IMG/VR virus record: IMGVR_UViG_3300046786_000293
Location: 224,001 to 288,000 of that record
Strand: one strand, 5' to 3'
DNA length: 64,000 bases
Source of the DNA: a virus
Lineage: Duplodnaviria > Caudoviricetes
Below are positions 1 through 64,000 of the stretch, piece after piece. The notes under the pieces are model-generated. The model saw only the letters and a list, made by a program, of their open reading frames with translations. It had not been told where the DNA came from and ran no database searches. Within the stretch, counting starts at the first letter, position 1; each line of letters begins with the position of its first letter. The position numbers and the translations under genes are program-made.

Positions 1-2
1 TA

Positions 3-3000
3 GTATTAGGCCCATTCGCAAACAGACTAGAATTCTTTAATTCACGTAGTATTGTTGACGGCATCAGTAATACCTTTAACGGCACAAAAGTCACTACTCA
101 GAATTTTGTGACATTAGATAACGATGCTTACAGTGTAGTTCGTGATGACAATTCATTTAGTTTAACAATTGATGCAAATAATGGCGATATGATCGGTTTA
201 GCGGATCTTAATCTAGTTCAATACGAGCACGTTATTATTTTCAATAATACAACTCAGTTTAACGATATAATATACGATCCAAGTACAGGTCAGCGTCAGT
301 ACAGATTAAAAATAGTTGGACAACGTACAGGTGGTTGGACTGGTGCACTAAGCGCCCAAGGCTTTATGTACAACTCACCTGGTGTACAGTTATGGGTATC
401 CAGCACAGATTACTTAAAGGGCGACTTAGTAGAATATAAAAACTTCTACTATGCGGCCAGCAGAGATTTGCCAGGTACACCTGAATTTAATTTTCCTGAT
501 TGGTTACCTGTTGATAAAAATAAGATTAAAACAGGATTACTTAATAACTTTGCCACAAATGCAGGATTAGGTGTAAGTTTTTACGAAGTTGATAATATTA
601 ACTTAGAAAATAAATTTGACACATTTAGCTTGGGCTTAATAGGTTATAGAAACAGAGATTATTTAAATGATTTAGGATTAGATGACACCACTCAAGTTAA
701 GTTTTATCAGGGCTTTATTAAAGAAAAAGGTACCTTAAATGCTATCAATGCCATGGGCAAGATTACATTTAATAATCAGGCAAGTAATGTATCTATTAAA
801 GAACAGTGGGGATTTAGAGTAGGTACTTACGGTAGTTTAGAAACAAATCAATTTGTAGAATTAGTAGTAAACGAAGATTATGCACTAAACAATCCTGTAA
901 GTATACAGACTTACGGCAATCTTGCAGTAACATACGGTTCACTGTACAACTACAGTAATGGAGTTTATAAGACAGCAAACCCAAATTGGCAACCACCATT
1001 CTTATTAAACAGGACCAGCGATAGTTATCGTGCAGATGACATACAAACTGCGGGATTTGTAAACATTGAAGATGTTGACTATACTATTTTTGATTTATCC
1101 GACACCGCAACACTTAGCACTCAGGTTGCTAACCTTGGTGTTGGTAAAATTCTTTGGGCCGCAATAGATTTTTCTAGGGATTGGAATGTTTATAGAATAG
1201 ACAGAACTCCGGCCGCAGTAACAAAACTTAATAATGCATTGAATAATAAGGTATTAGTTACCACTAATGTGTTCCACAACTTATCAGAAAATGATATAGT
1301 AGTAATGAATACGAACGATGTCTTTAGCGGCATTTACAGAGTCGAGCAAATAACATCTTTAGATTCTTTTATTATTAAATTTACAGATTTGCCTAAGACA
1401 TTTAATCAACGCGACTATTTGTCATCTACGTTAAACAAGTTAACTAGTTTACGTTTAGACTATGCGTCTGAAATTATTGACAATAATCCTATCGGCGGAT
1501 GGACAGCAAATAGTAGAGTTTGGGTAAATTCCAATGACAGTAGCGGTTGGGCAGTATACAACAAATCTGAGCCATGGGCTCCTTTTAATAGTTTAGGTAA
1601 GAATATAATAACTCAAGATGGAAATTTTGGTTATAGTGTAGATTTAAATTATAATAGAAATTTTGCGGTAGTTGGAGAACCTGGATCAGGTACAACAGGT
1701 TCTATTACTAATTATAAAGTAGGATCAAACGGCCAATTAAATGAAGATGTTACGGTATCTTCTGTTGTTCCTGACACAGAACGCATGGGTTCTTCTGTAG
1801 TTAGCGGTAAAGAGTTTCTGGCAGTTGGAGCACCGAATAGTGATTCTGACGTTGGTTATGTATTTGTTTACAGCAGAGATTTCCAAGGTTCTATTACTCA
1901 AGTTCAAGTATTGGCACCTCCTACAATAACTGGAACCGAGTTATTTGGTACTAGTTTGGCTATGAGTGCAGATGATCAATGGTTGTATGTAGGGGCACCG
2001 GATAGTGCAAGTGTATATGCTTATGCATATGACGACTTCGTAGAAGAAGGTGTACAGACATTTACTGCAAACGGTAGCGGAGTTGACTTTACTATAAGTG
2101 CATACACTCCGGACTCTGCAGAGTTTATACTAGCAACAGATGCTTTAGGTCAGCAACTAATCGGATCGGTACATTTCACAGTATCTGGGTCTACAATTAC
2201 ATTTGTGAATCCTCCCCCTGCCGGAACTTTAGTTATTAGACAAACAAAAGGTTACCGATTCATTGACGTACTACAAACATCAGGAAGCCCAGCTGATCAG
2301 TTTGGTTATAGTATATCTTGTGCTACAGATGGTGCACAAGTTATAATCGGCGCACCAAATGCCAGTGTCAATGACGGCCTATACACATATATTGGCGCTG
2401 GCTATATTGAAATTTATAATAGAAGTATCAATAACTTTATCACTCAAGTTGGTCAAAATTCGTTTACACTAGATCAACCGATTGGACAAATTAATAAAGT
2501 TCATGTAGATAATGTATTACAAACTTATGGAGTAGAATATTCTATATCAGCTGGTGGGTATCAAATTGATTTTCAAAGCGGATACTATCCGGAAGCAGGT
2601 ACCATTGTTCGAGTAGAAACAAATGTGTTTTCACTAGTAGAACAAAACGTTGCAAATACACCAAGCACTAATGCTAGATTTGGGCAAAGTGTAGATATAT
2701 GCCCAAACAACTGTAGCATTTATGTTGGCGCACCTAGCGAATCTAGTATAAACTATTATAGTGGTGCAGTTTATAGATTCTTAAATCAGGGTAGAATTTT
2801 CGGTACAATTTTGGGATCTGTTCAAAATCCTACAGTAACAATTGGTGACAGTATTTTAATTAACGAGTTTGAAGTTACATTTCCGACAAATACATCGTTA
2901 AGTTATGTTATTAGTAGAATTAATGCTGCAAATATTCCAGGAGTTACTGCTACTAGTGTCAATGGTTATTTGCAAATTGATAGCACTAGTCAAATTAACA

Positions 3001-6000
3001 CAAATAAATTATCGATACTTCCTGGAGTCGGCAACTCTATATCCGACTTGGGATTGGATGTTTATGTAGAAACTCAAAAAATAGAAAACCCAACTAACCA
3101 TGCATATGATTACTTTGGTGAAACAGTCAAGATCAATAATAACAGCAATATACTAGTTGTAGGAAGTAGTCAGGCTATCACTACACAGGCAACAACATTT
3201 GATGTTATTACAGGATATCCTACTACATTTGACGGCGGATCTACAACCTTCCACGACGAAACTCCGAGCGGTGCAGTATGGATAATGAACTACTTGCCTG
3301 ATAGTAGAAATAGTATTACATACCCTGGTACATTTGCGTATGTACAACAGTTAACTATGAATTCGATGTCTAACGTTGACATGCTACCGTATACCAACTT
3401 TGGTCAGGCATTTGATATCGTTGATGACGAGTTACTAGTATCTGCACCGTTAGATGGTAGTCGTACTACTGGCGGCGGAGCAGTTTATCAGTTCAATAAT
3501 GAAAACAATTTATTAGGTTGGGACGTTTACAGAAGCCAAGAAGCTAAAGTAGATATAAGTTCTATTTTAAAAGGATATTTGTATAGCGTAAGTAATCAAA
3601 CAATTATTGATAGCTTAGATTACATCGATCCTGCAAAAGGAAAAATACTAGGCCTTGCAGAGCAAGAAATTTCTTATAGAACAGACTATGATCCTGCAAC
3701 TTATAATAATGTGACAACTGATACGGTGGCAAGTAGTAATACTTTCCATTGGAACAATAGTCAGGTAGGGCAAGTATGGTGGGACTTGTCTACTATGAAG
3801 TATATAGACTACGAACAAGGATCAATTAAGTATAGGACTAATAACTGGGGGAGAGTATTCCCGGGTAGTAGTATCGATGTTTATGAATGGGTTGAAAGTC
3901 TATACCCTCCTAGTCAATATACTGCTAATGGTGGCAGTGGTACACCTAAATACGAAGATAATAGCGCTTATGCTACTAAAGTTTATGTTGATCCTGCAAC
4001 AAATGTTAGCACAATCCTTTACTATTTCTGGGTAAAGAACAAAGATACGGTTACTACAAATCAATTTGGAAGACAAATTCCAACTACAACCATTGCTGAG
4101 TACATCAGGGATCCTAAAAATAGCGGAATAAAATTCTTTGCTACCGTAAGAGATGATAGTATTAGCTTGTATAATGTTGTTGGTATTTTAACTGGTAATG
4201 ATGTTGTTTATCATTTAGATTATGCAACTAAACTTAATAGTAATATTATTCACAGTGAGTACGCACTAATAAGCGAAGGTGATACGACAGCTGACGTTAT
4301 TCCTCAAAATATCTACAATAAATTATTGGATAGTTTAAGCGGAACAGATACATTTGGAAATCCAGTCCCCGACGTAAGATTACCAGTACAAAGTAGATAT
4401 GGTATAGATATTCGTCCGCGCCAGTCTATGTTTATCGATAACAAGACAGCTATTCAACAAATGGTAGATTTTGTCAATAGCGTATTTGCAAAAAATATTA
4501 TCACACAAGGTTACGATTTATCAGGTCTTACAAATAGCGAAGAATATCCGCCAGGAGCACCCACAACTATAGCATGGGCACCTAATACATTCTTTGTTAA
4601 AGATCAAATTATTTCTTATGATTATACTGCGTACATCGCCTTAAACAACTTTACCAGTGGATCGACATTTACACAAGGCTTAGATCTATTAGAATATTTC
4701 TACTACGATTTGATGGTAGCAAATATAGAAGAATTGGGTTATATTAATGTTTCTACTATATCTCCTGGGTATAAAGTATTAGTGCAAGAGGATACCACAG
4801 TTGACGGGCTTTGGACTATATACACTCTTCAGTCTAATTCAACTTGGTTATTGAGCAAAGTAGAGAATTACAAGACGTCTGACTATTGGAGTTTTGTTGA
4901 TTGGTATGCTGACGGATTTGATAACACAGTTCGTCCTAATTACACCATTGCTACGATTGCCGATATTGTCAATTTACCGTTACAAAATTCTGACATTGTT
5001 AAAGTTTTAAACAATGGGCAAGGCCAATGGACACTATTACAAGTATTTCCCAATATTGTAACTACTATAGGAATACAAAATGGTACTATTGAATTAAGCA
5101 CATCTTTATATTCTGGTTACGGTTTTGATATTGAAAATTTTGATAATGATAGATTTGATCAAAGCCCAAGTATTGAAATAAGAAAAATACTTGATGCATT
5201 GAGAAATGATATTTTCATTAATCAACTAAGTCCAGAGTTTATTTCCTTATTCTTTGTATTTGTTTATTATGTACTAGACGAACAAAAATATGTCGATTGG
5301 GCATTTAAAACTAGTTTCATTGATATTATACAAAAAGTCGCAGGATTAGATCAGCCTCAATTATACAACAGAGATAATCAAACTTACTACAGACAATATA
5401 TCGAGGAAGTAAAACCGTATCATACTACTATTAAAGAGTATATCATTGACTATGAGGGCAATGACAACTTTAATGGTTATGTAACAGACTTTGACTTGCC
5501 CGCATATTTTGATCCAGTACTACAAATATATCGCAGTCCTAGCGGCGAATTTGCCGAAGATATCCGCGCATTACAACAACCACAATATAGAGATTGGTTA
5601 TTAAATTATACGTATGTAATCGATTCTATAGAGATAGTTAATGGAGGATCTGGTTACGCAACTGCACCTACAGTGACAATTACAGGTAGTACAATAGGCA
5701 ATGACGCGGTTGCAAGGGCATATGTTGCCAATGGTGTAGTAACTCGAATTGATGTATTGTATTCGGGTACAAATTATGTAACTCAGCCAGTGATTACATT
5801 TGAAGGCGGATCAACTACTCCTGCAATTGCATATGCTAGACTTACAAACGGAAAGATTAGAAGCATTAAGACTACATTAGTCTACGATAGAATTACTTAC
5901 GGAACTGAAGTTGCGGAGTGGACGTCAAATACTACATATGATCAAGGTTCGTTGTTAGCATATAATGGAACAGCATATGTTGTCAACACAACATTTACTA

Positions 6001-7373
6001 GTGGAAATAGTTTTGTTGGTAGTAATCTAACAGTATATCCAGCATACAAGTTAGGTTCTGCCAACGACAGAATTCAATCCTATTATGAACCAGAAACTGG
6101 ACTACCGGGAAAGAGTTTTGATTTATTACAATCCGGAATCACTTATCCTGGCGTGACAGTCGAAGGATTGGAATTTACCGAATCTAGAACATTAGATGCA
6201 AATATTGAAAGTTACTATGCTGATACGGAACTAGGCACCAGACCTGAAGATATTATAATTGATGGTGGCGGCTATGTTGATCCGTATAGTAGTCATGCGC
6301 CCGAAGAATTAATTCCTGGAAGAACATTCGATACGTTAAACATGACGGTAACTACATTTGCTACAGATTGCACATCTAGCAGTTATGTTGATTGGGTAGC
6401 AAACAACGCATTTTACGTGTCTGACATTCTTATATTAGACGGGGGTCTGGGTTATTCTGATGACGATGTTGCTATTACAATTTCAGGCGGCGGAGCTGTA
6501 ACAGATGCAACAATTAGTAATATAGTGCTTGACGCGAATGGAACTATTATTAGCGCCAATGTTACAGCAGAAGGTATTGGATATACGTCATTTCCTAATG
6601 TAACTATTACCGGCGGCAATATCAGCACAGCTACTGCATCTGTCAGATTATCACCAACAAATGCGCCAAGTTCATCTGAGCCATATCCTACGTTCTCGTA
6701 TAGGATTGTTAAGACATTGAATACTTTATATATTGATCCGTTAGATGCATCGGGTGATAGCAATGTAACTTACAGTTTCTATAGAATAGATCCAGCAGCT
6801 ACAACTACTTTAAGCTCTGATCTTGGTTTAACTGATACAGAAATTGCTGTAATAGATGCTAGTGTGTTGTTTGACCCGCAGCCAGAAAATAATATTCCTG
6901 GAGTAATCTATATAAACGGCGAAAGAATAACATATTATCAAAGATTCCTTGCTAACAGTACGTTGGGACAGATTCGCAGAGGAACGGGCGGAACGGGCGC
7001 TATCGAGCACGTGGCAGGAAGTGGAGTAGTAGATGCTAGTCCTCTACAGGTAGTTCCATTATCTGCGCCAGTAGGGTATTCGTTCTTAGTTAATACAATT
7101 GCACAGACTACTTCAGCAAATACAACTCCAAACGCCATTGGAACTTATACATTCTTGACGGGCAACATATATGTTCGTAGCAATTTATGGCTAAGTCCAG
7201 GATTAGGAAGCCAGGAAATTGTGGCAGAATATGTAGGAAACGTTTCAATTGATCCAATTACAACAGAGTCGGGCGATGTGTTAATTACTGACGGAGAAGA
7301 TTATCCAACTCCTGCAGATGGCATGGGCTTATATAATAGCACAACTATACAAGCTATTTTTGTAAAGAGTTAA
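3..7373 (+). CDS. Giant virion structural protein, probable baseplate wedge (5' partial)
   Basis: Frame is open from position 3 to 7373, so the GTG at 108 is not the true start. Seven FG-x(n)-GAP-like repeats (e.g. FGTSLAMSADDQWLYVGAP, FGQSVDICPNNCSIYVGAP), three W-x5-Y-x2-G-x2-V-x-Y CBM5/12-like modules, GGSGY...APTVTI repeats; precedes tail fibre genes. Confidence 0.75.
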   Translation, partial: VLGPFANRLEFFNSRSIVDGISNTFNGTKVTTQNFVTLDNDAYSVVRDDNSFSLTIDANNGDMIGLADLNLVQYEHVIIFNNTTQFNDIIYDPSTGQRQYRLKIVGQRTGGWTGALSAQGFMYNSPGVQLWVSSTDYLKGDLVEYKNFYYAASRDLPGTPEFNFPDWLPVDKNKIKTGLLNNFATNAGLGVSFYEVDNINLENKFDTFSLGLIGYRNRDYLNDLGLDDTTQVKFYQGFIKEKGTLNAINAMGKITFNNQASNVSIKEQWGFRVGTYGSLETNQFVELVVNEDYALNNPVSIQTYGNLAVTYGSLYNYSNGVYKTANPNWQPPFLLNRTSDSYRADDIQTAGFVNIEDVDYTIFDLSDTATLSTQVANLGVGKILWAAIDFSRDWNVYRIDRTPAAVTKLNNALNNKVLVTTNVFHNLSENDIVVMNTNDVFSGIYRVEQITSLDSFIIKFTDLPKTFNQRDYLSSTLNKLTSLRLDYASEIIDNNPIGGWTANSRVWVNSNDSSGWAVYNKSEPWAPFNSLGKNIITQDGNFGYSVDLNYNRNFAVVGEPGSGTTGSITNYKVGSNGQLNEDVTVSSVVPDTERMGSSVVSGKEFLAVGAPNSDSDVGYVFVYSRDFQGSITQVQVLAPPTITGTELFGTSLAMSADDQWLYVGAPDSASVYAYAYDDFVEEGVQTFTANGSGVDFTISAYTPDSAEFILATDALGQQLIGSVHFTVSGSTITFVNPPPAGTLVIRQTKGYRFIDVLQTSGSPADQFGYSISCATDGAQVIIGAPNASVNDGLYTYIGAGYIEIYNRSINNFITQVGQNSFTLDQPIGQINKVHVDNVLQTYGVEYSISAGGYQIDFQSGYYPEAGTIVRVETNVFSLVEQNVANTPSTNARFGQSVDICPNNCSIYVGAPSESSINYYSGAVYRFLNQGRIFGTILGSVQNPTVTIGDSILINEFEVTFPTNTSLSYVISRINAANIPGVTATSVNGYLQIDSTSQINTNKLSILPGVGNSISDLGLDVYVETQKIENPTNHAYDYFGETVKINNNSNILVVGSSQAITTQATTFDVITGYPTTFDGGSTTFHDETPSGAVWIMNYLPDSRNSITYPGTFAYVQQLTMNSMSNVDMLPYTNFGQAFDIVDDELLVSAPLDGSRTTGGGAVYQFNNENNLLGWDVYRSQEAKVDISSILKGYLYSVSNQTIIDSLDYIDPAKGKILGLAEQEISYRTDYDPATYNNVTTDTVASSNTFHWNNSQVGQVWWDLSTMKYIDYEQGSIKYRTNNWGRVFPGSSIDVYEWVESLYPPSQYTANGGSGTPKYEDNSAYATKVYVDPATNVSTILYYFWVKNKDTVTTNQFGRQIPTTTIAEYIRDPKNSGIKFFATVRDDSISLYNVVGILTGNDVVYHLDYATKLNSNIIHSEYALISEGDTTADVIPQNIYNKLLDSLSGTDTFGNPVPDVRLPVQSRYGIDIRPRQSMFIDNKTAIQQMVDFVNSVFAKNIITQGYDLSGLTNSEEYPPGAPTTIAWAPNTFFVKDQIISYDYTAYIALNNFTSGSTFTQGLDLLEYFYYDLMVANIEELGYINVSTISPGYKVLVQEDTTVDGLWTIYTLQSNSTWLLSKVENYKTSDYWSFVDWYADGFDNTVRPNYTIATIADIVNLPLQNSDIVKVLNNGQGQWTLLQVFPNIVTTIGIQNGTIELSTSLYSGYGFDIENFDNDRFDQSPSIEIRKILDALRNDIFINQLSPEFISLFFVFVYYVLDEQKYVDWAFKTSFIDIIQKVAGLDQPQLYNRDNQTYYRQYIEEVKPYHTTIKEYIIDYEGNDNFNGYVTDFDLPAYFDPVLQIYRSPSGEFAEDIRALQQPQYRDWLLNYTYVIDSIEIVNGGSGYATAPTVTITGSTIGNDAVARAYVANGVVTRIDVLYSGTNYVTQPVITFEGGSTTPAIAYARLTNGKIRSIKTTLVYDRITYGTEVAEWTSNTTYDQGSLLAYNGTAYVVNTTFTSGNSFVGSNLTVYPAYKLGSANDRIQSYYEPETGLPGKSFDLLQSGITYPGVTVEGLEFTESRTLDANIESYYADTELGTRPEDIIIDGGGYVDPYSSHAPEELIPGRTFDTLNMTVTTFATDCTSSSYVDWVANNAFYVSDILILDGGLGYSDDDVAITISGGGAVTDATISNIVLDANGTIISANVTAEGIGYTSFPNVTITGGNISTATASVRLSPTNAPSSSEPYPTFSYRIVKTLNTLYIDPLDASGDSNVTYSFYRIDPAATTTLSSDLGLTDTEIAVIDASVLFDPQPENNIPGVIYINGERITYYQRFLANSTLGQIRRGTGGTGAIEHVAGSGVVDASPLQVVPLSAPVGYSFLVNTIAQTTSANTTPNAIGTYTFLTGNIYVRSNLWLSPGLGSQEIVAEYVGNVSIDPITTESGDVLITDGEDYPTPADGMGLYNSTTIQAIFVKS

Positions 7374-7413
7374 AAGAAAACGAACAATAAATATAGAATA
7401 GATAGGGCAAAAA

Positions 7414-8550
7414 ATGTCAATTAAAATAAGTGAGTTAGATATAATAAGCGAGGTAGACTTAATAGATTATAGTTCTAGCGTCGTTTTCCCGCTGGTTGCT
7501 AACGTAACAGGCAATTTAGTTACCTACCAAACTAGCATATCTAATGTTAAGTCATATGTTACATCTGCAGATACTGTGTTCGCAGCTAACGTAACTGCCG
7601 CTAATTTAATTGCTAATACTGGCATTTACGGAACTATTCGAACACCAAACCAGAGTCAAATTACGAGTCTTGGAACGTTGACTGCGTTAACGCTTAGTGG
7701 TTCTCTAGTTGGAACTTCTGTTTCTGCCGCAATAATTGGAAACACAGGTGCCAATCTTGTTGGCACATTGGGTACAAATGCTCAACCTAATATTACCAGT
7801 ATAGGTACATTAACAAGTTTAACATTAAGTGGTACATTAACTGGAACTACAATTAATGCAGCTACTTTTGGAAACAGTGGGGCTACATACACTGGCAGTA
7901 ACTATACATCTACAGGAACTATTACTGGAAATGTAATTAATGCTGCGGTAATTGGCAATAGTAGTGCAACATTAACTGGCAACCTTAGTACTGGCACCCA
8001 GCCTAATATTACTAGTGTGGGAACATTAACCAGTTTAACAGTATCGGGCACTCTGACAACTACAAATATATTGCCAAGTGCAAACAATACAAGTAATATT
8101 GGAGACAGTACACATTGGTACAATACTATTTTTGCAACTAGTCAACAAGCATTGTATGCTGACTTGGCGGAAAAATACATATCAGATGCAGCTTACGAAC
8201 CAGGTACTGTTGTAGTATTTGGCGGATCTGCAGAAATTACAGTAACTGATAAAGTTGCAGACACAAGAGTAGCAGGTATAATTTCCACGGATCCTGCTTA
8301 TGTAATGAATGCAGGAATCGACGGACTGCTGGTTGCAATGCGCGGGCGTGTGCCATGCAAAGTAATTGGGCCAGTAGCCAAAGGCGATTTATTAGTAACT
8401 TCTCACAGAGAAGGTTACGCTATAAGCATTAATCAAAACCCAGATTGGGTAACAACACAGAATATTAATACAGGAATCAGTGTGTTTGCTAAAAGTTTAG
8501 AAAACAACGAAACAACAGGACCTATTATAATTGAGGCAGTCGTAGTTTAA
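7414..8550 (+). CDS. Tail fibre/spike protein with C-terminal intramolecular chaperone (peptidase G2/IMC-like) domain
   Basis: Three QPNITS(I/V)GTLTSLT(L/V)SG-type repeats; C-terminal YADLAEKY...GRVPCKV...KGDLLV motif typical of autocleaved fibre chaperones. Confidence 0.7.
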   Translation: MSIKISELDIISEVDLIDYSSSVVFPLVANVTGNLVTYQTSISNVKSYVTSADTVFAANVTAANLIANTGIYGTIRTPNQSQITSLGTLTALTLSGSLVGTSVSAAIIGNTGANLVGTLGTNAQPNITSIGTLTSLTLSGTLTGTTINAATFGNSGATYTGSNYTSTGTITGNVINAAVIGNSSATLTGNLSTGTQPNITSVGTLTSLTVSGTLTTTNILPSANNTSNIGDSTHWYNTIFATSQQALYADLAEKYISDAAYEPGTVVVFGGSAEITVTDKVADTRVAGIISTDPAYVMNAGIDGLLVAMRGRVPCKVIGPVAKGDLLVTSHREGYAISINQNPDWVTTQNINTGISVFAKSLENNETTGPIIIEAVVV

Positions 8551-8581
8551 AATGGACACAAAAAACGTGATAAATAACCAT

Positions 8582-8713
8582 ATGGATACTGAAAATAAAG
8601 ATTTGACGGAAAATAAAACTCCGCCAAACGAATCCACTGGGATTTATGTAAGAGGGTTTGTAAAAATTATCGACCCCGAGTCAGGTCAAGTCTACGTAGA
8701 AACTGCAAATTAA
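8582..8713 (+). CDS. 43-aa protein resembling the N-terminus of the next gene
   Basis: Manual translation MDTENKDLTENKTPPNESTGIYVRGFVKIIDPESGQVYVETAN; similar to VQGHIKIYDPVTGEVFRDKPN of 8726..9319; ATAAATA just upstream. Confidence 0.65.
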   Translation: MDTENKDLTENKTPPNESTGIYVRGFVKIIDPESGQVYVETAN

Positions 8714-8725
8714 TGGATATAACAC

Positions 8726-9319
8726 ATGTTTGATAAGAATAATTTAATGGTTCAAGGGCACATCAAAATTTATGACCCTGTTACAGGGGAAGTTTTTAGA
8801 GACAAACCTAATGCTATTCATTACGAAAATATGAGTGAAGCACTGGCTCAAAGTCTTGCCAACAAGGGTACAGGTTATATTCAATATATGGCATTCGGGA
8901 ACGGTGGAACCAGCGTTGATACCACTGGAGTTATTACCTACTTGCCACCTAATACATTCGGTCAAAATGCTAGTTTGTACAACCAAACTTATCAAAAAAT
9001 CGTAGATAACACTAGTGCTTTAAACGTAGACCCGAGTAGAAATTATATTCAAGTCAGACATACTCCCGGCACAATTTATACAGACGTATTTGTAAGTTGC
9101 TTATTAGATTATGCGGAACCCGCAGGACAGCAGGCTTTTGACAATAGTGCAACTATGCAAGGAACTTATGTTTTTGATGAATTGGGATTAATAAGCGAAA
9201 GCGGGAAATTACTAACTCATGTGATTTTTCACCCAGTTCAAAAAGCTCTTAACAGATTAATTCAAATTGATTATACTATAAGAATTCAAACTTTAACCAA
9301 TTTAAGTACCAACCTGTAA
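8726..9319 (+). CDS. Tail/baseplate structural protein
   Basis: 197-aa ORF with MAFGNGGT and FDELGL motifs seen in tail-collar/baseplate proteins; structural gene context. Confidence 0.55.
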   Translation: MFDKNNLMVQGHIKIYDPVTGEVFRDKPNAIHYENMSEALAQSLANKGTGYIQYMAFGNGGTSVDTTGVITYLPPNTFGQNASLYNQTYQKIVDNTSALNVDPSRNYIQVRHTPGTIYTDVFVSCLLDYAEPAGQQAFDNSATMQGTYVFDELGLISESGKLLTHVIFHPVQKALNRLIQIDYTIRIQTLTNLSTNL

Positions 9320-9333
9320 GGGATAGTAACAGA

Positions 9334-9341
9334 TATAAATA
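9334..9341 (+). promoter_or_regulatory. T4-type late promoter TATAAATA
   Basis: Exact match 20 nt upstream of 9362; variants (A/G)ATAAATA precede 7414, 8582, 30910, 48217, 60504 and the queD leader. Confidence 0.7.
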
Positions 9342-9361
9342 TACTAAACGGATATTAGAAC

Positions 9362-10831
9362 ATGGCCTATACAATTACACTGACAAACGGTAACGTTTTA
9401 ACCACAATTTCGGACGGTACCGTAAATACGACCTCGACAACACTTACCTTAGTTGGTAAGAATTATGCAGGTTACGGCCAGTTCTTAAACAACGACTTAG
9501 TACATCTACTAGAAAACTATTCGAATGGTACTGCCCCTGCTAATCCTCTACGCGGTCAATTGTGGTGGGATACAGCAGGCAATTTAAAAGTTTGGACCGG
9601 TACTGCATTTAAAACATTAGGATCTATTACTAGTTCTGCATCTACTCCAACGGGCGGGGTAACTGGCAATGGTTGGTGGGATACAACAAACGAGCAATTC
9701 AATGTTTATAACGGTAGCTCGTGGATTCTAGTAGGACCTGCTTTTAGTAGCAACGTAGGAACTAGCGGTGCGATTGTTGAAACAATTACCGACAGTAATG
9801 CATCTACACATTTTGCTACTTCTATCTATATTGCTAACGAGCGTGTAGCTTTATTCAGCAAAGATTCTGCTTATACCCCAAACGTTGCTATTTCGGGAAT
9901 CACTCAAGTAAAACCTGGACTGAATTTAGTAGGCAGTCCTGCTATTAGCGGGGCAAAATATTGGGGCACCGCACAGGATAGCGACTCTGTTGGCGGAATT
10001 AGTTCGACTGTTCTTGCAAGAACAGACGTTGCTGAAGTTTTTGATAACACAGTTACAGCCAACTTAGGTCTGTATGCCGGCACTGCTAGCAATGCTTCTA
10101 TAACAACTAGCGGAACAGTCGTAAGAATTGATAATAATATTAATAATGCTAATATTGCTATTAGAGCAAATGTTGGCGGCGCATTGACAAATGCTTTGTT
10201 TGTAGACGGTTCAACCGGTTTGGTGACTGTGTCAGGAAATGCAACAGCAGCATTGGGTATCGCAACAAAAGCGTATGTTGATGCACAAGTAGGATCGGGA
10301 CCATTGCAACGAGATGGTTCGAATACTATCACAGGTACTATTACCCCTAACGCAAATGCTACAGTTAGTTTTGGTAGTTCATCTAATAGATTTGCTAACG
10401 TATGGGCAGTTACATTTCAGGGTACAGCATTACAAGCTGACTACGCTGACTTAGCAGAACGTTTTGAAGCAGATTCTTATTATGTTCCGGGTACAGTATT
10501 AGCATTAGGTGGTTCTGCCGAAGTCACACTAGAAGATGACGAACTAAGTGAAAATGTTTTTGGTGTAGTAAGTACAAAACCTGGATATATGATGAATTCC
10601 AGTGCCGGTACAAACGACACGCACCCTGCGGTGGCTGTCAGTGGACGAGTACCAGTTAGAGTAGTGGGCAAGATTCGTAAAGGCGATCGTTTAGTTAGTG
10701 CAGGAAACGGATTGGCACGTGCAGGGAAACGATCAGAAATTACATCATTTAATGTCATTGGCCGTAGCTTAGAAGATAAATTTGATGATGTCGAAAGCTC
10801 AATACTTGCCATAGTTAAACTAAATAGTTGA
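9362..10831 (+). CDS. Tail fibre/baseplate protein with C-terminal IMC-like chaperone domain
   Basis: N-terminal LVGKNYAGYG...ENYS...P-NPLRGQLWWD repeats; C-terminal DYADLAERF...GRVPVRV...KGDRLV; TATAAATA upstream. Confidence 0.7.
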   Translation: MAYTITLTNGNVLTTISDGTVNTTSTTLTLVGKNYAGYGQFLNNDLVHLLENYSNGTAPANPLRGQLWWDTAGNLKVWTGTAFKTLGSITSSASTPTGGVTGNGWWDTTNEQFNVYNGSSWILVGPAFSSNVGTSGAIVETITDSNASTHFATSIYIANERVALFSKDSAYTPNVAISGITQVKPGLNLVGSPAISGAKYWGTAQDSDSVGGISSTVLARTDVAEVFDNTVTANLGLYAGTASNASITTSGTVVRIDNNINNANIAIRANVGGALTNALFVDGSTGLVTVSGNATAALGIATKAYVDAQVGSGPLQRDGSNTITGTITPNANATVSFGSSSNRFANVWAVTFQGTALQADYADLAERFEADSYYVPGTVLALGGSAEVTLEDDELSENVFGVVSTKPGYMMNSSAGTNDTHPAVAVSGRVPVRVVGKIRKGDRLVSAGNGLARAGKRSEITSFNVIGRSLEDKFDDVESSILAIVKLNS

Positions 10832-10845
10832 TCGGGACAAAAAAT

Positions 10846-11778
10846 ATGACTTATGCATCGGGTGGATTAATTCAAGCAAGCGATTTTAACAATCTTGCGG
10901 GCGGTAGCGCAGGCGCCAATGTTAGTGGACAACTTAATTGTGTACTGGGAATTGGTAATCGAGATGTTGGTTATGGCCAAACTACAGTTAGTAACGTTGC
11001 TCAATATAATCGAATTTATGCCACTGATTGGGCTAGCCTTATTAATAAATTAAATTCTGTTCGCCAACATCAAACAGGATCTGGCACAGGAATTACAGCC
11101 CCCAGCACAGGTAATTTGATACAATATATAAGCACTTTAAGTAGTAGTATCACAAGTGCCTATTCTAGTAGACTAAGTTATGCTAGTTCAGGTGCAACTA
11201 CCACAGGATCAGACTTTAATGTTTCTTTTCTTGGCGGTGCCGGGGTATCAAACTTTACTACTGTAACAAGAACTGTAACTTTCGGAACTGATCAAAACGC
11301 ACGTTACTTTTTTAATGCTGGCGGAAGATTAACACTTGTTGCATCTGCAACAAATAACAATGCAACTGCTAGAAGTACTAGTATGGTTACATTACTTGGC
11401 ACAAATTTTGGCAGCAAAAGCATGTATGCAATTACATACGGTAGTAGATCGGGCTCAGGCGGCACTGTAAATCTCGACACAACTACGGGTTCTACTGCCG
11501 GATATTACGGAGCCTCGTCGAGCCCGACATACACTAATCATTGTCTAATTTCTCCTAGCGGCTATTATAGTAGCGACCAACTCGAATATTCTACAGCTAC
11601 CAACTTTGTCGGGCCTTCTCAATACGATGCTAACGGCAACGTTATATATCTAAAATTATATTTGTTTAGCCAAGCAGATGCCGATGCACTCGATGTGACA
11701 GTGACCACAAGAGTCGATATTACACCCCCAGAAACAACATACTTGAGTAACACTTGGGGTAGCATTACTGTAAGTTAA
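10846..11778 (+). CDS. Virion structural protein (short fibre-like), paralog A
   Basis: ATG at 10846 preferred because MTYASGGLIQASDFN aligns with the start of the next gene; Ser/Thr/Gly-rich; ARYFFNAGG motif. Confidence 0.6.
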   Translation: MTYASGGLIQASDFNNLAGGSAGANVSGQLNCVLGIGNRDVGYGQTTVSNVAQYNRIYATDWASLINKLNSVRQHQTGSGTGITAPSTGNLIQYISTLSSSITSAYSSRLSYASSGATTTGSDFNVSFLGGAGVSNFTTVTRTVTFGTDQNARYFFNAGGRLTLVASATNNNATARSTSMVTLLGTNFGSKSMYAITYGSRSGSGGTVNLDTTTGSTAGYYGASSSPTYTNHCLISPSGYYSSDQLEYSTATNFVGPSQYDANGNVIYLKLYLFSQADADALDVTVTTRVDITPPETTYLSNTWGSITVS

Positions 11779-11802
11779 TTCTTTAAAAGTAATAAGTATA
11801 GT

Positions 11803-12732
11803 ATGACTTATTCATCAGGCGGATTAATTCAAGCAGCAGATTTTAACGGATTTGCAGGGACAACCCAAGTTGGATCCGCAGCCACGATAAATCAAATTTG
11901 GGGCATTGGTACTGGTAATTGCGGATACGGACAATCGCCGATTGCAACAGTAAGTGCAGGCGGAACAGTCGCAGCAACAAACTGGGCATCATTGATTAAT
12001 ACCCTTAATATTATAAGGAACCATCAGACTGGTTCAGGCTCGGGCATTAGTGCGCCAAGTGCAGGCAGTACAGTTACCTATTTGAGTACTCTGAGTACTC
12101 AAATTAGTTCCGCTTACACTGCCAGAAACAGTTATGCTACCACCGGGCTAGATATTACCAGTACAAAAACTTTAACTATGAATGCAACAGCAAGTGTTGC
12201 ATCTTCTGCCTCGGCAACCTGGACAGTGACTTTTGGAAGTGTTGATCAGGCTAGATACTTTTTTAATGCCGGCGGCCATATATTCATCTATTATGGTACA
12301 TTTACCAACATTGGCGCTACTGCTAGAGGTACAAGTATTAATACATTATGTCAAACAAACTACCTGTACAAAGTTCTTTACGCTAACTCGATGAGTATAC
12401 GGCAAGGTTCCGGTGGTACTGTGGTGACAGACACTACTGGTACAGGATATTATACGCTACCTACAGGTGCAACGCAATATTTAAGAATCAATAGTACTAG
12501 TTACTATTCGGGCGATTATTGTTATCTAAACATTAACACCAACGGCGGCGCCGGTTCTTATGGTGCAAATGGTAATATAATAACAATAACTTTTGGAGCC
12601 TATAGTGCTACTACAGGATCGACCCAGCCGTCGGATGCAATTAATATAACTCAAAATATGATATGCTATGTCCGACGACCAGAAACCAGTACTGGTTTAA
12701 CTAGTAGTTGGGGTACTCCAACAATCGCTTGA
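11803..12732 (+). CDS. Virion structural protein (short fibre-like), paralog B
   Basis: MTYSSGGLIQAADFN, HQTGSGSGISAPS and ARYFFNAGG shared with 10846..11778. Confidence 0.6.
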   Translation: MTYSSGGLIQAADFNGFAGTTQVGSAATINQIWGIGTGNCGYGQSPIATVSAGGTVAATNWASLINTLNIIRNHQTGSGSGISAPSAGSTVTYLSTLSTQISSAYTARNSYATTGLDITSTKTLTMNATASVASSASATWTVTFGSVDQARYFFNAGGHIFIYYGTFTNIGATARGTSINTLCQTNYLYKVLYANSMSIRQGSGGTVVTDTTGTGYYTLPTGATQYLRINSTSYYSGDYCYLNINTNGGAGSYGANGNIITITFGAYSATTGSTQPSDAINITQNMICYVRRPETSTGLTSSWGTPTIA

Positions 12733-12757
12733 CATTTCAATTAGTGTATAGTAATAT
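12729..12757 (+). promoter_or_regulatory. sigma70-like promoter
   Basis: TTGACA-17 nt-TAATAT ahead of the glycosyltransferase operon. Confidence 0.7.
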
Positions 12758-12778
12758 ATACATTATTTTACTCATATT

Positions 12779-13093
12779 ATGTCAGACCTTGAAGAAATTG
12801 TAAACGAAGTCAAAAGAGCAACTGATTATCAAATCAACAAAAAGATGCTCAAAGAACGAATTCTAACCGAATTGCATTTGCCTTATAATAACGGATTGTT
12901 TAAAATTACACCAGAATTATTGGCTTTTGCAGCAACATGGCCCACTGAAGTGTTTTATCTTGAAGATGTTTATCAAAATCCAATTGAAATCGATAAACAA
13001 GTATTTTTAGTTAAAGCACAACAGCACTATCAAAGCGTAATGAACAACTGGCACGATCAACACAATGAACTCAAACGTATACGAAAAATCTAA
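12779..13093 (+). CDS. Hypothetical protein
   Basis: 104-aa ORF after a sigma70-like promoter, overlapping the next gene. Confidence 0.65.
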   Translation: MSDLEEIVNEVKRATDYQINKKMLKERILTELHLPYNNGLFKITPELLAFAATWPTEVFYLEDVYQNPIEIDKQVFLVKAQQHYQSVMNNWHDQHNELKRIRKI

Positions 13094-13889
13094 AGGTGTT
13101 CTGCTTTTCGCATTTAATAGTGCCAGAGTTAATTATGTTAACATTGCAGATCAAACTAGTCAACTAATAGAAAAGCATTTAAAACTACCAATTACGTTGG
13201 TGACCGATCATGATGCAGAACCGAAATTTAATTATGATCGTATTATTAGAGCATCGTCAAAATCTGGCAATACTCGCAATGATCGAGAAAACAATCAATA
13301 TGAGTGGAAAAATTTAGATAGATATATGGCTTACGAATTAAGTCCATATGATACTACTTTATTGTGCGATGTAGATTATGCAGTATTTGATACAAGTCTC
13401 TTAAAATTATTTGATCAAGACTATGACTATAAGTTGATGTATCATACACAAACGCCTAAGGAATTTAATAATGATGAAATGGGCCCAGTTAGTTTACCAA
13501 TGGTTTGGGCTACTGTAGTTATTTTTAAAAAGACCAATCGCGCAAAAATATTTTTCGACTTAATTGGTCGTATTCAACGTAATTATAATTACTATAGGTT
13601 GTTATTTAAAATTAGAGATGGCAATTATCGAAATGATTTTGCATTTAGCATGGCTAATATTATTTCTAACGGATATACGATTCCGGAAGAAAATAATATT
13701 CCTTGGACAATGACTACCATAGATAAAAATATAGATACTGCCGAATTGAAAAATAACTTTATAGTTATAAAATATAAAGATACTACAACAGCAGATGTAT
13801 TATCAAAACAAAATTTACATATAATGGATAAAAATTTTCTAGTTAGTGAACAGTTTAAATCTATAGTAGATAAGGTTTGCAATGAGTAA
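13065..13889 (+). CDS. GT-A fold glycosyltransferase-like protein (GT8-like)
   Basis: LSPYDTTLLCDVDY (DxD) and following VVIFKK strand; paralog of next gene. Confidence 0.55.
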   Translation: MNSNVYEKSKGVLLFAFNSARVNYVNIADQTSQLIEKHLKLPITLVTDHDAEPKFNYDRIIRASSKSGNTRNDRENNQYEWKNLDRYMAYELSPYDTTLLCDVDYAVFDTSLLKLFDQDYDYKLMYHTQTPKEFNNDEMGPVSLPMVWATVVIFKKTNRAKIFFDLIGRIQRNYNYYRLLFKIRDGNYRNDFAFSMANIISNGYTIPEENNIPWTMTTIDKNIDTAELKNNFIVIKYKDTTTADVLSKQNLHIMDKNFLVSEQFKSIVDKVCNE

Positions 13890-14721
13890 AGGATTTTTAA
13901 CAATTGCACAAAACACTTCGGAAGTAGATTATCTACGACTTGCATACCTACAAGCATTAAATGTCAAATCCACTCATCCCGGTGCCAAATATGCAGTAAT
14001 TGTTGATCCTGCAACTGCTAAAACATTAACTAATAGAAATAAAAAAATATTTGATCATGTTCTTACATTTGACCAGGACAATAGTGAACACAGTGACTGG
14101 AAATTGGGCAACGAATATAAAGTATTTAAATTAAGTCCTTTTAAAGAAACTATTAAAGTTGAAAGTGATTTATTGTTTACTAGAAATATAGATCATTGGT
14201 TAACTGCATTCAGGTTACAACCCATTGTACTTAGTACAGGATGTAAAACATATAGACAAGAACTAGCAACATATAGAGGTTATAGAAAGTTCTTCGATGA
14301 TAATAATTTACCCGATATATACCAAGGTTTAATGTATTTCAAGTATAGCCAAATTGCTAGTTCATTTTTTCTAACTGCACAAAGGGTATATAGAAATTGG
14401 GAATATTTAAAAAATAATGTTCTTAAAAATTGTAGAGAGAGGGAACCTAGTACAGATGTATTATATGCAGTTACCGCACAGATATTCGGAGTAGAAAATT
14501 GTACATTACCGTCTATGGATTTTATAAATTTTGTACACCTTAAACCTGGAATTAATGGGTGGGGAAATACTAGCACGAGTTGGAGAGAAATTGTAAACTA
14601 CGAACAAGAAGGAGATATGATCAGAGTCTTTAATCTAAATCAGTATAATCCTGTACATTACTATGATAAATCATTTGCTACAGAGGAACTAATAGAATAT
14701 TATGAACAAAGAATCTCATGA
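13882..14721 (+). CDS. GT-A fold glycosyltransferase-like protein (GT8-like)
   Basis: LSPFKETIKVESDLLF, GLMYFK and late H motif (FVHLKP); coupled to upstream paralog. Confidence 0.55.
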   Translation: MSKGFLTIAQNTSEVDYLRLAYLQALNVKSTHPGAKYAVIVDPATAKTLTNRNKKIFDHVLTFDQDNSEHSDWKLGNEYKVFKLSPFKETIKVESDLLFTRNIDHWLTAFRLQPIVLSTGCKTYRQELATYRGYRKFFDDNNLPDIYQGLMYFKYSQIASSFFLTAQRVYRNWEYLKNNVLKNCREREPSTDVLYAVTAQIFGVENCTLPSMDFINFVHLKPGINGWGNTSTSWREIVNYEQEGDMIRVFNLNQYNPVHYYDKSFATEELIEYYEQRIS

Positions 14722-15085
14722 CACTAATTGGCAAGCACTAATTGCCGCATTTGACACTGGCCTGATAAAACCAGTTAAAGAGTTAATTCGAGAATACCGA
14801 TTTTATTACGACGAAAATGGTAATATAACACAAACATCTGACTGTAATTGGAATCATCCAGAATCTGGCAATTATGTAGTTGTTGACGAAATAATATTTA
14901 AAGATTGGGGAAAATATAGAGTTCGTAACGGGCAAGCGGAATTAAAACCCACAGATCCAACCACCGAAGTTCAGTTAAAGAAAAGTGATTCGGGTTATCG
15001 AGTTGTAAAAAATAATCCGGCAATTCTATTAGAAGATAACGAAAACTTAGAAAATACAGAACATTATGACCGTAGAAATAGTTGA
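14702..15085 (+). CDS. Hypothetical protein
   Basis: 127-aa ORF overlapping both neighbours. Confidence 0.6.
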   Translation: MNKESHDTNWQALIAAFDTGLIKPVKELIREYRFYYDENGNITQTSDCNWNHPESGNYVVVDEIIFKDWGKYRVRNGQAELKPTDPTTEVQLKKSDSGYRVVKNNPAILLEDNENLENTEHYDRRNS

Positions 15086-15983
15086 TGTTGCAAGTTTAGA
15101 TTGTATATTTTTAACTTATGACGAACCAAAAAAAGAGGAGTTTTGGATTAAAATTCAAAACATGGTTCCCTGGGCCCTACGTGTGGACGGCATCAAGGGA
15201 TCTGATGCGGCCCACAAAGCCGCAGCTGATGCATCGTCTACGGACCGCTTTGTCCTCATCGATGGGGATAACTTGCCCGATCCAGATTTTTTTAATCTCC
15301 AATTACGCTTGGACGATAGTAATCGTGACTGTGTGTTTAGGTGGAAAGCACGTAATCACATTAACGGACTAATGTACGGTAACGGTGGCATCAGTTGCTG
15401 GACTAAAGATTATGTCTACAATATGCGTACACATGAGGCTACTGACGGCCGCAACGAAACTCTAGTAGAGTTTTGCTTTCACCCCAAATACATTCCCATG
15501 CACGATTGTTACAGCACGACGTATCCTAACGCAACCCCACAACAAGCATGGCGAGCAGGATTCCGCGAAGGGGTTAAGATGTGTCTTGATCGTGGGCGCC
15601 GACCGACACTACAAGAATTTGAGCAACAGGTACAGAAACGTAACTATGACCATTTGTGTATTTGGCAGAGTGTGGGTCGTGATGTGAACAACGGTGAGTG
15701 GGCAATCTACGGAGCAAGGTTAGGCACGTACTTAACCATGCTCACTGAGTGGGATTATACTGAAGTTCAAGACTTCGATAAGTTAAACAAAATTTGGGAA
15801 AATTTTGAACATGATGAACCACTAGGAATGACTGAACAATTAAAGAAAAGACTAGGATTACCTATTGTTGATTTAGATGCCAGTCAAAGTGCTTTCTTTA
15901 AACATCATTATACAAGAGCACATAAAAATCTAGGAACAACTATGACGGAAATGGATGTTATTAGGAAACTAGAAGGATGGTAA
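15066..15983 (+). CDS. Nucleotide-diphospho-sugar transferase-like protein (GT-A)
   Basis: FLTYDEP, FVLIDGDN (DxD), YGNGG and AWRAGFREGVK; resembles the C-terminal half of 28698..30374. Confidence 0.55.
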   Translation: MTVEIVDVASLDCIFLTYDEPKKEEFWIKIQNMVPWALRVDGIKGSDAAHKAAADASSTDRFVLIDGDNLPDPDFFNLQLRLDDSNRDCVFRWKARNHINGLMYGNGGISCWTKDYVYNMRTHEATDGRNETLVEFCFHPKYIPMHDCYSTTYPNATPQQAWRAGFREGVKMCLDRGRRPTLQEFEQQVQKRNYDHLCIWQSVGRDVNNGEWAIYGARLGTYLTMLTEWDYTEVQDFDKLNKIWENFEHDEPLGMTEQLKKRLGLPIVDLDASQSAFFKHHYTRAHKNLGTTMTEMDVIRKLEGW

Positions 15984-16188
15984 AGTTATTGGTTAACGGA
16001 TGCAGTTTTAGTAGAGGACCTGGTTCTTGGCCGTATCAGTTACAGAATCTATTAGAGTTTGATCTTGTAAATCTTGCACAAGATTTGCAGAAGATGACAT
16101 ACATCCTGGAATTAATGCACATAAAGAATGGGCACAAGTTTTAAAAAGTCATATCATTCAAAATATCAAATTATATGAAAGTAGTTAA
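15977..16188 (+). pseudogene. Internally deleted SGNH-hydrolase-like gene
   Basis: Frame from 15977 gives MVKLLVNGCSFSRGPGSWPYQLQNLLEFDLVNLAQ (SGNH block I) and stops at 16144; another frame from 16081 gives RFAEDDIHPGINAHKEWAQVL (DxxHP block V) to 16188. The middle of the protein is missing. Confidence 0.7.
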
Positions 16189-17143
16189 TCTTCCTAATAT
16201 AGATTCTAAAATTTGGAATTTAGAACATAAAGTTTTAGATATAGTTTCCGCATTAATGACAGGAGATAATCTTGTCATCACTCTTAATAACGAAGGAGTA
16301 TGTGCAGAGTCTGTGGGTTTATATAAACTACTAGACGATATAAGTGAACGATTTCAAATTGATCCCAAGAAGATTTCAATTGAGACGGCAAATGCCATAG
16401 AAAAAAGCGACAAGTATAAAATCCTGCACTCTTCAATGGTACACTTGGCAAATCATAGACGTCTTCAATTTGAAAGCAATAAATCTTTTAATAAGGATTT
16501 AAAACATTTTGGTATTTTTATCGGAAGAAGTAATTGGAATAGATTATACCTTGCGGCAACAATTTTCAAAAACTTTAAAGAAAAATCCATTCTATCGTTT
16601 CATTATAACACAGATGTTAAAGATACTAACTGTGGATTCGATGCGCTTAGTTTTTTTATAGGAACAGATAATACAACAAAATTATGCAATGATTTATTAA
16701 GTCAATTTCCAATCAAACTAGATGTGGTTGATCAATATCCTATAGTAAATCCTGCATACTTTAATATTTTAAAAAAATACAACAACATTTTTTTAGATGT
16801 AGTTTGTGAAACCTACTTTACAGGTAATACATTTTTTCCAACTGAAAAAACTGTTAGGCCATTGGTATCATCTACGCCTTTTTTATTATTCGGACCAAAA
16901 CACTATCTGTCCAATTTGAAAAAATTAGGATTTAAAACATTTAGCGATTACTGGTCTGAAGATTATGATAACCATGATAAGTTATACAGGGTTCAGGAAA
17001 TAGAAAAGATATTAGTGCAGTTATCCGATAAGTCTATATCAGAGTTAGAAATCATGTATAATCATATGTTACCTATTCTGGAACACAACAAGAATCTGTT
17101 AACAGAAATAACAGAAAAGAAATTTTATGACCAATTTAAATAA
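16175..17143 (+). CDS. Glycosyltransferase-like protein (GT10/exostosin-like C-terminus)
   Basis: CETY...FPTEKT-RP...PFLLFG...LKKLGFKTF...YD pattern. Confidence 0.5.
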   Translation: MKVVNLPNIDSKIWNLEHKVLDIVSALMTGDNLVITLNNEGVCAESVGLYKLLDDISERFQIDPKKISIETANAIEKSDKYKILHSSMVHLANHRRLQFESNKSFNKDLKHFGIFIGRSNWNRLYLAATIFKNFKEKSILSFHYNTDVKDTNCGFDALSFFIGTDNTTKLCNDLLSQFPIKLDVVDQYPIVNPAYFNILKKYNNIFLDVVCETYFTGNTFFPTEKTVRPLVSSTPFLLFGPKHYLSNLKKLGFKTFSDYWSEDYDNHDKLYRVQEIEKILVQLSDKSISELEIMYNHMLPILEHNKNLLTEITEKKFYDQFK

Positions 17144-18527
17144 GAGCGTGTTTTTAACCGGGGCAGAAGATGCTAAACAACGCCTGGGCCATTCTCTTTG
17201 TCTAGCCAAATGGAAACAAGTTAGCTTGCATTTAACAACCGGCCAAACAAACAGTTGTTATCATCCTCCTTTGCATCAAATACCTGCCGACCTATTAAAA
17301 GATAATCCCAGCGCATTACATAATACCCCTTACAAAAAGGAACAACGTAAGATTATGCTCAAACAAGAGCGTCCTATTGAATGTAGTTATTGTTGGACGC
17401 AAGAAGATTTAGGCAACCTAAGTGACAGACATTATCGAAGCGGTGAGCCATGGGCAGCAAAAGATTTTGATACAATCGTAAACAGTACAGGAGATGAAGA
17501 TGCAATACCCAGTTATGTGGAGGTCAATTTTAATCACGCTTGTAACCTTATGTGTAGTTATTGTAGCCCTCAGTTTAGCAGCAGTTGGGCTGACGAAGTT
17601 GCTAGGCACGGAGCATATCCCACTAGTCGTCCTCACAATGACCCCAGTCACTTTACTGGTAATAGAAAACCTATCCCCGCTCGTGAGCACAATCCATACG
17701 TTGATGCGTTTTGGGAGTGGTGGCCCACATTGTATCCTGAGCTAGAACATTTTAGGATGACCGGAGGAGAGCCTCTGATGGACAAAAATACATATCGTGT
17801 ATTTGATTACGTATTAGAAAATCCCAGTCCTAAACTGCACTTAAATGTGACCAGCAATTTTAGTGTAGAGCCCGAATTATTTGAAAAGTATCTAACCTAT
17901 GTAAAACGTTTATGTACCAATGAACCTAAGTACATAGAACATTTTATGCAATATGTAAGTTTAGACAGTACATTCGCTCAAGCAGAATATACTAGACATG
18001 GTTTAAACTTTGAACGACTTTGGGAAAATGTGAACAGATTCTTAAATGAAGTTCCTACTCGTAGCAGTCTAACATTTATTATTACTATGAATAACTTGAA
18101 TGTTACAGGATTTCAAAGTTTAATTAATAGTATATACGGACTAAGACAAATCTATAGTAAAACCTATCAACGTGTATGGTTCGATACTCCTATATTACGT
18201 AAACCAGAATGGCAAAGTTTACAATTGCTACCAGAAAGCTACGTTGACATGTTAGAAACTACATGGGCATTTATGGTCGCCAAAATGGAACAACCAGAAA
18301 ATCCTTACAAAGGTTTTAAAGACTACGAAGCACATAGACTGCAACGTGTTATCGATTGGATGAGAGAAGGTAGCAAATTAGATCCTGAATATGTTAAACT
18401 ACAGAAAGCTAATTTTTATCAATTTTTCAATGAACACGACAGACGTCGCGGGACAAACTTTGTAACTACGTTTCCCGAAATGATAGAATTTTGGAAAGAA
18501 TGTAAGTACTATGCCCAGACAAAATAA
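17127..18527 (+). CDS. Radical SAM protein with N-terminal SPASM/twitch-like domain (1 of 5)
   Basis: CNLMCSYC (CX3CX2C), TGGEP; N-terminal CLAKW...SCYH...ECSYCW. Confidence 0.85.
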   Translation: MTNLNKSVFLTGAEDAKQRLGHSLCLAKWKQVSLHLTTGQTNSCYHPPLHQIPADLLKDNPSALHNTPYKKEQRKIMLKQERPIECSYCWTQEDLGNLSDRHYRSGEPWAAKDFDTIVNSTGDEDAIPSYVEVNFNHACNLMCSYCSPQFSSSWADEVARHGAYPTSRPHNDPSHFTGNRKPIPAREHNPYVDAFWEWWPTLYPELEHFRMTGGEPLMDKNTYRVFDYVLENPSPKLHLNVTSNFSVEPELFEKYLTYVKRLCTNEPKYIEHFMQYVSLDSTFAQAEYTRHGLNFERLWENVNRFLNEVPTRSSLTFIITMNNLNVTGFQSLINSIYGLRQIYSKTYQRVWFDTPILRKPEWQSLQLLPESYVDMLETTWAFMVAKMEQPENPYKGFKDYEAHRLQRVIDWMREGSKLDPEYVKLQKANFYQFFNEHDRRRGTNFVTTFPEMIEFWKECKYYAQTK

Positions 18528-19860
18528 CGAAACAGAGTTAGAATATAAACGTAGAGTAATCGACATCAAAAGTGAATCATTCTGCGGAGCCAAATGGTAT
18601 AATGCTACTATATGGTTAGGATCAGGCATGACTACAAGTTGTCATCATCCGTTACCTCACAAAGTTGAAATAGAGGATGTTGTTCGTAATCCAAAAGCAT
18701 TACATAATACCCAGCGTAAGAAAATGGAGCGCGAGCAAATGCAACGGGGTGAACGCCCAAGCGGCTGTGAATACTGTTGGAAAATCGAAGACATGGGCCG
18801 CGACGCAGTAAGCGATCGAGTATACAAAACAGTTATCTATGATGATAAGGATTTGAATTATGCGTATGCAACACCTGCGAGCACTGACATCGACTTGCAG
18901 ACTCTTGAAATTGCTTTTGATCGTACTTGTCAGTTTGCTTGCAGTTACTGCAATCCTGCGTTTAGTAGTACCTGGGTAAATGACATTAAACGTAGTGGAC
19001 CCTATACCGGGCTCACTAGCGACGGTCGTAACCACTTTACACATATTCATGATAGCAGTCAACTTTATAAATTTGGAGAATCAAATCCGTATGTTGAAGC
19101 ATTTCATAAGTGGTGGGAATCGGATTTACATAAAACATTAAAAGAACTACGCATTACAGGTGGTGAACCTTTAATGAGTGGAGAAACTTGGAAACTATTA
19201 GATTGGTTTAAAGCCAATAAAGGTAAAAGTCAAACTAGACTGGCTATCAATAGCAACTTAGGTAAAGAAATAGATATTGACAGATTGCTTGATAGTATTG
19301 ATGGATTAGAAGTTGACTTGTATACTAGCAACGAAAGTATGACAGGTCAGGCAGAATATATTCGTGATGGGTTGGACTGGCAGGCCTGGATTAACAATAT
19401 TCATAAACTATCACAAAGCAAAAAGCTACGCGGTCTACATGTCATGTGTACGATTAATGCATTGTGTTTAGATTCGTTGCCTGAATTTTTAGATTACATT
19501 GTCGCAGCCAAAGAAACTTATGGCAGAGACTTTCCAAACTTCACGTTAAATATTTTGCGATTCCCTAGTTTTCAAAGTCCTTTGGTGCTGCCTGATGATA
19601 TTAGAACTAAGTATAAAGATAACTTATCGCAGTGGTTAGTTAAACATAAAGGCTATAACTATTTGCATGAGCATGAAATTAATCATGTATCAAGATTAAT
19701 TGATTATTTGGATGTAGTAAAAACTCCACACAGTGACGCATTTGATTTGCCCGCGTTACGTAATGATTTTAAACAATTTTATCAACAATACGATCAGCGT
19801 AGAAATAAAGATTTTAGTAAAACATTTCCTAATCTAGTAGATTGGTACCAAACACTATGA
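18511..19860 (+). CDS. Radical SAM protein with N-terminal SPASM/twitch-like domain (2 of 5)
   Basis: CQFACSYC, TGGEP; CGAKW...SCHH...GCEYCW. Confidence 0.85.
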   Translation: MPRQNNETELEYKRRVIDIKSESFCGAKWYNATIWLGSGMTTSCHHPLPHKVEIEDVVRNPKALHNTQRKKMEREQMQRGERPSGCEYCWKIEDMGRDAVSDRVYKTVIYDDKDLNYAYATPASTDIDLQTLEIAFDRTCQFACSYCNPAFSSTWVNDIKRSGPYTGLTSDGRNHFTHIHDSSQLYKFGESNPYVEAFHKWWESDLHKTLKELRITGGEPLMSGETWKLLDWFKANKGKSQTRLAINSNLGKEIDIDRLLDSIDGLEVDLYTSNESMTGQAEYIRDGLDWQAWINNIHKLSQSKKLRGLHVMCTINALCLDSLPEFLDYIVAAKETYGRDFPNFTLNILRFPSFQSPLVLPDDIRTKYKDNLSQWLVKHKGYNYLHEHEINHVSRLIDYLDVVKTPHSDAFDLPALRNDFKQFYQQYDQRRNKDFSKTFPNLVDWYQTL

Positions 19861-21326
19861 GTAAAGATTTTTATAATAAGGGCTATGACTATAATGCTCG
19901 TAAACCCTATTTTATCGACGAAAATAAACTGACAGATCATCAAACGTTTTTATTAACTGAAAGTAAAACATTTTGTATGATGCCGTGGGTTCATATGCAT
20001 GCCTTTCCCGACGGTCGTGCATATCCCTGTTGCCTAAGTGATTATTGGCATCCAGTTGGAAATTTACGTAAGAATACCATGGAAGAAGTATGGAATCAGC
20101 AGCCGTACAAAACCATGCGTATTAACATGCTCAATGAGAAAAAATGTAAAGAATGTACTAAATGTTACGAACAAGAAGAAAATGGTTTTTTCAGTATGCG
20201 TAACGATGCAAACAGAAACTATGGTCATCATATAAAAGAAGTAAATGCTACCCAAGATGATGGCACAAATCCTGAATTTAAAATTAGATATTGGGATGTG
20301 CGTTTTAGCAATCTTTGCAATTTCCGCTGCCGTACCTGCGGTCCTATATTCAGCACTAACTGGTACAACGATCATGTTAAGTTATATAATACACATCCAG
20401 ACGTTCTCGGTCGTCCAATGGAAAGAGTAGAGTATACCACTGGCAACGAAGATAGTATGATAGCTCAGATGGAAGAACATATTCCATATCTTGAACAAGT
20501 ATATTTTGCTGGCGGTGAACCTCTTATAATGAAAGAGCATTATTATCTACTTGAAAAACTAATAGAAGCAGGTAAAACAGATGTTCGTATTCAATATAAT
20601 ACAAATTTCAGTGAGCTAAGATTTAAAGACAAACATGTATTTGATTATTGGAAACACTTTAAAAATATTAGTGTTGGTGCAAGTCTTGATGCCAGCGGAG
20701 CACGAGCAGAACTTATGAGAAAAGGAACAGACTGGAACCAAACCATTGAAAATCGCAAACGTATGATGGTTGAAGTGCCGCACGTTGATTTTTATGTTGC
20801 GGCAACAGTTAGTTCTATGAATGTACTACATGTATTAGATTTTCATAAAGAATGGGTAGAGTTAGGTTTAATTCAAGCTAAGGATTTTAATATTAACCTA
20901 TGTCAAAGTCCGGATTGGTATCGCCCTAATATTTTCCCATTGTGGTTTAAAGAGCAAGTAATTAAACCGAAATACGAAAAACATATAGAGTGGTTGGAAG
21001 CAAATGATAATTTGCGTAGAGCTACCAACGGGTTTAAGTCCTTGTTAAAATTTATTTTTACTGATAATTTGTCTAAGAAAGTAGAGATACATGAATTTGA
21101 ATATGAATCTCACAAGGGCGGTGATTGGCCGTCGTGGGAAGACTTCCAACTTGGAAAAAGAACTAATCTCGAACACATAAATTCTGAAATTGAAGAGTTT
21201 GTTCGTCGATTTGAAAAAACAAAAGAATTTGTAGAATTTGAAGATCAGATAAAAAGTTTAGATAATGCCAGAAACGAAGATTTCTGGAAAACATTTCCTG
21301 AATTTAATTTATTAAAAATAAAATGA
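19842..21326 (+). CDS. Radical SAM protein with N-terminal SPASM/twitch-like domain (3 of 5)
   Basis: CNFRCRTC, AGGEP; CMMPW...YPCC...ECTKC. Confidence 0.85.
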   Translation: MVPNTMSKDFYNKGYDYNARKPYFIDENKLTDHQTFLLTESKTFCMMPWVHMHAFPDGRAYPCCLSDYWHPVGNLRKNTMEEVWNQQPYKTMRINMLNEKKCKECTKCYEQEENGFFSMRNDANRNYGHHIKEVNATQDDGTNPEFKIRYWDVRFSNLCNFRCRTCGPIFSTNWYNDHVKLYNTHPDVLGRPMERVEYTTGNEDSMIAQMEEHIPYLEQVYFAGGEPLIMKEHYYLLEKLIEAGKTDVRIQYNTNFSELRFKDKHVFDYWKHFKNISVGASLDASGARAELMRKGTDWNQTIENRKRMMVEVPHVDFYVAATVSSMNVLHVLDFHKEWVELGLIQAKDFNINLCQSPDWYRPNIFPLWFKEQVIKPKYEKHIEWLEANDNLRRATNGFKSLLKFIFTDNLSKKVEIHEFEYESHKGGDWPSWEDFQLGKRTNLEHINSEIEEFVRRFEKTKEFVEFEDQIKSLDNARNEDFWKTFPEFNLLKIK

Positions 21327-22528
21327 GTTTACCTAATACAATTTGTATGCTGCCTTGGATTAGTATAGAAGCAAGTCCTATGGGAACTGCACGACCTTGT
21401 TGTCTTGCAAGAGAAGATATTTCTGGTATTGATCTAAGACAACATACATTGCAAGATGCATATCAAAGTGAATATATGCAAAAACTGCGTCGGCAGATGC
21501 GAGCTGGTGAAAAACCACCAACTTGTAAACTCTGTTGGGATGAAGAAGCAGCTGGAAGAGATAGTAAACGTATTCACAGTCGTGCAAGATTAAAAGAGCT
21601 CTACTCATTGGTAGATTGGGAAAACGATTTACCGGATCAGTTATGGTTTTTAGATTTAAAACTCGGTAATATTTGTAATCTAAAGTGTCGTATCTGTGGA
21701 TCTTGGTCTAGTAGCAAATGGGCGGCCGAAGAAATGGATTACTTGCCCAAGGATATAGATAAAAAAACACATATTGCATATAAATGGTTAAAGCAAGGTC
21801 GGTGGCCCGAAGAAAGTCCGCAGTTTTGGGAAAACTTAAAAACACTACTTCCACAAATAAAGTATTTTGAATTTACAGGCGGCGAGCCTTGGCTAATTGA
21901 AGAACACTGGGACCTGTTACGACATGCGGTATCAACTGGTGACAGCAGTCATATTGACATTCACTACAATACCAATGCCACTGTAGATGCGTTGGGATTT
22001 GAAAAGTCTTTTTTGTGGACTCATTTTGGGCGTGTTGACATTGCATTCAGTGTTGATAATGTAAGCGATCGTTTTGAATACGAACGCTATGGGGCAGACT
22101 GGGATAAAGCAAACAAAATTATTGATGGTATACATTTTGCTAGAGATACCGATACAACAAATATAACTACGCAACTTTGTTTTACAATCAATATTCAAAA
22201 TGTATATTATCTTGATGAATTGCTTGCTTGGGCAGATACTAAAGGATTTGGCAGCATTTACTTTAATATGCTACACAGTCCAGATCACATGAGTATACGT
22301 TATATGACACCAGCGGCACAAGAGCTAGTGTTGAATAAACTCAAAACTACGTTCTGGCATAATGCTAACTATGCACAAGAAATAGATAACGTAATTAAAT
22401 TTATCGAAAATGGTGAAGGTAGCGACGGTACAGAGTTTTGTCGTAGAATGAAACAAACTGACGCATATCGTAAACAGAACTTTGCGGCCACACACCCAGA
22501 AATAGCGCAAGCAATGGGATATGAATAA
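21323..22528 (+). CDS. Radical SAM protein with N-terminal SPASM/twitch-like domain (4 of 5)
   Basis: CNLKCRIC, TGGEP; CMLPW...RPCC...TCKLCW. Confidence 0.85.
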   Translation: MSLPNTICMLPWISIEASPMGTARPCCLAREDISGIDLRQHTLQDAYQSEYMQKLRRQMRAGEKPPTCKLCWDEEAAGRDSKRIHSRARLKELYSLVDWENDLPDQLWFLDLKLGNICNLKCRICGSWSSSKWAAEEMDYLPKDIDKKTHIAYKWLKQGRWPEESPQFWENLKTLLPQIKYFEFTGGEPWLIEEHWDLLRHAVSTGDSSHIDIHYNTNATVDALGFEKSFLWTHFGRVDIAFSVDNVSDRFEYERYGADWDKANKIIDGIHFARDTDTTNITTQLCFTINIQNVYYLDELLAWADTKGFGSIYFNMLHSPDHMSIRYMTPAAQELVLNKLKTTFWHNANYAQEIDNVIKFIENGEGSDGTEFCRRMKQTDAYRKQNFAATHPEIAQAMGYE

Positions 22529-23810
22529 ACCATCTACACTTTGTATGGCACCTTGGACCCATACCTATTTAAGTCCACAGACAGAACGCAGAATGTGCTG
22601 TGCTAGCAGAGAACCTGCACAAAATTTTCAACAGTATATCGACAGTAGCGCCGGCACTGGTCGTTATATTCCTATAACACTAGAAGAACATTGGAACAGT
22701 GGCCACATGCGAAGTGTACGCCGACGCATGATGGCTGGAGACGTTCTACCCGAGTGCGAAGTGTGTAACGATAAATTGTTGAATACCTCCGTTTACCGTA
22801 GTTATTTTAATCAGTTGTTTGGCCATAAGTACAATGAAGCAATGGAGAAAACTGCCGCAGATGGTAGTACTACAATGCTTCCGGTATCATGGGATTACCG
22901 ATTTAGTAATCTTTGTAATTTCAAATGTCGTATGTGTGGAGACATGTTAAGCAGTGCTTGGGAGTCCGAGCAACGCCAACATAACATGATCAATTGGCAT
23001 GATCCAAAGAACAACTGGATGCAGCCTGATGTCAAAAAACAAATTGAAGAATTCCAAGATACGCAGATAGAGGCGGAATTTGCTCAAGCCGTCGAAGAAC
23101 ATCGTGTTGAAGAAGTATATTGGGTGGGCGGCGAGCCGTTGATGTACGAACAACACTGGCGTTATATGAAGCGTATTATAGAATTAGGAGACGGACAAAA
23201 TGTCTATGCTAGATATAATACAAACTTATCAAGGGTTAATTATCGAGGAATTAATCTTTATACTGATATTCTTTCTGGGCTTCGTGACTGGCAAATTTGT
23301 GCAAGTATCGACGGTACAGGAAAGATTGGTGAATACATTAGATCAGGCCTTAACTATGATGCGTGGCTTGCGAACTTCCGTGAAGGATGTAAAGTCTCTC
23401 GTCACCGACGTCAAATGCGAATTGACTTTACGCTCACTTTGCCCGGAATGTTCGAAGTTGTACGAATTGGAGAACTTGCAGAACAAGAAGGAGTCGATGT
23501 TCTTGCCAAAGTAATTTTTAGTTTTAGCTCGGACATAGTTATGTCTCCCTTGGCACTACCCAAAGATATATTACATCCTTGGATAGACGAACTCGTAACC
23601 GCGTCAAGCGGGACCATGAAGGACATACTTATCCAGCTAAAAACTAGACCTACTTTTGCCGAACAATGGCCCAATGATTATCAAAATGGATTACGTAAAG
23701 GTAAACGACGCATATTAGAACTTGAAAAAATACGCAATGACGTGTATACTATGCGTGATATATTGTCTACTAGACCTGACGTATTAGAATGGTGGGATTC
23801 GATTGAATAA
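22521..23810 (+). CDS. Radical SAM protein with N-terminal SPASM/twitch-like domain (5 of 5)
   Basis: CNFKCRMC, VGGEP; CMAPW...RMCC...ECEVC. Confidence 0.85.
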   Translation: MNKPSTLCMAPWTHTYLSPQTERRMCCASREPAQNFQQYIDSSAGTGRYIPITLEEHWNSGHMRSVRRRMMAGDVLPECEVCNDKLLNTSVYRSYFNQLFGHKYNEAMEKTAADGSTTMLPVSWDYRFSNLCNFKCRMCGDMLSSAWESEQRQHNMINWHDPKNNWMQPDVKKQIEEFQDTQIEAEFAQAVEEHRVEEVYWVGGEPLMYEQHWRYMKRIIELGDGQNVYARYNTNLSRVNYRGINLYTDILSGLRDWQICASIDGTGKIGEYIRSGLNYDAWLANFREGCKVSRHRRQMRIDFTLTLPGMFEVVRIGELAEQEGVDVLAKVIFSFSSDIVMSPLALPKDILHPWIDELVTASSGTMKDILIQLKTRPTFAEQWPNDYQNGLRKGKRRILELEKIRNDVYTMRDILSTRPDVLEWWDSIE

Positions 23811-24903
23811 AGTAATTGTAACATTAAGAAATCCTTTAGAAAAAACAGAAACATTGGATTACATTATCAATGTCTATGAGCACGAAATGGCTCAACGTTG
23901 GTTCACAGCACTTAAAGAAATTGTTCAACAAAACAAATACTTAGAAAAGAATTTTTGTTTTCTAGGCTTTCCTGATAGTCAAAGAAATTTAGATTTCATT
24001 TGCCAAGAATTGTTTTGGGCTAAAAACGAAATTAACGATTTCTTTCGTGGCGAATATGAAATAGAAGAAAACTATTTTCCCGACACACTTAGAGATCCTG
24101 AGACGTTAATTCCCAACCAGGATCTAATGAACAAACTACACAATCATTTCGAGATTTTGCAAGGTACAGTTTGGGGACTAAGTGAATATTATAAACGGGC
24201 TGATTATACTACAAAGTTTGCGATTAGACAGTTAAATAATTTGTGTCACGAAGCAGAAAGTTTAATGCTGAGTCAACGTAAAAAGGCTACATTGCCTGAA
24301 TGGGTTAGGCCTAGCCAGATTACTACATTTTTAAATGCCACCAGATATGAATTCCCAACAGATTATAAAACAACATTTGCAGAATCTCGATACGATAGAA
24401 AGTTCGGGGAAGTGTATTTACATTGGACGCAAATTGGTAAAACGTTGTATGAAGTATATAGAGACGAGCAAGGTGTCGATATTGACTCCAGTGTATGTGA
24501 TGCTATTACTCATCTACGCTACTATAGCGGGGAGTTTGACATCGAATGGGCGCAGGATGTTTGCTATAATGGCCCGCACCCTTGGTACACCAAAGAAATG
24601 TCCGGCTTTAGAGCATGGCTTGAAAGAAATGGATTCAACCCAGGAGATACTCAATATAACTTCGGCTATCACCCTGTGGGCCAAGTTGACTTGCAAGCAA
24701 GTTTTGGGACTACCCACTATAGTGAAGTATGGCCGATCTTATCAAGGTACTTGGACATCTATTCGATCCAATGTGACGATGGATCAGGGAATGTTTTATA
24801 CTCCGTATACCCCTACACTTGGACTGATAAAGACTACTACGAACAACAAATCGAAAGATTAAAACCTGGTTACGATTACAGTAGTAGACAAGCCAATAAA
24901 TAA
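23803..24903 (+). CDS. Hypothetical protein
   Basis: 366-aa aromatic-rich ORF coupled to radical SAM 5; no motif recognised. Confidence 0.7.
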   Translation: MNKVIVTLRNPLEKTETLDYIINVYEHEMAQRWFTALKEIVQQNKYLEKNFCFLGFPDSQRNLDFICQELFWAKNEINDFFRGEYEIEENYFPDTLRDPETLIPNQDLMNKLHNHFEILQGTVWGLSEYYKRADYTTKFAIRQLNNLCHEAESLMLSQRKKATLPEWVRPSQITTFLNATRYEFPTDYKTTFAESRYDRKFGEVYLHWTQIGKTLYEVYRDEQGVDIDSSVCDAITHLRYYSGEFDIEWAQDVCYNGPHPWYTKEMSGFRAWLERNGFNPGDTQYNFGYHPVGQVDLQASFGTTHYSEVWPILSRYLDIYSIQCDDGSGNVLYSVYPYTWTDKDYYEQQIERLKPGYDYSSRQANK

Positions 24904-24907
24904 TACT

Positions 24908-25009
24908 ATGAAATGGCTTAAAAATTTATACTACAGAATTAAGTTGGAAATCAATTATCGTCGCAAACTTAAAGAATTGCGAAAACGCGATCCGTTTATT
25001 TATAAATGA
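24908..25009 (+). CDS. 33-aa basic protein
   Basis: Manual translation MKWLKNLYYRIKLEINYRRKLKELRKRDPFIYK; fills gap; ATGA overlap with 25006. Confidence 0.55.
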   Translation: MKWLKNLYYRIKLEINYRRKLKELRKRDPFIYK

Positions 25010-25650
25010 AACTTTTAACAATAGGTGATAGTTTTACCTACGGGGAAGAACTGCTGGATATTAATAACGCTTGGCCGTATATATTAGGTCAACGTATTGG
25101 TTATGAGGTTACAAATTTAGGAAATCCTGCAAGCAGTAACGATAGAATAGTCAGGGTGTTATTAGAGTATCTAATAGAAAATTGCAATCACACTGATCTT
25201 GTTATTATAGGTTGGAGTTTATTAGGCCGTGCAGAATTTGCAGACGAACTTGGTTATTATGATATATGGCCCGGAGCTGGTAGATATTACGGTGATCACA
25301 GAAATCAAGTAGTAAAATATATTTCCACGTATCATAGCAGAGAAGCATACTTTAGAAAGTATCTTCAACAAATTATTTTAGTACAAGAATTTTTAAAGCA
25401 TCGAAATATAAAATATGTTATGTTAGATGTTTTAGCAAATGATTATTATAGAAAGCAACATCAATTTTCATGGAACAACTACGAAAATCAAATTGACCAA
25501 ACGAATTATATAGATTTCAATAAGAGTGGAATGTGTGAATGGGCAAGCGGCACTCCGACGGGATCGCAAGGACACTTTCTTGAAGAGGGTCATCGCATTG
25601 TAGCAAATCGAATTTATGAACATATTAGGCATCTCGGCTGGGTTTCATGA
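25006..25650 (+). CDS. SGNH/GDSL-like hydrolase or acyltransferase
   Basis: IGDSFTYG (block I), GNPASSND (block II), GHFLEEGH (block V). Confidence 0.7.
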   Translation: MKLLTIGDSFTYGEELLDINNAWPYILGQRIGYEVTNLGNPASSNDRIVRVLLEYLIENCNHTDLVIIGWSLLGRAEFADELGYYDIWPGAGRYYGDHRNQVVKYISTYHSREAYFRKYLQQIILVQEFLKHRNIKYVMLDVLANDYYRKQHQFSWNNYENQIDQTNYIDFNKSGMCEWASGTPTGSQGHFLEEGHRIVANRIYEHIRHLGWVS

Positions 25651-27097
25651 CGCTGCTGCAACTGTAGTCGACAAACATGGAGATATTCTGTTTGCAGGTC
25701 ACAGCGAACGGTACAGTAAAAAGAAAAACGATTCTGACATTTGTGCAAAACTAATGTGGGACGTAATGGATTGCGGAGATATAGATACTGTAGCATATTA
25801 TGAGAAACCTGTCTTAAAACAATTACGTCAACTTTACTCTGGCCAAGGAATTGAATGGAATAAACTTTCTACCTATTCTATTTTACGAAATCAATGTGCG
25901 CCCTTATTTCTTAATGGTATAAAAATTAAAAGTTATAATCATCATTTAAGTCATGCAGCCGCGGGGTTTCAAACAAGTACATTCGATAGGGCTACAGTAG
26001 TAGTAATTGATGCCATCGGCGAATGGGATACTATTAGTATATGGGGCGCAGAGTATGAAAGCGGCCTAGCACAATATAAAAAGTTATGGAGTCAAAAATA
26101 TCCGCATAGTATTGGTTTGTTTTATAGTGCCATGACAGAACGTGTTGGACTTAAACCTAATGAAGAAGAATATATTATGATGGGCATGGCTGCATATGGT
26201 GCGCCTGTGTTCACCGATTTGTTCAAATCTAAATTTTTATCCAACGAATGGCAAATTAAATTTAAAGAAAATCTTCACGCCGGAATCGAACAAAAATATT
26301 TGTCTTATGTTGGAGATATGGATCTCGCAGCCAGCGCACAAGACCTAACACAAGACTTGGTATTAAATATAATGCGCCGCGCTAAAGATTTTAATTGGAG
26401 CGATAATTTAGTTTATATGGGCGGTGTTGCTCTTAATTGTAGTATTAATAGTAGATTAGGGGAATATTTTGATAATATTTGGATTATGCCTAACCCTGGT
26501 GATGCTGGGTCTAGTCTTGGTGCCGCCGCACTTGCTTATGGCCGTAGGCTTAATTGGCGCAATGCTTATTTGGGTCACTGTATCCCTGGTCATTACCCTG
26601 TTAATGCTGCCTTGGATGCTTTATTGCACGATAGTATTGTTGGTGTGGCTAATGGTAGGGCCGAATTCGGACCAAGAGCCTTAGGTAACCGTAGTTTATT
26701 AGCAGACCCTAGAGGAAATGAAATTAAGGACAAAGTAAATGAAATCAAACGTAGACAGAAATTCAGACCCTTTGCGCCAGTTATTCTGGAGGAGTTGGCT
26801 AGCCAGTATTTTGATTTGCCTAGTGGTTGGGATAACAATAGGTATATGCAGTCGGTCTCTACTTGTAGGCGCCCTGACTTATTTCCTGCTATCGTTCATC
26901 ATGACGGCACTAGTCGTGTCCAAACTGTACCAAAAGATGGATCAGGAATACGCGAGTTACTCGAACGTTGGTATATTTTAACAGACTGTCCCATGCTGTT
27001 AAATACTAGTCTAAACATTAGAGGCGAGCCCATGATTAACGATAGGGCAGACGCTGACAGATTCGAACAACTATATGGAGTGAAAGTATTATCATGA
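25616..27097 (+). CDS. Carbamoyltransferase (NodU/CmcH/TobZ family)
   Basis: GISAGFHDAAA, HHLSHAAA, DAIGE, MGMAAYG, GGVALNC, PGDAG, GRAEFGPRALGNRS, RQKFRPFAP, LNTSLN. Confidence 0.92.
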   Translation: MNILGISAGFHDAAATVVDKHGDILFAGHSERYSKKKNDSDICAKLMWDVMDCGDIDTVAYYEKPVLKQLRQLYSGQGIEWNKLSTYSILRNQCAPLFLNGIKIKSYNHHLSHAAAGFQTSTFDRATVVVIDAIGEWDTISIWGAEYESGLAQYKKLWSQKYPHSIGLFYSAMTERVGLKPNEEEYIMMGMAAYGAPVFTDLFKSKFLSNEWQIKFKENLHAGIEQKYLSYVGDMDLAASAQDLTQDLVLNIMRRAKDFNWSDNLVYMGGVALNCSINSRLGEYFDNIWIMPNPGDAGSSLGAAALAYGRRLNWRNAYLGHCIPGHYPVNAALDALLHDSIVGVANGRAEFGPRALGNRSLLADPRGNEIKDKVNEIKRRQKFRPFAPVILEELASQYFDLPSGWDNNRYMQSVSTCRRPDLFPAIVHHDGTSRVQTVPKDGSGIRELLERWYILTDCPMLLNTSLNIRGEPMINDRADADRFEQLYGVKVLS

Positions 27098-27891
27098 AAC
27101 AATCGAAAAGAATTTTAATTATGGGTCTGCCAGGCGCAGGCAAAACATATTTGGCCGAAAGACTAAAAACTCAATTAGAATCTACTGGCCAATCTGTTAG
27201 TTGGTTAAATGCCGACGAAGTGCGTCGACATTTCAATGACTGGGACTTTAGCAAAGAAGGCCGTATTAGACAAAGTTTGCGTATGCGTGAACTAGCAGAT
27301 GACGCTAATACAGACTATTGTATTGTAGACTTTGTTGCGCCTTTAATCGAAATGCGTAATAACTTTAAAGCAGACTGGACTATTTGGATGGATACCATCG
27401 ATAAAGGTCGATTTGAAGATACCAACAAAGTTTTTACGGCGCCTGAATTATATGATTTTCGCATTACTGAACAAAATGCAGAAAAGTGGGCAGACTTCAT
27501 CGCACAGCACATAATCGATAATCGACGTCGTTCTGTATTCGATTGGCAAAAAGAAACAGTACAAATGTTAGGACGCTGGCAACCTTGGCATGCAGGCCAT
27601 CGAGCATTGTTTGAACGTGCAATTAGAAAAACTGGTCAGGTAGTTATTCAAATACGTGACTGCCAAGGATGGCAAGGTTCCAATCCCTTTGCCATTGAAC
27701 AAGTTAAAAACTTTATTCGTAGAGACCTGGATCCGATTTATCAAGGCCAATATGAAATTCAAGTTGTGCCAAACATTGTTAACATAACATATGGACGCGA
27801 TGTTGGATACAAAATTGAACAAGAGACATTCGACGAATCTGTTACTAGCATTAGCGCAACTAAAATTCGAAAAGAACTTGGTCTAAAATGA
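27094..27891 (+). CDS. Adenylylsulfate kinase-like P-loop domain fused to HxGH nucleotidyltransferase domain
   Basis: GLPGAGKT Walker A and LNADEVR (CysC-like); GRWQPWHAGH (HxGH) in the C-terminal part. Confidence 0.75.
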   Translation: MKQSKRILIMGLPGAGKTYLAERLKTQLESTGQSVSWLNADEVRRHFNDWDFSKEGRIRQSLRMRELADDANTDYCIVDFVAPLIEMRNNFKADWTIWMDTIDKGRFEDTNKVFTAPELYDFRITEQNAEKWADFIAQHIIDNRRRSVFDWQKETVQMLGRWQPWHAGHRALFERAIRKTGQVVIQIRDCQGWQGSNPFAIEQVKNFIRRDLDPIYQGQYEIQVVPNIVNITYGRDVGYKIEQETFDESVTSISATKIRKELGLK

Positions 27892-28112
27892 ACAAGTACC
27901 ATATCAGGTTTAATACCAAACATAACGGTTCTAAATTAGTTTGGCGTATATTCGAGAATGGGGTAGAACATTTGGCAGAGGATGTTCGCTTAATAGGCGA
28001 AACTTTTACAGAATGTACTCATGAGTATGGCGAAACAAAATGGAATATCGCATGCCACGGAAGACTAGTATGGGTCGACAAAGTGGCTGTTATTGTTACA
28101 GGAAAAGATTAA
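27888..28112 (+). CDS. Hypothetical protein
   Basis: 74-aa ORF, ATGA overlap with upstream gene. Confidence 0.6.
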   Translation: MNKYHIRFNTKHNGSKLVWRIFENGVEHLAEDVRLIGETFTECTHEYGETKWNIACHGRLVWVDKVAVIVTGKD

Positions 28113-28274
28113 ATGATAGAAAAGAAAAACAATTTCATGGACGCTATTAAAGCAGCCCAGTTAGCTAAAACTAAAGTACCACAGAGTAAAACTGCTCAAG
28201 TACAAGAAGCTAAGTTTAAAAATCAAGTACAATCAAACAAACCCACACGTAGAGCAGCAGGTCGTGGCGGATGA
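28113..28274 (+). CDS. 53-aa basic protein
   Basis: Manual translation MIEKKNNFMDAIKAAQLAKTKVPQSK...RRAAGRGG; fills gap exactly; ATGA overlap with 28271. Confidence 0.55.
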   Translation: MIEKKNNFMDAIKAAQLAKTKVPQSKTAQVQEAKFKNQVQSNKPTRRAAGRGG

Positions 28275-28705
28275 AACCAAAACATTTACGTGCTTTTATG
28301 CAAACTGCTCAAACGTTTGCGGAATGCAGTACTGCTGAACGTGCTAAAGTCGGTGCTATTATTGTTAAAGACGACCGCATAATCAGTATTGGTTACAACG
28401 GCATGCCATCAGGTTGGGATAATACTTGTGAGAATGTTATCGGTTACACCAATAACGAACCAGTATTAAAAACCAAACCTGAGGTGCTTCACGCAGAAGC
28501 TAACGCTTTGGCTAAGGTCGCCCGTAGCAGCGAAAGTAGCGAAGGTGCTTATATGTTTATTACATACAGTCCTTGTCTTGATTGTGCCAAATTGATTTAT
28601 CAAAGTGGCATAAAGAAAGTATACTATGGCATACAGTACAGAGATACTACAGGATTGGATTTCTTATCTAGATGTGATATTAAAGTAGAACAATTGGATG
28701 TTTGA
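28271..28705 (+). CDS. dCMP deaminase
   Basis: GYNGMP, HAEANA and SPCLDC zinc motifs. Confidence 0.9.
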   Translation: MKPKHLRAFMQTAQTFAECSTAERAKVGAIIVKDDRIISIGYNGMPSGWDNTCENVIGYTNNEPVLKTKPEVLHAEANALAKVARSSESSEGAYMFITYSPCLDCAKLIYQSGIKKVYYGIQYRDTTGLDFLSRCDIKVEQLDV

Positions 28706-30374
28706 CATATTTTATACTGGCCCTAAGCCAAATTTATTTGCATTCGAAAAACCAGCAGCCTCTCTAGTAGAGGCTGATGCACTATGCCGAACTGAATATT
28801 TTTGGTATATTAACGGCTTAAACGATTATACTAACTTTGACTTTTGGTGGCGCCCTTCTACATACGAAGCAGACTATACACATGTTTGGCCTAGCCAATG
28901 GCAGCAAAATGGCGGCACAATGCTAGTACCCAAAGGTACAACTGAACATAAATGGCACTGGCACTGCCCCATTAACGATGGACTAGTTCGTAGAGAAAAA
29001 TCAACTGACATCTTCTACATGGATTTCATGAATTCCGGAAGCCGAGATCAATTCGAAGAACTTAAAATACGTTGGCCTAATATTAAATCTACACGCTATG
29101 TATCAGATCATTTAAATGTACTCAAACGCATAGTAAATTTGGCTACTACAGAATATGTTTGGGTCATTAGTAGTGTTTGTGACTATAGTGAATTTGATTT
29201 CACTTGGCATCCGGCACAATGGCATGAAGAAATGATTCATTGTTTTTCTGATGGAGTGCAGGAGCGCGGCGACACGTTTTATATTCACGTAGAATCATTT
29301 AAGCGACAAATGGTTGAACTTGAACTCTTAGATTGGTTCAATGTTATTAATTATTGTAAAGATCAATTAGTCACGAGATTTGAATCCCCTATAGTTGTAT
29401 ACAACGGGGACGATTTAATTTCGGTTATTAAAAACCATAAGTTCGAAACTCCTTACGCATTTTTTGTTAATCATAAAGATACATCTGTCTTCAGAGTTTA
29501 TAATAATTGCTTATGGGCAGAAAAAGACCGCATTGTAGAGAGTTACTCATCTAGTAATGCTGTCTGTGCCGTACCCCGGGATGTAAAGGCATATTTAGAC
29601 AAGCAAATCTACGATTATCCCTACGTAATCACGCCTAAACCAGGGCAAAACGTCTATTACGAAGAGCCTTTAGATGTCGTCTATATAAGCAATGGGGAAC
29701 CAGACGCTGAGCGTTGGTATAATCATTTGTCTGACGTTTTGGATCAAGAGGAAAAAGGTTACCCGAATTTACGATTTACTAATACCCTTAAACGTGTACA
29801 AAATGTCAACGGGCGAATGGCAGCTTATCGCGCAGCAGCAGAGCGCAGCGAAACACCTTGGTTCTTTGCGGTGTTTGCTAAACTAGAAGTTGACATCGAA
29901 TTTGATTGGCGCTGGCAACCAGACTATTTCCAAGAGCCTAAACACTATATCTTCCATGCCCAGAATCCTGTAAACGGGCTAGTCTACGGACACCAAGCAA
30001 TGATTGCTTATAATAAGCGTTTGGTATTGGAAACTATAGAAAGCGGATTGGACTTTACTCTAAGCAAAGCACACGAAGTGGTTCCATTGCTATCAGGCAC
30101 AGCACACTATGACCAAGATGCTTGGACTACGTGGCGTACAGCATTCCGTGAAGTTGTTAAGTTAAAGCATTTTAGTATTGGGCAGCCCAGTGTAGAAACT
30201 GATTTCAGGCTTAAAAAATGGCTAACTGTAGGTAATGGTGAGTTCGGGGAATGGAGTATTCGTGGTGCCGCAGATGCCATTGAATACTATAACGCAGTTG
30301 ACGGTGAGTATGATAAACTAATGCTCAGTTACGAATGGGCCTGGCTCAAACAGTATTATGACGCTAAATACTGA
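28698..30374 (+). CDS. Multi-domain GT-A-like glycosyltransferase
   Basis: Repeated EY(F/V)W...DY...F...W modules; C-terminal YISNGEP...YGH...WRTAFREVVK similar to 15066..15983. Confidence 0.5.
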   Translation: MFDIFYTGPKPNLFAFEKPAASLVEADALCRTEYFWYINGLNDYTNFDFWWRPSTYEADYTHVWPSQWQQNGGTMLVPKGTTEHKWHWHCPINDGLVRREKSTDIFYMDFMNSGSRDQFEELKIRWPNIKSTRYVSDHLNVLKRIVNLATTEYVWVISSVCDYSEFDFTWHPAQWHEEMIHCFSDGVQERGDTFYIHVESFKRQMVELELLDWFNVINYCKDQLVTRFESPIVVYNGDDLISVIKNHKFETPYAFFVNHKDTSVFRVYNNCLWAEKDRIVESYSSSNAVCAVPRDVKAYLDKQIYDYPYVITPKPGQNVYYEEPLDVVYISNGEPDAERWYNHLSDVLDQEEKGYPNLRFTNTLKRVQNVNGRMAAYRAAAERSETPWFFAVFAKLEVDIEFDWRWQPDYFQEPKHYIFHAQNPVNGLVYGHQAMIAYNKRLVLETIESGLDFTLSKAHEVVPLLSGTAHYDQDAWTTWRTAFREVVKLKHFSIGQPSVETDFRLKKWLTVGNGEFGEWSIRGAADAIEYYNAVDGEYDKLMLSYEWAWLKQYYDAKY

Positions 30375-30896
30375 ATGCGTGTCAATGAGATATTAGAAAC
30401 AAGAGATAGGATGTATGAATACATCAAAACGCTCTTACCTACTTGGCCAGACTACGTATTGCGAGATTGGATCTATAATCTAGCACGTGGTGATCATCAG
30501 GCTGGGGCGGGATATGATCCTCAAGATCCAACTTGGGGATTTAACAAAAAAACAATTTTACAAATGATTGCCGGAGAAGGCCTAAGCCCAAATACTAAAT
30601 GGCAATTATATCCTAATTTTGAATTCAAATTAGAAAATCTTCATCCAGACACGCAACGACGAATTAAAGAGCGTGCTGGCGGAACACAAAACCCCTATAA
30701 GGTTCCCAATGACGCAGAGCGTCACGCTACACAAGCTAAGTTAGCACAGCAACAAGGAGGTGTCAGAAGCGAACCAGTAATAGGAAAAATGACACCGCAG
30801 GGTTTCGAATTAATCGAAGGCTGGCACAGAACTGTACAACATTTTAAAATGTATCCAGATGGTTATCGAGCAGCCGCTTGGGTTGCGTCGATGTAA
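30375..30896 (+). CDS. Probable head-packaged protein with ParB/Srx-like domain
   Basis: N-terminal MRVNEILE; PVIG...FELIEGWHR matches the ParB-N GxHR motif; TAAATA 4 nt before ATG. Confidence 0.5.
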   Translation: MRVNEILETRDRMYEYIKTLLPTWPDYVLRDWIYNLARGDHQAGAGYDPQDPTWGFNKKTILQMIAGEGLSPNTKWQLYPNFEFKLENLHPDTQRRIKERAGGTQNPYKVPNDAERHATQAKLAQQQGGVRSEPVIGKMTPQGFELIEGWHRTVQHFKMYPDGYRAAAWVASM

Positions 30897-30909
30897 AAAT
30901 AAATACTAA

Positions 30910-32229
30910 ATGTTCATTAATGAAGTAATCACTGAAGCCTTTGACCAACCTTATCCATTTAAATGGGAAAAGGGAGAATTCGGTGACCTGGACGCCTTGG
31001 CGAAATTGGATGACGGAACTTTTCTAAGTATAATGTTTAATCTCGCTGACATGTCAGAAAATGATTGGGGCGTTGAATTTTATAGAAACAACAGTCAATC
31101 AGTTACTGGAGAGGGTGACGCTCAACGAGTATTTGCTACCGTACTAACTGCAATCGGGCAATTTATAAAAAAGAAAAAACCCAATACTCTATTTTTTACA
31201 GCAGTAAAAGAAGAAGATCCCACTGGCAGTAGAGAAAAACTATACGATAGACTAGTTCAAAGATATGCCGATGGATTAGGGTACAACCTACAAAAGGTTG
31301 AATATCCTGAACAAACAGGGTATAAGTTAACACGCAAAGAACAAAAAGAGTTAACCGAAAGTCTAAGTCGTGTAGCATACCACTACACTAGCACTATGCC
31401 TGCTCTTAAGATACTAAAGTCAGGCGAATTCCAATTAAGTTCTGCTTTAGGTAGTGTTGAACAACAATATATGCCACAAGGCCGCCCTTACTTTATGAGT
31501 GCTACTAGGACGTTAACTGGCGGGTATCATCATATGTCTGCTGGCCGTCGTGGTGTGCTGTTTGTACTAGACGGCGATTGGTTTAATCAACGATATAAAA
31601 GTGGCCCGATTGATTATTGGGAAAATAGAGGCAAACTACACTACGGTCGCCCAAGCGAAGCCGAAGATAGAATTTATAGCAAAGAGCCTACTATACCAAT
31701 TGGTGGCGTAGCAGCCGTTCATGTATTCCTTAACGTAGAAGACGAAGACAAAGACAGCGAACAGGTTGCTCATGATCGATCTGTTGTTCGAGAATTATTA
31801 ATCGCCGCAAAGGTTAGTGGTATCCCTGCATATTTTTATAACAACAAAGATGCTTGGTTAACACTAGATACACGTAAGACCGCAGATATTAGTCAACTAA
31901 CTGGTAGTCGCAAACCTAGTTGGTATCGCCCAATGCGTCGTCGTAGTTATATGCAAAACTGGCTAGAACTAATGCAAGCCAATGCACAAAATCAATTAAG
32001 CAAAGATGCAGACCACACACGTTATAACTTAAACTACGACTATGATAGACAAGAAGCCGCTAAAGCATTGGCTAATGATATGAGCAATGCTCGTAAACCC
32101 GATTCAGGTCCAGAGCGTGACGACGCTGTAAAGATTATTCGCTATATGCAACAGAATAGATTGCATACTATTTTAGATTTTGTTAACCACATTGCAGCAA
32201 AGTGGAAGTCTATCCAGCAAAAGACTTAA
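30910..32229 (+). CDS. Probable head-packaged polyprotein; second domain ADP-ribosyltransferase-like
   Basis: N-terminal MFINEVITE and internal KELTE; second domain YHYTS...ILKSGEF...YFMSATR; AATAAATA 4 nt before ATG. Confidence 0.45.
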   Translation: MFINEVITEAFDQPYPFKWEKGEFGDLDALAKLDDGTFLSIMFNLADMSENDWGVEFYRNNSQSVTGEGDAQRVFATVLTAIGQFIKKKKPNTLFFTAVKEEDPTGSREKLYDRLVQRYADGLGYNLQKVEYPEQTGYKLTRKEQKELTESLSRVAYHYTSTMPALKILKSGEFQLSSALGSVEQQYMPQGRPYFMSATRTLTGGYHHMSAGRRGVLFVLDGDWFNQRYKSGPIDYWENRGKLHYGRPSEAEDRIYSKEPTIPIGGVAAVHVFLNVEDEDKDSEQVAHDRSVVRELLIAAKVSGIPAYFYNNKDAWLTLDTRKTADISQLTGSRKPSWYRPMRRRSYMQNWLELMQANAQNQLSKDADHTRYNLNYDYDRQEAAKALANDMSNARKPDSGPERDDAVKIIRYMQQNRLHTILDFVNHIAAKWKSIQQKT

Positions 32230-33325
32230 CAGACTTCACAATATATTCTACTTCAGCGTCTGTTAGTTCGGGATAGATTGGTAAACTGAGACATTCAGTA
32301 CAAAACGCACTTGCATTTCTATATAACTCTGACACATAGTTAATGTAAGGATATCCAACTGGATATTCAAACAAAGGTTTTTCGTAATGAATCTTTGTTT
32401 CTATTCCGCACAAAGACAAATGATGTTTAAGTTTAGTACGGTCGCTAGTTCTAATCACATACTTGTGCCAAGCATGGACAACATCTTTACTGTGTGTTGG
32501 TGTGTCAATTAGTCTACAATCTGCAAGTTCTCGGTTATAGTATTCTGCAATCTCTGTTCTACGTCGTTGCCAAGCATCGAAGTACCTTAACTTGACTAGC
32601 ATTTGAGAGCAGTCGGCTTCACTCATTTTGCTGTTAGTACCTGGATAATCGTGATCGTTGGTTTTACCGTTGTCGCGTAAATCTCTTAGTATCTTAGCAT
32701 CGTATAAATTATCCACTAGAATCATTCCACCCGACCCATAGTTAGGTAAGTTTTTAGTAGGATCAAAACTTAGTACGCTAACATCCCCCAAACTACCACT
32801 AGGTTGACCTTTATAGCTAGCACCAAAACTTTGTGCGGCATCTTCGATTATATATAAATCTTTATTAAAGAACTTGGCTTGCACACTAAATCTATCCCAA
32901 TCTACAATGTTGCCAAATAAGTTAACATACATAATGCCATTAACGCCTGTAGCATTCAATGCATAGTCTATACTTTCTAAGTCTATTAGCGCATTGTCAT
33001 CTGTGTCACAGAGTAATGGTGTATTACCATTTAGCAATACGCTATTGATAGTAGCAACAAAACTAATAGTAGGAATAAGAATTTTCGAAGGTTCTTTAAA
33101 TAGCAATTGTTGTGAAAAAATCAAAGCCTGGGTGCAACTATTCACCGCAACTGCATATCGACGATGACAACGTTTTGCTATTTGTCTTTCGAACTCTTCG
33201 GTATAGTTTCCGTCTAATACTTGGCCTGTTGAATACACAACATCACTGGCGTCGAGTAACTCTTCACGCAGGATACTATATTGGCGCTTCAGACCAAAGA
33301 ACGGGATTATAATTTGTTTTGCCAA
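32210..33325 (-). CDS. DegT/DnrJ/EryC1/StrS PLP-dependent aminotransferase
   Basis: VNSCTQAL, IEDAAQSFG, SFDPTKNL (catalytic Lys), LSLPIYP. Confidence 0.9.
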   Translation of the reverse strand: MAKQIIIPFFGLKRQYSILREELLDASDVVYSTGQVLDGNYTEEFERQIAKRCHRRYAVAVNSCTQALIFSQQLLFKEPSKILIPTISFVATINSVLLNGNTPLLCDTDDNALIDLESIDYALNATGVNGIMYVNLFGNIVDWDRFSVQAKFFNKDLYIIEDAAQSFGASYKGQPSGSLGDVSVLSFDPTKNLPNYGSGGMILVDNLYDAKILRDLRDNGKTNDHDYPGTNSKMSEADCSQMLVKLRYFDAWQRRRTEIAEYYNRELADCRLIDTPTHSKDVVHAWHKYVIRTSDRTKLKHHLSLCGIETKIHYEKPLFEYPVGYPYINYVSELYRNASAFCTECLSLPIYPELTDAEVEYIVKSVKSFAG

Positions 33326-34269
33326 AACGGATCGTTCTTAAACCAGTTATAGTAACGTTGAAATCCTTCTTCAACGTCCACCTTTGGATCAAATCTAAAG
33401 TCTCGACGGGCGGCATCGATGTTTAATGCACCACGACTTGGAAAGTCTGCATCTTTGTCGCGAACTTCGATTCTGCCACGTCCTGCAATTTTAACTGCGA
33501 GGTTGGCAGCATCTAATAGACTGTAACTGTGACTCTTAGTTATGTTATAGGTTTTATTATTTGCATCAGCGCTAAGTGCAGCCTGTGTAATACCACGTGC
33601 GGCATCTTCTACATATGTAAAGTCGAGGGTCTCTCCTGCACCGTTAACTTTGAGAGTTTGATCCCGCATAGCCGCAAGCATAAATTTCGACACCACGCGA
33701 TCCTCCACGTCCAGTTCTCCGTAAACAGCACTAGGACGAATGATAGTGTAATCAAAACACCCACGACGATGATAATCTTTAACAAGATGTTCTCCCATTA
33801 GTTTCATAATACCATATTGACCTTGCGGATTACAAATAGCATCTTCTTTTACGTCGTCAGTGAAGTCTCCGTATACCATACTACTACTAATGTACACAAA
33901 CTTTTTTACATGATTAATTTTGCTAGCCTCTAGTAGATTAATTAGTCCAGTACTCATAACTTCACTACCCCACGCAGGATTGCCGCTTACTACCTTCTGT
34001 CGGGGGAAACTAGCCAAGTGAATAACTAGGTCTGGGTGAAAGGTAATGAACATATTATTCAGAGCTTTCGGGTCCCTGATATCTACTCTATGTACAACAG
34101 CCCTAAACTTTTTGCATCTTTCTTTGAATAGATATTCTATTTCGTCAAGCGGAACAAATCCGTAGTTAGTTGTATTATCTACAATGAAACATTGATGTCC
34201 TTGTTCTTCTAACATACGAACAACATTGTGACCAATAAAACCGGCGCCTCCGGTTACTAAAATATTCAT
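33307..34269 (-). CDS. NAD-dependent sugar epimerase/dehydratase
   Basis: TGGAGFIG, SSSMVYG, YGIMK (YxxxK), RPSAVYG. Confidence 0.92.
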   Translation of the reverse strand: MNILVTGGAGFIGHNVVRMLEEQGHQCFIVDNTTNYGFVPLDEIEYLFKERCKKFRAVVHRVDIRDPKALNNMFITFHPDLVIHLASFPRQKVVSGNPAWGSEVMSTGLINLLEASKINHVKKFVYISSSMVYGDFTDDVKEDAICNPQGQYGIMKLMGEHLVKDYHRRGCFDYTIIRPSAVYGELDVEDRVVSKFMLAAMRDQTLKVNGAGETLDFTYVEDAARGITQAALSADANNKTYNITKSHSYSLLDAANLAVKIAGRGRIEVRDKDADFPSRGALNIDAARRDFRFDPKVDVEEGFQRYYNWFKNDPFWQNKL

Positions 34270-34508
34270 TTAATTCCCCATTTTAATGTAAAATATGTTG
34301 CGTCTTCTTCTCGTAAGTCTGCAGTGATAACTACCCGCACTCCATATCTTGAAATATCCCAGCCCGTATTCCAAACTGGCGGAGTTATGGCCCGATCCAT
34401 AACCCATTGTCCTTGCTCACTCTTTTCCCATTTATACAACGGATCGGCAATATAAACTTCGATGTCATCTACATCGCCCATATAAAATTCGTGTACGGCG
34501 ATCTTCAA
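34266..34508 (-). CDS. Small protein of the LRW C-terminal motif family
   Basis: Ends [14 protein letters not shown]. Confidence 0.65.
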
Positions 34509-35416
34509 ACCGCCATCTCCGCTTTAATTGTACTATGACTTTGATAATTGATTAATTCAATGTCTGCCATAGTAAACTTATTAATATCTGTAATATTTTG
34601 ATTAAGCTGAAGTTGTGGACCAGATAAGGGTTCACGTGATAATTGCTCTTTTACCTGCTCTACATGATTTAGATATATGTGTGCATCACCTAATACGTGA
34701 ACGAACTCCCCCACATCCAAATTGCACACTTGAGCTATAAGATGCGTTAGCAAACTGTAGCTTGCGATATTGAAGGGTACACCTAAAAACATGTCACAAC
34801 TTCTTTGATACATCTGACAACTTAGTCGATTGTCTGCAACGTAAAACTGGGCAAAGGTATGACACGGTGGGAGGGCCATGGCTTCTAATTCACCTGGGTT
34901 CCATGCTGATAATATATGTCGTCTTCCGTGCGGGTCCCGTTTAATGCCCTCAATAAGATTCTTTAATTGATCGACTTCTTTAAAATGTACGTAGCCTGAT
35001 CTATGAAACTGGTTTCCAAAATCATCTTTAAATGTTTCTTGCTTATGCTCTATAGGTGTGCGCCATTTGCGCCATTGTACTCCATAGACTCTTCCAAGAT
35101 CTCCTGCATATTTTGCTTGAGGATACCAATAATCTGCCAAAGCGTTACCTGTCCATATAGTTGTCTTGCTACTGTCACGAGTACCATGTAGTATTTCGGC
35201 GAGCCGTCGTTCATCGCCGCTTCCTTCGATAAACCATAAAAGTTCGCTTACAACACTTTTCCAAGCTAGCTTCTTAGTAGTGATAGCAGGAAATTCTTTG
35301 CTTAGATCATAACGTTGTTGCATACCAAACACGCTAATAGTACCCGTACCAGTTCTATCTTGTTTGGTTGTACCATTTTCTAATACGTACTTTAATGCGT
35401 CTAAGTATTGTTTCAT
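34505..35416 (-). CDS. thyA: Thymidylate synthase
   Basis: DRTGTGT, TTKK, ELLWF, GRVYG-QW, RRH...WNP, MALPPCH, YQRSCD-FLG-PFN, HIY-NH. Confidence 0.97.
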
Positions 35417-36153
35417 AATGATAATTTATTTTTAATATAATTAAATAGAATTCGGTGACCGTACCTATTAGGGTGAACGCCATCCGGATGAAATATTTCT
35501 TCTTTACTTATTATACTATTTTCTTTATGTTTGTATAGTTCTTTGACTATTTTTGTTTGCAATGCGTAATCGTATAAATTTAAATTTATATCGTTTATCG
35601 TCCAATCGGGATTTAACACTATAGATTCTTCGTTTAATCTTTTGTATTCTGCCATATGTCCAACTAGCATATGACTAAACGAAGAAACCAATGGTATTAG
35701 GTATTCGAATTGTCTAATTAGTGTTAAGTTGATGTTACATAATCCACCTATCACATACACAACAGTATTATATTCTTGTGCAATAATATTTAATTTATTA
35801 TAGTCAGTTCTAATTAAATCTAGAATTAAATTTTCTATACCGTCTGCATTTTGAATTGCTGTGGTTAAGATATGTTTGTTATATTCGAATAGCTGCAATC
35901 GTAAATTACGTATTGGATCAGTTTGAAAGATAAAAATATAATCTTCTGAGTTAAAATGTTCTATTAGATTTGTCAACAATCTATCAATAGCCGAAGCATT
36001 ACTACTACCCCCTTCAGAAGAATTGAATACTTCATATCCAGCTTCGATAAAGTATTGTTCTAATCCTTTATGTGAGATTCTCCTACCGGTGTGGTCTCTT
36101 GTCCATTCTCCGCATCCCCAGCTATCACCAGTGATAAAGATTTTATGCGACAT
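35413..36153 (-). CDS. SGNH/GDSL-like protein
   Basis: TGDSWG, GGSSN, DGVHPN; AT-rich, sits between thyA and DHFR. Confidence 0.7.
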
Positions 36154-36155
36154 GT

Positions 36156-36662
36156 TTACCGTGTGAAAGGGTCAATGTTTTTATAAGTCATCCATGTACA
36201 TTTCCTATCCGTACTAGGACCTGCACTACGTGCTTGGAAAAAACTTAAATATTTTTTTAGATCGATTTGGACATCAGTTCGAAATTGTCCTTTGAAATGT
36301 GTAATATGTACTTCGTCTACTAAATCTCGAGTTGACATTAAAATTTCTGGCCCACCGATAATCCAAATAGTTTTCGTTGGATTATTTTCTGCAATAACTT
36401 TTATAGAGGAAGATATATCACCGCGGATAGTACGAACACCATCGTATCCAAATAATGGTCTATTAGTAACTACGTAAGTAGTCCTATTAGGTAATGGCTT
36501 AGGCATCTTGGGATCATCCCAAGTTTTCCTGCCCATTATTACTATATCGCCTTGTGTTTGTTCTTTGAAATACTGTAGATCTTCAGAGTGATGGGGCCAA
36601 GGCAATGAACCTTTAAGCCCCATTCCACCCCAATGATCTACGGCAAATATTGCCTTAATCAT
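36156..36662 (-). CDS. folA: Dihydrofolate reductase
   Basis: GLKGSLPW, D...F...T, IMGRKTW, PLPNR, IIGG. Confidence 0.92.
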   Translation of the reverse strand: MIKAIFAVDHWGGMGLKGSLPWPHHSEDLQYFKEQTQGDIVIMGRKTWDDPKMPKPLPNRTTYVVTNRPLFGYDGVRTIRGDISSSIKVIAENNPTKTIWIIGGPEILMSTRDLVDEVHITHFKGQFRTDVQIDLKKYLSFFQARSAGPSTDRKCTWMTYKNIDPFTR

Positions 36663-36997
36663 AATTTACTTAATAACTTATCTGTTTCTGGCTGAACAGT
36701 TTTCTCTACTGCATCAATGTCTACAAAGAAATCTATATTGTCTATATACATATCTAATTCATCGAGTCTCGAATTAACATGTGTTTCTAATTCATCGGGG
36801 TCCGTACCTTCTGCTAAAATTCTCTTAATGTCTATTTGCACAATAGTTCCATCTTTAAGATGGACCATTAATTTTTCTAACACATGAATCGGGACTTCGT
36901 CTTTGTCTACGTCTTTAAGTATATTTTTCCAAGTTGACTTTGAATTAATATTAAGCCGTTTTGACTTTGGCTGTTTTTTTGGTTTTTGTTCCGCCAT
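36659..36997 (-). CDS. Hypothetical protein
   Basis: 112-aa ORF in operon. Confidence 0.6.
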   Translation of the reverse strand: MAEQKPKKQPKSKRLNINSKSTWKNILKDVDKDEVPIHVLEKLMVHLKDGTIVQIDIKRILAEGTDPDELETHVNSRLDELDMYIDNIDFFVDIDAVEKTVQPETDKLLSKL

Positions 36998-37640
36998 TTT
37001 CTTTTACTGCACCGTTAAGTTCTGAGGCTTCTTTCATTAGCCTATCTGCTTCTGCTAGCAATTGCTTGGCTTCGGCGGCCATCTTCTGAGCTTGTGCCAT
37101 ACGTTGTGTGGCCATCTGCTCATCTGAAAGTACTTCATTAATACTTATCGTATTTGAAACTTCTACAGGTGTACTGCGACTATTTCGTGGAGTACGAACT
37201 TCATTGATGTCTCTTCCTTCTGCAGGGCGACGTCTCTTGCCAGTCATACCAGCTCCAGCGTCTAATTCGGCCATTTCCTTAACTGCTTCTTCACCTAATT
37301 CCATCTTATTAAGAATTTCGTTTAGTTCATCTAGACGAACTGTACTCTTAGCATTAGGTGTAATGATAACTTGGTTCGTTGGAACTTTTTTAATCATGTT
37401 TTCACGATGTAATGTTTCCAACGCATTAGTACCATCTTGCATAGTAAATCTAAACAAGTAGTCGGCAAGATCTTTTGCTTGTTGCCCAGATTCGGACTCT
37501 AATGCTGCCATGATATCATCATGAATATGGCGGGGAAGTGTCTCAGGGTATAGTAATAGACACATGTGGTCTTCGCCAGGTACTTTTCTAAAAAGCAAAA
37601 CAACTTTCTTATTGCCGTGCTTGCCTACGTGTTTGATCAT
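36951..37640 (-). CDS. Hypothetical protein with coiled-coil C-terminus
   Basis: 229-aa ORF starting MIKHVG. Confidence 0.65.
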   Translation of the reverse strand: MIKHVGKHGNKKVVLLFRKVPGEDHMCLLLYPETLPRHIHDDIMAALESESGQQAKDLADYLFRFTMQDGTNALETLHRENMIKKVPTNQVIITPNAKSTVRLDELNEILNKMELGEEAVKEMAELDAGAGMTGKRRRPAEGRDINEVRTPRNSRSTPVEVSNTISINEVLSDEQMATQRMAQAQKMAAEAKQLLAEADRLMKEASELNGAVKENGGTKTKKTAKVKTA

Positions 37641-37876
37641 TGAGGATCTCCTTGGGGTTGTTGTCCTTCAGCCGCGGCAGGCTGTTGGGGCTGTATAACA
37701 CCACTGGCTAGCAAGAAATTAAAAATTCTTTCGTAGCAAGGGCCGATGGTTGTGAATTCTTCAGGCTTGAATGCGCCACGACTAGAAGCTAAATTTAAAG
37801 TTTCTAGTACTACAACTAAATCAGATAGATTTAACTGTGGTTGATTCTGTGGCTGTTCTTTTGCTTGGTCTGACAT
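37637..37876 (-). CDS. Hypothetical protein
   Basis: 79-aa ORF with GGAG SD and TAAATA upstream. Confidence 0.65.
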   Translation of the reverse strand: MSDQAKEQPQNQPQLNLSDLVVVLETLNLASSRGAFKPEEFTTIGPCYERIFNFLLASGVIQPQQPAAAEGQQPQGDPQ

Positions 37877-37936
37877 ATTTTCTCCGATAATACATAAGAT
37901 ATTTACTATGTGTATTATCAGTGAAAATATTTTTCT

Positions 37937-38227
37937 TTAAGTCAAACCCTGTTCCCAAGTATTAATTTTGTCCAAAAAGAGGCTGAAATAACTAGCTTCA
38001 CTATGAACCTCAAAGGCTGCACACTTGCGACTTTTTGTACCTTCGCTGTCGGTAAAGATGTAGTCACCGAAATAAAATCTACCATCTAAATGTTCGTAGA
38101 TCCAATCGGTTATTCTTTTTTCGGACGTTGCTAGATCAAACGGCACTATTGCAAAGTGCGGCGGACAATGAACCATTTGTCTTATACCGAATACATTCAA
38201 AGGATTAATTTCACCGTGTTTAAGCAT
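37937..38227 (-). CDS. Small protein, divergent LRW-family member
   Basis: ITDWIYEH...FEVHSEASYFSLFL. Confidence 0.6.
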   Translation of the reverse strand: MLKHGEINPLNVFGIRQMVHCPPHFAIVPFDLATSEKRITDWIYEHLDGRFYFGDYIFTDSEGTKSRKCAAFEVHSEASYFSLFLDKINTWEQGLT

Positions 38228-38303
38228 TATTTAAATTGATTTAAAAAATAGTCAATTAGCCAAGCAATCAAACTTATTACTACAATAAAAAATATACATA
38301 GAA

Positions 38304-38411
38304 TTAGGTACTCCATTTTACGGATTTTCCTTTCTTCCATTGGCGATAGCACCACTTTATATACAACCAACGCTCGCCTTTGAGTTCCATAAATTTTTTA
38401 ATATTAAACAT
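38304..38411 (-). CDS. 35-aa Trp/Lys-rich protein
   Basis: Manual translation MFNIKKFMELKGERWLYIKWCYRQWKKGKSVKWST; purine-rich SD-like sequence upstream. Confidence 0.4.
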   Translation of the reverse strand: MFNIKKFMELKGERWLYIKWCYRQWKKGKSVKWST

Positions 38412-38877
38412 TGTCGCCTTCCTTAGTTAATTCGCACACCATTAGAAATTGTTCAAATGCCAACTTAACAGTATCATATTTCATAAGTTTTTCAGCTTCG
38501 GCTTGCATAGCCGCAATACCTGCTTCGGCAACATCGTGAGCACTTTTCCAATGTAAAAATCTTGCTCGTTCGCCAAATACTTTAACAAGTTGTTCCCATG
38601 CTTCTTTTTGCTCGTTGGTAAGAGGAGTCTCGGAATTTTCTTCTCTGCGAATCTCCGAAGCCTCTTGTACAGCCCGAGTCATAGCATCTTCGGCAATACG
38701 TCCAGCGGCAATCAATGCGGCAAAGTTTGGTTCTACGTTATAACGAGTAGATTTGCCACCGGGATACACGCTGATTAAGTGATTGCCTTTGGGTAATGCA
38801 TCTAATAATGCGTAGTCATACTCGTATACCGGTTTGTATCTACGCCCAACTTTTTCATAAAAAATCTTCTTGGTCAT
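38404..38877 (-). CDS. Hypothetical protein
   Basis: 157-aa ORF. Confidence 0.65.
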   Translation of the reverse strand: MTKKIFYEKVGRRYKPVYEYDYALLDALPKGNHLISVYPGGKSTRYNVEPNFAALIAAGRIAEDAMTRAVQEASEIRREENSETPLTNEQKEAWEQLVKVFGERARFLHWKSAHDVAEAGIAAMQAEAEKLMKYDTVKLAFEQFLMVCELTKEGDNV

Positions 38878-39154
38878 TTTTTAAACCGTTACTATGTCTA
38901 TCTGTTTCTCGTTCAACGTCTTGAAATAGACGTTTTTCTTGTGCTGTAAGTTTGTCTTTGCCGCCGCTATGTCTCGGATTACCGCATAAGAAGCATTCAG
39001 GATTACCGCAATCCATTGCATGTTTCTTATGTAAACGATGCGGATCTTTGACCGGAGCTCCGTGTTCTTTTGCAATTTTGGCTTGTCTTTTTACTGCGGT
39101 TTCGTCAGCGTGTCTACGCTTACTGTTTTTGATTTTTGCGTCTTGGTTGCTCAT
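38855..39154 (-). CDS. Basic protein with H/C cluster (possible Zn site)
   Basis: HAMDCGNPECFLCGNPRH. Confidence 0.6.
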   Translation of the reverse strand: MSNQDAKIKNSKRRHADETAVKRQAKIAKEHGAPVKDPHRLHKKHAMDCGNPECFLCGNPRHSGGKDKLTAQEKRLFQDVERETDRHSNGLKNDQEDFL

Positions 39155-39186
39155 CGAAATTCCTTAACTGCAATGTATTTAATGTA

Positions 39187-39429
39187 TTATAACACATTGA
39201 TCTTTTGTTGCAAAGCAAAAAAGGTTGCCGGAATTGAATCCACACAGTCTTTACGAATCCAAATTTCACCGCGCGGTAAAGTAAACCAAGGACGCTCTTG
39301 TAACTTTTGAGTTGTATTATTGTCTCCTAAGTACTGGCGACACAATTCAACTTCGGGCCAAGTTTTAGAATCGAAGTCCCAATTTATAGCTACTTTGAAA
39401 CAAAGGTGTGTTTGTTCGTAGAGTTTCAT
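39187..39429 (-). CDS. Hypothetical protein
   Basis: Start corrected to ATG 39429, overlapping the upstream stop (ATGA). Confidence 0.55.
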   Translation of the reverse strand: MKLYEQTHLCFKVAINWDFDSKTWPEVELCRQYLGDNNTTQKLQERPWFTLPRGEIWIRKDCVDSIPATFFALQQKINVL

Positions 39430-39581
39430 GACCAACCCAACATAAACATTAGTGCTTCGGCTTCTGTGTCAAAATCGTTATAGACCGTACCACGAGTACC
39501 GTAAGTTGATGTAAAGAACAAGGTAGCACGCCACATACCATCTATTTCTTCGATCTCCCAGTGACTTTCTTTGTATCTCAT
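39426..39581 (-). CDS. 51-aa LRW-family microprotein (missed by ORF track)
   Basis: MRYKESHWEIEEIDGMWRATLFFTSTYGTRGTVYNDFDTEAEALMFMLGWS; ATGA overlaps at both ends. Confidence 0.75.
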   Translation of the reverse strand: MRYKESHWEIEEIDGMWRATLFFTSTYGTRGTVYNDFDTEAEALMFMLGWS

Positions 39582-39835
39582 GACCACCTTAACTTACACA
39601 GTAGTGCATCGTTTTCATTAATGAACCAAACACTTTTCAAAAACATTTTGTAAACGTGCGGGTCAAATGTTGCCTGGCACCATTCTGCGATTTTGGTATA
39701 TTTGTTTTCCTCTGACGGCAGGTAAATGGCACTTGCGTATTCTGCACCTTTGTGCCAACCCATGTCCGGTGCCTCGTAAGGATGCATAGGTACCCTAACC
39801 TTCTTGCCGTCAATGTAAATCCACAATTCGGTCAT
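39578..39835 (-). CDS. LRW-family microprotein
   Basis: IAEWCQATF...WFINENDALLCKLRWS. Confidence 0.8.
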   Translation of the reverse strand: MTELWIYIDGKKVRVPMHPYEAPDMGWHKGAEYASAIYLPSEENKYTKIAEWCQATFDPHVYKMFLKSVWFINENDALLCKLRWS

Positions 39836-40185
39836 TTCATTAACTCTTTAATCATGTTGTATTGATCAACAGCCTCCTGAACTTTCTTCCAGGCATCTTC
39901 TAAGGTTACATTGTGTGTTTGTTTTAGTTTACGCAAAGTAACACTGGGAGGATCTTCCTCGACCCAATCATCGGGTGTAGCATCAGTCCAGTAATAAACT
40001 ATAGCATAATGACTATCATCACTTTTGTAGTCACGCCATTCATTCTTTTTCTTATCGTAATAGAGATAATCGTGGTCACTGTCGCCGTCGGCCTTGCCAC
40101 CCATACCCCATCCGCGATAGGATAGATAGTATCCCGATGTATCGGGTTGACGTTCTTCTGTTCGATACCAAATACTTGTTCTCAT
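39832..40185 (-). CDS. Hypothetical protein
   Basis: 117-aa aromatic-rich ORF interrupting the array. Confidence 0.65.
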   Translation of the reverse strand: MRTSIWYRTEERQPDTSGYYLSYRGWGMGGKADGDSDHDYLYYDKKKNEWRDYKSDDSHYAIVYYWTDATPDDWVEEDPPSVTLRKLKQTHNVTLEDAWKKVQEAVDQYNMIKELMK

Positions 40186-40641
40186 TTATTCAGTCTCCAA
40201 TACATTCCACATACCCAGTTTCTCTCGCAACATTTCGTTTTCTTTTTTAAACTTCTTAAGGTCTTGTTCTGTTTCTTGTTTGATATTGTTAGCAACTACT
40301 ACTTCCTTTTCCATTTCGTGAAGTATTTTGGCAATGTTGCGGGCTCGTAGTTGATCACGCTCTTGAGTCATATCTTCAAATTTACATTCCCAACTGTCAG
40401 ATTCACGTCTATAGAAGTCTACATCGTTTTCAAGTTGTCTGATATAATTACCTGGGCTGTAGCTTTGATAATCGATTTCAAATTCAAAAGTCTTTGGGTC
40501 CATACCTGCTGATACAAGATCAGCATATAGTCCACTGGTATCACGCAACAGCATATTCAGTAGTCGCCGGACAACGGGATCTTCGGACTCGAGATCCAAA
40601 TAGTGCAGAAGTTCTGCGTCTGATAACATAGTATAATTCAT
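40186..40641 (-). CDS. Coiled-coil hypothetical protein
   Basis: Start corrected to ATG 40641 (ATGA overlap); heptad-rich C-terminus. Confidence 0.65.
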   Translation of the reverse strand: MNYTMLSDAELLHYLDLESEDPVVRRLLNMLLRDTSGLYADLVSAGMDPKTFEFEIDYQSYSPGNYIRQLENDVDFYRRESDSWECKFEDMTQERDQLRARNIAKILHEMEKEVVVANNIKQETEQDLKKFKKENEMLREKLGMWNVLETE

Positions 40642-40838
40642 GGCTTTCTCAATTCGAACCACATAGCATCTTCTTCACACTCAAACCATATGGTGTCGCT
40701 ACCATAGTAGAGATAGAATTTTCCTGTACTTTCTTGCAGTTGCAAATCACGTTTAACTGTGAGATAGTTCCACCCACCACGTTGAACACGATGCCAATGT
40801 TGTTCGCGAATGCGTTTATCTTTGTTCCAGTACTTCAT
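40638..40838 (-). CDS. LRW-family microprotein
   Basis: MKYWNK...WFECEEDAMWFELRKP. Confidence 0.75.
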   Translation of the reverse strand: MKYWNKDKRIREQHWHRVQRGGWNYLTVKRDLQLQESTGKFYLYYGSDTIWFECEEDAMWFELRKP

Positions 40839-41083
40839 GACCACCTCAATACAAACCACTCAAGGTCTTCTGCATCCCTAAATCGAGCTTCACCGTAGTA
40901 AATGTCATCTAACCACCTAGCTTGCTGTGTGTCAGAATTAAAGCCCGACGGGCCAAATGTCTCGTAACACCATGCACCAATGTCATAATAGTATTTCGGG
41001 GCGGTAAATGCCGCAACGTGCCATGGCCCGCCACCTGAACCATCTACATCCTTCTTTAGCTGATATGTGTGAATAAACATCAT
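40835..41083 (-). CDS. LRW-family microprotein
   Basis: IGAWCYETFG...FRDAEDLEWFVLRWS. Confidence 0.8.
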   Translation of the reverse strand: MMFIHTYQLKKDVDGSGGGPWHVAAFTAPKYYYDIGAWCYETFGPSGFNSDTQQARWLDDIYYGEARFRDAEDLEWFVLRWS

Positions 41084-41295
41084 GCCCACTTCAACAAAAA
41101 TGCTGAATAACTTGCCTCGGCGGGAAATTTAACGATCATTTGGTGTCTTGGATTGATGTCCTGGTAAACTTTGATAGCACCGTAGTCACGCTCCAGCATT
41201 TCCCAAATGCTCATGCCCACAACATCGTAGCCGCCAGCATTGTCCCAATACCAGTTGGCCAGTTTCTTCCACTGCGGTTGTATATCTGCTATCAT
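41080..41295 (-). CDS. LRW-family microprotein
   Basis: MIADIQ...FPAEASYSAFLLKWA. Confidence 0.8.
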   Translation of the reverse strand: MIADIQPQWKKLANWYWDNAGGYDVVGMSIWEMLERDYGAIKVYQDINPRHQMIVKFPAEASYSAFLLKWA

Positions 41296-41594
41296 GCCCA
41301 CCTCAATGTAAACATTATAGCATCTTTTTCAGTTTCAAACCAGAAATTATTACCATTCCAAGCATAACTATCTTTACCAAAGTGTTCTACACACCATATG
41401 TGCATTTCTCGCCAATGCCCTGACCATTCAGCCAATCGGGGATTTACCATATAGTAACCACCACTACGAAACACCGAAGTCCAATCTGGTATTTCTGGCG
41501 GCACTATTTTTAGTAAAACTTCTGCGGCTGTTTGACGATTATACCGCTCACGGTGTTCGGTTCTTCGCTCTATGATAAATTCATGAATGTTCAT
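41292..41594 (-). CDS. LRW-family microprotein
   Basis: MHIWCVEHFG...WFETEKDAIMFTLRWA. Confidence 0.8.
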   Translation of the reverse strand: MNIHEFIIERRTEHRERYNRQTAAEVLLKIVPPEIPDWTSVFRSGGYYMVNPRLAEWSGHWREMHIWCVEHFGKDSYAWNGNNFWFETEKDAIMFTLRWA

Positions 41595-41791
41595 TCCCAC
41601 CTCAGTGCAAACCATTCGGCATTACTTTTAACTTGAAATACATATCCACCATAACCCGATGACAGTAAAAAATGTTCTACGTGGTTTTCTTTCATCCACC
41701 CAATGAGGTCAAGCCAATCTTGAAACGATCTGACTCTATAAACCGGATAGTCGTTCCATCCAGAATACCCTGAGCGTTCTACTACTTTCAT
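41591..41791 (-). CDS. LRW-family microprotein
   Basis: LIGWMKEN...FQVKSNAEWFALRWE. Confidence 0.8.
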   Translation of the reverse strand: MKVVERSGYSGWNDYPVYRVRSFQDWLDLIGWMKENHVEHFLLSSGYGGYVFQVKSNAEWFALRWE

Positions 41792-42015
41792 GCCCACCTC
41801 AACACAAACAACAGTAACTCGTCGTCGGGGAAATCATCGGGAAATACTAAGTTATCGAAGTCCATTGGAACTAAGAATCCAAATTGCTTTAGCCATTTGA
41901 TATAATCGTTAAATCTGAAATGATCATTATCGTCAAATACGTTTGGTGTACCGCACTGGCGGTGGTATTCTGCTACAATATTTTGTAGATAGGGACGTTG
42001 TGGGATAGTTTTCAT
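41788..42015 (-). CDS. LRW-family microprotein
   Basis: YIKWLKQFG...FPDDELLLFVLRWA. Confidence 0.8.
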   Translation of the reverse strand: MKTIPQRPYLQNIVAEYHRQCGTPNVFDDNDHFRFNDYIKWLKQFGFLVPMDFDNLVFPDDFPDDELLLFVLRWA

Positions 42016-42224
42016 GCCCACCTCAACATAAACAACATAGCATCTTGTTCAGATCTAAAATGCCACACAGTTTGGTCTCGACGAAACATTGCGCCCCTGT
42101 AGTCGTCCTGACAGTTTTGTTTGCACCACTCAAACCTTTGATCCTGTCCCCAAACCCAACCACCTGAATGCGGCACTTCTACACGATGTTGGAGATCTTG
42201 ACTGCGACTGTATTTTGCTGTCAT
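42012..42224 (-). CDS. LRW-family microprotein
   Basis: RFEWCKQN...HFRSEQDAMLFMLRWA. Confidence 0.8.
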   Translation of the reverse strand: MTAKYSRSQDLQHRVEVPHSGGWVWGQDQRFEWCKQNCQDDYRGAMFRRDQTVWHFRSEQDAMLFMLRWA

Positions 42225-42505
42225 GCCCACCTCAACAAAAATGCACTAACCAACTTCTCATCATAAAAGTAAATATGGCCACCGTGATAGTCCCAGCTAC
42301 TGGATTCTGCGCCTGCTAGATCACTGAGTGGATTGCCAAGTTCCCACAACCATTTATACAGACCATGCGGCCAGTCTATAGGCGTACGATAAGTTTCCCA
42401 GCGTTCTTTGCTGGGATTGTATTCAACCCGCCACTCGTTTTTGGTATGTTTGCGACGAATAGTTGCCAAAATTCTCTCCACTGGAGTTAAAGGTCCATGA
42501 CTCAT
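42221..42505 (-). CDS. LRW-family microprotein
   Basis: LYKWLWELG...FYDEKLVSAFLLRWA. Confidence 0.8.
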   Translation of the reverse strand: MSHGPLTPVERILATIRRKHTKNEWRVEYNPSKERWETYRTPIDWPHGLYKWLWELGNPLSDLAGAESSSWDYHGGHIYFYDEKLVSAFLLRWA

Positions 42506-42708
42506 GACCACCTCATCAACAACCACTCAACACCGGGCTTGTTCATATAATACACACCCCAACCTACGTGCCAGTGCGGGATAGCATTTTCCTTTAACCA
42601 CGCAGTTACTTTGTCGGACCCAAGAGCGTCGGCACCGACTTCTACCCTGTAATTGTAGGGATATTGCTGTGATACTTTATAGCCGAGATCTTTGATTTCG
42701 ATTTTCAT
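42502..42708 (-). CDS. LRW-family microprotein
   Basis: VTAWLKEN...YMNKPGVEWLLMRWS. Confidence 0.8.
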   Translation of the reverse strand: MKIEIKDLGYKVSQQYPYNYRVEVGADALGSDKVTAWLKENAIPHWHVGWGVYYMNKPGVEWLLMRWS

Positions 42709-42929
42709 AACCACTTCAATGAAAAGAAGAAAGCGTCTTGCTCACGCTCAAATGCAAATTTGCTTTCGTTTGTTTTCGGATCAAATGTAGACTTAAACAG
42801 TCCTGGAATGTTGAACTGGCAATAAATGTGCAATCCCATATGAGCCACGTTATGTTGACGCCTTTGCTCTGTGGTAATTGTAACGGGGTGCCACCCTCTT
42901 CGAACAGCACCCCGCACACTTGTTGGCAT
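42705..42929 (-). CDS. LRW-family microprotein (first of array)
   Basis: Start corrected to ATG 42929, 7 nt after the VWA stop; ends FEREQDAFFFSLKWL. Confidence 0.75.
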   Translation of the reverse strand: MPTSVRGAVRRGWHPVTITTEQRRQHNVAHMGLHIYCQFNIPGLFKSTFDPKTNESKFAFEREQDAFFFSLKWL

Positions 42930-42936
42930 ATTCTTT

Positions 42937-44232
42937 TTACGCACGGGCCAATTTCTTAGCTTCTTCGTAGTGCGCCCACACACCAAACTCGGGCTCGGCA
43001 TCTTTGTTGCCTTTAATAACCCATACAGTATCGCAGTAGTCTTTGACTTCGTCGGGACGCCAGCCAAAGAAGCAGAAGTCTGTAAACATAATCAGCTTCT
43101 TAGGTTCAACGTCATTGTCTTTGAGCCATTCCCACACACAATGCGGATCGGTGCCGCCACCGCCGCCGGGTTGGTATTCAGTAATGTCTGACATGTTTTC
43201 GCTACTAAACTCTACTGGGTTGTAAACTTCAGTATCCCAAGTCAACACACGAACCTTATACTCGTCGTAAGATTCCATGATACCTTTAACTTCACTCAAA
43301 AAGTCTTTCAAGTCCTGTTCGCTAATACTTCCTGAAGTGTCAATAGCAACACAGACATCAATCTGCGTACCGGGCTTCATGCCGGGCATAATTGCATCCA
43401 TATGCCAGCTACGACGGTTAGGGCGCATCCAGCTAAAGTCATCTTTAACAGTACTTTGGATTTGTTGCTCCAACAGTTCACGCCAGTTAACCACAGGCTT
43501 AGTCAAGTCTTTGATCAGACGCTTAACACCTGCGGGCAAGTTACCTGCACCAACTGCCTGTGCGGCCTGCAACAATGCTTCGCGGATCTCGTCTTTAATG
43601 CGCTCACGTTCTTCTTTAGAGAGACGCGGACGACCTTTGCCGTCCTTTTCGTCGCCGTCGCCATCGCCATCGCCGTCACCGGAGCCATCTAAGTGCTCAT
43701 CCAAAACTTGTTGTAGCAAATCGCTGATGTCAATCTTTTCTGCTTTGTCGTACAGGTCGTCGTAGACTTCTTCAGCCGACCAACCTTTGTACTTAGGATC
43801 GTACAGGCAAGGTGTAATCTTGTCACCAATCTTTTGTTCAATCAAATCACTGTTAACACAATAGTCAGCGGCACAATTGAACAGACGCTTGTCGCGAGTT
43901 TCGCCAACACGACCCATGTGGTCGTAGACATTGTGTAGAACTTCGTGGCCAAACAAGAACTCAACTTCTTTGGGTTTGAGTTTGTTAACAAATTCGGTAT
44001 TGTAATAAAAGTTACGACCATCTGTAGCCGCAGTGGTCAGCCAATCGTCTGCATTAACCAAAGACAAACGAGTAGCCAAGTTACCAAAGAACGGGGCACG
44101 AAGCAAAAGACCGATACGTGCCGTAACCAACTTCTCCCGCACTTGTCGATCCAAATTGGGGTCTACGGTATCAGTAAGACGACCGCCAAGTTTATGGGTA
44201 GTTTTTTCTGCACTAGTTGTATTTGTAGCCAT
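42937..44232 (-). CDS. Metallopeptidase-VWA fusion protein (DUF2201-like), MoxR partner
   Basis: TAATDG...GHEVLH (HEXXH), GD-rich linker, MIDAS DTSGS, GGGGT; ATG 44232 has AAGGAG SD. Confidence 0.85.
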   Translation of the reverse strand: MATNTTSAEKTTHKLGGRLTDTVDPNLDRQVREKLVTARIGLLLRAPFFGNLATRLSLVNADDWLTTAATDGRNFYYNTEFVNKLKPKEVEFLFGHEVLHNVYDHMGRVGETRDKRLFNCAADYCVNSDLIEQKIGDKITPCLYDPKYKGWSAEEVYDDLYDKAEKIDISDLLQQVLDEHLDGSGDGDGDGDGDEKDGKGRPRLSKEERERIKDEIREALLQAAQAVGAGNLPAGVKRLIKDLTKPVVNWRELLEQQIQSTVKDDFSWMRPNRRSWHMDAIMPGMKPGTQIDVCVAIDTSGSISEQDLKDFLSEVKGIMESYDEYKVRVLTWDTEVYNPVEFSSENMSDITEYQPGGGGGTDPHCVWEWLKDNDVEPKKLIMFTDFCFFGWRPDEVKDYCDTVWVIKGNKDAEPEFGVWAHYEEAKKLARA

Positions 44233-44256
44233 TAAATGCTCCTTGTTAATGTATAT

Positions 44257-44305
44257 ATTATAGCAGAAAAGCGAATTTCTGCCAAGTAATACCAAGGTAT
44301 TACTT
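44257..44305 (-). promoter_or_regulatory. Early promoter for VWA/microgene operon with inverted repeat
   Basis: TTGGCA-17-TATAAT with TG extension; perfect 10-bp inverted repeat AAGTAATACC-N2-GGTATTACTT (44284-44305). Confidence 0.75.
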
Positions 44306-44306
44306 T

Positions 44307-44750
44307 TTAAAAGTTGAGTGTGATGTAGCCTGCGTGTACGTTAGCCATAATATTAGCGCAGACATTACTACGGGGTGCAGTTACCAAGTCATCAACGTAG
44401 AAGGTCTTTTGTCGACCCGACGTACAATTTGTGACTTGAATGCCACTGTAATAACGTTCGCGTTCAAAGCGCCATTTAGTACCTTTGCCATCAGTCCAAT
44501 ACCATTTGGAATTTTCGTTAAGCAATTGAAGTTTTTTGCTTTGACCAACCGGCACACACTTGTAACTCAAACCAATAGCCAAGTAGGAGTCCGCCTCTTG
44601 ACGTTTACGAATACGTTCCAACTTGCCACCAATGCTTACTAGGTCTTTGCCAGTCAGACCCATGAGTTGAGTGTAAGCAACCAATTGTCGAACTTGTTCT
44701 TGCTTGTCTGCAGAGAAGCGTCGAAACTCTAATTGGATTTCGTCTTCCAT
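44307..44750 (-). CDS. Hypothetical protein
   Basis: 147-aa ORF between AAA and VWA genes. Confidence 0.65.
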   Translation of the reverse strand: MEDEIQLEFRRFSADKQEQVRQLVAYTQLMGLTGKDLVSIGGKLERIRKRQEADSYLAIGLSYKCVPVGQSKKLQLLNENSKWYWTDGKGTKWRFERERYYSGIQVTNCTSGRQKTFYVDDLVTAPRSNVCANIMANVHAGYITLNF

Positions 44751-44751
44751 T

Positions 44752-45039
44752 TTACATCCATTTCAATTTGATAAAACTTGCTTCGTTGTCGCTAGCAAGA
44801 TAAATGTAGCAATAACTTCTGCTGGAATTATAACTATCAACATTAAACGCCCATACAGGAGTTTTAAATGACGCATCCCGATAAGTAAACTCGAGTTCAC
44901 AACTCGGGCCCCAAATGGCCCAACAATCGGAACGAATTTTATTAAAGTCTGAATAACCTTTTTCGTTTGCAGTAAACGAAATTCGATATTTGAACTTGTC
45001 AATTCCTTTGTGTCGTCGATCTAACTTTTCTAGTATCAT
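44752..45039 (-). CDS. LRW-family protein directly downstream of the AAA gene
   Basis: Start corrected to ATG 45039; CWAIWG...YLASDNEASFIKLKWM. Confidence 0.7.
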   Translation of the reverse strand: MILEKLDRRHKGIDKFKYRISFTANEKGYSDFNKIRSDCWAIWGPSCELEFTYRDASFKTPVWAFNVDSYNSSRSYCYIYLASDNEASFIKLKWM

Positions 45040-45060
45040 AATAAATTGGGAGGACTTACG

Positions 45061-45093
45061 GTGAAAGGAGGAAAAAGCCCTGCCTCCCTTCAC
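45061..45093 (-). other. Stem-loop after the AAA ATPase stop codon
   Basis: GTGAAGGGAGG-N11-CCTCCTTTCAC (11 bp, one G-U); no U-tract, so not a classic terminator. Confidence 0.5.
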
Positions 45094-45096
45094 TCT

Positions 45097-46206
45097 TTAC
45101 TTGGCGCTTGCGGCAATAATGTACTTGCCGAAACGCTTATGGAACTCGTCGAAGTTCTTCAACTTGCCAGGAACAAACGGCAGGTTGTAGGTAGTCAACG
45201 CAACACGAGCACCCATAACAGTCAGTTCAGTGGTAAAGTTCTCCATCATGAACTTGAAGAAGTTATCGGCATTGGTATGCCAATCTTCGTTGGGTTTATT
45301 GCCCAACTTTTCTGCACGGTCCTTAAGCTCATAGCACAGGCTAATCACCATAGAGTACATAGCAGAGATTTCTTTGATCTTCAGCTCTTTGATCTTACCA
45401 TCCAACACTTCTTCGGGACGAGGCATTTGGCCTGCAATCTTACGATGTGCCATGAACTTAATAGCAACACCTTCACCAATTGCACCTGCAATCAAGTCAG
45501 TCAGTTCAGTATCAGTACTGTCGTCATCTTCCAACAGTTGGCTCACAAAGGTCCACGAACGCGGCGTAGCAAACGAACGGCTAGAACTACGCGGATCAAA
45601 GTCGTAAAGATCCTGTTTGGCGAAACCAATGTAACCAACCACATCCTTATGGACCTGATTAGTAACAGCCCAGTTCTGCCAGGATTCGTGATCCACACGC
45701 ATCTCCAAGTGAACGAAACGGTTTGCCAGCGGAGCAGGCATACGATAAGTAACACCTTTGTCGCTTTCACGGTTACCAGCGGCAACAACTACAACGTTAT
45801 CGGGCAGGGTATACTTGCCGATACGACGATTCAGAATCAGCTGATAGGCACTTGCCTGGATGCTAGGTGCGGCACTGTTCATTTCGTCGAGGAACAGAAC
45901 AACAATGGGATGCTGAGAGGCAGTTTCTGCATCGGGCAAGTCAATGGGAGGAGCCCAATCCATCTTGCCATTGTCCTTATTGAAGAACGGAATACCGCGC
46001 AGGTCAGTGGGTTCCATCTGAGCAAGACGCAGGTCAATAAACGCACCGCCGAGCTCTCGAGCAATACCTTCAACCACTTCGGACTTACCGATACCCGGAG
46101 GACCCCACAAGAAAGCAGGACGCTTCTTCTTAAAGCATTTCAAAATAGCACGTTTAGCACCATCGCTGGTAACTGTACGGTGTTCGGTTACTGAATCTTT
46201 AGCCAT
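45097..46206 (-). CDS. MoxR/dynein-related AAA+ ATPase
   Basis: GPPGIGKS Walker A, DLRG-P, LFLDE Walker B, AAGN sensor 1, PLANRF arginine finger, PRSW sensor 2. Confidence 0.9.
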   Translation of the reverse strand: MAKDSVTEHRTVTSDGAKRAILKCFKKKRPAFLWGPPGIGKSEVVEGIARELGGAFIDLRLAQMEPTDLRGIPFFNKDNGKMDWAPPIDLPDAETASQHPIVVLFLDEMNSAAPSIQASAYQLILNRRIGKYTLPDNVVVVAAGNRESDKGVTYRMPAPLANRFVHLEMRVDHESWQNWAVTNQVHKDVVGYIGFAKQDLYDFDPRSSSRSFATPRSWTFVSQLLEDDDSTDTELTDLIAGAIGEGVAIKFMAHRKIAGQMPRPEEVLDGKIKELKIKEISAMYSMVISLCYELKDRAEKLGNKPNEDWHTNADNFFKFMMENFTTELTVMGARVALTTYNLPFVPGKLKNFDEFHKRFGKYIIAASAK

Positions 46207-46244
46207 TGTTTTCTCCTTTAAGTAATGACTGTGTTAAAAAATTA

Positions 46245-46273
46245 ATTATAGCAGAATTGTGATTTATTGTCTG
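46245..46273 (-). promoter_or_regulatory. Early promoter for AAA ATPase
   Basis: CAGACA-17-TATAAT with TG extension. Confidence 0.7.
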
Positions 46274-46279
46274 TTGTTT

Positions 46280-46768
46280 TTATGCAACACGTTTGACTTT
46301 TCGACGAGTAGCGTCCATGCCGTCGATAATCATACGACCATAGCTCGCGTGGAACCAATCAAACTCGGGTATACGTCCGGGGTTGGCTTTCATTTTGTAT
46401 GTAAGCAAACCCATTTTGGCCAAAGCCACAGGGTAGATGTTGTCTGCCACACTTGGCGGAATACCGCGAACACCTGCAACGTCCAAAGGACTAAACAAGA
46501 AGTCGTTTAGGGTTTCTACCATAGCTTCACTGTATGCAGGCACCTCAAAGTTTTCACGCAAGTATTTCAGCATAGTATTGAACCTTGCAGAAACTTCTGC
46601 TTCGTTTTGGCTAACAGCCACGCAACGATCAAACAAGCGAATAGCTTCTTTGTATTTGTTGGGTTTAGCAACTTCAGTGACCGCGGCAGTGGCCTCAGGT
46701 ACCGCAGTGGCAATCGAAGCCGTCGCAGCCAGCGCGGCCATACCTTGTAAAAATAAACGACGATCCAT
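46280..46768 (-). CDS. Protein with twin-arginine (Tat) signal peptide
   Basis: ATG 46768 with AAGGAG SD: MDRRLFLQGMAALAATASIATAVPEA. Confidence 0.65.
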   Translation of the reverse strand: MDRRLFLQGMAALAATASIATAVPEATAAVTEVAKPNKYKEAIRLFDRCVAVSQNEAEVSARFNTMLKYLRENFEVPAYSEAMVETLNDFLFSPLDVAGVRGIPPSVADNIYPVALAKMGLLTYKMKANPGRIPEFDWFHASYGRMIIDGMDATRRKVKRVA

Positions 46769-46778
46769 TACAATCTCC

Positions 46779-47129
46779 TTAGACCACGCAAACATAGGGC
46801 TGATTCCACTTGCCAATGTGGACGTTGATATAGTGACTGCAATGGAAGTAGTCAGTTTGGGCATCCGACTCGTCGAAGTAGTCGGGGCCGTACATAGCAG
46901 GGATCACTTCAGACAAAAAATCCTTTGCACGACCTTCGAAGTGTTCGTGATACCAATAAGGATTAACTTGAATATAATCACCGCCAAAGTCGATGTTGCC
47001 TTGTTTAACAGTCAGAACTAGCGACATATGACTACGAACAGAAAGGCTTGCTTTGATGCCATACTTTTTGCAAATAGCCTTGATAGTGGGGGCCAATTTT
47101 GCTTTATGCTCTTGACTCATGTACGCCAT
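46779..47129 (-). CDS. Early protein, possibly LPD29-like
   Basis: DYFDESDAQTDYF...YINVHIGKWNQPY; own sigma70-like promoter and GGAG SD. Confidence 0.55.
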   Translation of the reverse strand: MAYMSQEHKAKLAPTIKAICKKYGIKASLSVRSHMSLVLTVKQGNIDFGGDYIQVNPYWYHEHFEGRAKDFLSEVIPAMYGPDYFDESDAQTDYFHCSHYINVHIGKWNQPYVCVV

Positions 47130-47161
47130 TTGGTGCTCCTGTTGTGTTTCGCAATACTAGT

Positions 47162-47196
47162 ATTATAACAAAAACGGGAATTTCGAGCAATACCCG
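47162..47196 (-). promoter_or_regulatory. Early promoter (repeat copy 1)
   Basis: TTGCTC-17-TATAAT; 20-bp block 47177-47196 identical to 47526-47545. Confidence 0.75.
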
Positions 47197-47210
47197 TTCA
47201 ATTTGTCGGG

Positions 47211-47483
47211 TTATGCAGATTCCAGCATGGCCAAAGGCACGTTGAAACGCTGGTTGTTAGTACGCACTAACGCATACTTAAGTTTAATCTTTTCGACAGT
47301 ACCTGTATAGGTAACACCGTTGCGATTGGATGTAAACTTAACATTATCGCCAGCCCAGAATGATCGGGCATTTTGCTTGGCAAGTTGACTACGGGCGAAC
47401 TTGATAGCATTGGCAATGGAGTTCAGGTCATCGTTAGTAAACACGCCCGAAATAATTGCAGAGTTAATGTCTTTAATATTCAT
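47211..47483 (-). CDS. Early hypothetical protein with SH3-like C-terminus
   Basis: GDNVKF...TGTVEKIK...ALV...VPLAML; own promoter and AAGGAG SD. Confidence 0.65.
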   Translation of the reverse strand: MNIKDINSAIISGVFTNDDLNSIANAIKFARSQLAKQNARSFWAGDNVKFTSNRNGVTYTGTVEKIKLKYALVRTNNQRFNVPLAMLESA

Positions 47484-47510
47484 CGCTAGCTCCTTTGTTG
47501 CAATATCAAT

Positions 47511-47545
47511 ATTATAACAAATTTTGGAATTTCGAGCAATACCCG
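47511..47545 (-). promoter_or_regulatory. Early promoter (repeat copy 2)
   Basis: TTGCTC-17-TATAAT; AATACCC/GGGTATT inverted repeat upstream. Confidence 0.75.
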
Positions 47546-47577
47546 AGTAAAACGAAAGGGTATTACAAAAGTAGTAC

Positions 47578-47952
47578 TTAGGTATTACTTTCTAAATGGT
47601 CCAAATAACTAGCAAGATCACTACCTTGTAATTCGAGCCAAATAGCGTCTTGTTCGTCAAAAACAATGAATTTATTAGTGCGGGTCCAATAGTAGTAGGG
47701 GCCCGGAAAGAACCGTTCGAGTTGAAGAAGATTTTTGTTTGTGAGCGGGCGCTCTAGTTCAAACATATAGTCCCTAAGTTTCAACTCTTTCTTAAGGAAC
47801 TGATAGCCCGTCATACTTAGACGTAGGCTATTTTTATCGGTAAAGTTATGCCAAATAAATTTTGTATCAACTATGGCTTTGCTCAATTGCTGAGCAAATA
47901 TTTTTGCTAGTTGATGTTGCGTGTAGCGTTTAGGGGTAGATCCTGTCACCAC
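47578..47952 (-). CDS. Hypothetical protein
   Basis: 124-aa ORF. Confidence 0.6.
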   Translation of the reverse strand: MVTGSTPKRYTQHQLAKIFAQQLSKAIVDTKFIWHNFTDKNSLRLSMTGYQFLKKELKLRDYMFELERPLTNKNLLQLERFFPGPYYYWTRTNKFIVFDEQDAIWLELQGSDLASYLDHLESNT

Positions 47953-48217
47953 TTTTTAAGAGCACTACTGTAAACAAATCTGTTTTAAATAGTGTGTTCA
48001 TTTTTTTAGCCAAGTTAATGGCATGACCCGGATTTGAGAACGAAGTCTTTTTATATTTAGGCCCGGGGTAGTTGACGAGCATATTACTCGACTTTAAGTT
48101 GATTGGTTGGTTATCATAGAAAACAGCCCATATACCTTCACTACTCAAGATTTGTTCGCTCTTGTAGTTTGATTTGTTGACGTGTTCTACTAACACAGTT
48201 GGTTTAGGTCTACTCAT
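47930..48217 (-). CDS. Hypothetical protein
   Basis: 95-aa ORF with GATAAATA upstream. Confidence 0.65.
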   Translation of the reverse strand: MSRPKPTVLVEHVNKSNYKSEQILSSEGIWAVFYDNQPINLKSSNMLVNYPGPKYKKTSFSNPGHAINLAKKMNTLFKTDLFTVVLLKSGDRIYP

Positions 48218-48262
48218 AGTTTATTGAACCACATATATATTTATCTTTTAAATGTGCGTAGA

Positions 48263-48490
48263 TTATTTAAATCCGCCACCATCCATAGCAATAGTTACAA
48301 TACTATCTGTTTGATTGTTCTGCACTCGTTGACTTAGGTGGGCACAATGATTTAGCAACTCAAATATATCTGCTTGCAAGTTACGTGCTTCGTTAGCACT
48401 TAGTGATAGGTCTTTTTTATTAGTTTGATTCATGACCTTTACTTTGTCATTGAACATTTTTAAATGTAAACTCAATTGAGATTCGTTCAT
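48263..48490 (-). CDS. Hypothetical protein
   Basis: 75-aa ORF, ATGA overlap. Confidence 0.6.
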   Translation of the reverse strand: MNESQLSLHLKMFNDKVKVMNQTNKKDLSLSANEARNLQADIFELLNHCAHLSQRVQNNQTDSIVTIAMDGGGFK

Positions 48491-48957
48491 TTGGCCATCC
48501 TGAGTGCTTCTTGCATTTCTGTTTTACTTTTAAACGGACCTTGGAAATCGTATCTGTTTAATGTAATAAATTTAGGGCAATAACTTTTAACCCATCCGTT
48601 GTTAAATTTGATGATATAGTAACCTGCACAGTAGTAACTTTTACTTTTGCTAGTCTTAGTGTATACTGGAAATTGATGTTTAACATCCCACAACACATTC
48701 CAAGGCTTTTGGCTAACAGGATATCCGTGTACTTCGTGTATCTCGGATAATTTTTCCTTTTTAGGAACAACATTATCGAACACAACGTTACGGGCCTTGC
48801 TTAGTAGTTTAATTGAAGCAAAACGTTCTCGAGCATGATTATGTACATAGACAAAACCGCCATCTTCGGCAGCTTGTATAGTGGCAACTTTATTACCTTG
48901 TTCTTCAACAATCCAGAATTTATTTTTAAGTACTGGTCGTGCAATCAATTCAGTCAT
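48487..48957 (-). CDS. Hypothetical protein
   Basis: Start corrected to ATG 48957 (ATGA overlap). Confidence 0.65.
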   Translation of the reverse strand: MTELIARPVLKNKFWIVEEQGNKVATIQAAEDGGFVYVHNHARERFASIKLLSKARNVVFDNVVPKKEKLSEIHEVHGYPVSQKPWNVLWDVKHQFPVYTKTSKSKSYYCAGYYIIKFNNGWVKSYCPKFITLNRYDFQGPFKSKTEMQEALRMAK

Positions 48958-49322
48958 AGAATAGTAAGTCCTGCAAATGCAATATAACACAACTGATGTG
49001 TCATTTGATCCAATCCAAGATGATTCCAGAATTGGGGAGTGGTAATATCACGATTACCGTAATTCATTTTAATCCAGTCAATATGATAGTGTAGGATAAT
49101 ATCCAAAGCACCCACAAAGAAAGCAAACTCTATGTTAGGCCAGCCGGTAACGACCCATAAACAAACAAAAGTACCAAGACCGTGTTTGAGACTATGCTTA
49201 ACACCGCGCCAATCTAAGTATTCACCTTTGTATTTGACTTCTTCGTTTGTTTGATTTACAAAGTCAATATACCAATGCTTAATCTGTAGCAAAACAAGAA
49301 TAAACAGTAGAGTATTAATCAT
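48954..49322 (-). CDS. DUF3307-like membrane protein
   Basis: KHWYID, HSLKH, HYHID, GLDQMTH histidine boxes in hydrophobic segments. Confidence 0.7.
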   Translation of the reverse strand: MINTLLFILVLLQIKHWYIDFVNQTNEEVKYKGEYLDWRGVKHSLKHGLGTFVCLWVVTGWPNIEFAFFVGALDIILHYHIDWIKMNYGNRDITTPQFWNHLGLDQMTHQLCYIAFAGLTIL

Positions 49323-49477
49323 TTATTATTCCTTTGTTGAAATCGATATTCTCGACGTAACCACCATTTATACTGTTGAAAGTATTCACTAAGTGAAAGT
49401 TTCTGACTGCCCCAATTCATTCGCTCTTCGCAGTTTTCATACCATAAGTCTTGTAGCCATGATCTAAATGATTTCAT
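49319..49477 (-). CDS. 52-aa protein (missed by ORF track)
   Basis: MKSFRSWLQDLWYENCEERMNWG...YKWWLRREYRFQQRNNK; ATGA overlaps at both ends. Confidence 0.65.
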   Translation of the reverse strand: MKSFRSWLQDLWYENCEERMNWGSQKLSLSEYFQQYKWWLRREYRFQQRNNK

Positions 49478-49860
49478 ACACCCTCAGGCACAGGTAAGTT
49501 ATCATAATATGTTGCAGCCACATCTTTAATGTACTCCATCATAGTATTTTCGTCTACTTCAGTAAAATAAACATTGTCGTAGGCTTTGTTTGGGTCGATG
49601 TTACGAACTCGTGCTTCTTGCAAATACGCATCTGCAAATTCAGGATTACGCCAGATAAAGCATTGATCGTATCCTGGCACATGAATTTGGATATCGTAGA
49701 CATTGTAAGTTTTGCAATCAAATACACAACTGCAAAACTCTTGACCGTCTGCATCGGCAAAGTCCATAAAACGTGCGTTAGGTCCCCAGCAATTCCATTG
49801 AAACTCACTACCTCCGCTCACCCGACCTTCTACGGCATTAATAACATCAATCAATTTCAT
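49474..49860 (-). CDS. Hypothetical protein
   Basis: Start corrected to ATG 49860 (ATGA overlap). Confidence 0.65.
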   Translation of the reverse strand: MKLIDVINAVEGRVSGGSEFQWNCWGPNARFMDFADADGQEFCSCVFDCKTYNVYDIQIHVPGYDQCFIWRNPEFADAYLQEARVRNIDPNKAYDNVYFTEVDENTMMEYIKDVAATYYDNLPVPEGV

Positions 49861-50111
49861 TGCATATCCTTCAAAATATCTATCGTTTGTTCGTAATCTA
49901 TTACACAGGCTATAGGCTTGAGCCAACCATTGTTAATACATTCTGCTATAATCATTTTGTATTCTTTAGGACAATGCTGATTAATCTCAAAGCCAGCTCT
50001 TGGATTTAAAGCAAATCCGTCGACAATATTAAAGCCTTGATCCCCCGAGCGGAGTAATCGGACGCGACTTTGGTGTGTGCGGAACGGCATTATGTTGGAA
50101 CCTTTCTTCAA
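49857..50111 (-). CDS. Hypothetical protein
   Basis: ORF track; start uncertain. Confidence 0.55.
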   Translation of the reverse strand: MKKGSNIMPFRTHQSRVRLLRSGDQGFNIVDGFALNPRAGFEINQHCPKEYKMIIAECINNGWLKPIACVIDYEQTIDILKDMQ

Positions 50112-50379
50112 TAGCTTTTACACAATCTTCAATATTGGACATTGCACGATCATAATCGTGCGTGGTATAAACTGCACGTAGTGTCGCATTTCGAATAGTA
50201 TCGATACACTCGTCGACAATCTGTCGTGCAAATGCTTCTTGCATTTGTGGATTGACACTAGGATAGTGGCTACCACCGGCTTGTAATTGAAATTCTTTAA
50301 GTAATTCTTTATTCATATAATCCTTTAACTTCCACAGTCTATTCTCCATGGGCATCTTGATAATATTGAGGTTGAGCAA
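50029..50379 (-). CDS. Hypothetical protein
   Basis: ORF track; probable start at MNKELL. Confidence 0.55.
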   Translation of the reverse strand: MLNLNIIKMPMENRLWKLKDYMNKELLKEFQLQAGGSHYPSVNPQMQEAFARQIVDECIDTIRNATLRAVYTTHDYDRAMSNIEDCVKAIEERFQHNAVPHTPKSRPITPLGGSRL

Positions 50380-50522
50380 TCATCTTCCCCGAAACACGCA
50401 GGAGCAGGTTGCGTCCGCATGAGTCTAATAGCAGTATGGAGTTGTTCTCGTTCCTCCTTGCGACCAGTGCCTTCATAAGACAAGTATGCTTCTTCGTCTA
50501 GTAGAATTTGAATGGACTTCAT
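50325..50522 (-). CDS. Hypothetical protein with Cys-rich tail
   Basis: CFG-DDCST-ILSRCPWRIDCG; ATGA overlap with the nuclease gene. Confidence 0.55.
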   Translation of the reverse strand: MKSIQILLDEEAYLSYEGTGRKEEREQLHTAIRLMRTQPAPACFGEDDCSTSILSRCPWRIDCGS

Positions 50523-51508
50523 TTTGGATAACTGGCGCTTAAAATATCACCAATCGCTGTGGCGTTCTCGCTCAACTTAGTAAGCTCGTACTTGCCGCAG
50601 AACTTAAGAAACTGAGCACCCACCATGGGTCGATTCAAACGTTTTGCACCGTTAGAAATAGTTTCTGCAATCTTAACTTTAATGTCATCAGGTTGTGCAG
50701 AAAGATCAATCAACGTTTTATTGCGATAGTAGTCATCAAGCACTTTGTGCTCGATACCATTGTGGTCGGTCCAAGTCTGCAACATCATGTTGTTCCACGA
50801 GAACCCCTTCTTGTCCATGTCTGCAAACGCTTCAATCAAACCAACTTTGTTCTTAGAGCCTTTAGTGCGAACACCTGGATAGGCACTGAACACATTGTCG
50901 GTGGAATCTCCACGCATACATTTTTCAAATAGAATAAACTTAGGGTCAGGGATTTTCTTAGGCTCTTTGGTCTTCTTATCAATAACAGGTTTACCTTTTT
51001 TGTCAAAGATTCCTTGCAAGGTGTGAAGTTCGTCTGCAACACCATTGTACTGATTTACATTGTCGGCTAGCAATTGATGGAAGTCGGTGTCTGAACTTAC
51101 AATGGTATGGTGATCCTCAGGGTGACTTTGGATCCATCCTGCCACCAAGTCATCTGCTTCCAAGTTTTCGTGCCGGAGAACAGTACAATTGGTGCGTTCG
51201 GATAGGAATGTTTTAAGTTCGTCAAATGCTTCCCAGAAGAGTTTATCTTCTTCGGCTTCTGCTTCGGTGAGCGCCGCCCGGGCAACTGCTCTGTTCTTTT
51301 TGTAGGGCTCATAGTAATCCTTGCGCCATGAGCGACCTTCGAGACAGAACACAACGTGGTCGGCCTTTTGTTCGCGCCACGCTTTGTTTACGCTGGCTAG
51401 GGTGACATGAATCGCAAAACCTAGTTTATCCCACGTATCGCTTTGGCGATGGGCACTATGTCTTGCACGAAAGAAAGTATTGGCTGTATCAACGATTAAG
51501 TAACGCAT
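50519..51508 (-). CDS. rnh: T4 RNase H-like 5'-3' flap exonuclease
   Basis: LIVDTAN, W(R)K..YK.NR, EADD, IVSSDTDF.QL, GDSTDN. Confidence 0.88.
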   Translation of the reverse strand: MRYLIVDTANTFFRARHSAHRQSDTWDKLGFAIHVTLASVNKAWREQKADHVVFCLEGRSWRKDYYEPYKKNRAVARAALTEAEAEEDKLFWEAFDELKTFLSERTNCTVLRHENLEADDLVAGWIQSHPEDHHTIVSSDTDFHQLLADNVNQYNGVADELHTLQGIFDKKGKPVIDKKTKEPKKIPDPKFILFEKCMRGDSTDNVFSAYPGVRTKGSKNKVGLIEAFADMDKKGFSWNNMMLQTWTDHNGIEHKVLDDYYRNKTLIDLSAQPDDIKVKIAETISNGAKRLNRPMVGAQFLKFCGKYELTKLSENATAIGDILSASYPK

Positions 51509-51514
51509 AGAATA

Positions 51515-51543
51515 ATAATAGCATATTATCCATTAAGTGTCAA
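51515..51543 (-). promoter_or_regulatory. sigma70-like promoter for rnh
   Basis: TTGACA-17-TATTAT with TG extension; ATG only 6 nt downstream. Confidence 0.7.
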
Positions 51544-52194
51544 CACATCTTTAACTTTTGGTAAAATGAAGTTAGCCCAGCCTTTATGGGCATCTGCATC
51601 GTAGTGATGCCATTTTGGGTCTACCAAATTGTATCCATTATTTTTTAACCAAAAATAGTAAGTCATATTTTGGTTATAGGGATCGACATAGAAAGGCCCG
51701 TATTCTAGTTTTGATCCGTATTTGTTTTCATCGTAGGCAAGTCTGTACATAAACCAACTAAAACAATTAAAAAACAAATGTGGAATATTCTGACTTAGTA
51801 GCTCTATATGAAAATTCCAGATTTTGTTGTAATTTTCATTTTCTTTTTGACGCTGGTTTTCTTTATCGGCATATTTGATAACCCATTCTTTGTATCTAGT
51901 TTTTAGTTCGTTAGGTACTTCATCTGCGCCGCTAGCAGTTACATGATAACTTTCACCGTTGTAAATCCATTCTTCTCGTTCCCAAGTCGACCACCCGATG
52001 ATAATAAAGTCTGGGCGTGTGTGTTGTAGATATTCTCGTGTTCGACGTATGATTCTATCATTACCTACAGCAGGTTCAGCATCGCATACAAATTCCCAAC
52101 CTAACGCATTTGCTACATGTCGGCCGTAACTATATTCGGGACCACCCGCATCATGCCCACAACTGTGACTATCACCGTTAACGTAGAGTATCAT
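51526..52194 (-). CDS. SGNH/GDSL-like protein
   Basis: VNGDSHS, AVGNDRI, HYDADAH. Confidence 0.65.
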   Translation of the reverse strand: MILYVNGDSHSCGHDAGGPEYSYGRHVANALGWEFVCDAEPAVGNDRIIRRTREYLQHTRPDFIIIGWSTWEREEWIYNGESYHVTASGADEVPNELKTRYKEWVIKYADKENQRQKENENYNKIWNFHIELLSQNIPHLFFNCFSWFMYRLAYDENKYGSKLEYGPFYVDPYNQNMTYYFWLKNNGYNLVDPKWHHYDADAHKGWANFILPKVKDVLTLNG

Positions 52195-52436
52195 TCTTTG
52201 TATGCTGGATTAGGAACTTCTAGTTCAAATATATGATATAAATTAGTAACACCACCAGAGTTATTTGATTGATCTGACAGTATACACATGGTTCTGCCGT
52301 ACTCAGCTTCTGTTTGAGTAAGATAAAATCCTAATCCCATACCAGTGGTACTACTACCAGTGGTACTAAACGCTAACCCTGCTTGTCTTAGTAGACAATA
52401 GACTTTAATTAGCTTGGGCTGTGATAAGGATTGCAT
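52191..52436 (-). CDS. Hypothetical protein
   Basis: 81-aa ORF. Confidence 0.55.
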   Translation of the reverse strand: MQSLSQPKLIKVYCLLRQAGLAFSTTGSSTTGMGLGFYLTQTEAEYGRTMCILSDQSNNSGGVTNLYHIFELEVPNPAYKE

Positions 52437-52909
52437 TAGCTTACCTCTGTGCGTCCGCCACCAATATCTCTACGTTGTACTCCAGTAGGCGGCCTAGGAT
52501 TGTTTGCTTCTACTTGTTCGTAAGTTTCTAGTACAACATTACGACAAACATCTTGGAACCATTGATCCACAATTTGTTGATCATCGCGACCTTTGTAGCC
52601 AGCACGAACAAGTTTAGCAACAAAGAATTCATTCCAATCTAATTCAAATGCACCTTGCCCGATGTTTTCTGGATCTAGCTCTACGCTGATAATATTAACC
52701 CACGGCTCACCTTTTTCCGTAGCAAGTTGCTTTGCGGTCTTTTTGGGTTTTGCTTCTTTGGGTTTCTTTACCTTAGGTACATCGGGTGTTTTCTTTGGAT
52801 CTGGCAATCCACGATCCACCGGAATAACTTCTCCTGATGCTTTAATAGCGTCAACTAATTTATCAACGTTAGATTCTTTCTTGCCAAATAGTTTATCAAT
52901 TAATCCCAT
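52436..52909 (-). CDS. Hypothetical protein
   Basis: Start corrected to ATG 52909 (MGLIDKLFG); longer ORF-track start overlaps queE. Confidence 0.65.
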   Translation of the reverse strand: MGLIDKLFGKKESNVDKLVDAIKASGEVIPVDRGLPDPKKTPDVPKVKKPKEAKPKKTAKQLATEKGEPWVNIISVELDPENIGQGAFELDWNEFFVAKLVRAGYKGRDDQQIVDQWFQDVCRNVVLETYEQVEANNPRPPTGVQRRDIGGGRTEVS

Positions 52910-52919
52910 ATAGTTTCCT

Positions 52920-53786
52920 TTATTTGCCCCAACCATTGCCCCAAAGGTCAACGTGTAAGCGAGGACTGTAGTAGTATCCTCGACTACATGCCCAGTCTGC
53001 AACTCGCACACGGTTTGCCGCATAAGGAGTGACAACACCACCTTGTGGCATAACGTATACAACACCAGTAAATCCGCCTGCTCTAAATTCTTTTACAGCA
53101 CGCTCTACTTCTGCAAAGTGTTCTTCTGTTTCTACAACAAACTTAAGATAAACGGTGCCTAGATTTTGATAACTGGCCACAATATCAGGACAAATTGCTT
53201 CCTCCCACTTTTCGCCGCTTGCACTTAGTTTGGCACTTACACTGAATGTGACTTCTCTCTTAAAGTCTATACCAGGCAGTTGCCACAGTAATAGATATTC
53301 TGCAAATTTATCTTGCAGACGTTGTGTGCCGTTTGTTTCAAATGTGATATTACGAAGATCCTGCATACCTTCGCGACTTAGCAATTCTTCGTAAGCACGT
53401 TGCCAACCCAGTAGCGGCTCACCGCCTGTAATAACAAGATGTACATCGTTACCGTTGTCTTGCACCCACTTGTGATTGGGTGTTAGTGCAAGCATTTTGT
53501 CTACTAGTTCTTTAGTATCATAATTTGGGCTTAGTTCTTTGAATGCGGGGTGCCAGGATGCATAGCTATCACAGCCGGTGTTGACAAGAGGCAGCTCTTC
53601 AAATGTTTTATAAAGGTGTATGTTCTTTGCCACCTCGTCGGCTTCTTTGCTCTTACTACCAGGAGCGCAGCCAAAGCCTGCACACGTAAAGTTGCATCCA
53701 AACGTTCGAAGGAAAACGCTAGGAACACCAACAAAACGACCTTCGCCCTGTGCAGAGTAGAATAGTTCACTTACTTTAATCTTCAT
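52920..53786 (-). CDS. queE: 7-carboxy-7-deazaguanine synthase (radical SAM)
   Basis: ELFYSAQGEG.FVG.PSVFLRTFGCN, CDS, ITGGEPL, ETNGT, SAKL, PRLH. Confidence 0.9.
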   Translation of the reverse strand: MKIKVSELFYSAQGEGRFVGVPSVFLRTFGCNFTCAGFGCAPGSKSKEADEVAKNIHLYKTFEELPLVNTGCDSYASWHPAFKELSPNYDTKELVDKMLALTPNHKWVQDNGNDVHLVITGGEPLLGWQRAYEELLSREGMQDLRNITFETNGTQRLQDKFAEYLLLWQLPGIDFKREVTFSVSAKLSASGEKWEEAICPDIVASYQNLGTVYLKFVVETEEHFAEVERAVKEFRAGGFTGVVYVMPQGGVVTPYAANRVRVADWACSRGYYYSPRLHVDLWGNGWGK

Positions 53787-54051
53787 ATATTTTTGACCAG
53801 AGTCTTAATTTATCTTTTTTGGCTTGTTTTGCTTGTTCAAGCCTTTCCCATGATAATACATTCTGTTCTACTAGAATGTCAATCATAGCCAATACATCAC
53901 CTATTTCATTTTCTAGCATCGTTGAATGAGTCAACCCTGTTTTATAGTGTTGACTATCAACACCAAACCTGCGACATTTACTAACTTCAACGATAACTTC
54001 AGCACATTCTTCTTGAAGAATGTCTAGTGTTTCTTGGATTTTTGGATTCAT
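53776..54051 (-). CDS. MazG-like nucleotide pyrophosphohydrolase
   Basis: LQEECAEV...SK..RFG...ENEIGDV (EXXE...EXXD). Confidence 0.75.
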   Translation of the reverse strand: MNPKIQETLDILQEECAEVIVEVSKCRRFGVDSQHYKTGLTHSTMLENEIGDVLAMIDILVEQNVLSWERLEQAKQAKKDKLRLWSKIYED

Positions 54052-54236
54052 GTAGTCTTTTCAATTCTTACCATTTTAAAGCAAACCCAACCATCGGGAG
54101 TCTTAACCATGGTACCACCCAATACTTCGCACTGATTGACTCGATCATCAAAACGAGCAAGCGCAAAGCCTGCGGCAATAATTGTAAGGGCCAAGAGTCC
54201 AAACATAATTTTTTCAAATAAACCTAAATTAGTCAT
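54048..54236 (-). CDS. Small membrane protein
   Basis: One hydrophobic helix then C-x3-GG...W-C. Confidence 0.55.
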   Translation of the reverse strand: MTNLGLFEKIMFGLLALTIIAAGFALARFDDRVNQCEVLGGTMVKTPDGWVCFKMVRIEKTT

Positions 54237-54239
54237 AGC

Positions 54240-54431
54240 TCACCAATGTCGAATAACACCTGCAATGATAAAACAGTTTGTTATAATGTATGATAGCACA
54301 ATGGCAGTACGAATGCAAGCAATACGGTCTGCTTCCGAATCCGTACTGCCTGCTTTTTCTCCAAGGGCTTTCGCCCAAAGTCTCCAAATTTTAGTTGCTA
54401 CTTTGAACAATGTTTTCGTTCTCGTCGACAT
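54240..54431 (-). CDS. Small membrane protein
   Basis: W-KALG-K...AD..A..R then hydrophobic helix ending IRHW. Confidence 0.6.
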   Translation of the reverse strand: MSTRTKTLFKVATKIWRLWAKALGEKAGSTDSEADRIACIRTAIVLSYIITNCFIIAGVIRHW

Positions 54432-55032
54432 TAACTTTCTTTTGCAAGAAATTTAGCAACACACCATATGCGGGCAGAATAACAATCAGGCTAACAATAA
54501 TTTTGCTAATGCTATTGTTGGTAGCAACAGTAAACCAATTAGCAGCCATAAATTCATTTGCACCTTTGTAGAATGCTGTGAAGAAGAAGGTGTATGTGTC
54601 GATGAACGTGCTTACGATACTACTTAGAGTAGGAGCAATCCACCAGCTATTATACTTCTCTCGAAAATATTGGAATACATAGACATCTAACAAGTTAGAA
54701 ACAAAGTATGCCATACCCGATCCAAGACCAATTCGGAATGCGACGCTATCAGGTGCTCCGCCCAATTTGACTACTGCCATACTAACTAATATGGCAGGAA
54801 TAAATGCTAACGCAATAACTGCACGGCCTGTTTGTTTACCTAGCAATCGAACAGTCAGGTCTGTTAAAACAACAACTAACGGAAAGGTAAATGCCGCTAC
54901 TGCTAGAGGATTTCCAAAAACGTCAATTTTAAATTGAACAACATAGTTACTAATAGCAATAATGATGATATGAGCTAACATCAACTTATACGCTAATGCA
55001 CGGTCTACGCCGGCTAAAATTTTGTCAAACAT
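54391..55032 (-). CDS. yhhQ: Queuosine precursor transporter (YhhQ/VUT family)
   Basis: IAISNY-VQF, FTFP...TDLTVR..G...R, D-YVF...R, S..IDT..FF. Confidence 0.88.
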   Translation of the reverse strand: MFDKILAGVDRALAYKLMLAHIIIIAISNYVVQFKIDVFGNPLAVAAFTFPLVVVLTDLTVRLLGKQTGRAVIALAFIPAILVSMAVVKLGGAPDSVAFRIGLGSGMAYFVSNLLDVYVFQYFREKYNSWWIAPTLSSIVSTFIDTYTFFFTAFYKGANEFMAANWFTVATNNSISKIIVSLIVILPAYGVLLNFLQKKVNVDENENIVQSSN

Positions 55033-55043
55033 ATTTTTACTCC

Positions 55044-55376
55044 TTAGTGATTACGTTTGCCGTCAAACACACATACAAAATACAATGTATGAGAATTTGA
55101 CTTATTATGAACACGATGGAACACACCGTCTTCAATTAGGACAACGTCGCCTCCTTGAACGGCCAAACGCTTGTCATCTAATTCCATTTCGCCAACGCCA
55201 GAAATAAAATAATATACTTCTTCTTGTCCGGCATGGCTATGTCCTCTTGTACTTTGTCCAGGTTTTAAATCTGTTGAACTTAGTACAAGATTCTTTAGTG
55301 TTTTGTTGTCTTTAAGAACATAAGTTTCATTGTCTTTAACAATGTCACCACCTATATCATATATGCTATATTTCAT
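55044..55376 (-). CDS. Cupin-domain protein
   Basis: GHSH..QEEVYYF..G, GDVV.I..G.FHRV.N. Confidence 0.8.
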   Translation of the reverse strand: MKYSIYDIGGDIVKDNETYVLKDNKTLKNLVLSSTDLKPGQSTRGHSHAGQEEVYYFISGVGEMELDDKRLAVQGGDVVLIEDGVFHRVHNKSNSHTLYFVCVFDGKRNH

Positions 55377-55382
55377 AATAAT

Positions 55383-56036
55383 TTAAAATTCTAAAACAAA
55401 ATGTGAAGTTTTTCTATAAACAGTACGTTTTGCCTTTAAACTCATGTTATCAAATAATTCGTCGTCGATTATTCTACAATGCATTTTTTCTGCGTCAGGC
55501 CATCCGCTTCCAATTGCTATAGGATGCATACCTGGATGATTCGCAATACACATTAGTCCACTAAATTGTTTACAGATATTATCCCACACAGGCTCGAATT
55601 CTTCTTCGAGTATATGTTCAATTGATTCTACCATGAGAACTGTGTCAAATTTTGAAAAATCTGCTACAAAATTTTTAACATTGGTTTCTATGACCTTTGG
55701 CGGAATAAACTCGTCTCCAAAGAACTGTTTACCAGTTCGATCAAACCAATTCTGAATGTTGATTGCTATATCCACCGCAGTAACAGGAATACCTAATTTG
55801 GATAAAACACATGATATTTCTCCTCTGCCAGGCCCTATTTCCAATACATGGTTGGGAGTTCTAGTTTTATAATTATTTAAAAATTGCAACTGATCTTCAA
55901 GTGTATTACACTCGATTAAATCATAAATGCCAAATGCATAACACAAGGCCGGAAACTGATCATTCGACCTTAACATTTTTTTATTCCAATTATCTAAATC
56001 AGAATAAAAATACCCTTCTTGGTATGCAAAACTCAT
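55383..56036 (-). CDS. Class I SAM-dependent methyltransferase
   Basis: VLEIGPGRG, AVDI, FDTV...ESIEHI; start corrected to ATG 56036 (ATGA overlap with queD). Confidence 0.75.
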   Translation of the reverse strand: MSFAYQEGYFYSDLDNWNKKMLRSNDQFPALCYAFGIYDLIECNTLEDQLQFLNNYKTRTPNHVLEIGPGRGEISCVLSKLGIPVTAVDIAINIQNWFDRTGKQFFGDEFIPPKVIETNVKNFVADFSKFDTVLMVESIEHILEEEFEPVWDNICKQFSGLMCIANHPGMHPIAIGSGWPDAEKMHCRIIDDELFDNMSLKAKRTVYRKTSHFVLEF

Positions 56037-56536
56037 GCAAATAAATCCTCGTTCCATTCACGATGACCTTCACGGAATGCCATATTGCTTTGTGTTTCAC
56101 GCACCTCTACACGATAGCACCATAGTCGTTGTGCTTCTCCTGGCCCCCACAGGTCAGGTATATAAACACCATTGACATACTTGTAAAGCATGTCGGCCAG
56201 GCCTTCGCAACCCAGTCTCGGTAAGACTACAACCTTGGCCATTTTCTTGGCTTCTAGTAGTTTGTATGTTTCCATTTCAGGATCATCTTGTGCCACAATC
56301 AACGTGTGGTCGAACATATCCTCTAATAACTTCTTCAAGTCTTTCAATCCACCGTAGTCAGCGGCCCAGTTGCGTACATCTAGGTCATTAGTACCAAAGT
56401 AAAACTTCATTGAAAAACTGTAGCCATGAATTAAGTTACAGTGACTATCGGCACGCCATTGACGATACGCACAGGGAAATGCGTCGTGATATTCTTTGGT
56501 GCTTGTGTATTTGTAGGTAATTGTTTGATTTGCCAT
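56033..56536 (-). CDS. queD: 6-carboxy-5,6,7,8-tetrahydropterin synthase
   Basis: HCNLIHGYS (CxxxHG), DYGGLK, FDH, CEGLA, V.VRET..N. Confidence 0.88.
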   Translation of the reverse strand: MANQTITYKYTSTKEYHDAFPCAYRQWRADSHCNLIHGYSFSMKFYFGTNDLDVRNWAADYGGLKDLKKLLEDMFDHTLIVAQDDPEMETYKLLEAKKMAKVVVLPRLGCEGLADMLYKYVNGVYIPDLWGPGEAQRLWCYRVEVRETQSNMAFREGHREWNEDLFA

Positions 56537-56574
56537 CTCTAGTCTCCTTTATGTTAGGTAGCAAGTTTGATGGT

Positions 56575-56613
56575 ATGCAGAATCTTTATAGAGGGATGAA
56601 TGCCAAGTCCTCT
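56575..56613 (-). ncRNA. Candidate preQ1 class I-like riboswitch aptamer in the queD leader
   Basis: AGAGG-ACTTGGCATTCATC-CCTCT-ATAAA: P1 stem and A-rich tail match the B. subtilis queC aptamer pattern AGAGG-N12-CCTCT-ATAAA; begins 8 nt after an AATAAATA promoter. P2 pseudoknot partner not evident. Confidence 0.55.
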
Positions 56614-56624
56614 TGAGTAAGTAT

Positions 56625-57134
56625 TTATTCCCACCAACGCTCGTAGGGAAAAACAATCCATTCTTTTTTGCTTTTAGTAATCTCTTCGCCACTAAAGTCT
56701 ATGGTAACGTGGGACTTACTGCTAACGTTATCGTATACTACTGCAAATTTTACATTATGATTCCAAACATCTTTCCAACTTGGATCCTTGGGTAAACAAC
56801 TAGATTGCCAATCTTCGATAAGCCAATTAATTGTTTTACCTGTATCATTGATGTCGTCGACAATGAGAATCTTTTTGCGAGCAGTTACCTCAGGCTTGCC
56901 GTATTCGTAGCCAAATGCATCTTCAGCCATCCACAAATTACTTTCGTTAGTTTCGGGCTTGCTGGTTACATGTAGTGCATACATAGGAATATCAAAATAG
57001 TGACTAATCATAACTGCGGGAATAAGACCACCGCGAGTTAGTCCTACAATATAATCGGGGCGCCAATTACTAATAGCAATGCTTCGACAAATTTTAGCGA
57101 CCCGGCTATTATATTCTTTATTAGTAAGATCCAT
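56625..57134 (-). CDS. Type I phosphoribosyltransferase (Gpt/Hpt-like)
   Basis: IVGLTRGG, ILIVDDINDTGKT (PRPP loop), WIVFPYE. Confidence 0.88.
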   Translation of the reverse strand: MDLTNKEYNSRVAKICRSIAISNWRPDYIVGLTRGGLIPAVMISHYFDIPMYALHVTSKPETNESNLWMAEDAFGYEYGKPEVTARKKILIVDDINDTGKTINWLIEDWQSSCLPKDPSWKDVWNHNVKFAVVYDNVSSKSHVTIDFSGEEITKSKKEWIVFPYERWWE

Positions 57135-57459
57135 GTTGTTCTCGTTCCATTTGTTCTTTAAGATTATGATTAGTGATTATATTACTAAACTTAAGTATAA
57201 ACATACTAGCAATACTAGCATCTTCACCATTGAAATGCAATCTACTGCCGCCGAGGCCATTTTGATGATGATGACACCATTTACCTTTGCCGTATGATAC
57301 GTAAGGTACATTATTTTCTTTGCCCCGGCTATTCCAAAAGTGTTCGACTTTTTTATTGCCGCCAATTTGGTCGTACCATTCAACAACTTCGTCGTTGAGT
57401 TCTTCTATGTCTATCCAAATTGGATAAACTACTCGACACCCTGGGGGTAGTGCTATCAT
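57121..57459 (-). CDS. Divergent LRW-family protein
   Basis: VVEWYDQIG...HFNGEDASIASMFILKF plus extension. Confidence 0.55.
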   Translation of the reverse strand: MIALPPGCRVVYPIWIDIEELNDEVVEWYDQIGGNKKVEHFWNSRGKENNVPYVSYGKGKWCHHHQNGLGGSRLHFNGEDASIASMFILKFSNIITNHNLKEQMEREQHGSY

Positions 57460-57905
57460 TTTGCCCTTTCAGACAAATATTGTTCCCACTGTACCCATTG
57501 TCCTTTGCGTAGGAATCCCCATTCGCGTTGTTTTGCTCCGGGCATAAACAATGTCCAACAAGTTACATCAGGATCAAGTTCGATACGATGATAACTGTTT
57601 GCACTACAAATACGAAAGTGTCCGGGGCCACGCCAATGTTGAAATTCGGCAATCTTAACTCCTTGATTGTTAAACACAGGAGTCCATTCCCAATATCCGC
57701 CTTTAAGGATAATAGTTGCATAGGGCCAAGGATGATCGTGCAAATCGTCGGGGTCGGACTTAAGAAATTTGTGTAGAAATATGTTAAATGGAAACCGTGT
57801 TCTGTCTTTGAGAAACACATAATAGCGTTCCAAGTAAGGTTCGTTGTTGACACGGTCCATAACAATACGTTTACGACCTAACTTTTCTAGCAATTTAAGA
57901 AACAT
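57456..57905 (-). CDS. Cupin-fold protein
   Basis: LHDHPW...ILKGGY.E, YHRIEL, WTLF. Confidence 0.65.
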   Translation of the reverse strand: MFLKLLEKLGRKRIVMDRVNNEPYLERYYVFLKDRTRFPFNIFLHKFLKSDPDDLHDHPWPYATIILKGGYWEWTPVFNNQGVKIAEFQHWRGPGHFRICSANSYHRIELDPDVTCWTLFMPGAKQREWGFLRKGQWVQWEQYLSERAK

Positions 57906-57950
57906 AATAGTCCTTTAAAGTTTTGCACATAGATTTTAGTTGAAATAACT

Positions 57951-59192
57951 TTATAAGTCAATGCTTAAAGTTGGTTTGGTAAAATAGACATTTGTTCTAT
58001 TGCTGTCGTTTACTGTGTAAACAAAACCCCATTTATTACCAATTCGAATCGGAAGTGTGATTTGTTTATTTGGTATTTGTGTATACGCTCTACGAGTCCA
58101 GCGGCCTTGCCCGCTTATTAACATTTGCGGACTAGTCCAAATATCAGGGATACCGTCGCCATTAAAATCTTGAATCATAGGCATGTAATCAATATCTATA
58201 TTTGAATTAAAATCAGTTAAGTTAGTTTGATCTACAAAGTTAAAATTACCTTGATTAATTAAAATTTGTACTCGACCTTCGGCAGTCCATTGATTGTTTC
58301 TTGCTGACGCCCACGGTCTACTAAACACAACAATATCTTGTAGTCCGTCATTGTTCATGTCTGCTACTTTACATCTTACATCGTGACTAATTTCAGTAAG
58401 ACCAGAATTACCAACTTCATAGTGGGGTGGAGTTAATAAATGTTGTGCAACAGGCTTTAAATTTGAATTTAGTTCGAATACAGCAGTATCATTAAATGGC
58501 CATTGTCCGTTGGCAATATTTAAATCGGTAATGACTATCTGTTTGCGTCCGTCGTTTGCAAAATCTCCCACGCATACTCCCATACCATGCATCCAGAACA
58601 AACTATTGGCCCAGGTGTGGTCTTTAAATGTAAAGTTGCCGGAACCGTCGTTGATCCACATTTTGCCTTCTGCATCCACAACGTCTAAATTTCCATCACT
58701 ATTAATATCGGCTACAGTTGCACTATGACTCCATGTATATTCTAATAATTGATGACTATGATATGTGCCTGGACGACTTAAAAATAGATGTGTAACAGTA
58801 AGTTGGTTTGAGATATCTACAAAACCTGGCAAAAATATATCGTCTATTCCGTCATTATTAAAATCTGCCACCAACGGTGTTGCTACACTAACTCTAGGTA
58901 CACTGGGCCCGAGAATATCTGCCGTTACATCAGTGCCGCCACCATTTTCATTTAATTTAAAAATATTAACGGGCACAGTCCCGCCCATTTCAATCTGACT
59001 GCCTGTAACTAATACGTAAGTATTACTGTCATTTTTAAAATGGCCTTGCACTATTGCAACACCCATAAAATAATCTGTTTGAATGCCTTTAATAAATGTG
59101 GAATCAACAGTAGCAGAACTACTAGAACCTCCACCGCCTCCGCCACAAGCAGACAACAACAGGCTAAAAAGAAAGGGTATGACTAGTTTCAT
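57951..59192 (-). CDS. Lipoprotein with FG-GAP/VCBS repeats
   Basis: Lipobox LLSAC then GGGGGGSSSS; repeats ADFNNDGIDDI, ADINSDGNLDV, GDFANDGRKQI, ADMNNDGLQDI, QDFNGDGIPDI. Confidence 0.8.
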   Translation of the reverse strand: MKLVIPFLFSLLLSACGGGGGGSSSSATVDSTFIKGIQTDYFMGVAIVQGHFKNDSNTYVLVTGSQIEMGGTVPVNIFKLNENGGGTDVTADILGPSVPRVSVATPLVADFNNDGIDDIFLPGFVDISNQLTVTHLFLSRPGTYHSHQLLEYTWSHSATVADINSDGNLDVVDAEGKMWINDGSGNFTFKDHTWANSLFWMHGMGVCVGDFANDGRKQIVITDLNIANGQWPFNDTAVFELNSNLKPVAQHLLTPPHYEVGNSGLTEISHDVRCKVADMNNDGLQDIVVFSRPWASARNNQWTAEGRVQILINQGNFNFVDQTNLTDFNSNIDIDYMPMIQDFNGDGIPDIWTSPQMLISGQGRWTRRAYTQIPNKQITLPIRIGNKWGFVYTVNDSNRTNVYFTKPTLSIDL

Positions 59193-59198
59193 ACCCCA

Positions 59199-59227
59199 AT
59201 TATACAGCCAAAATGAATTTTTGTCTG
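59199..59227 (-). promoter_or_regulatory. Early promoter for the lipoprotein
   Basis: CAGACA-17-TATAAT; AAAAA(T/C)AACAGACA-like context shared with 46268; ATG 6 nt downstream. Confidence 0.7.
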
Positions 59228-59235
59228 TTGTATTT

Positions 59236-59694
59236 TTACGACGGATTTCTGAGTAATTCCATGCTCACAATTTGGGCAATTGCCGCAGATGCATCTTCGG
59301 TGTCGGGAATTACATAATTTTGGTATTGATTTCTGTCGTTGCGGTGATCGTAACTACGCATACTCAAGATGATTCCGCCTCGAGCACTAGTTACTTGGAA
59401 TCGAATTGCGTGGTCATCTTGGTAACCGAGTTCATCTTCTCTAGTAGAGATAGATACTTTAGCTTCATTTTCCGGGAACATGAATGCGTGTAGTTTGCGA
59501 CGTAGCCATTCTTTCATAGTTGATTTTTCTTTGAGTTTAGTTGCTTTAGTTACAGTGGAGTTTCTGTAATTTTTTGGATAGACTTTTCCTGCAGGGATTC
59601 CCTGGCTTCCAATTGCGTTACTTCGAATCCTCGGTACAGAGTATTGCGAGTTCGCGTAGTTTGAGTTCGGCATCTTTAAGACTTTCGATTGCAT
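59236..59694 (-). CDS. Hypothetical protein
   Basis: ORF track; start possibly at 59673 or 59517. Confidence 0.55.
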   Translation of the reverse strand: MQSKVLKMPNSNYANSQYSVPRIRSNAIGSQGIPAGKVYPKNYRNSTVTKATKLKEKSTMKEWLRRKLHAFMFPENEAKVSISTREDELGYQDDHAIRFQVTSARGGIILSMRSYDHRNDRNQYQNYVIPDTEDASAAIAQIVSMELLRNPS

Positions 59695-59983
59695 CTGCCA
59701 CAGCAGGATGTTTCTTTGCTAATTCTTGATATTCAAGTTGACGAGCACGTTCTTCTTTGGCCCAGTCTATTGCTTGTTGAGCATCCGGAGTCAGCTCTAC
59801 AGTTGTATAGTTTGTGGGCATAGTAATCCACGAATTGCCATCGTAGACTTCTATGTTCTGTGTGCTTGGACTATATCGCATGTTGCCTATACCGGTGGCA
59901 CCACTATAAGCATTTAAATACATTGAGCTAGAGCTACCGTTAATAACATTAACGTGCTTGCCGCCCATTATACCTTTAATCAT
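59618..59983 (-). CDS. Hypothetical protein
   Basis: 121-aa ORF with helical C-terminus. Confidence 0.6.
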   Translation of the reverse strand: MIKGIMGGKHVNVINGSSSSMYLNAYSGATGIGNMRYSPSTQNIEVYDGNSWITMPTNYTTVELTPDAQQAIDWAKEERARQLEYQELAKKHPAVADAIESLKDAELKLRELAILCTEDSK

Positions 59984-60203
59984 CTAGTTCCATCTCGCTG
60001 GCTTCGCGAACTAGAGCAACTAGCTCGTCTATCGAGCCGACCATAATTTTAGCAGTTTTGTAGTCGCCTTTTTTGTTCCGACCACCAACTTCAAACATAA
60101 ATCCATTGTCGTAACGATTGATGGTGAAAGATTCGTTAACCTTGGTCAGTTTGTCGCTGACCTTGGTTACAGGTTTAGCAGTTGCCATAATTGATTTTTC
60201 CAA
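59976..60203 (-). CDS. Hypothetical protein
   Basis: 75-aa ORF. Confidence 0.6.
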   Translation of the reverse strand: MEKSIMATAKPVTKVSDKLTKVNESFTINRYDNGFMFEVGGRNKKGDYKTAKIMVGSIDELVALVREASEMELDD

Positions 60204-60222
60204 GTTGGTTGATTGATTTAAT

Positions 60223-60504
60223 TTACTGTGGATCGCGATCTTTGTTAGCAGCTAATTTAGCATTCACTTCATCGTGAATCTCAGACATGCGAGGTGTACC
60301 CAAAGCGTTTTGCACCCACTGTATCATAGTATCATTAGTAAATGCACTAGCAGGTTGGCCTTGTGCTTCTGCTGGTAAATCAGTAAGTTCTCCTAGCACT
60401 TCTTGCATATAAGCGCCGTCTCTAACAAAATAACCCCAACGAATGCGGTTTAAATTGCCTTGTTCGTTGTTGAATGTTTCCATAATGTGCCAATGGTAAT
60501 CCAT
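60223..60504 (-). CDS. Hypothetical late protein
   Basis: GGAG SD and GATAAATA at 60524-60531. Confidence 0.6.
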   Translation of the reverse strand: MDYHWHIMETFNNEQGNLNRIRWGYFVRDGAYMQEVLGELTDLPAEAQGQPASAFTNDTMIQWVQNALGTPRMSEIHDEVNAKLAANKDRDPQ

Positions 60505-60526
60505 AGATATCTCCTAATATTAGTAT

Positions 60527-61255
60527 TTATCGTGGTGCAAATTCTTGTTGGAGCTTGATATTGTCAAAGAATTCTTTCTTTGTGCCTGCATCATCTTTAA
60601 AAGCACCTCTTAGAACAGTGGTTTGCGTGAGACTAGAGTGCGCCATAATGCCGCGATTTTCACAGCACCCGTGCGTGGCTTGGATGTAGACCGCAACATC
60701 CTTGGAACCAGTAGCAAACTCAATCTCTCTTGCAATGTCCATGCACAACTCTTCTTGTAGTGTGCCTCGACGAGCGCACCATTGAGCGATGCGACTATAC
60801 TTCGATAACCCAATAAGTTTAGGTCCAGCAATAATACCAATATACGCAACACCCGAAACAGGTTGGTGATGATGGCTACACATACTCTTGAGTTCGCTAC
60901 GAACAACAAGCATTCCGTCATACTTACCTTCACTATCATTAGGGAACGCAGTAGCATTGGGACTTTGTTCATATCTACCTGCCATAATCTCATTGAAATA
61001 CATTTTAGCAAGTCTACGTGCTGTACCTTGACTATTAGGATCAGTCTCTCGATCAATTAGTAGTCGATCAAGCACTAATTCAAATGCTTCTGTTGCTTCG
61101 TCGATAAGTTGGTCCATATGAAACTCATCAACATAATCACTGATGTTGTCTCCAGCCCAGAAACGTTTACCTTCTCGTTTCATTTTAAAACGAAGTACAT
61201 CTGCCAGGTACGCTTCTTCGTAACCACCTGTGTCTAATTCCTTACCGATATCCAT
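60527..61255 (-). CDS. folE: GTP cyclohydrolase I
   Basis: TARRLAKM, SMCSHH.QP, GLSK..R, LQEEL, ATHGC..NRG. Confidence 0.95.
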   Translation of the reverse strand: MDIGKELDTGGYEEAYLADVLRFKMKREGKRFWAGDNISDYVDEFHMDQLIDEATEAFELVLDRLLIDRETDPNSQGTARRLAKMYFNEIMAGRYEQSPNATAFPNDSEGKYDGMLVVRSELKSMCSHHHQPVSGVAYIGIIAGPKLIGLSKYSRIAQWCARRGTLQEELCMDIAREIEFATGSKDVAVYIQATHGCCENRGIMAHSSLTQTTVLRGAFKDDAGTKKEFFDNIKLQQEFAPR

Positions 61256-61258
61256 TAA

Positions 61259-61885
61259 TTATTCCTCGATTGTAAATTGCCGCAAATCTGCGTATTCAAC
61301 ATATTTTGGTTTAGGCTTATTTTCTTTAACGCCCTTTAACAACGCTAACCCCCATTCTGCTTCTTCGGGTCGCGGTTTGTAGTGATAACCTATCTTAAAT
61401 ACTTTTTGATCAGTCCACGGTTTAATATTTAGGTCGCGACCGTCATACCGCATACGAATTAATGCTTCATATGCTTGTGCATCGTCTAATAGTATAGCAC
61501 CACCTCTGCCTATATGTAAAGGTTTATCGTGTCCAAAACTCAAACATTGAATCATTCCAGGGCGATACATATTTTGTTCTAGTCGACGAGCACTATCCCA
61601 AATGCGAGTAAGTTCGAACTTATACTCGCCAACCCAGTGTTGACGATGTGACACAGTGTCGGGGTAGTACTCGTACTTGATACCTAATTTATGCATGGTC
61701 ATTGGAATGCTAATATAGGTATACGGCGTAAATGTACATTGTTTAATGTTGTCGTAGCGCATACACATTTCAATGGCATGGGTACAACAATCAGTCATAA
61801 TGGCATAAGGTGCGCCAGTAAACTCTGCCAGTTCTCGTTCGAACTGAAAAATTTTATCAAAACCTGTTAACGAGCTCATTTGCAC
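61259..61885 (-). CDS. Short DegT-like PLP-dependent enzyme
   Basis: TDCCTHAI, DSA, SFG.DKPL..G.GG; much shorter than the 371-aa paralog at 32210. Confidence 0.7.
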   Translation of the reverse strand: MQMSSLTGFDKIFQFERELAEFTGAPYAIMTDCCTHAIEMCMRYDNIKQCTFTPYTYISIPMTMHKLGIKYEYYPDTVSHRQHWVGEYKFELTRIWDSARRLEQNMYRPGMIQCLSFGHDKPLHIGRGGAILLDDAQAYEALIRMRYDGRDLNIKPWTDQKVFKIGYHYKPRPEEAEWGLALLKGVKENKPKPKYVEYADLRQFTIEE

Positions 61886-62924
61886 TAAAAAACTTTTCCG
61901 TTAAATCCAATGCCTGTTGTTTAATCAACGGCAAATAACTATCATATTCTTCGATATAGGATGTAATACGATTACAAATATCTGTTTTGTTGGCTACATA
62001 ACTGTCCCAAGTAATAGTCCAGTTACTGGGATATTTAAACCGGTCGGTGTACATTTCTGAATAGGACAATCGATCAGGCACCATGGGAATAGCATCTACT
62101 AATGCACCTTCGTAACATCCGATACCCAATGTTTCTTGTAGACTAGCACTGAACACAATCTTTGCTTCGCCGAGAATATTATGATATTCATTCTTTGTTA
62201 GTGCTTGATCCTGACAAACAACAAATTCATACTGGGGCAGTTGTTCTTTAAGATCTCTAAATATTTCAACTTGCTTCTCAGGCGCAATACGATGCGGGAA
62301 TACAACAAGGTTGCGCTTAGTCATACCTTTGTATGGAGCAAGAGTTTGGTCCATATACTCCATGGGCCAACCAGTGCGTACAATCTTATCGTTGTCGTGA
62401 TTTTCTCGCAAACCAACAATACAACCTAGTAGTTCTTCACAAAACAATTCGATGTGAAAGTCTGTAGCAAAGTAGTTATAATCAATAGCGTGGAAGAAAC
62501 TCTTCTCTGCATGACGTACCCATGGGGTGTTACCAATTAACCGACCTAGAAAGTCGTGGGGATCATAACTACCAGCATGCCACAATGCGTGAATCTTAAC
62601 TGGTGTGTTAAGAAGTTCACTCATATACTTTAAGTTTATGATGCCAGGATGCCAAGCATCAGTAAACAAAAAATGATCGCCAGGCTTAACTGCTCCGGAG
62701 CAGAATAAACGGCCCATTCCTTCAACTTGAGCAGACTTATAGATATTAGTCCCACCAAAGTTAAGAAAAGCACCAGGAGTGGTTGCACTAGGGATATCCG
62801 TAGGACCAGCAAGAATTTGAACATTGTGTCCGGCCTTTCTCAGCAAGTTAGGTACGTGATCTTTCCACTGAGCCGTGTAGCGTGTTTCTACAGGCTCAAG
62901 ATCTATCAAAAAGATATTAGCCAT
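61857..62924 (-). CDS. GT-B fold glycosyltransferase (GT4-like)
   Basis: FPHRIAPEKQ, SASLQETLGIGCYEG (E-x7-E), PDRLSYSE. Confidence 0.75.
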   Translation of the reverse strand: MANIFLIDLEPVETRYTAQWKDHVPNLLRKAGHNVQILAGPTDIPSATTPGAFLNFGGTNIYKSAQVEGMGRLFCSGAVKPGDHFLFTDAWHPGIINLKYMSELLNTPVKIHALWHAGSYDPHDFLGRLIGNTPWVRHAEKSFFHAIDYNYFATDFHIELFCEELLGCIVGLRENHDNDKIVRTGWPMEYMDQTLAPYKGMTKRNLVVFPHRIAPEKQVEIFRDLKEQLPQYEFVVCQDQALTKNEYHNILGEAKIVFSASLQETLGIGCYEGALVDAIPMVPDRLSYSEMYTDRFKYPSNWTITWDSYVANKTDICNRITSYIEEYDSYLPLIKQQALDLTEKFFSANELVNRF

Positions 62925-63120
62925 TTGCTCGTTCGGCTTGTCTCATTTGCCAGTTACGAGTCTTTTCAAATTTGCGATATTGCTCGCTTTTATAAAGATC
63001 GCGCTCGTCAAACTTTAACATATTAAAACGACAGTAATCTTTATACTGCTCAAGATCATCAAAGATCCTGTTGACTTCTGGTTTAATTTTGAGATATTTC
63101 TCTACCCATTTTTCAGCCAT
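62917..63120 (-). CDS. Hypothetical protein
   Basis: 67-aa ORF. Confidence 0.6.
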   Translation of the reverse strand: MAEKWVEKYLKIKPEVNRIFDDLEQYKDYCRFNMLKFDERDLYKSEQYRKFEKTRNWQMRQAERANG

Positions 63121-63131
63121 TTTATTTTCCT

Positions 63132-63581
63132 TTAGATTTTAACACTAAGATTAGGTCGGTGAGTTTCATATTTAATAAGTGCGCCGTTTTCACCATCTTC
63201 AGCCACTTCAATCCAAACTGCCCGATTGGGATACCGTTCAGCAATTTGTAGATATAAGTCATCTGCAATCATTTCGCAGGATTTGTAGTCGAGTTTGAGG
63301 ATTCCGCCTGCGTAGAGATTTTCGAGCCAGCGTTTGAATTGGATGAACTCGATGTCTCTGTCATTGTGTACAACATCAATCCACACCCGGAAATGGAAGA
63401 TATGGCGGTGAGGACTGCCAAGGAAACTAACGTCATACTCATCGCCCGTCGCAAGTTCGGGTGCTGTTGCGGCTGCTGGATAGCAGTGTATTCCTTCTTT
63501 GCGGAAGGTAATCCAGATTTTTCGTTCTGCATGTTGCTTGATTCTTTCAACAGTTTCTCGGTCAGTTGCGTTCATTTTCAT
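63132..63581 (-). CDS. QueD-like T-fold protein, candidate CDG decarboxylase (DpdL-like)
   Basis: LGSPHRHIF (LxxxHRHxF) replaces the QueD CxxxHGH; DIEFI, SCEMIA, V.EDGENG. Confidence 0.6.
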   Translation of the reverse strand: MKMNATDRETVERIKQHAERKIWITFRKEGIHCYPAAATAPELATGDEYDVSFLGSPHRHIFHFRVWIDVVHNDRDIEFIQFKRWLENLYAGGILKLDYKSCEMIADDLYLQIAERYPNRAVWIEVAEDGENGALIKYETHRPNLSVKI

Positions 63582-64000
63582 CTTCCTCTTCTACTGGAAA
63601 TACAGTTGTATCTCCTACATAATCTTTCCAATCGGTATATACACTACGAGACATTAGTTTATTAAGAGGATGACACCATACGCCAGTATTTGTATCGCCC
63701 CAAGTATTATCATCAATCTTAACAGTGGCATGGTAGTTATATAGTCTAATATAAGGAATCTTAACACTGATCATGGGAATAAATGTTTTATATTCGCACC
63801 ATGATTGCTCATGTAGATCTCTACAATATTGTACATCAAAGTCTAGTGTAACATAATAGTCTTTAACTAGCAAGGGTTTGATCATGTCATCCCATTGTGC
63901 CCAATCGTAAGGACTGAAGGGATGAAAACTTTGGCTAGTACCAAAGTAGATATGCCGAATCTTATGTTTTTCTGCTAGTTTAACGATTTCGTCTACAGGT
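63562..64000 (-). CDS. Hypothetical protein in deazaguanine cluster (5' partial)
   Basis: Frame is open from 63885 to the window edge: PVDEIVKLAEKHKIRHIYFGTSQSFHPFSPYDWAQWDDMIK... Confidence 0.7.
   Translation of the reverse strand, partial: PVDEIVKLAEKHKIRHIYFGTSQSFHPFSPYDWAQWDDMIKPLLVKDYYVTLDFDVQYCRDLHEQSWCEYKTFIPMISVKIPYIRLYNYHATVKIDDNTWGDTNTGVWCHPLNKLMSRSVYTDWKDYVGDTTVFPVEEEDENERN

What the first reader, a model, noticed from the sequence alone, without database searches (positions are those of the whole stretch)
39426..42929. Cassette-like array of 12 microgenes joined by a repeated stop/SD/start junction
Seen: 12 small ORFs (51-100 aa; ten contiguous from 40638 to 42929) with very different N-termini but a shared W-x3-(F/G)...F-x2-E-x-DA-x2-F-x-L-[RK]-W-x-stop architecture. 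Eleven junctions share a ~15-bp repeat (coding strand TTGAGGTGG(G/T)CATGA; four exact copies), where the last codons, the stop and the next ATG overlap (ATGA). All eight Arg-Trp endings use the AGG codon, creating GAGGTG, a Shine-Dalgarno element 2 nt before the next ATG. Inference: each gene's tail is both a conserved protein motif and the ribosome-binding site of the next gene, so any cassette inserted, deleted or swapped by crossover at the repeat arrives translationally coupled. This would be a plug-in array of variable small effectors with no dedicated integrase.
Basis: partly seen in the sequence, partly recalled or inferred. Interest (0 to 1): 0.9.

Follow-up and report, generated by a model that had tools for sequence, protein, structure and literature searches.

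The report
Shuffled phage microgene array with dual-coded junction
A freshwater jumbo phage carries a row of twelve tiny, very different genes of one uncharacterised virus-only protein family, whose last codons (Leu-Arg-Trp-x-stop) also spell a ribosome-binding site and the next gene's start, and related phages gain, lose and swap whole genes by recombining exactly in that 12-25-base junction.

Summary
Twelve minus-strand ORFs of 51-100 aa (ten contiguous) are joined by ATGA overlaps and a ~15-nt junction, TTGAGGTGGKCATGA (12 matches at ≤3 mismatches, 2.3 expected).

They belong to a large, unnamed, apparently virus-only family: 6,320 clusters at 50% identity, no Pfam or PHROG hit, and a predicted ββαββα sandwich with no informative PDB match.

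The tail F-x-L-[R/K]-W is the end of the C-terminal helix. Codon choice there is strongly non-random:
- AGG is 8/8 in the window, against 5.4% of Arg codons genome-wide.
- Across the family it is 84% at the tail, against 8% in the same genes' bodies.
- In unbiased relatives AGG occurs only where the next start overlaps (16/37 versus 0/22, all Lys).

The vWA-syntenic relatives that read through this site have none, one, or 6-10 such genes there. At least three indels between near-identical contigs have their crossover inside the junction. Homology breakpoints are enriched there (27/48, 8.5 expected).

No integrase exists in the genome; a RecA/UvsX-like gene does.

The closest known analogues are T4-type PeSL shuffling and mycobacteriophage SAS repeats. 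This is a new variant: the linker lies inside the coding sequence.

Protein function and actual translational coupling remain untested. The scan noted analogous junction-cassette arrays, with other protein folds, on other phage DNA.

The parts
44257..44285 (-). sigma-70-like promoter (TTGGCA-17-TATAAT with TG) upstream of the vWA/peptidase gene; probable promoter of the transcript that runs into the array
   Evidence: 11 of 12 match. TTGACA-N17-TATAAT plus an AAGGAG SD is conserved at the same place in at least 14 relatives.
42937..44232 (-). DUF2201_N putative metallopeptidase + DUF2201 vWA-like gene (431 aa). It is the conserved anchor; the array starts right after its stop.
   Evidence: Pfam E 5.4e-44 and 2.9e-19; 344 related viral loci.
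42705..42929 (-). g1, family member (tail SLKWL, Lys AAG). Probable orthologue of the single family gene that L001-L011 carry after vWA; the array is appended at its stop.
42502..42708 (-). g2, family member (tail LMRWS, AGG)
42221..42505 (-). g3, family member (tail LLRWA, AGG)
42012..42224 (-). g4, family member (tail MLRWA, AGG)
41788..42015 (-). g5, divergent family member (tail VLRWA, AGG)
41591..41791 (-). g6, family member (tail ALRWE, AGG)
41292..41594 (-). g7, family member (tail TLRWA, AGG)
41080..41295 (-). g8, family member (tail LLKWA, Lys AAG)
40835..41083 (-). g9, family member (tail VLRWS, AGG); the protein that was modelled
   Evidence: AF2 pLDDT 85.9, beta-beta-alpha-beta-beta-alpha.
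40638..40838 (-). g10, family member with a decayed tail (ELRKP; AGA AAG)
40186..40641 (-). passenger gene, 151 aa, not of the family by its tail and the family HMM; no Pfam hit
   Evidence: Homologues found only in other family arrays (L082, L100, L140, L161), not in the vWA-syntenic relatives.
39832..40185 (-). passenger gene, 117 aa, not of the family
   Evidence: Homologues in other arrays (L146 74%, L088, L189, L142). In L189 it follows a canonical family junction. Runs X3 and X4 hold a form with the g9 tail joined directly to its start.
39578..39835 (-). g11, family member (tail KLRWS, AGG)
39426..39581 (-). g12, shortest family member (tail MLGWS)
39187..39429 (-). 80-aa ORF coupled by ATGA to g12; possibly a degenerate 13th member (tail region FFALQQ)
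   Evidence: not hit by the family HMM, no Pfam hit; family resemblance judged by eye only
39186..39214 (-). next sigma-70-like promoter-like site, marking the downstream edge of the variable region
   Evidence: 10 of 12 match. In relatives without an array the gene downstream of it follows the vWA gene directly.
44752..45039 (-). dispersed single-copy family member (tail KLKWM, Lys AAA, plain TAA stop) between the MoxR-like AAA+ gene (45097-46206) and the vWA gene; syntenic in many relatives
34266..34481 (-). dispersed single-copy family member (tail TLKWGIK), conserved in relatives

Best explanation
The locus is a hypervariable accessory-gene region at the 3' end of the conserved promoter-vWA/peptidase transcription unit of an uncultured freshwater jumbo phage (338.5 kb). 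It is filled with cassettes of one very large, uncharacterised, apparently virus-only microprotein family.

Each cassette encodes a ~60-100-aa alpha/beta domain. Its C-terminal helix ends F-x-L-[R/K]-W, followed by one free residue and the stop.

In arrays these last codons are written almost invariably as TTG-AGG-TGG-NNA-TGA. The same 15 nt therefore do four jobs: they finish the protein, give a 6-nt Shine-Dalgarno complement (GAGGUG) with the GAGG core 5 nt upstream of the next AUG, hold the stop, and hold the next start (AUGA overlap).

Shown:
- The architecture.
- The family and its size.
- Synonymous-site conservation that is specific to the junction and tied to having an overlapping downstream start.
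- Variable cassette content among relatives.
- Crossovers that lie inside the junction or tail homology (12-25 nt).

Inferred:
- The junction serves termination-reinitiation or SD-assisted initiation of each next cistron on one polycistronic transcript.
- Because it is the only sequence shared by otherwise unrelated cassettes, general homologous or short-homology recombination uses it as a linker. The phage has a RecA/UvsX-like gene and no integrase.
- Any gain, loss or swap therefore regenerates an intact C-terminus plus RBS plus start.

My best guess for the proteins is diversifying, non-essential, early-expressed host-interaction or counter-defence factors built on a common scaffold. This is a weak inference, about 35%.
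For: Architecture.

Family: the profile finds 13 copies in the genome, 604 members in 197 viral loci, and 6,320 clusters at 50% identity in 1.84 billion representatives, nearly all 55-150 aa with the domain ending at the C-terminus.

Fold: AF2 pLDDT 85.9 with the conserved W/F/F/L/W in helices and strands. Only uncharacterised viral proteins match it.

Codons:
- AGG 8/8 in the window against 5.4% genome-wide.
- Family-wide, AGG is 84% at the tail against 8% in the same genes' bodies. Leu TTG is 70% against 20%.
- In the unbiased L001-L080 set, AGG is 16/37 with an overlapping start and 0/22 without, Fisher p = 1.5e-4.
- Information at third codon positions is 1.2-1.4 bits in Leu and Arg of the junction, against 0.3-0.65 in the other conserved tail codons. 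The 2-nt spacer stays variable.
- Elsewhere in this genome only 5% of coupled starts have a >=6-nt SD.

Plasticity:
- Among the vWA-syntenic relatives that read through the site there are none, one or 6-10 family genes.
- L016/L017 versus L022 differ by two cassettes, with the crossover inside AGGTGGTCATGA.
- L180 versus L185 show two further indels, with crossovers in 22-25 nt of junction and tail.
- 27 of 48 homology ends lie within 20 nt of a family stop, against 8.5 expected and a maximum of 19 in 2,000 randomisations.
- One single cassette is shared by L012 and L180 at 90.7% nt identity, with no other nucleotide match at >=88% identity between the two loci.
- Three different contents lie between the g9-like and p117-like genes: the window, L146 and the X3/X4 form.
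- Contigs of other lakes diverge from the window at 42012, 41292 and 42504, which are junctions.

Other: no window cassette hits another in BLASTP, and each has a closer relative elsewhere. No integrase or resolvase is present, and one RecA-like gene is. The conserved promoter lies upstream and there is no promoter or terminator signal inside the array.
Against: - No expression or translation data: no RNA run holds the locus.
- Predicted RNA accessibility of the junction does not differ from random array positions (0.40 versus 0.46 +/- 0.14).
- Part of the family sample (L081-L197) was ascertained with the junction itself, which inflates the AGG and TTG percentages. The unbiased set is small and its members are phylogenetically related.
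- Selection for an SD cannot be cleanly separated from preferential propagation of junction-bearing copies.
- Indel polarity (gain versus loss) is unknown.
- All comparisons use metagenome assemblies.
- The host is unknown, so anti-SD pairing is assumed from the universal CCUCC core.
- The functional guess has no direct support.
Confidence: 0.7

Rival explanations
1. Ordinary tandem paralogue family. The junction looks conserved only because the protein needs L-[R/K]-W at its end and the copies share ancestry. It has no special role in translation or recombination.
For: The tail residues are part of the predicted C-terminal helix and core. Single-copy, uncoupled members keep L-K-W. Some arrays (L221) do show recent local duplication.
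Against: - The window copies are so old that BLASTP finds no pair among them, yet synonymous sites in Leu and Arg are near-fixed on codons that are rare elsewhere: AGG at 5-8% and TTG at 20%.
- Uncoupled members use Lys AAA/AAG instead.
- Breakpoints cluster at the junction.
Confidence: 0.08
2. The junction is kept mainly as a recombination substrate: a self-propagating linker under concerted evolution or copy-choice. Its resemblance to a Shine-Dalgarno site is incidental, and downstream genes are translated by plain AUGA reinitiation.
For: Crossovers are demonstrably in the junction. Only junction-bearing cassettes can be shuffled this way, so arrays would be enriched for it without any translational benefit. 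Other coupled genes of this phage mostly lack a strong SD.
Against: The two spacer bases between TGG and ATG vary freely (TC, GC, TT, AC and others), while the SD positions and ATGA are fixed. Simple homogenisation would not produce that pattern. The GAGG core sits 5 nt before the AUG, the usual distance. AGG tracks the presence of an overlapping start.
Confidence: 0.15
3. The family members are clients, adaptors or regulators of the neighbouring MoxR-like AAA+ / vWA-metallopeptidase pair. The array is a set of alternative substrates or specificity subunits for that machine.
For: One family member sits between the MoxR-like and vWA genes, and another directly after the vWA gene, in many relatives down to ~56% vWA identity. 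The array shares the vWA gene's transcription unit.
Against: Of the 117 other array-bearing or pattern-matched loci, only 5 show a vWA and 3 a MoxR homologue in the held flanks. Close relatives keep MoxR and vWA with no array at all. No interaction test was possible.
Confidence: 0.15
4. The apparent cassette gain, loss and swapping is an artefact of metagenome assembly collapsing or mis-joining at the short repeat.
For: All compared sequences are assemblies. Several 'joints' have short sides (21-31 nt) that consist only of the conserved tail and could be mis-placed.
Against: - The repeat (12-25 nt) is far shorter than typical final assembly k-mers.
- L016 and L017 are identical over 12.6 kb in two different metagenomes, and L022 comes from a third.
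- The 40186/40841 form appears in two runs of different studies.
- The variable content is flanked by long collinear sequence at 98% identity.
Confidence: 0.03

Closest known systems
PeSLs (promoter-early stem-loops) of T4-type phages: mobile regulatory cassettes that mediate modular shuffling in hyperplastic regions (Arbiol et al. 2010, PMC2839356; Comeau et al. 2014, PMC4122927)
   Same: A short conserved motif is repeated at the boundaries of small, non-essential, mostly orphan genes in a hypervariable region. Indels and replacements between close relatives map to the motif. The motif carries expression signals, so shuffled genes arrive expressed. No site-specific recombinase is involved.
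   Different: PeSLs are ~100-bp intergenic elements made of a sigma-70 promoter plus a terminator hairpin, so they give transcriptional autonomy. Here the linker is 12-25 nt, has no promoter or hairpin, and lies inside the coding sequence as the C-terminal codons of one protein family. It supplies translational signals (SD, stop, start). Mini-circles were not tested.
Start-Associated Sequences (SAS/ESAS) of Cluster K mycobacteriophages (Pope et al. 2011, PMC3203893)
   Same: An asymmetric ~13-bp repeat containing an SD core sits 3-7 bp upstream of many start codons in the non-structural half of the genome, sometimes including the upstream gene's stop. A role in translation initiation was proposed.
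   Different: The sequence is different (GGGATAGGAGCCC). SAS precede genes of many unrelated families and are not the conserved C-terminal motif of a protein family. No cassette shuffling at SAS was reported in the passages read.
ATGA/TGATG overlapping gene pairs with intragenic SD: translational coupling by termination-reinitiation (Huber et al. 2019, PMC6728339)
   Same: An AUGA stop/start overlap with an SD inside the upstream ORF; a general mechanism, shown experimentally for 13 of 14 pairs.
   Different: That work treats individual gene pairs. Here one and the same SD-stop-start module is repeated 11 times in the window, is tied to a protein motif, and also acts as a recombination site. 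Coupling itself is untested here.
Integron gene-cassette arrays (own knowledge)
   Same: A one-directional row of promoterless small cassettes behind a common promoter, with cassettes gained, lost and reordered at a repeated boundary site.
   Different: No IntI or other integrase in the genome. No attC-like imperfect inverted repeat. The boundary is coding, and recombination is presumably homologous.
T4-type internal-protein (IP) loci with a conserved capsid-targeting sequence, and the 'linker' homologies at module boundaries of lambdoid phages (own knowledge, not checked in papers here)
   Same: Hypervariable small genes share one short conserved coding or boundary segment that can serve as recombination homology.
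   Different: In the IP genes the conserved segment is N-terminal and has a known targeting and cleavage function. Lambdoid linkers are not translation modules. Here the conserved segment is C-terminal and overlaps the next gene's RBS and start.

Membership tests
PeSL-type modular shuffling (T4-type phages) | Conserved motif repeated at the boundaries of small accessory ORFs in a hypervariable region | tested here: met
   11 junction copies in the window. The region is absent, single-gene or expanded among relatives.
PeSL-type modular shuffling (T4-type phages) | Indels and replacements between close relatives have their end points in the motif | tested here: met
   Three clean events. 27 of 48 homology ends lie within 20 nt of a junction, against 8.5 expected.
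PeSL-type modular shuffling (T4-type phages) | Motif is composed of a sigma-70 early promoter plus a stem-loop terminator (~100 bp, intergenic) | tested here: not met
   No promoter-like or terminator-like site at the junctions, no inverted repeats there, and no special RNA structure. The motif is coding.
PeSL-type modular shuffling (T4-type phages) | Excised mini-circles carrying one cassette and one chimeric motif | not testable with these tools
   Needs outward-facing PCR or long reads from the phage population.
Integron cassette array | Adjacent IntI tyrosine recombinase | tested here: not met
   No PF00589 or PF00239 match in the 338.5-kb, 97%-complete genome, while the controls were positive.
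Integron cassette array | attC sites: imperfect inverted repeats at each cassette end | tested here: not met
   The repeat finder gives no local inverted repeats at the junctions.
Integron cassette array | Common upstream promoter driving promoterless cassettes | tested here: inconclusive
   A conserved sigma-70-like promoter lies upstream of the vWA gene and none lies inside the array. No transcript data exist.
Start-Associated Sequences (Cluster K mycobacteriophages) | Asymmetric short repeat with an SD core 3-7 bp upstream of start codons, in one orientation | tested here: met
   GAGGTG lies 3 nt before the ATG, and all copies are on one strand.
Start-Associated Sequences (Cluster K mycobacteriophages) | Consensus GGGATAGGAGCCC, preceding genes of many unrelated families | tested here: not met
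   The consensus differs. The repeat is supplied by the upstream gene, which belongs to one family.
Termination-reinitiation coupled gene pairs | Overlapping stop and start (ATGA/TGATG) with an SD inside the upstream ORF | tested here: met
Termination-reinitiation coupled gene pairs | Downstream translation depends on upstream translation | not testable with these tools
   Needs reporter constructs or ribosome profiling. No RNA run holds the locus.
Any curated protein family (Pfam, PHROGs) or solved fold | Significant profile or structural match | tested here: not met
   Pfam and PHROGs give nothing below E = 0.05. Foldseek against the PDB gives nothing below 1e-3. The best VIA Z is 5.6, within the stated noise. 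Only unnamed viral clusters match.

The most novel reading that the evidence does not exclude
The LRW tail is a portable, integrase-free cassette linker. It is a piece of protein-coding sequence that has been co-opted both as the ribosome-binding and start module and as the recombination site. This would let a very large pool of microprotein genes, and hitch-hiking unrelated genes, circulate among unrelated freshwater phages and plug into any existing array already expressed. That would be a translational, coding-sequence counterpart of PeSLs and integrons, possibly with excised mini-circle intermediates.
Probability: 0.35. Interest if true: 0.8.

Novelty: new variant of a known kind. Interest (0 to 1): 0.62.

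Why it matters
How phages acquire and shuffle their many small orphan genes is an old question, going back to the 'linker' idea of modular phage evolution. PeSLs are among the few worked examples.

This locus gives a second, mechanistically different example, with unusually clean evidence:
- The linker is only 12-25 nt.
- It lies within a reading frame.
- It is constrained at once as protein, RBS, stop and start.
- Its use as a crossover point can be read directly from near-identical contigs.

The work also defines a very large, unnamed, apparently virus-only microprotein family (thousands of 50% clusters) that current annotation resources do not recognise. It offers a simple DNA signature, GAGGTGG-NN-ATGA repeated every ~200 nt, for finding such arrays.

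If the proteins prove to be host-takeover or counter-defence factors, the arrays would be a rich and easily mined source of them.

Tried and rejected
- **Pfam and PHROGs** on ten members: nothing.
- **First search for related loci with the family alignment:** failed because no block was conserved enough. I used the neighbouring vWA gene instead.
- **Word-based homology search with g7:** only four close relatives, none named.
- **tblastn of g9 and of a typical database member against 50,697 deposited phage genomes:** no match. The family is so far seen only in uncultured phages.
- **Fold searches:** no informative PDB match.
- **Two-junction pattern scan of 185,579 prokaryote genomes:** 28 hits. 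26 are chance or simple repeats (for example L215, a His/Pro-rich tandem repeat). Only two short contigs binned into Bacteroidota MAGs hold real arrays. I therefore make no host call. The conserved TTGACA/TATAAT promoter and AAGGAG SD do not fit the Bacteroidota promoter type as I know it, so these contigs may have been mis-binned.
- **RNA accessibility of the junction versus random array positions:** no difference.
- **RNA-seq evidence:** no RNA run holds the locus.
- **Programmed frameshifting into fusion proteins:** considered and dropped. There is no slippery site, although natural in-frame two-domain fusions of the family exist.
- **A Chi-like recombination hotspot** (GGTGG core shared with the E. 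coli Chi sequence): considered, but it cannot be tested here and is not needed to explain the data.
- **Several 'joints'** have short sides of 21-26 nt made only of the conserved tail. I did not count these as independent events.

Full report
**Source.** The window is G000:C1:224001-288000 of an IMG/VR virus record of 338,510 bp, rated 97% complete and linear. Runs that hold the stretch are freshwater, lake, estuary and drinking-water metagenomes. The vWA gene next to the array is 37-45% identical to genes of jumbo phages such as PA5oct, Atu_ph07 and Phosso. No deposited phage matches the locus at DNA level.

**Observation.** On the minus strand, twelve ORFs of 51-100 aa carry a common C-terminal pattern, W-x(3)-F/G ... 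F-x-x-E-x-D-A-x-x-F-x-L-[R/K]-W-x-stop. Ten are contiguous (42929 to 40638). Two unrelated genes of 151 and 117 aa follow, and then two more members (39835 to 39426).
- Every boundary in the chain but one is an ATGA overlap.
- The 15-mer TTGAGGTGGKCATGA has 5 exact and 12 matches at ≤3 mismatches, against 2.3 expected; no shuffle reached 12.
- The repeat finder recovers a 12-copy 28-nt family and a 9-copy 48-nt family on its own, and finds no inverted repeats at the junctions.
- In the whole genome, [AG]AGGTGGNNATGA occurs eight times, all in the array.
- All eight Arg-Trp tails use AGG, which is 5.4% of Arg codons in the genome's long ORFs. Arg before Trp is normally CGT.

**What the genes are.** Pfam and PHROGs give nothing.
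- A profile built from the twelve copies and iterated over fetched viral loci finds 604 members in 197 loci, forming 531 clusters at 90%.
- A 62-sequence profile finds 6,320 representatives at E ≤ 1e-3 among 1.84 billion 50%-clusters. Almost all are 55-150 aa with the domain ending at the last or next-to-last residue.
- A few are in-frame two-domain fusions or carry another N-terminal domain.
- AlphaFold2 on g9 with that alignment gives pLDDT 85.9 and a β-β-α-β-β-α sandwich. The conserved Trp, Phe, Phe, Leu and Trp sit in the helices and strands, so the tail is a structural part of the domain.
- Foldseek against the PDB has no hit below 1e-3. The exhaustive aligner tops out at Z 5.6 (DCoH, BMC and ACT-like two-layer sandwiches), below the tool's stated noise level.
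- BFVD, the ESM Atlas structure search and the language-model search return only unnamed viral clusters.
- tblastn against 50,697 deposited phage genomes finds nothing.
- A scan of one genome per prokaryote species finds real arrays only on two short contigs binned into Bacteroidota MAGs.
- The family therefore looks virus-specific, is uncharacterised, and is so far seen only in uncultured phages.

**Genomic setting.** Upstream lie a MoxR-like AAA+ gene, a single-copy family member, a 147-aa ORF and a DUF2201_N/DUF2201 metallopeptidase-vWA gene.
- The vWA gene has a sigma-70-like promoter (11 of 12 match) and an AAGGAG SD. Both are conserved in at least 14 relatives.
- No promoter-like or convincing terminator-like site lies inside the array. 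The next promoter-like site is at its downstream edge.
- Using the vWA protein as anchor, 80 related loci were fetched.
- In L013, L018, L020, L024 and L044 the vWA gene is followed directly by the orthologue of window gene 39154-38855.
- L001-L011 have one family gene there, ending L-K-W-L with a plain stop and probably orthologous to g1.
- L012, L016/L017 and L022 have 6-10 family genes.
- The window has 12 family genes plus 3 others.
- The site is thus a hypervariable region appended to the end of a conserved transcription unit.

**Is the junction more than protein constraint?** Yes.
1. Within the same genes, AGG is 8% of Arg codons in the bodies but 84% at the tail position of genes with an overlapping downstream start. 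Leu TTG is 20% against 70%.
2. In the loci ascertained through vWA (no bias toward the junction), AGG is used in 16 of 37 tails followed by an overlapping start and in 0 of 22 tails without one. Those 22 all use Lys AAA/AAG. Fisher p = 1.5e-4.
3. Per-position information is 1.2-1.4 bits at the third positions of the junction Leu and Arg. It is 0.3-0.65 at third positions of the other conserved tail codons. The two bases between TGG and ATG remain variable, and conservation stops right after ATGA.
4. Exactly one residue follows Trp in 404 of 486 classified tails, which fixes the SD-to-AUG distance.
5. Elsewhere in this genome strong SDs are rare: a ≥6-nt match occurs in 5% of coupled and 11% of spaced starts. 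They are of the AAGGAG type.
6. The window copies are ancient. No pair is detected by BLASTP, and each has a closer relative in another phage contig, for example g9 at 69% to L146. Identical 15-mers therefore cannot be leftover identity from recent duplication.

GAGGUG is a perfect complement of the CACCUC in the universal 16S 3' tail (established knowledge). ATGA pairs with intragenic SDs are known to be translationally coupled (PMC6728339). The dual-use reading is well supported comparatively but has not been demonstrated.

**Is the junction a recombination site?** Near-identical contigs differ by whole cassettes, with the crossover in the junction.
- L016 and L017 (two metagenomes, identical over 12.6 kb) carry cassettes D and E between C and F. 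L022 (98.6% identical over 12 kb) joins C directly to F. The switch lies within AGGTGGTCATGA.
- L180 and L185 differ by a three-cassette and a two-cassette indel, with crossovers inside 22-25 nt of shared tail and junction.
- L110/L111 and L091/L191 show replacements bounded by family stop codons.
- Over all pairs, 27 of 48 internal homology ends lie within 20 nt of a family stop, against 8.5 expected and a maximum of 19 in 2,000 randomisations. Most of the rest lie 22-35 nt upstream in the conserved tail, or at the first cassette's start.
- L012 and L180 share exactly one cassette at 90.7% nt identity and have no other nucleotide match at ≥88% identity.
- Between homologues of g9 and of the 117-aa passenger gene there are three different contents. 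The window has g10 plus the 151-aa gene. L146 has two other family cassettes. A form present in runs X3 and X4, from different studies, has nothing between them: the g9 tail is joined to the passenger's start through a canonical TTGAGGTGGGAATGA junction.
- Contigs from other lakes diverge from the window exactly at 42012, 41292 and 42504.
- After each event the new boundary is again a complete tail-SD-stop-start module.
- The genome has no tyrosine or serine recombinase and does have a RecA/UvsX-like gene, so general or short-homology recombination is the likely agent. This last step is inferred.

**Spread.** About 90 of them carry family members, up to 15 per held stretch. Only 5 of these show a vWA homologue in the held flanks, so the arrays are not tied to the MoxR/vWA context in general. 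The two passenger genes of the window have homologues only in other such arrays. Unrelated genes therefore hitch-hike. One 6.4-kb contig has 17 contiguous cassettes whose neighbours are similar, so local duplication also occurs.

**Comparison with known systems.**
- The closest analogue is PeSL-mediated modular shuffling in T4-type phages: repeated promoter-terminator cassettes at the borders of orphan genes, with indels mapping to them and shuffled genes arriving with their own expression signals (PMC2839356, PMC4122927).
- The SAS repeats of Cluster K mycobacteriophages are a repeated SD-containing element just upstream of start codons (PMC3203893).
- The present case shares the logic but fails the defining composition of both. 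It has no promoter, no hairpin and a different consensus.
- It differs in that the linker is coding sequence belonging to one protein family and provides translational rather than transcriptional signals.
- It is not an integron: it has no integrase and no attC.
- I therefore file it as a new variant of a known kind.
- Earlier notes of this scan describe analogous junction-joined arrays with other folds (SH3-like, zinc ribbon) on other phage DNA. I did not test those.

**Limits.**
- There are no expression data, and no structural signal in the mRNA.
- The host is unknown and the protein function is unknown.
- The early-accessory or counter-defence guess rests only on position behind a host-type promoter, dispensability, diversity and virus restriction.
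- The MoxR/vWA-client idea raised by another first-reader note fits the conserved single-copy members but not the arrays at large.

Noticed in passing
window 44257-44285 (-) and L005, L011, L012, L013, L016, L018, L020, L022, L023, L024, L044, L047, L050, L065, L076 upstream of the vWA gene: A near-consensus TTGACA-N17-TATAAT promoter followed by an AAGGAG Shine-Dalgarno site is conserved upstream of the DUF2201 vWA/peptidase gene across relatives down to ~56% protein identity. This suggests host-RNA-polymerase (early) expression and a host that uses classical sigma-70 and SD signals.
   Followed up: partly
window 40186-40641 (-) and 39832-40185 (-): The two non-family genes inside the array (151 aa and 117 aa) have homologues only in other LRW arrays (L082, L088, L100, L140, L142, L146, L161, L189) and none in the vWA-syntenic relatives. 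They seem to travel with the arrays as hitch-hiking cassettes.
   Followed up: partly
window 44752-45039 (-); L001-L025 and others just upstream of the vWA gene: A single-copy family member (Lys-type tail, plain stop) is syntenic between the MoxR-like AAA+ gene and the vWA/peptidase gene in many relatives. This hints at a functional tie between that particular member and the MoxR/vWA pair.
   Followed up: partly
L221:38-3693 (+): A 6.4-kb contig binned into a Bacteroidota MAG (UBA11400) carries 17 contiguous family cassettes with ATGA, TAATG and GTGATG junctions. Neighbouring cassettes are clearly similar (recent local duplication), and the tails drift from RW to RY and RF.
   Followed up: partly
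P0006, P0012, P0044 (database proteins): Natural in-frame fusions of two family domains (122 and 143 aa) exist. So does a protein with N-terminal short repeats plus a C-terminal family domain (191 aa). The domain can therefore be used as a module.
   Followed up: no
G000:C1:130141-130839 (-): The only recombinase-type gene found in the genome is RecA/UvsX-like (PF00154, E 1.3e-12). No tyrosine or serine recombinase is present.
   Followed up: partly
window 43525-43725 (inside the vWA gene): Contigs of other runs pile up and diverge here, with loose ends and small insertions (for example a TCA insertion at 43651). This is the Gly/Asp-rich linker between the peptidase and vWA domains, which appears to vary in length among strains.
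   Followed up: no
L215:922-5256: A Rubritalea MAG contig matched the two-junction DNA pattern three times. It is an unrelated long tandem repeat encoding a His/Pro/Ser-rich reading frame, so this is a false positive of the pattern search.
   Followed up: yes

Follow-up and report, generated by a model that had tools for sequence, protein, structure and literature searches.

Counterparts of the locus analysed here are found in phages phiST, ACP17 and PA5oct. In phiST, dG is fully replaced by 2'-deoxy-7-deazaguanosine (dDG), and a QueC-less route that uses DpdL is already known for that phage; the DpdL proteins of phiST and ACP17 were named in the same study, in which decarboxylase activity of DpdL was never reconstituted (PMC10516641). 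The DNA of PA5oct, a relative of the present phage, resists restriction enzymes with G-containing sites (PMC12191111). The locus described here comes from a 338-kb freshwater phage genome that is 97%-complete (IMG/VR record IMGVR_UViG_3300046786_000293); the window, that is, the whole stretch of DNA analysed, comprises 64,000 nucleotides. The cluster is a QueC-less deazaguanine DNA-modification module of the phiST/ACP17/PA5oct type. It shares its core with phiST, but whereas phiST has DpdL, no glycosyltransferase (GT) and plain dDG in its DNA, the present phage carries both DpdL and a GT.

Layout of the gene cluster

An earlier note, made from the sequence alone, had read positions 52920-64000 as a 7-deazaguanine DNA-modification cluster with extra tailoring enzymes. 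Profile searches and fold models bear out both this reading and the gene classes listed, all of which lie on the minus strand of this interval (ORF calls and sequences; Table 1), and the overlaps or few-base gaps between genes make it a packed co-directional array. The module extends past 64000, on the minus strand throughout, up to the PolB gene at window-equivalent 74069. Gene presence was scored per locus in 80 uncultured IMG/VR relatives, some of them incomplete, and the order DpdA-like, (Gfo, ADH), p219, DpdL, p67, GT is conserved across IMG/VR relatives. The p219 gene, found in 75 of the 80 loci, is homologous to ACP17 gp122 (HMM E 2.6e-24); it matched no Pfam or PHROG family, and its atlas leads were weak (score 0.84). 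An FG-GAP repeat protein, probably an unrelated insert, and several small ORFs are interleaved in the cluster.

Table 1. Features of the module in order of position; coordinates past 64000 are window-equivalent, and fractions give presence in related loci
Feature	Coordinates	Strand	Length (aa)	Evidence
QueE-like radical SAM (7-carboxy-7-deazaguanine synthase)	52920..53786	-	288	phrog_2076 'QueE-like radical SAM domain' E 8.8e-52, residues 1-285
MazG-like nucleoside triphosphate pyrophosphohydrolase	53776..54051	-	91	phrog_4856 E 6e-19
YhhQ/Vut_1 queuosine-precursor (preQ0/preQ1) transporter	54391..55032	-	213	Pfam Vut_1 E 3.8e-22; PRK11212 E 1.9e-53
Cupin_2 protein	55044..55376	-	110	Pfam Cupin_2 E 3.6e-15; 3/80
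Class I SAM-dependent methyltransferase	55383..56057	-	224	Pfam Methyltransf_23/11/25
QueD (6-carboxytetrahydropterin synthase; PTPS)	56033..56536	-	167	Pfam PTPS E 1.5e-14
Gpt-like purine phosphoribosyltransferase (PRTase)	56625..57134	-	169	Pfam Pribosyltran E 3e-13
112-aa protein	57121..57459	-	112	No family match in Pfam, NCBIfam or PHROGs; 2/80
Cupin, phage 'cysteine dioxygenase' family	57456..57905	-	149	phrog_4786 E 1.1e-40
FG-GAP repeat protein	57951..59192	-	413	Pfam FG-GAP_3 E 2e-25; 1/80
FolE (GTP cyclohydrolase I)	60527..61255	-	242	Pfam E 7.3e-39; NCBIfam FolE E 1.9e-39
Short DegT/DnrJ/EryC1-like PLP protein	61259..61885	-	208	Pfam 51 bits vs 19.8-bit cut-off, two matching stretches
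GT4-like GT-B glycosyltransferase	61857..62924	-	355	AF2 model pLDDT 80 + Foldseek
p67, between DpdL and GT	62917..63120	-	67	tblastn match in 75/80
DpdL, QueD-like T-fold	63132..63581	-		phrog_17812 E 1e-35
p219, conserved gene upstream of DpdL	63562..64000 (3' part); whole ORF 63562-64221 (L002:562-1221)	-	~175-219	
Zn-ADH-like	64097-65026 (L002:1097-2026)	-		ADH_N E 1.8e-9
Gfo/Idh/MocA-like	64999-65874 (L002:1999-2874)	-		GFO_IDH_MocA E 1.8e-4
Twitch radical SAM (second radical SAM enzyme)	66325-67467 (L002:3325-4467)	-		NF033640 283.6 bits vs 170-bit cut-off
DpdA-like TGT-fold protein	67460-69016 (L002:4460-6016)	-	518	AF2 + Foldseek
Protein following DpdA-like ORF in coordinates	69006-69665	-	219	
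Clamp-like	69665-70396	-		
SAM methyltransferase	70442-71413	-		Methyltransferase domains
PolB	71388-74069 (L002:8388-11069)	-		DNA_pol_B E 1.9e-37

Core pathway

The core 7-deazaguanine pathway is very probably encoded here. Judged from the known families, FolE, QueD and QueE would convert GTP to 7-carboxy-7-deazaguanine. The predicted role of DpdL is decarboxylation of this product to 7-deazaguanine, and the DpdA-like enzyme would then act on replicated phage DNA, putting the deaza base in place of guanine. FolE is 60% identical to Phosso FolE, and QueD is 52% and 35% identical to QueD of ACP17 and phiST, respectively, sharing with both the motif CxxxHGY. The QueE-like protein, whose gene is present in 50 of the 80 related loci, scored only weakly against the QueE models of NCBIfam, with E 1e-9 to 1e-10 and under the cut-offs. 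The second T-fold protein listed in the earlier note is DpdL: its LGSPHRHIF fits the motif LxxxHRHxF, which 73 of the 75 counted family members retain, and its identity is 58% with ACP17 DpdL and 37-38% with phiST DpdL. DpdL is the proposed 7-carboxy-7-deazaguanine decarboxylase.

It had been suggested that queC and dpdA might lie beyond the window edge. For dpdA this proved correct, as the gene for a TGT-fold protein lies 3.5 kb beyond the window end, next to the genes for the clamp and PolB. Its model (pLDDT 90.4) drew nothing but tRNA-guanine transglycosylases among the top 50 Foldseek PDB matches (E 4e-6, probability 1.0), D102-S103-G105 (GDSGGFQ) and D294 (SFDC) are invariant across 56 diverse homologs, and hhalign gave 96% to ACP17 gp123 and 79% to phiST DpdA3. 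A search of the whole 97%-complete genome, in contrast, found no QueC, QueF or Pfam TGT match; the sole match in the QueC search was an NAD synthase, hence not QueC.

Two further enzymes may serve the nucleotide pool. The PRTase, with the PRPP loop ILIVDDINDTGKT and xanthine PRTase PRK09177 as its top NCBIfam match (E 2e-8), would most likely salvage the guanine that is released. Trimming of the pool may fall to the MazG-like enzyme (21/80 loci), whose Pfam MazG match (E 4.5e-4) is slightly below cut-off.

The glycosyltransferase and its partners

The GT does belong to the GT-B enzymes, as the earlier note had proposed. The top 50 Foldseek PDB matches of its model were almost all GT-B proteins (glycogen synthase, BshA, MshA, PglA, PimA; probability 1.0, TM 0.6-0.65), residues E264-x7-E272 (EX7E), K217 and R212 are invariant, and its atlas features led to GT1 family clusters (score 0.97-1.0). 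Homologs include ACP17 gp124, PA5oct gp167 and the Phosso 'glycosyltransferase'. DpdL and the DpdA-like gene are conserved partners of the GT, which adjoins one or the other in the 80 uncultured relatives, six cultured phage lineages and two bacterial islands; in ACP17, PA5oct and Xanthomonas X1 it is adjacent to, or one gene from, a DpdA-like or TGT gene, and in BUCT-ZZ01 it adjoins DpdL. Among 50,697 phage records, 23 gave a GT match and 28 a DpdL match; 18 of the 23 fall within the 28, and wherever both genes are present the GT is no more than 3 kb from DpdL. The other five records hold partial, 25%-identical matches, and in the one that was opened, PhiXhv-12, the match lies within a GlmS/BshB-type sugar cluster. 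Co-occurrence of this GT with dpdA had been put forward in the earlier note as a check; across many phages the GT is specifically tied to the genes of this module. The same note would have counted a GT found apart from que genes against its reading; the two bacterial islands do lack que genes, yet the GT there adjoins a DpdA-like gene, which makes the transglycosylase its fixed partner. Since these islands also lack DpdL, a shared acceptor, if any, cannot depend on DpdL. We found no paper on the link between this GT and deazaguanine genes.

We tentatively favour a QueC-less, DpdL-type module that would swap DNA guanine for 7-deazaguanine and to which a glycosyltransferase step has been added. 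A sugar-bearing deazaguanine is plausible; that the DNA base itself finally carries the sugar is possible but somewhat doubtful. In this weaker layer of the proposal, the GT4-like, retaining enzyme would most likely transfer a sugar from an NDP-sugar to the deaza base, whether this is already part of DNA or about to be inserted. The Gfo/Idh/MocA and Zn-ADH pair with the DegT-like protein may modify that sugar further, an amino sugar being one conceivable product. The Gfo and ADH pair occurs in 23-24 of the 80 loci, and in 18 relatives the GT is followed by a truncated nucleotide-sugar dehydrogenase. The PLP (DegT-like) protein, which had been paired with the GT as a pointer to hypermodification, does not hold up as a conserved partner, being present in only 10/80 loci; its PLP lysine motif SFGHDK...GRGG is retained in 12/12 family members, but with 208 aa, ~55% of the ~370 aa typical of the family, it is perhaps not an active aminotransferase. 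Together with YhhQ (TIGR00697 105.9 bits vs a 50.95-bit cut-off), both methyltransferases, the cupin_2 protein and the second radical SAM enzyme, it is a rare lineage-specific addition; the class I methyltransferase was found in 0/80 loci and was seen only in the present phage.

The 149-aa cupin is more widespread (63/80 loci, often following the GT), with H56-D57-H58 and H106 invariant. Its family occurs in 102 phage records, mostly of phage groups that are not represented among the records with DpdL; it is therefore probably not specific to the deazaguanine pathway, and a hydroxylate-then-glycosylate scheme is without support. The genome has a single ThyA-family gene, and this one encodes a true thymidylate synthase (363 bits vs a 327-bit cut-off), so that our genome search found no ThyA-type hydroxymethyl-pyrimidine pathway that might supply a target for the GT.

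Alternative explanations

A rather unlikely alternative is that the same core yields plain dDG, as in phiST, and that the GT and the sugar and redox enzymes act elsewhere, on a small molecule, a protein (e.g. the DpdA-like enzyme) or glycans of the host envelope or the virion; linkage of the genes would then reflect nothing but shared early expression beside replication genes. The GT is dispensable for the core reaction, since phiST reaches full replacement without any, and 7-deazaguanine has no hydroxyl group and hence no obvious acceptor for a sugar. Moreover, the sugar-tailoring genes vary between relatives and are often missing, recalling the variable sugar genes within glycan-diversifying clusters of jumbo cyanophages (PMC7824862). 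Mere co-expression, however, accounts poorly for a GT whose position between DpdL and the remaining que genes is fixed in all relatives examined, which in independent phage lineages, as in two bacterial islands, again neighbours divergent DpdA-type genes, and which was not found in DpdL-less phages save as the remote matches noted above.

Insertion after replication, as we propose for the DpdA-like enzyme, has a pre-replicative counterpart that we consider improbable. The PRTase would make the 5'-monophosphate of the deaza base, kinases and ribonucleotide reductase would carry it to the dNTP, PolB would incorporate it while MazG-like and HIT enzymes cleared dGTP, and the TGT-fold protein would merely repair or top up. 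In the toyocamycin and tubercidin pathways a PRTase does act on 7-deazaguanine bases. Here, the module itself contains PRTase and MazG-like genes, and the PRTase recurs in 41/80 relatives, PA5oct and BUCT-ZZ01, although it is absent from many other relatives, some of those loci being incomplete. HIT-domain and GMP reductase genes occupy the same slot in relatives, but a GMP reductase next to the PRTase would be explained no less well if the guanine that is released were recycled. All complete-replacement phages cluster deazaguanine genes with the polymerase, yet the same study concluded that in every known case the base is inserted after replication (PMC10516641), and 69 of the 80 relatives encode a DpdA-like transglycosylase whose catalytic-type motifs are intact.

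It is quite improbable that the GT acts before insertion and leaves no sugar on DNA, either by supplying the DpdA-like enzyme with a glycosylated or activated base or as an obligatory helper subunit, in the manner of DpdB with bacterial DpdA. DpdL and DpdA of ACP17 alone gave no dDG in E. coli, in line with this reading, but the phiST pair likewise failed, and phiST has no GT (PMC10516641). No gene accompanies the GT more closely or more generally than the DpdA-like gene, which is its neighbour even in the bacteria that lack que genes; the invariance of EX7E, K and R, on the other hand, argues for a working sugar transferase and not a scaffold. Very improbable is an RNA target, with the TGT-fold enzyme and the GT placing a queuosine-like, possibly glycosylated base on phage or host tRNAs from precursors imported by YhhQ. 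In its favour, the DpdA-like protein resembles tRNA-guanine transglycosylases in fold, a large tRNA island is present in the phage, YhhQ transports queuosine precursors, and in animals a GT-B enzyme glycosylates the queuosine of tRNA. Against it, the homologous modules of phiST and PA5oct accompany modified DNA, the DpdA-like gene sits among clamp and polymerase genes, DpdL and the absence of QueC point away from preQ1 and queuosine, and YhhQ occurs in just 5 of the 80 relatives.

Organization of the cluster and its extension past the window

The window covers bases 224001-288000 of a viral record that is 338,510 bp long and 97 % complete (CheckV); a PolB identity of approximately 50 % and a common gene order make the phage kin to two jumbo phages, Pseudomonas PA5oct and Sinorhizobium Phosso. 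From position 52920 to the window end all sizeable ORFs lie on the minus strand, with adjacent genes overlapping or a few bases apart. The gene classes named in the earlier note, which had read this region as specifying a glycosylated or otherwise hypermodified deazaguanine, are all present; its observation was confirmed and its interpretation supported in part. FolE, QueD and QueE were all detected, the QueE-like radical SAM protein through phrog_2076 (E 9e-52), and family matches revealed QueD/PTPS, a MazG-like protein, YhhQ of the queuosine-precursor transporters (TIGR00697, 105.9 bits against a cut-off of 50.95; Pfam Vut_1, 79.7 bits against 27.2), a cupin_2 protein, a class I SAM methyltransferase and a Gpt-like phosphoribosyltransferase (PRTase). 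A 208-aa protein like the DegT/DnrJ/EryC1 sugar aminotransferases (DegT-like) and a second cupin (phage 'cysteine dioxygenase' family) accompany FolE in the same cluster. The module runs past 64000 up to PolB, the order beyond DpdL being p219 (a conserved protein of 219 aa), a Zn-ADH-like protein, a Gfo/Idh/MocA-like protein, a twitch radical SAM protein, a 518-aa DpdA-like protein and an unassigned protein of 219 aa; genes for a clamp-like protein and a methyltransferase come next, followed by PolB itself. A scan for promoters and terminators gave a signal no better than that of shuffled sequence. An FG-GAP repeat protein is inserted mid-module and, among the 80 related IMG/VR loci recovered with the glycosyltransferase (GT) described below, is confined to this phage (1/80); a hairpin followed by a T-run lies at the 5' end of its gene, the overall scan being at chance level.

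Positions of the features discussed (window coordinates unless stated; L002, sequence running over the window end; other L numbers, source or related loci)
Feature	Position	Strand	Remark
Module	52920-64000 onward	minus
QueD	56033-56536	minus
FG-GAP repeat protein	57951-59192	minus	413 aa
Hairpin, then T-run	59174-59197	minus	9-bp hairpin
GT	61857-62924	minus	355 aa
p67	62917-63120	minus	67 aa
DpdL	63132-63581	minus	second T-fold protein
Twitch radical SAM protein	66325-67467 (window-equivalent); L002:3325-4467	minus	NF033640, 284 bits
DpdA-like protein	67460-69016 (window-equivalent); L002:4460-6016	minus	518 aa
ThyA	34508-35413; L100:1501-2406		363 bits
NAD synthase	genome 107754-108719; L001:910-1875		outside window
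Truncated nucleotide-sugar dehydrogenase	L032:10872-11669		and 17 other relatives
GMP reductase	L075:4092-5186		and 8 other relatives
HIT-domain protein	L072:13360-13737		and 29 other relatives
Halogenase-like protein, 513 aa	L055:6026-7567, L059:6026-7567
Halogenase-like protein, 406 aa	L069, L072, L077:6759-7979
Radical SAM/SPASM protein	L010:1558-2694		4 relatives
Bacterial island	L096:1370-15820		Ochrobactrum sp. MYb379
Bacterial island	L097		Rhizobiales AFS055504

A DpdL-type core without QueC

The second T-fold protein of the cluster is DpdL, the proposed 7-carboxy-7-deazaguanine (CDG) decarboxylase that was defined, together with DpdA3, by Cui, Hutinet et al. (2023; PMC10516641). Its LGSPHRHIF fits the LxxxHRHxF signature as against CxxxHGH, a motif of this type is conserved in 73 of the 75 relatives counted, and the protein is 58 % identical to DpdL of Acidovorax phage ACP17, so named by Cui et al. 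(PMC10516641), and 37-38 % identical to that of Cellulophaga phage phiST. The earlier note had allowed that queC and dpdA might lie beyond 64000. The latter expectation was borne out, a TGT-fold protein being encoded 3.5 kb past the window end. The former was not: the sole PF06508 match in the 97 %-complete genome is an NAD synthase (PF02540, E 1e-44), whose PP-loop accounts for the weak 'QueC' match, and a search of the genome for QueF (PF14489) gave no match. Lacking QueC and QueF, the cluster belongs to the QueC-less route, which in phiST leads to complete replacement of dG by 2'-deoxy-7-deazaguanosine (dDG).

The likeness to phiST extends to FolE, QueD, QueE, DpdL with LxxxHRHxF, the lack of QueC, a TGT-superfamily protein, a small NTP pyrophosphohydrolase (MazG/dUTPase-like in phiST) and a site beside polymerase genes. 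Unlike the present phage, phiST is without GT, PRTase, YhhQ and sugar/redox enzymes. In QueD the motif is CxxxHGY instead of the canonical CxxxHGH, in phiST and ACP17 as here, and the second zinc-binding histidine is changed to tyrosine in every DpdL-system QueD examined.

The DpdA-like transglycosylase

The 518-aa family has about 1000 representative relatives at E values up to 0.001. In an alignment of 56 diverse homologues, D102-S103-G-G105 (GDSGGFQ) and D294 (SFDC) are invariant, and these resemble the two catalytic-aspartate motifs of tRNA-guanine transglycosylase (TGT). The AlphaFold model has a pLDDT of 90.4, and its top 50 Foldseek matches in the PDB are all TGTs (probability 1.0, target-normalised TM 0.5); in hhalign the family is joined to ACP17 gp123 at 96 % and, less strongly, to the 259-aa DpdA3 of phiST at 79 %, in both cases a kinship at profile level only. 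Pfam TGT (PF01702) and DpdA (PF23859) gave no match genome-wide or in the 56 family members, phiST DpdA3 found nothing in the genome as a BLAST/phmmer query and in tblastn against phages retrieved only its own close kin, and an HMM of the 518-aa family searched against PDB sequences gave no TGT link. The relationship is therefore visible only through fold and hhalign; recognition of DpdA3 likewise required HHpred (Cui et al., PMC10516641). The C-terminal 50 residues are modelled with low confidence and contain an F-(N/G)-S-L-F-(E/D) motif that recurs in the family (here TMFNSLFDQ; loose-pattern count); this tail may be a clamp-binding tether, a suggestion drawn from the clamp gene that adjoins the DpdA-like gene.

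Bacterial Dpd systems also employ a TGT-superfamily enzyme that swaps guanine in DNA, and keep company with restriction genes. They insert preQ0 or ADG through DpdA, DpdB and DpdC, whereas the module described here would use 7-deazaguanine; their partner is an ATPase and that of the DpdA-like protein is a GT; the DpdA-like protein differs in the absence of a match to PF23859 or PF01702; and neither DpdB nor DpdC is among the annotated neighbours of its gene.

A conserved glycosyltransferase tied to DpdL

The element that this module adds to the known DpdL-type system, of which it is a variant, is the conserved and unexplained GT. Its identity as a glycosyltransferase comes from fold analysis only: the model (pLDDT 80) has a two-Rossmann-domain GT-B fold matched in Foldseek by the retaining GT4/GT5 enzymes glycogen synthase, BshA, MshA, PglA and PimA (probability 1.0, TM 0.6-0.65), and the Pfam Glycos_transf_1 match is under the cut-off (E 0.29, 11 bits). 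PF00534 is found in 29-92 % of the members of related atlas clusters. The EX7E motif (E264-x7-E272) is present in 80/80 relatives and R212 and K217 are invariant; the basic residues of GT4-like enzymes bind the donor diphosphate. Given this invariance, the catalytic apparatus looks intact.

The 80 loci carry DpdL (76), p67 (75), p219 (75), the DpdA-like protein (69), the clamp (63), PolB (62), QueE (50), FolE (46) and PRTase (41), the last three counts being lower partly because contigs end. The order kept among them is PolB, clamp, DpdA-like, (Gfo, ADH), p219, DpdL, p67, GT and then PRTase, FolE, MazG and QueE. An atlas look-up of p219 returned scores of only about 0.84, to glycoside-hydrolase-like fragments, too weak for use. 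Among 50,697 phage records, DpdL matched 28 and GT matched 23, and the 18 with both (Phosso, the PA5oct group, ACP17, BUCT-ZZ01, Xanthomonas phages BUDD and X1, and Burkholderia phage BCSR5) each have GT less than 3 kb from DpdL. In ACP17, PA5oct and X1 at most one gene separates GT from the gene for the DpdA-like protein or the annotated TGT, and in BUCT-ZZ01 it directly follows DpdL. The remaining five GT records are partial matches of 25 % identity, and in the one that was opened (PhiXhv-12) the match lies in a GlmS/BshB-type sugar cluster. DpdL phages without a GT match are the phiST group, MA9V-3, RHph_I1_18, Ahp1, Bakedbeans and D479.

ACP17, PA5oct (Wroclawvirus) and Phosso share with the present phage DpdL (58-69 % identity) and GT (39-52 %), and PA5oct and Phosso also the long DpdA-like protein (28-34 %) and the PolB-clamp neighbourhood. 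The examined regions of these three differ from the module here in being without DegT-like, Gfo/ADH, YhhQ, methyltransferase and twitch radical SAM genes. The literature searched contained no identification of their nucleosides, no paper tying a glycosyltransferase to deazaguanine systems and no report of a glycosylated deazaguanine. A deazaguanine system in PA5oct has been mentioned (PMC7824862), and a study that does not name the base showed the DNA of this phage to be resistant to restriction at G-containing sites and open to attack by nucleases sensing modified G (PMC12191111).

Accessory and tailoring genes

Frequent in the relatives are MazG, PRTase and the cupin of 149 aa, together with the Gfo and ADH pair (23-24/80). 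Rare elements are DegT-like (10/80), YhhQ (5/80), cupin_2 (3/80) and the twitch radical SAM protein (2/80), and a 224-aa methyltransferase is found in this phage only (0/80 relatives). In four relatives a position close by is taken by another radical SAM protein, of the SPASM type. The DegT-like protein scores 51 bits in Pfam against a cut-off of 19.8 and its SFGHDK PLP-lysine motif is kept in 12/12 members; at 208 aa (median of relatives, 203 aa) it is short compared with the approximately 360-400 aa of a full two-domain fold-type I enzyme, and covers only Pfam model positions 22-85 and a second stretch around the lysine.

Directly after GT, 18 relatives carry a truncated nucleotide-sugar dehydrogenase (TIGR03026, E 7e-43; 265 against about 413 aa), which suggests a sugar donor of the uronic-acid type in those phages. 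NDP-sugar enzymes beside GT fit a supply line for its sugar donor. Between PRTase and MazG/QueE, nine relatives have a GMP reductase (NF003470, 555 bits against a cut-off of 397), which would suit IMP formation from salvaged guanine or handling of deaza-GMP at the nucleotide level; its place beside PRTase fits a recycling of released guanine. A HIT-domain nucleotide hydrolase/transferase is present in the module of 30 relatives and absent from the cluster here, and an FAD oxidoreductase occupies module slots in some relatives. In five related contigs a tryptophan-halogenase-like flavin enzyme lies between the DpdA-like protein and DpdL (PF04820, E 4e-30), with GGGSSG and WLWNIP (WxWxIP signature) in two of the five, so that a halogenated deazaguanine is possible.

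Phage records with a member of the 149-aa cupin family number 102, the majority belonging to groups without a DpdL match, so that a specific role of the family in this pathway is improbable; the regions of ACP17, PA5oct and Phosso gave no match to it. Both its wide spread and this absence weaken a scheme in which the cupin hydroxylates and GT then glycosylates.

Proposed pathway and alternatives

We are confident of the core deazaguanine pathway. By analogy with their families and with phiST, FolE, QueD and QueE would convert GTP to CDG, DpdL is predicted to convert CDG to 7-deazaguanine, and the DpdA-like protein would swap this in for guanine in DNA. For a replacement of dG by a 7-deazaguanine nucleoside in the virion DNA of this uncultured phage, phiST and PA5oct lend indirect support. 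GT would add a sugar after insertion or just before, and in this phage the Gfo/ADH pair and the DegT-like protein would tailor it. That GT performs such a step on DNA we propose tentatively, its chief chemical difficulty being that 7-deazaguanine has no hydroxyl group.

In the first-ranked alternative the DNA would contain plain dDG and GT would act elsewhere. Plain dDG was measured in phiST, the one GT-free DpdL phage for which this is so; to be set against it is the proximity of GT to DpdL throughout the 18 records. A nucleotide-pool route via PRTase comes second. The Streptomyces secondary-metabolite pathways to toyocamycin and tubercidin use a PRTase (ToyH/TubE) and a GMP reductase (ToyE) and are without DpdA and DpdL. 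FolE, QueD, QueE and a purine PRTase are common to those pathways and the module here, with GMP reductase in some relatives, but the PRTase here is Gpt-like and, unlike theirs, may only recycle guanine. A DpdA-independent route at the nucleotide level was given up as the leading idea on finding the TGT-fold gene just past the window. Third, GT could act ahead of insertion or assist the DpdA-like enzyme, though its seemingly intact catalytic residues suggest an active transferase. When DpdL and DpdA of phiST or of ACP17 were expressed in E. coli no dDG was formed (PMC10516641), and GT may account for the failed reconstitution of the ACP17 pair. A tRNA target, against which the replacement of dG in phiST DNA counts, ranks last of the four.

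Glucosylation of hydroxymethylcytosine (hmC) in T-even phages likewise pairs a GT-B enzyme with a DNA base-modification pathway. There, however, the sugar goes onto the hydroxymethyl group of a pyrimidine that is produced as a nucleotide, whereas no ThyA-type hydroxymethylase was found here, and the nearest structural neighbours of GT are GT4/GT5 enzymes, not T4 AGT or BGT. Action of GT on hydroxymethyl-pyrimidines is disfavoured by ThyA, the only ThyA-family gene in the genome, being a canonical thymidylate synthase that scores above the equivalog cut-off.

Even if the sugar reading fails, GT needs explaining, as no other unexplained gene accompanies the long DpdA-like enzyme so faithfully, and its conservation yields a concrete prediction testable in cultured phages. 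The full reading, that GT together with DpdL and the DpdA-like protein glycosylates 7-deazaguanine in DNA in lineage-diversified forms, and that its pairing with the DpdA-like protein in bacteria marks a rare mobile modification island, is doubtful. To our knowledge, the 7-deazaguanine derivatives of viral DNA number eight, none of them sugar-bearing; if the reading is true, a purine with a sugar attached would be on record in a genome for the first time. The lineage versions would then be Gfo/ADH with the short DegT-like protein here, the nucleotide-sugar dehydrogenase in 18 relatives and the flavin-halogenase-like enzyme in five, a diversifying family of purine hypermodifications parallel to the variation between glucosyl- and arabinosyl-hmC among T-even phages; lineage-specific sugar variation of that kind would likely be an arms-race trait. 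If GT decorates the base, an abundant group of jumbo phages from fresh water and soil would possess DNA chemistry of a new class, with a bearing on restriction evasion, type IV and END-type defences, enzymatic DNA labelling, and the reading of bases in environmental phage DNA by nanopore and PacBio. One member of the group, PA5oct, is under study for phage therapy.

Bacterial islands with the DpdA-like protein and GT

The DpdA-like and GT pair occurs alone in two bacterial isolates, Ochrobactrum sp. MYb379 and a Rhizobiales strain, in an integrase-flanked island with Mrr and GmrSD, a setting that recalls the restriction genes of bacterial Dpd; DpdL was not found in either genome. The pair is rare in bacteria, being present in one of 401 sampled genomes of the order to which the Ochrobactrum match belongs, and most other GT 'genome' matches are phage contigs binned into MAGs. 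The island may be a rare mobile DNA-modification or defence island. Also present in the two islands are large uncharacterised proteins of 853 and 411 aa, two integrases and a DUF6641 protein.

Follow-up and report, generated by a model that had tools for sequence, protein, structure and literature searches.

PreQ1 riboswitches that have been validated are, to our knowledge, all OFF switches. Riboswitches are, as far as we know, scarce in phages, and we know of none that governs phage DNA hypermodification. In the preQ1-I class, a conserved cytidine at the 3' end of loop L2 confers specificity by pairing with the ligand, a conserved L1 uridine makes contact with it, the last adenines of an A-rich L3 abut helix P2 and contact both the ligand and the floor of the pocket, and the ligand represses by a mechanism that has been described (PMC10622847). 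Among phages that carry 2'-deoxy-7-deazaguanine in their DNA, those that lack QueC have a proposed CDG decarboxylase, DpdL, which was defined in phiST, a phage of Cellulophaga, and in ACP17, a phage of Acidovorax; no riboswitch is mentioned in that work (Cui et al. 2023, PMC10516641). Our search of the full-text literature turned up neither a riboswitch described for phage queD nor a fourth preQ1 class.

The RNA element described here lies upstream of queD in a freshwater jumbo phage. The source genome is a 338.5-kb IMG/VR virus record from freshwater with an estimated completeness of 97%, and the window analyzed is a stretch of 64,000 nucleotides of it. Estuary metagenomes hold DNA near-identical to the source genome, as found by a run search in which matches of small share were set aside when naming the habitat.

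The queD leader and its pseudoknot

The gene under control, queD (56033..56536, minus strand, ATG at 56536-56534), encodes a 6-carboxytetrahydropterin synthase-like protein of 167 amino acids. The initial annotation had called this gene queD, and the profile matches agree, as its product is a QueD/PTPS homologue (Pfam PF01242, 54 bits; phrog_2389, 125 bits). The gene 5' of the element encodes a xanthine/guanine-type phosphoribosyltransferase (PRTase, TAA stop at 56627-56625), and FolE is encoded four kilobases further upstream. On the 3' side and on the same strand, the genes encode QueD, a SAM methyltransferase, a cupin, YhhQ (TIGR00697, 105.9 bits against a cut-off of 51), a MazG-like protein and a QueE-like radical SAM enzyme (phrog_2076, 177 bits). 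A second T-fold protein, encoded upstream as well (63132-63581), is a DpdL homologue (phrog_17812). The leader fills an 88-nt gap between the PRTase gene and queD, among the widest intergenic gaps in this tightly packed gene run; the single wider gap, of ~340 nt between yhhQ and the MazG-like gene, has small ORFs inside.

The stem-loop, promoter-like box, Shine-Dalgarno (SD) sequence and queD start codon that the initial annotation had listed are all present on the minus strand. Read 5' to 3' on this strand, GGGAATAAATA includes the PRTase stop codon. The putative promoter AATAAATA (56622..56629), which overlaps this stop and resembles a T4-type late promoter, is separated by an 8-nt spacer (CTTACTCA) from the 5' strand of P1, AGAGG (56609..56613). 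This strand pairs with CCUCU (56590..56594) and encloses a 14-nt hairpin loop (ACTTGGCATTCATC, 56595-56608) that is made up of L1 (ACUU, 56605..56608), the 5' strand of P2 (GGCAU, 56600..56604) and L2 (UCAUC, 56595..56599). The 3' strand of P1 is followed by the 13-nt L3 (AUAAAGAUUCUGC, or ATAAAGATTCTGC as DNA, 56577..56589), which begins with ATAAAG (56584-56589) and has an A-rich start and then an invariant U-C-(Y)-G-C, and by the 3' strand of P2 (AUACC, 56572..56576). From there ATCAAACTTGCTACCTAACATAAAGGAGACTAGAG leads to the queD ATG, and the SD sequence AAGGAG (56544..56549) comes 34 nt after ATAAAG. The window has a single match to the pattern AGAGG-N10-18-CCCTCTATAAA, and 100 shuffles that preserve dinucleotides have none.

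It is essentially certain that this leader is a structured RNA, in which a 42-nt H-type pseudoknot (56613-56572) is followed by an expression platform. P1 has 5 bp and P2 has 3-7 bp, and both helices covary in the comparative alignment. The initial annotation had found the partner of P2 not obvious; comparison of relatives located it, as the nucleotides directly 5' of the conserved L2 UC(A/G) pair with those directly 3' of the conserved (Y)GC, which in the window joins GGCAU (56604-56600) to AUACC (56576-56572). In an alignment anchored on the conserved flanks alone, with no fitting to pairing, P2 is 84.5% paired (51.0% in shuffles) and has a covariation score of 0.859 (0.260 in shuffles); neither observed value is reached by any of 500 shuffles. 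All five pairs of P2 are changed on both sides, with 149 double-sided cells, while registers slid by one to three columns are 29-49% paired overall and, in a separate count, 8-68% paired per pair. The versions of P2 include GGCA/UGCC, GGCG/CGCC, GGCUU/AAGCC, GACGU/AUGUC, GACGC/GUGUC, GACUU/AAGUC, GACAA/UUGUC, GGUGU/ACACU and AUGGCAU/AUGUCAU. In the window copy, GGCAU/AUACC, the middle pair is a C.A mismatch; relatives such as L043 have AUGCC. Position 56574 is a G in contigs of co-occurring relatives from a source-like sample; the mapped runs are assembled contigs, which have no bearing on transcription start, strand or level, and gaps in their cover are meaningless.

Pairing in P1 reaches 99.3% in the gene-anchored set, with double-sided changes at three pairs (A-U/U-A at pair 1, G-C/C-G at pair 2 and A-U/C-G/U-A at pair 3). 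Its first pair is mismatched in some copies, leaving a P1 of 4 bp. The plain minimum free energy (MFE) fold of the leader has a z-score of -0.08, which is uninformative because the fold is a pseudoknot. Two other pairings were considered and rejected. An alternative register of P2 that uses the UGC of L3 fits clades with a near-repeat in the tail (UGCUGCC) but fails in the clades with GACGU/AUGUC, GACUU/AAGUC and GGUGU/ACACU. A pairing of the L3 CYGC with the 5' strand of P1 shows no covariation with the middle P1 pair.

About 13 unpaired nucleotides around the P1/P2 junction are invariant in the gene-anchored set. These comprise the CU of L1, the UC at the 5' end of L2 together with its last C, and, in L3, three A's followed by U, C, G and C in the 3' half. 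The first nucleotide of L1 is variable (U in 24 copies, C in 21 and A in 13), positions 2-3 are the invariant CU, and the alignments show 0-8 extra nucleotides in the L1 of relatives. The final C of L2, directly 5' of the P1 3' strand (C56595 in the window), is invariant in 59/59 distinct gene-anchored copies that cover the position. L3 is 13 nt long in 84/84 distinct copies tallied, and one gene-anchored copy (L033) has an extra base; its consensus is NUANAAA followed by the invariant (Y)UC(Y)GC, the last C of which adjoins P2. The element is tiny (~42 nt) and its covariation is unusually clean.

Distribution and promoter context of the element

A QueD protein search of viral contigs returned more than 594 relatives, of which 80 loci were kept. 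The motif was found 5' of queD, on the coding strand, in 78 of these 80 loci; among the 78, one is truncated where its contig stops, and of the two that lack the motif, one has no upstream sequence. The initial annotation had counted missing conservation or covariation among relatives against its reading, and both conservation and covariation are found. A pattern scan that ignored gene content gave 99 distinct matches, ~85 of them with the complete motif. Of 93 distinct copies, 92 are followed by a QueD homologue. These homologues share 30-100% amino acid identity with the window protein, and the queD start usually falls 50-100 nt after P1. The RNA core is thus better conserved than QueD, since the motif stays constant while QueD falls to 30% identity.

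With a covariance model built from the motif copies, the score of the window copy is 58.8 bits. This is the single copy in the 338-kb genome; the model search found no second copy there, the next match being at 13.7 bits. An exact 30-mer scan of viral contigs gave no match. The pattern scan of genome contigs returned at least 120 matches, almost all by chance, with one true copy among the matches listed, in a Haliscomenobacter metagenome-assembled genome (MAG). Two contigs of this MAG each carry the motif and QueD, and both are probably of phage origin and were sorted into the bin. Searching two leaders with blastn against 50,697 cultured phage records gave chance matches only, and the cultured queD phages ACP17, BUCT-ZZ01, BUDD, Pan1 and phiST have no match to the motif model above 15 bits. 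In the first four, queD follows the upstream gene so closely that there is little or no leader, and phiST has a gap of ~146 nt before queD. In viral contigs of freshwater and marine origin the motif is abundant, and it was found in uncultured phages and in the phage-like contigs binned into a MAG only.

In the relatives, the genes upstream of the element are unrelated, and the motif tracks queD and not the upstream gene. This bears on a possible function at the end of the PRTase gene, as H-type pseudoknots commonly stimulate frameshifting or stop-codon readthrough, and there is a weak Rfam DnaX match (13.3 bits, E = 1.1) over AAAAAAG at 56669-56663. However, this A-run is out of the PRTase frame and ~50 nt upstream of P1, and in the relatives promoter-like boxes intervene between the unrelated upstream genes and P1. 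From the comparative data, a role in frameshifting or readthrough appears effectively refuted. We regard the Rfam DnaX, JPX, bxd and cyanobacterial sRNA matches in the leader and window as noise.

Of the 92 distinct upstream regions, 74 have a hexamer of the TAAATA, TAAGTA or TATAAT type, or a full TTGACA-17-TATAAT, 5' of P1, and its end is most often 7-10 nt before P1. With a promoter-like box in this position, the transcript should begin at the aptamer. In the window ATAAATA is strongly depleted (9 found against 30 +/- 5.6 expected), and at least three of its four minus-strand copies are at gene boundaries, which would fit a T4-type late promoter. Prediction gave neither a sigma-70 promoter nor an intrinsic terminator for the leader of the window. 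Many relatives have a sigma-70-like promoter nested within the element.

The covariation proves structure, not ligand binding, and the leader could instead be read by no small molecule, serving as a translational operator for a phage or host protein, or as a ligand-independent folding device that governs how strongly or when queD is translated. T4-related phages do use protein translational repressors, and where a sigma-70-like promoter is nested in the element the choice of promoter could decide whether the inhibitory strand is included in the transcript. Against this, the invariant unpaired nucleotides at the P1/P2 junction form a pattern typical of a ligand pocket, and the layout parallels that of a known small-molecule aptamer of the same pathway. 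The motif also stays constant while QueD diverges and the neighbors change, and annotation of the neighborhoods identified no co-varying protein partner. We consider a leader without a ligand rather unlikely, and it is likely that the element is a riboswitch.

Expression platform and predicted direction of control

The 3' strand of P2 is common to the pseudoknot and to an alternative helix that hides the start codon. In the MFE fold of the window copy, the expression platform is an imperfect hairpin (56533..56573, minus strand), in which CCAUC (56573-56569) pairs with GAUGG (56537-56533, including the AUG) and CU.GCU.CCU (56565-56556) pairs with AGGAG.C.AG (56548-56539, including the SD). C56573 and C56572 are the nucleotides that P2 and the platform have in common. 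When the sequence after L3 is folded, at least two of the five nucleotides of the P2 3' strand pair with the region from the SD to AUG+8 in 90 of 93 copies. Swapping the P2 3' strands among copies leaves 0-1 overlapping nucleotides in 24% of cases, against 3% for the real sequences, so this control gives a moderate drop only.

The platform helices cover either the SD (CCUAUG/CAUAGG, ACUCC/GGAGU) or the AUG (UGCCAUC/GAUGGCA, AAGUCAUC/GAUGACUU, GCCGU/AUGGC), and five designs can be distinguished, each with its anti-SD or anti-AUG strand inside P2. The SD lies at least 20 nt 3' of the P2 3' strand, or ~8 nt in some clades. In the group with AUG-covering helices, covariation links the helix to codons 2-3 (U-A/C-G/U.G and A-U/U-A), and the 5' strand of P2 mimics the start region (GACUU and AUGACUU, GGCA and AUGGCA). 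As modeled here, this mimicry and the covariation with codons are a signature of two mutually exclusive pairings. P2 and the platform helix cannot coexist, because the outer P2 pairs that overlap the platform helix covary. Along with a conserved structure and an unpaired core that does not vary, such exclusive pairings of aptamer and platform are what riboswitches in general show.

These features suggest the following mechanism. With no ligand, the P2 3' strand would pair with the ribosome-binding region and mask the SD and AUG. A small ligand bound between P1 and P2 would stabilize the pseudoknot, which would capture the P2 3' strand, free the SD and AUG and turn translation of QueD on. By analogy with pseudoknot riboswitches, it is P2 that the ligand should stabilize. 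Since the P2 3' strand is anti-SD or anti-AUG, a ligand that stabilizes the pseudoknot is predicted to activate, which is not classical negative feedback. The initial annotation had proposed feedback control of a DNA-modification pathway, and the modeled wiring of the platform points the other way, the reverse of preQ1-I. When the bound state is forced in the window copy, the fold loses the basal helix and keeps part of the inner hairpin over AGGAG; the response of the window copy may thus be less sharp than that of other copies. It would be unusual for a pathway product to activate the first committed enzyme, and an obvious inducer is not known.

The same wiring bears on whether a ligand of a new type might instead repress, with the bound pseudoknot stacking on the platform hairpin or blocking the 30S subunit. 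Such a switch would have the sign of the known validated preQ1 riboswitches; the SD stays paired in the inner hairpin when the bound state of the window copy is mimicked, and P2 ends close to the SD in the clades with the ~8-nt spacing. Yet the covarying outer P2 pairs make P2 and the platform helix mutually exclusive, and all five platform designs put the anti-SD or anti-AUG strand in P2. Repression by a new ligand is accordingly improbable in our estimate, and if the element is a riboswitch, the ON direction is probable from the modeled folds. Our main reading, to which we give a probability of roughly 55%, is a pseudoknot aptamer of a distinct class related to preQ1-I, with a probable guanine-like ligand that would stabilize P2, free the SD and AUG and so turn QueD on.

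Candidate ligands and relation to known riboswitches

The gene content of the motif-bearing phages resembles that of the DpdL-type pathway to 2'-deoxy-7-deazaguanine, as they have FolE, QueD, QueE and a DpdL homologue without QueC. The source genome has no convincing QueC (the best candidate is a 25-bit partial match). Among the five other large motif-bearing records, two of which are 100% complete, all five have a DpdL homologue (the phrog_17812 gene) and none has a real QueC. Given this absence of QueC, motif-bearing phages do not themselves make preQ0 or preQ1. The likeness does not extend to the leader, as phiST and ACP17, the phages in which DpdL was defined, are without the motif. A search of the genome with the Pfam TGT model for DpdA gave no match, and a 518-aa DpdA candidate has no sequence match in Pfam, PHROG or PDB. 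The DpdA of phiST is recognizable by HHpred (profile-profile) only (PMC10516641), so the lack of a match is not evidence of absence.

By analogy with preQ1-I, the invariant L2 cytidine probably reads a guanine-like heterocycle as the ligand. This is suggested by the position of that cytidine at the preQ1-I specificity site, by the combination of FolE, QueD, QueE and DpdL without QueC, and by the PRTase and YhhQ neighbors. The candidates are 7-deazaguanine, CDG, preQ0 or preQ1, guanine and the pterin substrate of QueD. With DpdL present and QueC absent, a variant ligand such as CDG or 7-deazaguanine, as the initial annotation had proposed, is reasonable. One may speculate that feed-forward by a precursor or by released guanine suits the ON logic better than product feedback. 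A more specific version, a new phage-specific class, derived from preQ1-I or convergent with it, that senses 7-deazaguanine, CDG or free guanine set loose by the exchange of DNA bases by DpdA and activates translation of the enzyme that commits to QueC-independent DNA hypermodification, is put forward tentatively, at somewhat less than even odds.

If this version is true, it would be the first riboswitch known to control viral DNA modification and the first ON-type pseudoknot with a preQ1-like fold, and it would tie metabolite sensing to the timing of a phage pathway that counters restriction. If the ligand is another 7-deazaguanine, guanine or a pterin, the smallest known riboswitch fold would have been retuned to a new ligand and to the opposite sign. 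The element could be used as a compact ON switch in synthetic biology and as a metagenome marker for QueC-less (DpdL-type) modification clusters.

The initial annotation had called the leader preQ1-I-like, and had given the B. subtilis queC aptamer correctly, as it is printed verbatim in the literature. The identity between that aptamer and the window copy, which have AGAGG of P1 and CCCUCUAUAAA in common, is therefore real. The proposed check with the Rfam preQ1 model turned out negative. The whole window has no PreQ1 match at gathering thresholds (39 bits for RF00522), the window leader (221 nt) has none at E<=10, and PreQ1 is not among the Rfam matches in the element's own genome. Relative L009 reaches 11.3 bits (E = 2.4 in a 61-nt search), which is statistically insignificant. 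PreQ1 is nonetheless the sole Rfam family that aligns, over P1, the UC in L2, the 3' strand of P1 and UUACAAA at the start of L3. The likeness to preQ1-I in layout stands, with a 5-bp P1, an invariant C, an A-rich L3 start and P2; the failure to match the family model, the extended L3 and the reversed platform speak against it.

This comparison also bears on whether the leader could be an ordinary preQ1-I member, in which preQ1 or preQ0 would repress queD through the classical negative feedback of the queCDEF operon in B. subtilis. As in preQ1-I (B. subtilis queC, T. tengcongensis and E. coli yhhQ; types I-III), the phage element is a small pseudoknot of the H type that has a P1 of 5 bp, an L2 of ~5-6 nt that ends in a conserved cytidine beside the P1 3' strand, where the specificity base is expected, an L3 that starts U/A-rich (AUAAA) and a short P2 between the hairpin loop and the 3' tail. 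Both are found in leaders of queuosine or 7-deazaguanine genes, here queD, with YhhQ and the QueE-like gene in the operon of the window. In contrast to preQ1-I, the 13-nt L3 of the phages has an invariant six-nucleotide extension that puts UC-GC between the A-rich part and P2, so that an invariant C adjoins P2 where ligand-contacting adenines should be. L1 consists of a variable base, the invariant CU, whose U is a candidate counterpart of the ligand-contacting uridine, and a variable insert, and P2 is longer, reaching 7 bp. The 3' strand of P2 is the complement of the SD or AUG, whereas in preQ1-I the SD or a terminator strand is in or beside this strand. The score far under the Rfam cut-off and the phages' lack of preQ0 and preQ1 of their own argue in the same direction, and an ordinary preQ1-I switch is very unlikely.

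No catalogued RNA family matches the queD leader element, which is not among the catalogued members of preQ1-I; we do not file it there because the adenines abutting P2 and the SD within P2 are both lacking. We infer a fold that is related to preQ1-I yet forms a distinct phage-specific class or subtype. In its predicted switching, the element resembles the add adenine riboswitch of Vibrio vulnificus, a translational ON riboswitch in which aptamer and SD/AUG-sequestering helix compete for one strand and binding frees the ribosome-binding site. The add aptamer differs in being a three-way junction and not a pseudoknot, in its ligand and in the genes that it controls.

Promoter-like elements in the queD leaders

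A near-consensus sigma-70 promoter lies inside the candidate riboswitch in 24 of the 29 copies with the CCUAUG...CAUAGG platform type, which are found in L001, L009, L012 and other relatives (an example of this platform with its nested promoter is L012:2950-3000). The -35 box of this promoter is formed by L3 (TTTACA or TATACA), and its extended -10 box, TGCTATAAT, lies in the hairpin loop after a spacer of 17-18 nt. Neither the aptamer nor the anti-SD strand would be part of transcripts starting at the nested promoter. The nested sigma-70 promoter is absent from the window copy of the candidate riboswitch.

The motif ATAAATA, which resembles a late promoter, is depleted about threefold in the window (9 copies vs 30 expected). 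Minus-strand copies are located at 56622-56628, 60524-60530, 48238-48244 and 24997-25003, and at least three of these four are at gene boundaries. This depletion and the boundary placement fit a T4-type late promoter in genome-wide use.

Close to where the PRTase gene ends, upstream of the leader, an AAAAAAG run (56663-56669, minus strand) weakly matches the Rfam DnaX frameshift element (13.3 bits, E = 1.1). The run is not in register with the gene's reading frame, and the match is probably due to chance.

The leader in relatives and in an environmental RNA library

The window copy has a C.A mismatch in P2, caused by the minus-strand A of AUACC at 56574, and the same A makes the competing anti-AUG helix weaker as well. 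In the same freshwater sample, contigs of co-occurring relatives carry G at this position, which restores both the P2 and the anti-AUG pairings.

A freshwater metatranscriptome (RNA-library run X10) contains a contig of 143 nt that maps to window 56529-56572 and represents the leader of a relative, motif included (GGCAUCAUCCCUCUCUAAACAUUCUGC). This contig hints that the queD leader is transcribed in nature, although its source may instead be DNA carry-over.

Genomic context of the motif and of queD

In a single Haliscomenobacter MAG, the motif followed by QueD is present on each of two different contigs, 183 kb and 39 kb long (G005:C1:164384-164433, L196; G005:C58:25261-25308, L335), and one of the two QueDs is 88% identical to that of the window. 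These are probably phage contigs that were binned with the MAG; their presence there could instead be a hint at the host.

The window encodes a second T-fold protein (phrog_17812, 63132-63581, minus strand), a homologue of DpdL from phiST and ACP17. Each of the five other large phage records that bear the motif has this gene and lacks a real QueC. The genes following queD vary by clade (downstream of queD in L263 and L226; L001, L196), comprising a DAHP/KDO8P-synthase family gene, a B12-binding radical SAM enzyme with a glycosyltransferase, or QueE with a histidine phosphatase. The sole constant target of the motif RNA across clades is queD.

In the cultured freshwater Synechococcus phage BUCT-ZZ01 (ON615601.1, 69843-71763), the genes overlap and the leader RNA is absent, but the local gene order is the same as in the window: xanthine-guanine PRTase, hypothetical protein, QueD and FolE.
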